Of a stretch of DNA of 10,344 nt, positions 1 through 10,344 are shown one piece after another. Position 1 is the first letter of the stretch; every line of letters begins with the position of its first letter. Source of the DNA: Candidatus Aenigmatarchaeota archaeon (GTDB lineage: Archaea; Aenigmatarchaeota; Aenigmatarchaeia; QMZP01); NCBI GenBank assembly GCA_043824495.1, contig JBDRSV010000028.1:1-10344 (forward strand). The letters run 5' to 3'. The notes under the pieces were generated by a model. That model searched no databases and had not been told where the DNA came from. It was given only the letters and a program-made list of their open reading frames with translations. The translations under genes were made by a program, and so were the position numbers.

Positions 1-540
1 CCTTATCCAGGATTTTATGGTTGTGAATTTGTGCAATTACCGTGGCCAGGAGTGAACACGAAACATGTTTCTTGTCCATACGAGACACCTGGGGCTGCAA
101 TAAACAACGCTCCTGATGCATTCTGTAAAACTGCAATGGGATCCCAATGGGCAGAAGCAGAAATCTGCAACGAACAAGGTATAATTTTATGTTTACATCC
201 ATGTGAGACAACTCCAGCTCATATAAAGGCTCAGAGATGTGCTTTTGAGGCTCAAAGAAACAGAGGAAACCAAGCACCTCCGCTAGATTGGTGTCCTCCT
301 GAAGACCCAGTAACACCTCCTCCATCAGGAGAAGGAAGACCAGATAATTGTGATGACACTGCTTATCAAGCACATCCAGGATATAACGGGAATGAGGCTC
401 TATGGGACGGTTACGCTGCTGATACAGATGGTGTATGTCAAACACGCTTCGGAACAGGCGTGCCAAGTGGTCCATGTGCACACACAGTACAGGTAAGCGT
501 GGGTGGAAATCCATATTACCTATGTTTCTACAATAACTAG
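1..540 (+). CDS. C-terminal part (5'-truncated) of a Cys/Pro/Gly-rich, probably secreted or surface protein
   Basis: Frame is open from base 1 (PYPGFYGCEF precedes the GTG at 31), so the real start is upstream of the window. 12 Cys in 179 visible aa, a PPEDPVTPPP linker, two similar D-x-x-C-x-T-x-x-G...C...LC modules, TAG at 538-540. Localisation is inferred from composition. Confidence 0.75.
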   Translation, partial: PYPGFYGCEFVQLPWPGVNTKHVSCPYETPGAAINNAPDAFCKTAMGSQWAEAEICNEQGIILCLHPCETTPAHIKAQRCAFEAQRNRGNQAPPLDWCPPEDPVTPPPSGEGRPDNCDDTAYQAHPGYNGNEALWDGYAADTDGVCQTRFGTGVPSGPCAHTVQVSVGGNPYYLCFYNN

Positions 541-567
541 TGTTTAGCCTCTCATTCTGTAAAGCTA

Positions 568-581
568 GAAACCTTTAAAAA
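568..581 (+). promoter_or_regulatory. Archaeal BRE/TATA promoter for rpl6-rpl32e
   Basis: GAAACC followed by TTTAAAAA (574-581), 50 nt before the rpl6 ATG. AGGAG ribosome-binding site at 613-617. Confidence 0.6.
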
Positions 582-623
582 GACCCTCTTCCATTATAGT
601 TATAACAGTTAAAGGAGACGAAT

Positions 624-1163
624 ATGTCCGAGAGAATAATTGAAATCCCTGATGGAGTTGATTTGAAGCTTGAAGGAAGAGAATTAGTTGTAAAAAGTGG
701 TAGCAATGAGCTTCGAAGAAGATTTTATAATTATCATGTCAAAATGGAAATCAAAGACGGAAAAGTACTAATCAAGACAGAAGAAGAGAGAAGAAAAGTT
801 AAAGCTGTTCTAGGTACATGGAACGCTCACGTAAATAACATGATTAATGGTGTTACTAAAGGATATGAAGCCAAGCTTAAGATAGTTTATTCACATTTCC
901 CTATCAAATTCGTTGTTAAAGGCGAAATTGTGGTCATTTCTAATTTCCTTGGAGAGAAAAAGCCAAGAACATCTTACATTATACCCGGAACAGAAGTCAA
1001 AATGGACAAAGATGAAGTTGTGGTCAAGGGAATAGACAAAGAAAAAGTTGGTCAAACAGCAGCTAATATAGAGACTACATGTAAGATCAAAGAATTGGAT
1101 AGAAGAGTATTTCAAGATGGATGTTTTATTACACAGAAACCAACTATTATAGAATCTAATTAG
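624..1163 (+). CDS. rpl6: 50S ribosomal protein L6 (uL6), archaeal type
   Basis: 179 aa with IEIPDGV, YSHFPI, NFLGEKKPR, GIDKEKVGQTAANIE and DRRVFQDG motifs typical of archaeal/eukaryotic uL6/L9. AGGAG SD upstream. Confidence 0.97.
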   Translation: MSERIIEIPDGVDLKLEGRELVVKSGSNELRRRFYNYHVKMEIKDGKVLIKTEEERRKVKAVLGTWNAHVNNMINGVTKGYEAKLKIVYSHFPIKFVVKGEIVVISNFLGEKKPRTSYIIPGTEVKMDKDEVVVKGIDKEKVGQTAANIETTCKIKELDRRVFQDGCFITQKPTIIESN

Positions 1164-1171
1164 GTGTTAAA

Positions 1172-1543
1172 ATGGAAATAAAAAAAGATCTTAAAATAAG
1201 AAAAAAGGCAAAGAAAAAGAAACCTGAATTCAAAAGACAGGAATATACCAAAAAGAAAAGATTAGAAACTAAATGGGTAAGGCCTAGAGGAAGGCATTCC
1301 AAATTAAGATTACAAAGGAAAGCAAGAGGTAGTTTACCAGGTCCTGGTTATTCTTCTCCAGCAAGTGTCAAGGGTTTAAATCCATCCGGATTTGCAGAAG
1401 TGATAGTTCACAGACCAGTTGATCTCGATGGTTTGGATCCAAAAACTCAAATTGCTGTAATTTCATCTGGTGTTGGCCAGAAAAAAAGAAATGATATAAA
1501 GAAGCAAGCAGAGGCCAAAGGTGTGAAAATTTCAAACGCTTAA
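1172..1543 (+). CDS. rpl32e: 50S ribosomal protein L32e
   Basis: KKPEFKRQE, WVRPRGRHSKLR, GYSSP, GLNPSG and VGQKKR motifs. AGGTG SD (1162-1166) overlaps the rpl6 stop. Follows L6 as in the archaeal spc cluster. Confidence 0.96.
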   Translation: MEIKKDLKIRKKAKKKKPEFKRQEYTKKKRLETKWVRPRGRHSKLRLQRKARGSLPGPGYSSPASVKGLNPSGFAEVIVHRPVDLDGLDPKTQIAVISSGVGQKKRNDIKKQAEAKGVKISNA

Positions 1544-1603
1544 ACTACAAATATTTAAGTGTGATATAATATAGTATATATTTAAACGGTTTTTTGTGAT
1601 ATT

Positions 1604-1762
1604 ATGTTCGAAAAAAAATGTCATTTGTGTGGAACTTCTGGTAAACGATGGGAAAGAGAAAAGGATGTTTTCTTTTGTCCAAACTGCTTATCAGTATTCT
1701 CAGTTTTCGGAGTAATAGCAGAACCACAGAAAGAAAAAGAGTTAATGAATTTTTGGAGTTAA
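1604..1762 (+). CDS. Small Zn-ribbon protein, 52 aa (not in ORF track)
   Basis: Hand translation: MFEKKCHLCGTSGKRWEREKDVFFCPNCLSVFSVFGVIAEPQKEKELMNFWS. CxxC-x15-CPxC motif; GTGAT SD at 1596-1600; TATA-like TTTAAG at 1554-1559. Confidence 0.75.
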   Translation: MFEKKCHLCGTSGKRWEREKDVFFCPNCLSVFSVFGVIAEPQKEKELMNFWS

Positions 1763-1771
1763 ACCATAAGC

Positions 1772-1779
1772 CTTAAAAA
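1772..1779 (+). promoter_or_regulatory. TATA box, probably for a leaderless transcript of the 1801 ORF
   Basis: CTTAAAAA begins 29 nt upstream of ATG 1801; no SD before that ATG. Confidence 0.45.
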
Positions 1780-1800
1780 GCCTAGAATTACTTTTTCTAT

Positions 1801-2319
1801 ATGAAACCTCTAACAGAAGATCAGTTTTACGAGGCTGCATGCAAAATTATTTCAGAATCAAGTGAGGCAAAGCTCGCTTCAAGTTCTCTTAAATCAGAAC
1901 CATCTAACATGGTGAGTTACTGGAAGAACAAATATCAAGAACATCTTTTAGAAGGAATACGAAACAAGAGAAAAAATATCAAATATGTCATTCCTAAGCA
2001 GAAGACCAAAATGATTCTGAAGAAATCAAATGCAGGGCCACTTCTTAGAGCTTGGAAAGACTTGGTAGACAATAATAGTGTTGACCTAAGATACACAGAC
2101 AAAAAATTTGATACTTGCATAATCGGAGGTAATATGGTATTGGTCAAAAAAGCTTCACAAAGATTTTTATATCCTATTGGATCAAAGGAAGGTCAAGAAA
2201 TAGTACAGAACTTCGATAAAGTCTTTATAACAGCATCAAATGATCATACACATTTATTCTCTGATATGGACAAGAAAACATTATATCAGTTTATACAAAA
2301 CAATGTAAATATTTTCTAA
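1801..2319 (+). CDS. Hypothetical protein resembling the TrmB-family C-terminal (PLD-like) effector domain, without an HTH
   Basis: 172-aa ORF. The pattern IISESSEAKL...NIKYVI...VDLRY...TCIIGGNMVLV...FDKVF..A follows the secondary-structure pattern of TrmB sugar-binding/PLD-like domains. No HKD motif. Family call is by eye only. Confidence 0.5.
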   Translation: MKPLTEDQFYEAACKIISESSEAKLASSSLKSEPSNMVSYWKNKYQEHLLEGIRNKRKNIKYVIPKQKTKMILKKSNAGPLLRAWKDLVDNNSVDLRYTDKKFDTCIIGGNMVLVKKASQRFLYPIGSKEGQEIVQNFDKVFITASNDHTHLFSDMDKKTLYQFIQNNVNIF

Positions 2320-2605
2320 GCTCTATTTTTCCATTTTTAATTTCTATTCCATCTTTTCTAAGTAGAGATATTTTTTCTTTTATCATCTTAGGGTCATTTC
2401 CTGAATATCCACCAATTGAACCATCTGATTTTACAACTCTATAACAAGGAACTTCAATTGGTGTTGGATTAACTTTTAGAGTTTGACCTATTCTTCTGTA
2501 AGCCTTTGTGTTCATTTTCTTTGCTATCTCTCTATAAGTTGTAACCTTACCTTTAGGTATTTCTGAAGTTAATTTCCAAACTCTTTCATTAAAATTCGAC
2601 ATCAT
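2291..2605 (-). CDS. ogt: MGMT/Ogt-family alkylated-DNA repair protein (C-terminal domain only), variant motif PCYRV
   Basis: IPKGKVTTYREIA, RRIGQTLKVNP and PCYRVVKSDGSIGGYSG match the 6-O-methylguanine-DNA methyltransferase DNA-binding/active-site domain. Start is uncertain: GTG 2611, ATG 2605 or ATG 2602. Confidence 0.88.
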   Translation of the reverse strand: MMSNFNERVWKLTSEIPKGKVTTYREIAKKMNTKAYRRIGQTLKVNPTPIEVPCYRVVKSDGSIGGYSGNDPKMIKEKISLLRKDGIEIKNGKIELRKYLHCFV

Positions 2606-2610
2606 GCTCA

Positions 2611-3498
2611 CTATAATTTTGTTGTTATAATTGGCTTATCCAGGACAATTATAGTGTGTTCTGCCTGAGCTATTTTTTTGTTGCTATTCTCTCTGAGAAC
2701 AGGGTAACTTTCTATTGCTCCTACATGTTCTAGTTGTCTCAAAGCCATTGAAACTTTTATTGGACTAAATTTTTTCTGTAACCATCTTTTTGCAAAAGGA
2801 AATTTTTCATATTCTTTTTCTGCAATTTCTAGAATTTTTCTAGCTTCAGGCAATCTCACAGATTTTTGTTGTAAGAATCTATAGATTTCTACCACATTAG
2901 ATTCTTTTACGTGACCATTTCCTGTTGTAACAAATGGCTCTATAGCAATCACTTCACCATCTTTTAATTCATAATCAGAATCATTTGCAATATTTGGAAT
3001 TGAAGGATGCCCATGGAAAACATATCTGTCAATTGTATGGCCAGTTAGATTTACAATTACTCCATAACCCAAAGATTTTGCAGTAGATTCAATTTTTTCT
3101 CCAATCTCACTGATAGTTACTCCAGGTTTCACAATACTAATTGCAGAGTCTAAAGTTTTTTCTACTGCTTCGATAAGTGGATTTTTTTCTGAACAATATG
3201 TAAATGCCATATCTCCAATATATCCATCTACATGAGTTCCAATGTCTATTTTCACAAGATCCCCCGGTTCTATTATTTTTTCATCTGTGTATGAAGGAGT
3301 ATAATGAGCTGCAATTTCATTGATTGAAATGTTGACGGGGAATGCTGGTTTTGCATCTTTTTCAAAAATAGAATTCTCAACAAAATTAGCTAAATCTAGA
3401 ATCCTCATTCCAGGTTTTATCATTTTTAAAACATCTCGTTTAATTTCAGCTCCAATTTTTCCGGCGATTTTATATTTTTCAATTATCTCTTGATCCAT
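2611..3498 (-). CDS. map: Type II methionine aminopeptidase
   Basis: PAFPVNISINEIAAHYTP, VKIDIGTHVDGYIGDMAFT, NLTGH, IAIEPF and AQAEHT metal-binding motifs with the type II helical insert. ATG 3498 (after GTGA SD-like site) preferred over GTG 3507. Confidence 0.96.
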   Translation of the reverse strand: MDQEIIEKYKIAGKIGAEIKRDVLKMIKPGMRILDLANFVENSIFEKDAKPAFPVNISINEIAAHYTPSYTDEKIIEPGDLVKIDIGTHVDGYIGDMAFTYCSEKNPLIEAVEKTLDSAISIVKPGVTISEIGEKIESTAKSLGYGVIVNLTGHTIDRYVFHGHPSIPNIANDSDYELKDGEVIAIEPFVTTGNGHVKESNVVEIYRFLQQKSVRLPEARKILEIAEKEYEKFPFAKRWLQKKFSPIKVSMALRQLEHVGAIESYPVLRENSNKKIAQAEHTIIVLDKPIITTKL

Positions 3499-3526
3499 GA
3501 AATTCACTTGAATAATTTATTTTTCA

Positions 3527-3540
3527 GTTTTAAATTTGTG
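3527..3540 (-). promoter_or_regulatory. TATA box for the map-ogt unit
   Basis: Minus strand reads CACAAATTTAAAAC; TTTAAAA starts 27 nt upstream of 3507. Confidence 0.4.
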
Positions 3541-3545
3541 TTTTG

Positions 3546-3593
3546 TATTTTTTTCTGTAAAAAATTCTATTTTTTTCTAAAAAATTTTAGAAA
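3546..3593. repeat. Imperfect 22-bp tandem repeat overlapping a 20-bp inverted repeat
   Basis: TATTTTTTTCTGTAAAAAATT (3546) and TATTTTTTTCTAAAAAATT (3568). Palindrome TTTCTAAAA-AA-TTTTAGAAA at 3574-3593. Confidence 0.4.
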
Positions 3594-3604
3594 TTTGTAG
3601 TTGC

Positions 3605-3612
3605 TTTATATA
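3605..3612 (+). promoter_or_regulatory. Consensus TATA box upstream of the Lys-rich micro-ORF
   Basis: TTTATATA is a consensus archaeal TATA box, 82 nt upstream of ATG 3687. Confidence 0.55.
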
Positions 3613-3686
3613 GGACCTCAACCAAATAGTAATTAAAAGCATCTAATGTTAATCCGATTAAAAATTTAAAGTTGGAGGTAATTAAA

Positions 3687-3755
3687 ATGGCAGCAAAGAA
3701 AAAGAAGACAGCAAAAAAAACAACAAAGAAAACAACAAAGAAAAAGAAGAGATAA
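3687..3755 (+). CDS. 22-aa Lys-rich basic micro-protein (not in ORF track)
   Basis: MAAKKKKTAKKTTKKTTKKKKR*. GGAGGT SD at 3674-3679 with 7-nt spacing, upstream TATA, downstream T-tract. Internal 12-bp tandem repeat AAAACAACAAAG x2 (3717-3740). Confidence 0.7.
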   Translation: MAAKKKKTAKKTTKKTTKKKKR

Positions 3756-3773
3756 ACGCTAACAACAACTTAG

Positions 3774-3788
3774 TTTTTTGTTTTCTTT
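3774..3788 (+). terminator. Oligo-T archaeal terminator candidate after the micro-ORF
   Basis: TTTTTTGTTTTCTTT 19 nt after the stop codon at 3755. Confidence 0.45.
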
Positions 3789-3900
3789 AGTTTAATTATT
3801 ATATTACTTCTATTGAATTTATTTACTGGCTAGCTAAAAGAATACAGTTTTATGACCAACAAAGAGCACAAATAAGTGAGTCTTTTAGATTTTAATCTAT

Positions 3901-4662
3901 TTATTTTATGTTTTTTAGAAGTTCTTCGTGTATTTTTCCATTTGTTGCAACAAGATTTTTTTTCGTTAGATCCCATTCATTTCCTTCAAAGTCTGTTACT
4001 TTTCCACCAGATTCTTTTACCAATAAAATTCCAGCTGCAACATCCCATGGTCTCACGTTATTGTAAATGAATCCACCAAATCTTCCTGCAGCAACAAAAG
4101 CTAATTCCAAAGCACCAGATTTCATTCTATCAAAATCTTTTGCAGCTTTTTTGAGTTTTCCAAAAATTTCTGATATTTTTTTCAAATCTTCATCTGTTTT
4201 TCCGTGACAAAAAGTAATTAAACACTTAGAAAGTGATTGTTCATCTGATACACTAATTTTTTTATCATTCAAGAAAGCTCCTTTACCTTTCTCAGCTACA
4301 AATAATTCGTTTATTATAGGAGCATAAATAACTCCGAGAATAATTTCGTTGTTTTTTGCTAAGCCAATTGATGTGTTAAAGAAAGGATTTCTAACGGAAT
4401 AATTTGTTGTTCCGTCTATAGGGTCTATAATCCATGTATATTCTGAACTTTTATTTTCCTCTCCAGATTCTTCTGAAAGAATATTATGATCAGGAAAATG
4501 TTTTTTAATTTCTGAAAGAATTATTTTTTCTGCTTCCATGTCAACATTTGTGACATCTTCTTTCAATCCTTTATCTTTTATGTGGTGAATATCACCAAAC
4601 TTCTCTACTAAAAGTTTACCTGCTTCTTTTGCAGCTTTGATTGCAACTTCTTTTTCATTCAT
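3901..4662 (-). CDS. suhB: Inositol monophosphatase / FBPase family protein
   Basis: ILSEE, WIIDPIDGTTNY, SGALELAFVAAGRFGG and PWDVAAG signature motifs. Confidence 0.94.
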   Translation of the reverse strand: MNEKEVAIKAAKEAGKLLVEKFGDIHHIKDKGLKEDVTNVDMEAEKIILSEIKKHFPDHNILSEESGEENKSSEYTWIIDPIDGTTNYSVRNPFFNTSIGLAKNNEIILGVIYAPIINELFVAEKGKGAFLNDKKISVSDEQSLSKCLITFCHGKTDEDLKKISEIFGKLKKAAKDFDRMKSGALELAFVAAGRFGGFIYNNVRPWDVAAGILLVKESGGKVTDFEGNEWDLTKKNLVATNGKIHEELLKNIK

Positions 4663-4682
4663 AGAAGAATATTTGAACTGTG

Positions 4683-4690
4683 ATTTAAAT
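4683..4690. promoter_or_regulatory. Palindromic TATA box in the divergent suhB / metallopeptidase spacer
   Basis: ATTTAAAT lies in the middle of a 50-bp spacer; TTTAAA begins 27 nt before ATG 4662 (-) and 29 nt before ATG 4713 (+). Confidence 0.55.
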
Positions 4691-4712
4691 TACTTGTAAT
4701 CATAAATTCTAC

Positions 4713-5081
4713 ATGCCTATAAGATATGAAAAAGCTATAGATTTGGAGAGCCAGATCATAGATATTTCACGTAAACTAGGTTTTGACCACATAGATCTAT
4801 CTAGAGTCATTTGTGTGAGAAGCTATGGCTCTAAAGCTAGAAGAACCCTGGCTAGGTGCCATACTCTACCAAGAATCATGCAAAAAGCCCTGGATAAGAA
4901 GTCACATTACGTGATAGAAGTAATAACTGAAAGTTTTGATAAACTCTCAGATGAAAATAAAACTAAAACACTTATTCATGAACTCATGCATATTCCAAAA
5001 TCCTTTAAAGGTGGATTTAGATTTCATGATCATGTCACAGATAGAAATGTGAATGAAATGTATAAGAGGTTAATTCAATGA
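4713..5081 (+). CDS. Putative zincin metallopeptidase (small archaeal/phage metallopeptidase-like family)
   Basis: HELMH (HExxH) preceded by YVIEVITESFDKLSDENKTKTLI, followed by HD. HIDLSRVICVRS and ARCH segments are typical of this small archaeal family. Confidence 0.78.
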   Translation: MPIRYEKAIDLESQIIDISRKLGFDHIDLSRVICVRSYGSKARRTLARCHTLPRIMQKALDKKSHYVIEVITESFDKLSDENKTKTLIHELMHIPKSFKGGFRFHDHVTDRNVNEMYKRLIQ

Positions 5082-5665
5082 TAGAAGAAGTCAGAAAAAT
5101 TGTAGAGAAAGAGTGTACAAGTAAAAAAGATTTGTATGACATAAAGAACTTCAATTGGGATTTTCATATTCTAATAGTTGTTAAATACGCCAAGTTACTA
5201 TCAAAAAAACTTAATTCTGATGAAGAACTAGCAGAATTGGGAGCTTTACTTCATGATATTGGAAGAGTTAAATTTGGAGGAAAATATCACGAAAAAACTG
5301 GTATATCGGAAGCGGAGAAAATATTGAAGGATGTTGGATATTCTCAGGATGTAATAAATGAAATTAAACATTGCGTTGAATCTCATAGAGGAAATGAGAA
5401 TACTCCAACTAAAACAACCACAGCAAAAATAGTAGCGAATGCTGATGCATTAGCACATTTTGACGTAATTCCGCTTATGCTTGAGATTGGTATCAGAAAA
5501 TATAATGGAGACATTAGAAAAGGTGCTGATTGGCTATACGATAAAATGAAGAGAAATTGGGATAAAAAAATAACACTTCCAGAAGCAAGAGAGTTAGTAA
5601 AAGATAAATACGAAGCTTTTATGATATTATTTGATTCTTATAGAGAGATTAAGCCTAGTCACTAG
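5078..5665 (+). CDS. HD-domain phosphohydrolase
   Basis: Full H...HD...H...H...D set (FHILIV, LLHDIGR, YHEK, SHRG, ANADALAH). ATGA overlap with the upstream stop; GAGGT SD at 5066-5070. Confidence 0.88.
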   Translation: MIEEVRKIVEKECTSKKDLYDIKNFNWDFHILIVVKYAKLLSKKLNSDEELAELGALLHDIGRVKFGGKYHEKTGISEAEKILKDVGYSQDVINEIKHCVESHRGNENTPTKTTTAKIVANADALAHFDVIPLMLEIGIRKYNGDIRKGADWLYDKMKRNWDKKITLPEARELVKDKYEAFMILFDSYREIKPSH

Positions 5666-6063
5666 CTCAAAGCTTCAATTGATTTTACAACGGCTTTAAT
5701 AGCATTGGATGCGTACTTATCAATTCTTTCTTCTGCCTGCTTTCTTGTTATATTAGGACCCATTATACCCAACGTAACAGGTTTATTGTATTTGAGAGAA
5801 AGCTTTGTCAAATAACTAGCAGTTGTTTGAGCAATTAGTTTATCATGATCTGTTCCACCCTGAATTATTATGCCTAGAACTACAACACCATCAATATCTT
5901 TTTCTAATAGAGATTTGACTATCAAAGGAGAATCATAAGATCCGAAAACTCTTTTAATGTCAATTATATCTACACCTAATTCTTTTGCCTTATGCTGGGC
6001 TGATTCCAGCATCTTATCTGTAAGTTCTTTGTAGAACTCAGCTACAACTATTCCTATTTTCAT
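5662..6063 (-). CDS. ribH: 6,7-dimethyl-8-ribityllumazine synthase, archaeal type
   Basis: IGIVVAEF, GSYDSPL, DGVVVLG, IQGGTDHD, KPVTLGIMGP and QAEER align with archaeal lumazine synthases; Phe and His active-site positions are retained. Confidence 0.92.
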   Translation of the reverse strand: MKIGIVVAEFYKELTDKMLESAQHKAKELGVDIIDIKRVFGSYDSPLIVKSLLEKDIDGVVVLGIIIQGGTDHDKLIAQTTASYLTKLSLKYNKPVTLGIMGPNITRKQAEERIDKYASNAIKAVVKSIEALS

Positions 6064-6083
6064 GAAAAACTTTTGTCAGGGGG

Positions 6084-6095
6084 TTTTAAAAAGTT
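6084..6095 (-). promoter_or_regulatory. TATA box for leaderless ribH
   Basis: Minus strand AACTTTTTAAAA; TTTAAAA starts 27 nt upstream of ATG 6063. Confidence 0.5.
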
Positions 6096-6134
6096 ATTTA
6101 CCCATAATCCGGAGAGTAACCTCTTTTCCAAGGA

Positions 6135-6142
6135 ATATAAAT
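6135..6142 (+). promoter_or_regulatory. TATA box for the leaderless DedA/VTT gene
   Basis: ATATAAAT; TATAAA starts 29 nt upstream of ATG 6165; no SD. Confidence 0.45.
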
Positions 6143-6164
6143 CCAATTAAATTCAAATATAATC

Positions 6165-6671
6165 ATGGATCTTGGAACGCTTACACAACAACTGTTTGAT
6201 TGGTCAAATGAAGTTGCTCAAACATGGGGCTATTTTGGAATATTCATAATATCTTTTATTGGAAATGCGTCTATTTTCTTACCTGTTCCTGCTTACATCA
6301 TCACAGTCACATTTGGTTCTATACTAAATCCATGGTTAGTTGGAATTGCTTCAGCTTTAGGTGCAGCTCTGGGTGAGATCACAGGTTATTTGTTGGGAAG
6401 AGGTGGAAGAGAAGTTTTATTAGAGAAATATGAAAAAAACTTCAAAAGAGCAAAGAAATGGATAGAAACTCATGGAATATTCCCAGTAATAATTTTGTTT
6501 GCAGCTACCCCTCTCCCAGATGAAGTTGTTGGTATAATGGCAGGAGCAATTAATTATAATATAAAGAAGTTCTTACTGGCATCGTTCTTAGGTAAATTAT
6601 TATTATACACTGCTTTAGCCATGGCAGGATATTATGGAATTAGTTTTGTTCTAGGTTTATTCGCTATATAA
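6165..6671 (+). CDS. DedA/VTT (SNARE-associated Golgi) family membrane protein
   Basis: FLPVP, GAALGEITGYLLGRGG and ATPLPDEVVGIMAG motifs with multiple hydrophobic helices. Confidence 0.88.
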   Translation: MDLGTLTQQLFDWSNEVAQTWGYFGIFIISFIGNASIFLPVPAYIITVTFGSILNPWLVGIASALGAALGEITGYLLGRGGREVLLEKYEKNFKRAKKWIETHGIFPVIILFAATPLPDEVVGIMAGAINYNIKKFLLASFLGKLLLYTALAMAGYYGISFVLGLFAI

Positions 6672-6701
6672 TATATTAACTATAAAGAATAACTATATAA
6701 T

Positions 6702-6818
6702 ATGAGAATGAGTTTACCAGCTATTGCAGCTATAATCATACTCACTTTGATGGTTATGCTTGCTCTATGGTTGTTCTTAGCAGATAAGTGGCAGGTACCA
6801 GGGAGTTTTCTGACGTGA
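6702..6818 (+). CDS. 38-aa single-pass membrane micro-protein, pilin-like (not in ORF track)
   Basis: MRMSLPAIAAIIILTLMVMLALWLFLADKWQVPGSFLT*. About 22-residue hydrophobic helix. Its TGA lies inside the GTGATC SD of the next ORF. Alternative start at 6708. Confidence 0.6.
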   Translation: MRMSLPAIAAIIILTLMVMLALWLFLADKWQVPGSFLT

Positions 6819-6822
6819 TCTT

Positions 6823-6996
6823 ATGAAAAAAGGCGTTATTGATTTAATGATTAGTCCTGTTGGATTTTTAGTAATTACCATTGTTATTGCAATTTTCATA
6901 TTTCTTTTTTATATGGGTACAAATGGAGAAGCTGGGTTTTTTGAAAATCTTGGAGATGCTTTCTCCGGAATATTCGAAGGTTTTAAGTTGATCTAG
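6823..6996 (+). CDS. 57-aa pilin-like protein with class III signal peptide (not in ORF track)
   Basis: MKKG|VIDLMISPVGFLVITIVIAIFIFLFYMGTNGEAGFFENLGDAFSGIFEGFKLI*. KKG cleavage motif followed by a hydrophobic helix; GTGATC SD at 6815-6820; its TAG directly abuts ATG 6997. Confidence 0.78.
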   Translation: MKKGVIDLMISPVGFLVITIVIAIFIFLFYMGTNGEAGFFENLGDAFSGIFEGFKLI

Positions 6997-9777
6997 ATGG
7001 CAAAAAAAGGATCTCTTGGTGTGCAGCAGCTTATTTTAGGAATAGGTGCACTCATGATAGTATTCATTGCGATGTTAGTTGTAACTAATGCTTTGGGTGG
7101 AACTGGTTTTGTAAGTGATTGGTTTGAAAAATTATTTGGACAGGGACAAGGAGAAGATCTTGGCATAGCGATAGATTCTATGGATGCTTTGACATGTGCA
7201 ATTAATTCTGTTGCATTGGATTCAGATCAATGTTCTAGTAAATCTTTTGGATTGAGTAGTGTATCTTGTGGACAAATATGCTGTAGCTATCTAGAAGGAA
7301 CCAACACAGAAAGCAAGTGGTTGAATTATGAAGAATGTAAACTAAAGAATGAAGGTAAATCAGTCTCAGATACAGGACCATGTGGTCCAATTGATGAAGG
7401 TGTAATTTGTTGCCAGAAAGAAATTGATGAAACATTTTACGAGTGGGTCTCATCACCAAACCAGTGTGATGATATTGTAAGAGAAAAACGTTCAGGTGGC
7501 GGTCCAATGGATGATGGTCATCCAGATGAAATTAAATGTAAAAATGCTCCAGGTACTGGAGGCATATGTTGTGAAATAGAAAGAGGTAATGAATATAAAT
7601 GGGCTACTCAATGCACAGGTGAATATAAGTTCATGAATGATAATGTTTGCATTTCTACAATAGGACAAAAAACAGTTCCAACTAATTTAGAATGTAAGAT
7701 TGGGAAATTCCAGCTACCTCAGCCAATAAGTGAAGCAGAAGATTGGTTAGCATTTATGGGAGATCCAGAATATCTTGCATATTGGCAGAATTTCCCTGCT
7801 GAAGAAGATACATGGACATTCGAACCTGGCTGGAAATTGTACACTTTCATAGCCATTATTAGCATAATACCACCATTTAAAGCTGGAAAAATTGTGACAG
7901 CTACGGTAATGAAAAAAACTTTGGGCACGTTTTTCGAAAGACTTGTCGTTAAAGTAACAGGTAAAGAAGCTTTAGAGAGAATTGTAACAAAGAGTGTAAC
8001 AGAAAGCATGATTAGAAAAAGTGCACGTGATGCAGTTAAAGATATGATAAAACGTAATGTCATAAAAAAAGAAGCTGGTGACAAGATATTACAAAACCTA
8101 GGAAAGGCAGATGTAAAGGTTGCTGTTCAAAAAGCAAATGATAATATGAAAAAAGAGTTAGCTAAGGATGTTACAAAAACAACAGAGGTTACAAATAAAT
8201 ATGCAGAAGAAACTTTACATTCTACGCTTCAAGATGCTGGAATGTTTGATGCAACTGTAAGGTCAGGGTTCTTTGAAATATCAGAAGAAGCAGTAAATAA
8301 ATTACAGAAAAAGGCTCTTTCTACTGCTCAAAGAGCTGCGCTTAAACAAATGAATGCTCTAGGACTAAGAGAACAGTTTTTAGAATTGATAGAGAAAAGA
8401 CTGATCGGTAGAGATTTACCTAAAACGTTACTCAAGTTCGGAACACTTAGTGGTGTTGTAAGAACAATTGCAATAGCAGATAATATGACTCAAGCTAGAT
8501 TCGAACCTATTCCAAGCGAAATTGTACTAAAACCTGCACTTTTAGAACCTATAGTTTTTGAGATATCAAACAACTGGAAAGAGAAGCCTGTTTTAATATC
8601 AACAATTAATACTAAACGAGTTTTTGGCGCGGGCCCCATGCTTATTGACGAAGAGAGACCTTTCCATTTGGTATCACCTTGTTATCTGGACACTCTAAAT
8701 ATTGAGAAAACTATTGTTGAATGCCCACAATATGTAATATCTGATCAGGACGGAAAAACATTAGTAGAGTGTGTAAGTAAAGGTCAAAGTGGTAATAGTG
8801 GCATTGATTTAGAGATAGAAGACAATTTTGGTGATACTGTTTGTGATGCAAGAACTTATGATACAATGGATTTTGGACCTCTAGAATTCTTTGATAATAA
8901 TTTACAGAAAATACCCGATGTTGCAGCTATAAACAAGAATGATAATGAATACTTAATTCCTATAAAAAATGATCTAGTATTCCACTATAATGAAAAAGAA
9001 CCTGAAAAGAGTAAAGCTGTTTTATGGGAAAATAATTATGTTTCAATCACTCCAAACAAATTGGAATACCCTGTAATCATGATTTCAGATGAGGAAATGG
9101 AAGTTCCAGGAATTGATTACATTGAAAGGGTGAGAAGCATTGTACTTGAAACTGGTACTGATGCTCCGTATCAAGTTGAAACAAACCCTAATGAAAGAAT
9201 AAGCATGTATTTTGTAATAGAAGATCCAAAATATGAAGAAATTCAGGTCATTATCAGTAGTTATGACGAAAGTAAAAATCCAGGAAAAAGTATACAAACT
9301 GTTATGCATTTAATTGAAGGTTCTTTTAGTTCACCAACTGGAACAATTATACTCTCTGATGAAGGAGATGACGGAACTGTTCATACAATAGATGTAAGCA
9401 AACAGGGTGTTTCAAATGCGCATAATAGATATGCTATGAAAGGTAAAACAATGACTGACAGTAATTTTGATAGACCCGGTTTTGAATATATAAGATTAGA
9501 TGATTGTAGAACAGAAACAATTTTAGTTGAAATGGGAAGCAAAACTCAAGGATATGATGATAATTATTGTACATCAGGAGCCAGCACAACAGATGCATGG
9601 ATAGAATGGGGAGCTGATGTAGCCATGGTAGGTGGAATAGTAGTAGGTACTATGGTAGGTGGAGCAGGAGGATTTGCCATAATCGGTATTACCGGTTTAA
9701 CACAAGTTGCAGTAGACCCCGATGCTATCGATGTTCTCGATATTCCAGGAGATTGGCCGGATTCTCAGTGGAGTTAA
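6997..9777 (+). CDS. 926-aa multidomain surface protein with class III signal peptide, Cys repeats, basic helical module and C-terminal glycine zipper
   Basis: MAKKG|SLGVQQLILGIGALMIVFIAMLVV N-terminus; three ICC...W...C repeats; internal hydrophobic segment FIAIISIIPPFKAGK; C-terminal GxxxGxxxGxxxG. Function unknown. Confidence 0.85.
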   Translation: MAKKGSLGVQQLILGIGALMIVFIAMLVVTNALGGTGFVSDWFEKLFGQGQGEDLGIAIDSMDALTCAINSVALDSDQCSSKSFGLSSVSCGQICCSYLEGTNTESKWLNYEECKLKNEGKSVSDTGPCGPIDEGVICCQKEIDETFYEWVSSPNQCDDIVREKRSGGGPMDDGHPDEIKCKNAPGTGGICCEIERGNEYKWATQCTGEYKFMNDNVCISTIGQKTVPTNLECKIGKFQLPQPISEAEDWLAFMGDPEYLAYWQNFPAEEDTWTFEPGWKLYTFIAIISIIPPFKAGKIVTATVMKKTLGTFFERLVVKVTGKEALERIVTKSVTESMIRKSARDAVKDMIKRNVIKKEAGDKILQNLGKADVKVAVQKANDNMKKELAKDVTKTTEVTNKYAEETLHSTLQDAGMFDATVRSGFFEISEEAVNKLQKKALSTAQRAALKQMNALGLREQFLELIEKRLIGRDLPKTLLKFGTLSGVVRTIAIADNMTQARFEPIPSEIVLKPALLEPIVFEISNNWKEKPVLISTINTKRVFGAGPMLIDEERPFHLVSPCYLDTLNIEKTIVECPQYVISDQDGKTLVECVSKGQSGNSGIDLEIEDNFGDTVCDARTYDTMDFGPLEFFDNNLQKIPDVAAINKNDNEYLIPIKNDLVFHYNEKEPEKSKAVLWENNYVSITPNKLEYPVIMISDEEMEVPGIDYIERVRSIVLETGTDAPYQVETNPNERISMYFVIEDPKYEEIQVIISSYDESKNPGKSIQTVMHLIEGSFSSPTGTIILSDEGDDGTVHTIDVSKQGVSNAHNRYAMKGKTMTDSNFDRPGFEYIRLDDCRTETILVEMGSKTQGYDDNYCTSGASTTDAWIEWGADVAMVGGIVVGTMVGGAGGFAIIGITGLTQVAVDPDAIDVLDIPGDWPDSQWS

Positions 9778-10344
9778 AAAGTAGAAGAGTTTCTTACGAT
9801 ACTATAGACTTTCCAACCATTTTCACGTTGATTCAAATCTAAACGGGTTCTTACTAATGTTTCTTCGCAGCTACCATCATCACGATCTATTGCAAGAGTG
9901 AATGCAGCATAAGCAAATGTTCCATCAGAATGTGTCTGTGTATCCGCTATTTTGTATCGTGAAACAGGGTTTGTTGTTCTTCCTGGTCTAAAATTACCAT
10001 CACAAGCCATGTTTATTATACTCTGATCTTCTGCATTATACCCCTCAATAAAAGCATGTAAAGTATGAACAGCGTCATTAAAATTATATAAACTTTTATT
10101 TCCATCCATGTTAGGTTTGTCTGGTGTATACCAACCGTTTCTATCATGTCTTAATTGAACTTGACCATTATCATCTACTATGGATCTCTTAAGTGTAGGC
10201 CCGAGAGCAACATACCAACTATTGCTATCATTTACAAGTAAATAGAAATCTATCTCTTTACCCATTTTACGTTGAATTCCATATGTTTCAATCATAACTT
10301 CAGAAGGACTAATGCCTGTAACACTTTTTATGTGAATTTCTGTA
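9774..10344 (-). CDS. C-terminal part (5'-truncated) of a hypothetical protein, possibly ending in an NTF2-like domain
   Basis: The frame stays open from ATG 10295 to the window edge (TEIHIKSVTGISPSEV), so the start is probably outside the window. C-terminal AYAAFTLAI...TRLDLNQRENGWKVYSI resembles the last strands of NTF2/SnoaL-like folds (by eye). Confidence 0.65.
   Translation of the reverse strand, partial: TEIHIKSVTGISPSEVMIETYGIQRKMGKEIDFYLLVNDSNSWYVALGPTLKRSIVDDNGQVQLRHDRNGWYTPDKPNMDGNKSLYNFNDAVHTLHAFIEGYNAEDQSIINMACDGNFRPGRTTNPVSRYKIADTQTHSDGTFAYAAFTLAIDRDDGSCEETLVRTRLDLNQRENGWKVYSIVRNSSTF

Follow-up and report, generated by a model that had tools for sequence, protein, structure and literature searches.

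A pilin-like gene module that accompanies the type IV filament machine of Aenigmatarchaeota

Little is known of the means by which DPANN archaea recognise, hold and exploit their hosts. The locus described here, in which two tiny proteins precede a protein of 926 aa with a pilin-like N-terminus, raises the question whether this large protein belongs to a type IV filament and at which place in the filament machine it would sit. The initial annotation had described it as a giant minor pilin or tip protein of a DPANN archaeon, with a role in host interaction. The window analysed, 10,344 nucleotides in length, is the whole contig of a MAG that is 80% complete; the placement of this MAG in the Aenigmatarchaeota agrees with the proposed DPANN origin.

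A coupled three-gene locus

Three open reading frames lie in a row on the forward strand, at 6702-6818 (ORF1, 38 aa), 6823-6996 (ORF2, 57 aa) and 6997-9777 (ORF3, the large protein, 926 aa), and the tight coupling ascribed to them is borne out at these exact coordinates. The TGA stop codon of ORF1 (6816-6818) is located inside GTGATC (6815-6820), the 3' half of the extended archaeal Shine-Dalgarno sequence GGAGGTGATC, and the ATG of ORF2 follows two bases further on. The TAG of ORF2 (6994-6996) directly abuts the ATG of ORF3 (6997), with TGATC just before the TAG. An AT-rich, TATA-like stretch on the same strand at 6670..6690 (AATATATTA, TATAAAG), recognised by eye 12-32 nt upstream of the ORF1 ATG, is a possible promoter of a near-leaderless three-gene transcript. 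A sigma-70 promoter and terminator scan of the window, which is inapplicable to archaea, stayed at chance level, and Rfam and tRNA scans of the window gave no matches.

ORF1 encodes a single TM helix and does not contain a KG motif. A tiny TM ORF occupies the same position in a MAG of the same genus (43 aa) and in L033 (41 aa). Since the sequence similarity to these positional counterparts is weak, ORF1 is the least certain of the three gene calls. The small-small-large gene order, for which the initial annotation had suggested a search, is kept in the same-genus MAG as small(43)-small(53)-large together with the flanking synteny.

The two following proteins start with MKKGVIDL (ORF2) and MAKKGSLGV (ORF3), each continuing into about 24 uncharged hydrophobic residues, just as had been read from the sequence before. 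A short basic leader ending in [KR][GA] is thus present in the 57-aa and the 926-aa protein and absent from the 38-aa one. In ORF2 the TM helix reaches a peak hydropathy of 3.2 and is followed by an amphipathic G-x-N-G...GFFENLGDAFSGIFEGF tail. The core of the FlaFind pattern for class III signals is [KRDE][GA][ALIFQMVED][ILMVTAS] at positions -2 to +2, and the fit was scored using a regular expression for this core. KGVI of ORF2 matches the pattern, while KGSL of the large protein places S at +1, outside the strict set of this regular expression. In the KKG leader and the hydrophobic helix, both N-termini look like the class III signals claimed for them. The archaeal pilin N-terminal profiles (Class_IIIsignal, Pilin_N and the NCBIfam archaeal N-terminal domain) were matched by none of the three proteins.

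In L016, L017, L020, L021, L023, L031, L032, L033 and L048, ORF2-like tiny proteins of 49-65 aa are encoded immediately next to the large gene, on its upstream or downstream side, and the HMM of the large-protein family matches small ORFs of this kind over HMM positions 6-53. ORF2 belongs to these tiny partner proteins, which adjoin the large gene across the order. Large protein and tiny partner have a pilin-like N-terminal module in common, in which a [KR]G leader and a TM helix are followed by a G-rich break and then an amphipathic helix. Together, the 57-aa and 926-aa proteins make up a conserved module, to which the 38-aa ORF can be assigned with less certainty.

Architecture and family of the 926-aa protein

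Residues 1-33 of the large protein (6997..7095, as all following coordinates on the + strand) comprise the MAKKG leader and TM helix of a class III-like signal. Hydropathy peaks at 2.9 over residues 12-30, and AF2 predicts a helix at 9-32 (pLDDT about 80), followed at moderate confidence by a GGTG break and helices 38-47 and 49-74. The section from residue 34 to 85 (7096..7251) contains the amphipathic helix GGTGF..WF..LFG and then the conserved helix SxxALxCAINSV; S61, A68 and C79 are near-invariant in the family alignment, and the pLDDT is 88-95 for aa 55-80. Next comes an acidic, Cys-rich region of variable length, aa 87-227 (7255..7677), which holds 13 of the 22 Cys, is modelled at pLDDT <50 and differs by >100 aa among homologues. 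Altogether 16 Cys fall into residues 67-233, the others being at 562, 576, 592, 616, 837 and 858. The best-conserved stretch, aa 229-300 (7681..7896; 150 hits), carries the core C..F.LPQ...AE.W...GDP.YL.YWQ.FP.EEDTW with G255, D256, P257, P267 and W273 invariant, and leads into a hydrophobic segment at 281-301 ending in P.GK. This segment is borderline, with a family-mean hydropathy of 1.36 (range quoted 1.36-1.8) and a pLDDT <50.

The middle of the protein, aa 301-502 (7897..8502), consists of a basic, K-rich and Cys-free helical bundle (301-475) and an amphipathic helix (476-502) in which an ADN/ADS motif is conserved; AF2 helices in this region have a pLDDT of 77-90. With a family-mean hydropathy of about 0.9 and conserved charged residues, helix 476-502 is not clearly TM. 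Across the family, the basic module has a net charge of +8.6 and no Cys, the regions flanking it have charges of -13 and -21, and the two flanking ectodomains contain 7.5 and 6.6 Cys. The domain that extends over aa 503-865 (8503..9591) is acidic and beta-rich and contains the motifs FHLVSPC and NYC as well as six conserved Cys; modelled alone it reached a pLDDT of 59.6. The C-terminus, aa 866-926 (9592..9777), is formed by a Gly/Ala/Val-rich segment (867-904) of only moderate hydrophobicity and an acidic tail, which ends in ...GDWPDSQWS before the stop codon and in which W920 and P921 are invariant in the family alignments. The three hydrophobic segments of the large protein are conserved in the family. 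Confidence of the whole AF2 model is middling (pLDDT 63; beta domain 60).

Judged by sequence similarity, the 926-aa protein founds a family of about 185 clusters, with 185 representative clusters matching at E<=1e-3 and all named members called "hypothetical". Members turned up in 48 of the 50 genomes sampled from the order; 39 of 41 related genomes carry the large gene, for the most part at a single locus, and a full-length homologue (P0004) shares 33% identity over 99% of the length of the window's protein. In the family alignments (A1 and A2), the hallmarks from the N- to the C-terminus are [KR]G plus TM helix, SxxALxCAINSV, the Cys-rich acidic ectodomain, the YGDPxFLVYWQxFPxEEDTW core, the basic Cys-free helical module, the beta-rich domain (FHLVSPC, NYC), the Gly-rich hydrophobic segment and a near-invariant WP end. 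The window's protein carries all invariant columns of the Aenigmatarchaeota family, its terminal WP being residues 920-921. WP occurs in the last 25 aa of 133 of 150 family members, compared to 3 of 356 long ORFs of the window's genome, and 124 of these 133 have a hydrophobic segment immediately before it. At the other end, [KR][GA] stands just before the N-terminal helix in 85 of 140 members and is missing in 55; the commonest +1 residue is Q, and the strict FlaFind pattern, by the same regular expression, is fitted by 43 of the 140.

The family as a whole is depleted of N-X-S/T sequons (83 observed vs 345 expected, at a genome-wide ratio of 1.17), with 0 vs 23 expected in the basic module and 1 vs 5 expected in the window's protein; AglB is encoded in the window's genome. 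Neither this depletion nor the lack of Cys was retained as an argument on topology: cytoplasmic ATPase orthologues also show a sequon ratio of 0.5, and helical cytoplasmic neighbours are also Cys-free.

Database searches returned no assignment to a known non-pilus family, in keeping with the initial annotation. With Pfam and NCBIfam, none of the three proteins gave a match above cut-off, or at E<=0.1 to pilin N-terminal or other families; nothing but a trace of DUF1694 appeared, which with 18 bits stayed under the cut-off of 25 for this family. The 926-aa protein had no match among the S-layer Pfam families or, in a profile search, among PDB sequences. Foldseek, queried with the whole model and separately with the beta domain, gave nothing in the PDB at E<=0.001, and the ESM Atlas search no usable match. 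A wide VIA-align search yielded only helical bundles of a generic kind (Z<=7.5) and, at Z<=6.5, curved beta-sheets or porin-like barrels, all inside the stated noise range of the tool. A LolA/START-like cup for lipid binding, considered at first, was dropped for this reason. There was no pore-former or fusion fold among the Foldseek and VIA-align matches. A pilin fold was likewise missing from the fold matches, which, with models of moderate confidence, is compatible with the protein having one. An architecture that joins a pilin-like N-terminus to a hydrophobic segment at the C-terminus and an invariant terminal WP is unusual and does not fit the current pilin or platform classes.

Linkage to the type IV filament machine

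As had been stated before, the window contains no prepilin peptidase, ATPase or platform gene. All three are encoded on other contigs of the same genome, where the initial annotation had suggested looking for PibD and ATPase genes: one A24 prepilin peptidase gene (G000:C5:25684-26526), a T2SSF platform (C5:19025-21109; 51% identity to the platform of L029) and a T2SSE ATPase (C25:3383-7150). In the type IV filament (TFF) machine of Aenigmatarchaeota, the ATPase is of the T2SSE type and measures about 745 aa, and the platform, of the T2SSF type, about 700 aa. Of 201 genomes of the phylum, 198 encode the platform, and 4 of 8 platform orthologues pass the Pfam T2SSF cut-off.

In some relatives, the large gene lies directly behind ATPase and platform. 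The order ATPase, platform, large gene, pilin-like genes is seen in L029, L030 and L031, and judged by coordinates it holds in 7 of 7 sampled genomes of their family, which is one family of the order. L049, one sampled genome of another order, has the same layout apart from three intervening tiny TM genes. L053 and L060, also from outside the order, encode weaker relatives ending in WP (A2 HMM E about 1e-5 to 1e-4) in a gene array adjoining the platform. Class III-signal proteins surround the large gene in relatives, and in L027, L028 and L033 it keeps its pilin-like neighbours though separated from the ATPase. In the window's genome and genus, the large gene is unlinked to any TFF gene (ATPase on C25, platform on C5), and in most genomes of the window's own family it is unlinked to ATPase and platform. 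A tblastn search of the window's genome with the pilin-like and hydrolase proteins of relatives yielded no more than the ATPase, the platform and a few neighbours on the ATPase side. Because the gene follows ATPase and platform in relatives, and ATPase, platform and A24 peptidase are present in the window's genome, gene order and sequence support a link of the large protein to the pilus machine. The 57-aa/926-aa module accompanies the core TFF machine of Aenigmatarchaeota.

The class III-signal proteins near the large gene of relatives include fusions to M23 (E-values of 1e-19 to 1e-25), M15_4 (1e-16), glucosaminidase (6e-21) or PG_binding_1 (1e-8) modules. M23 is present in 18 of 41 relatives, and in at least 8 genomes its distance from the large gene is 2-5 kb; searches of the window's genome, which is 80% complete, detected neither M23 nor M15_4. 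These murein-hydrolase modules on neighbouring pilin-like proteins of relatives add support to the proposed role in host interaction. Counting against the pilus link in the window's genome are the distance of the module from any TFF gene, the negative murein-hydrolase searches, the missing match to archaeal pilin N-terminal profiles, the S at +1 of the large protein and the 55 of 140 family members that lack [KR][GA].

Comparison with known systems and position of the large protein

Archaeal type IV pilins and other class III signal-peptide proteins, which are processed by PibD, FlaK or EppA (Makarova, Koonin and Albers 2016, PMC4858521), resemble the large protein in the basic leader up to [KR]G and the following hydrophobic helix of ~20-25 residues; in addition, relatives of its gene lie in an array of similar genes behind T2SSE and T2SSF, and an A24 peptidase is present in the window's genome. 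The protein differs from them in its 926 aa, far above typical pilin size, the GGxG break in the helix, the extra conserved hydrophobic segments, the C-terminal WP, the missing Class_IIIsignal/Pilin_N match and the S at +1. Modular type IV pilins such as PilB and PilC of Streptococcus sanguinis, which carry adhesion domains (PMC8179133, PMC9934059), likewise graft a pilin N-terminal module onto large functional domains, and the M23, M15, glucosaminidase or PG-binding modules on the neighbouring pilin-like proteins of relatives follow the same design. However, the known cases are bacterial and have recognisable folds (vWA, lectin), whereas the domains of the 926-aa protein match no known fold and its C-terminal membrane segment is not a known feature of modular pilins. 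Type IV pilus loci of Thermoproteales encode 'S-layer-like' proteins (arCOG05471; PMC4858521), which are large and rich in Cys and have a TM helix at the C-terminus. Compared by description, these are also large, Cys-bearing surface proteins with a C-terminal anchor encoded within archaeal pilus loci, but they are described with this single anchor and not with a pilin-like N-terminus, and they stem from Crenarchaeota, not DPANN.

Two further groups of proteins are comparable by position. Bulky tip or priming caps are known as GspK in T2SS, as PilY1/PilC with minor pilins in T4aP and as TadG-type large pseudopilins in Tad systems. As in these, one bulky subunit per filament would be co-encoded with small pilin-like partners; unlike the 926-aa protein, they have no C-terminal membrane segment, and neither sequence nor fold similarity to it was found. 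The stators ArlF/ArlG as well as PilN/PilO and GspL/GspM stay at the base of type IV filament machines. They have an N-terminal pilin-like or bitopic TM helix with an extracellular domain in common with the large protein, but are much smaller, have other folds and showed no detected homology to it.

Taking all evidence together, the best explanation, which we hold tentatively and at slightly less than an even chance, is that the module is a membrane-anchored base part of the TFF machine, which would serve as a host-wall attachment device. The A24 (PibD-type) peptidase would probably trim the leaders of tiny and large proteins, whose N-terminal helices may pack together at the platform. The large protein could be tethered in the archaeon's own membrane via its Gly-rich C-terminal hydrophobic segment, with the invariant WP tail contacting a conserved partner, and act as an anchor or adaptor at the cell-proximal filament end; the roughly 830-residue Cys-stabilised ectodomain might form a surface-exposed collar or contact face. 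Since the filament of relatives carries pilin-like murein-hydrolase fusions, the whole machine would most likely attach to a peptidoglycan-walled partner and open its wall locally. The three conserved hydrophobic segments and the terminal WP fit a subunit in the own membrane at least as well as a tip pilin, and the stop-start coupling of the ORFs, which suits a complex of fixed ratio, is also counted for anchoring. Against an anchored subunit, segment 281-301 is borderline, helix 476-502 is not clearly TM, the C-terminal segment is only moderately hydrophobic and could leave the membrane, and the AF2 models are of middling confidence. No feature decides for the base over the tip of the filament.

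A less probable, still considerable reading is the original one, in which a giant minor pilin leaves the membrane together with the tiny pilin-like proteins and caps the filament tip, its Cys-rich region recognising the host and its basic helices and Gly-rich C-terminal hairpin entering the host membrane. It would account for the class III-like N-terminus that the co-encoded pilin-like proteins have in common, and a 900-aa body could presumably sit only at one filament end. The length-variable Cys-rich region suits recognition, and the C-terminal segment is Gly/Ala-rich and moderately hydrophobic, as are the insertion hairpins of pore-formers. The murein-hydrolase pilins at the same loci in relatives and the precedent of modular pilins (PMC8179133) point in the same direction. 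The family-wide sequon depletion, including its absence of sequons from the basic module, has been counted here as well; this argument is weak because cytoplasmic ATPase orthologues have a similarly low ratio. Moreover, extraction of up to three hydrophobic segments from the own membrane would be costly, the invariant WP end resembles a contact to a partner in the own machinery and not a lipid-inserting end, and the fold searches brought up no pore-former or fusion fold. Of the initial proposal, the pilus link is supported by neighbourhood and machinery; the tip position fits the features of the protein no better than a subunit in the own membrane, and penetration of a host membrane is conjectural.

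It is unlikely that the protein is a polytopic assembly-platform subunit, comparable to GspL, PilM-N-O or an archaellum stator, with a cytoplasmic bundle 301-475 contacting the ATPase. TM1 would then lead outward to the first ectodomain, 281-301 back in and 476-502 out to the second, with the C-terminal segment as anchor. The family-wide partition of charge and Cys fits the positive-inside rule for such a topology, hydrophobic or amphipathic helices border the middle module, and the gene directly follows the platform gene in several lineages. However, the two crossings it requires are the low-hydropathy helix 476-502 with its conserved charges and the borderline, poorly modelled segment 281-301. 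A cytoplasmic domain also needs no loss of all 23 expected sequons, and the lack of Cys is not diagnostic because cytoplasmic helical neighbours are also without Cys.

Improbable, finally, is an S-layer-like or general envelope protein without a filament role, whose gene happens to neighbour pilus genes in certain lineages: its large, acidic, Cys-rich body with C-terminal hydrophobic anchor, reminiscent of the S-layer-like proteins of crenarchaeal pilus loci (PMC4858521), and its unlinked position in the window and most own-family genomes speak for it, but the N-terminus is pilin-like, not Sec-like, and common to the tiny neighbours, pilin-like neighbours are kept even apart from the ATPase (L027, L028, L033), sequons are depleted, not enriched, and the gene adjoins the platform throughout the sampled genomes of one family of the order as well as in at least one genome sampled from another order.

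Because the machine of relatives carries enzymes that cut bacterial cell walls, the Aenigmatarchaeota pilus machine is a good candidate for a means of gripping or attacking a host. An extended version, which we regard as improbable, would make the TFF a wall-breaching harpoon aimed at bacteria, in which M23, M15 and glucosaminidase modules cut the murein and the 926-aa protein at the filament end inserts its basic helices and C-terminal hairpin into the bacterial membrane, creating a contact site or conduit. If true, this DPANN lineage would live on bacterial and not archaeal hosts, by way of a new kind of pilus-delivered membrane-insertion protein.

To our knowledge, no member of the Aenigmatarchaeota is in culture, nor has a host been established for this phylum. 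A previously unnamed protein family, nearly universal in its order, is now tied to the one type IV filament machine retained by almost all sampled genomes of the phylum. The pilin-like fusions with wall hydrolases and a peptidoglycan-binding domain in relatives represent concrete candidates for a contact apparatus, and their murein modules hint that the partners of these archaea may be bacteria.

The coupled genes and an unnamed protein family

The window spans one entire contig (C28, 10,344 bp) of its source MAG, which is archaeal, comprises 1.01 Mb on 29 contigs and is about 80% complete. Three ORFs of 38, 57 and 926 aa lie on the plus strand of the window at 6702-6818, 6823-6996 and 6997-9777, exactly the coordinates of the initial annotation, and both tight stop-start junctions described there were recovered. 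The TGA of the first ORF (6816-6818) lies inside a GTGATC two bases ahead of the ATG of the second, whose own TAG, likewise preceded by TGATC, directly abuts the ATG of the third. Since the extended Shine-Dalgarno sequence of archaea has GTGATC as its 3' half, translational coupling is plausible. By eye, a candidate TATA-like AT-rich stretch can be read 12-32 nt ahead of the first ATG.

The flanking genes are housekeeping genes, encoding ribosomal proteins L6 and L32e, an M24 peptidase, inositol monophosphatase, lumazine synthase and a VTT/DedA membrane protein. Among them, a 122-aa ORF (4713-5081, plus strand) hits PF18894, 'putative phage metallopeptidase' (E 3.5e-22), and is also kept in a MAG of the same genus. 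Two ORFs truncated by the contig ends match no family: one at 1-540 (plus strand), with a local GC content of 46% vs about 32% elsewhere, and one at 9774-10343 (minus strand), convergent with the 926-aa gene and overlapping its stop codon. The contig stops 567 bp past the 926-aa gene.

The 926-aa product, hereafter the large protein, carries 16 Cys within residues 67-233 and six more within 562-858, a hydrophobic segment (281-301), a K-rich region devoid of Cys (301-475) and a Gly-rich hydrophobic segment (867-904). Searches of Pfam, NCBIfam and PDB sequences returned no match for any of the three proteins. A word-based search found one full-length relative of the large protein, with 33% identity across 99% of its length, and an exhaustive HMMER search retrieved 185 representative clusters with E<=1e-3, of which 85 reached E<=1e-10; most are 600-1,100 aa long. 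All members looked up are annotated "hypothetical protein" and come from Candidatus Aenigmarchaeota or Aenigmatarchaeota; loci retrieved by the conserved-core pattern likewise belong to Aenigmatarchaeota MAGs.

The family was defined from two alignments, A1 (80 members) and A2 (35 members). An N-terminal TM helix is followed by GGxGF..WF..LFG, SxxALxCAINSV and a variable Cys-rich insert; then come the signature C..NFxLPQ...AE.WI..YGDPxFLVYWQxFPxEEDTW and a hydrophobic stretch closing in P.GK. The C-terminal part consists of the basic helical module, FHLVSPC with its conserved Cys, NYC, the Gly-rich hydrophobic segment and a terminal WP, of which W920 and P921 are invariant. WP occurs inside the last 25 residues of 133/150 family members, as opposed to 3/356 long ORFs of the window's genome. 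The large protein thus belongs to a real but unnamed family.

With the family HMM, the gene was found in 39 of 41 related genomes, mostly at one locus per genome, including 17/17 of the high-quality genomes among them, and in 48 of the 50 genomes sampled from the window's order. In the remaining orders of the class, only 11/150 genomes gave a match at E<=1e-8; weaker WP-ended relatives exist there.

Tiny partners and the putative N-terminal signal

The 57-aa and large proteins begin with MKKGVIDL and MAKKGSLGV, respectively, and both continue into a hydrophobic helix of some 24 residues that lacks charges; the 38-aa protein contains a TM helix and lacks KG. Genes for TM proteins of 49-65 aa immediately flank the large gene, on one side or the other, across the order. 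Many of these tiny partners start with MEFTLRT and have no leader whatever, whereas an MK[KR]G leader is present in the 57-aa protein and in its counterpart from the same genus. Leaderless partners of 49-59 aa, starting with MEFTLRT or MEVT, were seen at the relatives' loci L016 (1339-1488), L017 (1342-1497), L020 (4076-4225), L023 (32-184) and L031 (11311-11490). They look like ready-made mature pilins, for which a prepilin peptidase would be unneeded.

In the 57-aa protein and its same-genus counterpart, the first helix ends in a G-rich break, beyond which lies an amphipathic F/W...L...F.G helix. The large protein is organised likewise at its N-terminus, and the family HMM matches such small ORFs across its positions 6-53, which argues that tiny and large proteins have a common N-terminal module, like pilins of one system.

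Candidate class III signals, archaeal prepilin-type leaders cut by A24/PibD-type peptidases, were counted in the 140 family members having an N-terminal helix. In 85 of them [KR][GA] stands immediately ahead of the helix, with Q, I and F as the commonest +1 residues in the family, and 43/140 meet a strict FlaFind-type pattern. KGVI of the 57-aa protein fits this pattern, whereas KGSL of the large protein fails at +1. Curated pilin N-terminal families in Pfam and NCBIfam gave no profile match for the three proteins. As a putative class III signal the KG motif is suggestive, and it agrees with the pilin-like proteins encoded alongside.

The core type IV filament locus

In three genomes from one family of the window's order (L029, L030 and L031), a T2SSE-type ATPase (about 750 aa) is followed by a membrane protein (about 700 aa), the large gene and a TM protein (about 50 aa). 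Next comes a 103-113-aa protein with the N-terminus MKG followed by LSLTLTIVIIAIVLLV, a typical small archaeal pilin, and the arrays contain several more proteins with an N-terminal [KR]G and hydrophobic helix. By coordinates, the large gene directly follows the 700-aa protein in all seven sampled genomes of this family. Profile matches identify the 700-aa protein as a T2SSF-type platform: of eight orthologues, four exceed the Pfam T2SSF cut-off, spanning the whole domain. It was detected in 198/201 sampled genomes of the phylum, mostly as a single match with 34-60% identity.

At twelve loci outside the window's order, ATPase and platform adjoin a variable array of class III-signal proteins. 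One such array (L049) holds three tiny TM proteins and then a 937-aa family member with the C-terminus RWPNTQQ; two others (L053 and L060) hold shorter relatives ending in WKWPG and WIWPK. The ATPase-platform array is therefore the phylum's core type IV filament (TFF) locus, with the large-protein family as one of its recurring parts. A link between the family and the TFF machine is very probable.

To check its pilus reading, the initial annotation suggested looking for a prepilin peptidase and a filament ATPase elsewhere in the genome, and for a small-small-large gene order in relatives. Both enzymes are present: a 280-aa A24 prepilin-type peptidase on contig C5 (25684-26526), which also carries the platform (19025-21109; 51% identity to that of L029), and the ATPase on the minus strand of C25 (3383-7150), a separate contig from the window. 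The TFF parts are thus dispersed in the window's genome. The same-genus MAG keeps the window's synteny with a small(43)-small(53)-large order, so the small-plus-large module moved as a unit. In this MAG the VTT gene is separated from the tiny ORFs by the gene of an extra 714-aa Cys-rich secreted protein (L035, 5685-7829) with a MopE-type metal-binding motif and a weak GHL15 match, which is missing from the window.

The ATPase of the window's genome measures 1,255 aa vs about 745 aa in relatives; its insert (about 4178-5647 of C25) is a roughly 490-aa intein that includes a LAGLIDADG endonuclease (Intein_splicing E 7e-29). An orthologue at L051 (2537-6280) is similarly long, at 1,247 aa. This small genome contains at least two additional type IV filament loci, equipped with separate ATPase and platform genes (C24:53858-66147, C6:2594-5082, C10:19656-21328 and C19:9814-11003), where the pilin N-termini differ, being of the KAQAA.EY and RGVSP types. 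An ORF on C5 (133565-134047) has a bacterial-type prepilin N-terminus (..TRG followed by FTLIELMIVVVIIGG).

Topology, murein modules and proposed role

An AF2 model of the large protein built on the 80-sequence alignment reached pLDDT 63 and pTM 0.64. Helices 9-32 and 49-74, a helical bundle (304-470), a core beta-hairpin (230-263) and much of a beta-rich domain (508-620 and 780-860) were confident, the Cys-rich insert and residues 680-736 were poor, and the beta domain modelled alone gave pLDDT 59.6. Foldseek, the route to a fold assignment proposed in the initial annotation, returned nothing above noise for either the whole model or the beta domain; the same was true of VIA-align, and the ESM Atlas yielded no match.

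Family-averaged hydropathy shows three hydrophobic segments (4-41, 281-301 and 867-904). Residues 33-278 carry a net charge of -13 and 7.5 Cys, residues 301-475 a charge of +8.6 and no Cys, and residues 503-865 a charge of -21 and 6.6 Cys on family average. This pattern permits both a single ectodomain of about 830 residues held at both ends and a polytopic arrangement with a cytoplasmic basic bundle. N-X-S/T sequons number 83 in A1 vs 345 expected from shuffles, and 0 vs 23 in the basic module; the large protein of the window has one, N496, in the conserved stretch ADNMTQ. Genome-wide the ratio is 1.17, and AglB/STT3 is encoded on contig C26 (33869-35200). Neither this strong sequon depletion nor Cys absence decides between the topologies: cytoplasmic ATPase orthologues are also at a ratio of 0.5, and cytoplasmic helical neighbours lack Cys too.

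Three conserved hydrophobic segments, the invariant terminal WP, suggestive of binding to a conserved partner, and the fixed-ratio coupling to tiny TM partners lead us to favour, tentatively, a subunit that remains tethered in the archaeon's own membrane. The common N-terminal helices of tiny and large proteins would dock at the platform or filament base, and the large Cys-stabilised ectodomain would form an exposed collar or contact face. The initially proposed giant minor or tip pilin penetrating a host membrane is a less likely but serious rival. A polytopic platform subunit with a cytoplasmic basic domain is permitted by the basic, Cys-free residues 301-475 between acidic, Cys-bearing regions and is improbable. 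An envelope protein unrelated to the filament is more doubtful still, given the array linkage.

Several pilin-like proteins around the large gene in relatives carry murein-hydrolase modules behind their pilin-like N-terminus: Peptidase_M23 (E 1e-19 to 1e-25) at L030 (14326-15390), L031 (14518-15633), L053 (1530-3461) and L060 (15922-17769), and Peptidase_M15_4 (E 1e-16) at L029 (3512-4486), where there is also a weak SLT match. Two further fusions at L027 (4026-5111 and 2803-4029) bear Glucosaminidase (E 6e-21) and PG_binding_1 (E 1e-8). The module at one gene position of the core locus is exchanged between lineages. M23 genes occur in 18 of the 41 relatives, with ORFs typically of 310-380 aa, and in at least eight genomes lie 2-5 kb from the large gene or from a tiny gene resembling its N-terminal part. 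One M23 gene is present in the same-genus MAG; a search of the window's own, 80% complete genome for murein hydrolases found none.

We know of no murein synthesis in archaea of this group. Murein hydrolases in DPANN archaea have been interpreted as signs of attack on bacteria (PMC9723730). Taken together, these points make the TFF machine as a whole look like an apparatus for contacting peptidoglycan-walled cells.

Archaeal type IV filaments with class III-signal subunits are a known kind of system (PMC4858521), modular pilins have been described (PMC8179133), and large Cys-rich proteins with a C-terminal anchor are known from crenarchaeal pilus loci (PMC4858521). Our literature searches found no paper on the large-protein family or on pilin-hydrolase fusions in Aenigmatarchaeota. 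New are the family itself, its architecture, in which a pilin-like N-terminus is combined with a hydrophobic segment and an invariant WP at the C-terminus, and its position in the phylum's core TFF locus, beside murein-hydrolase pilin-like proteins.
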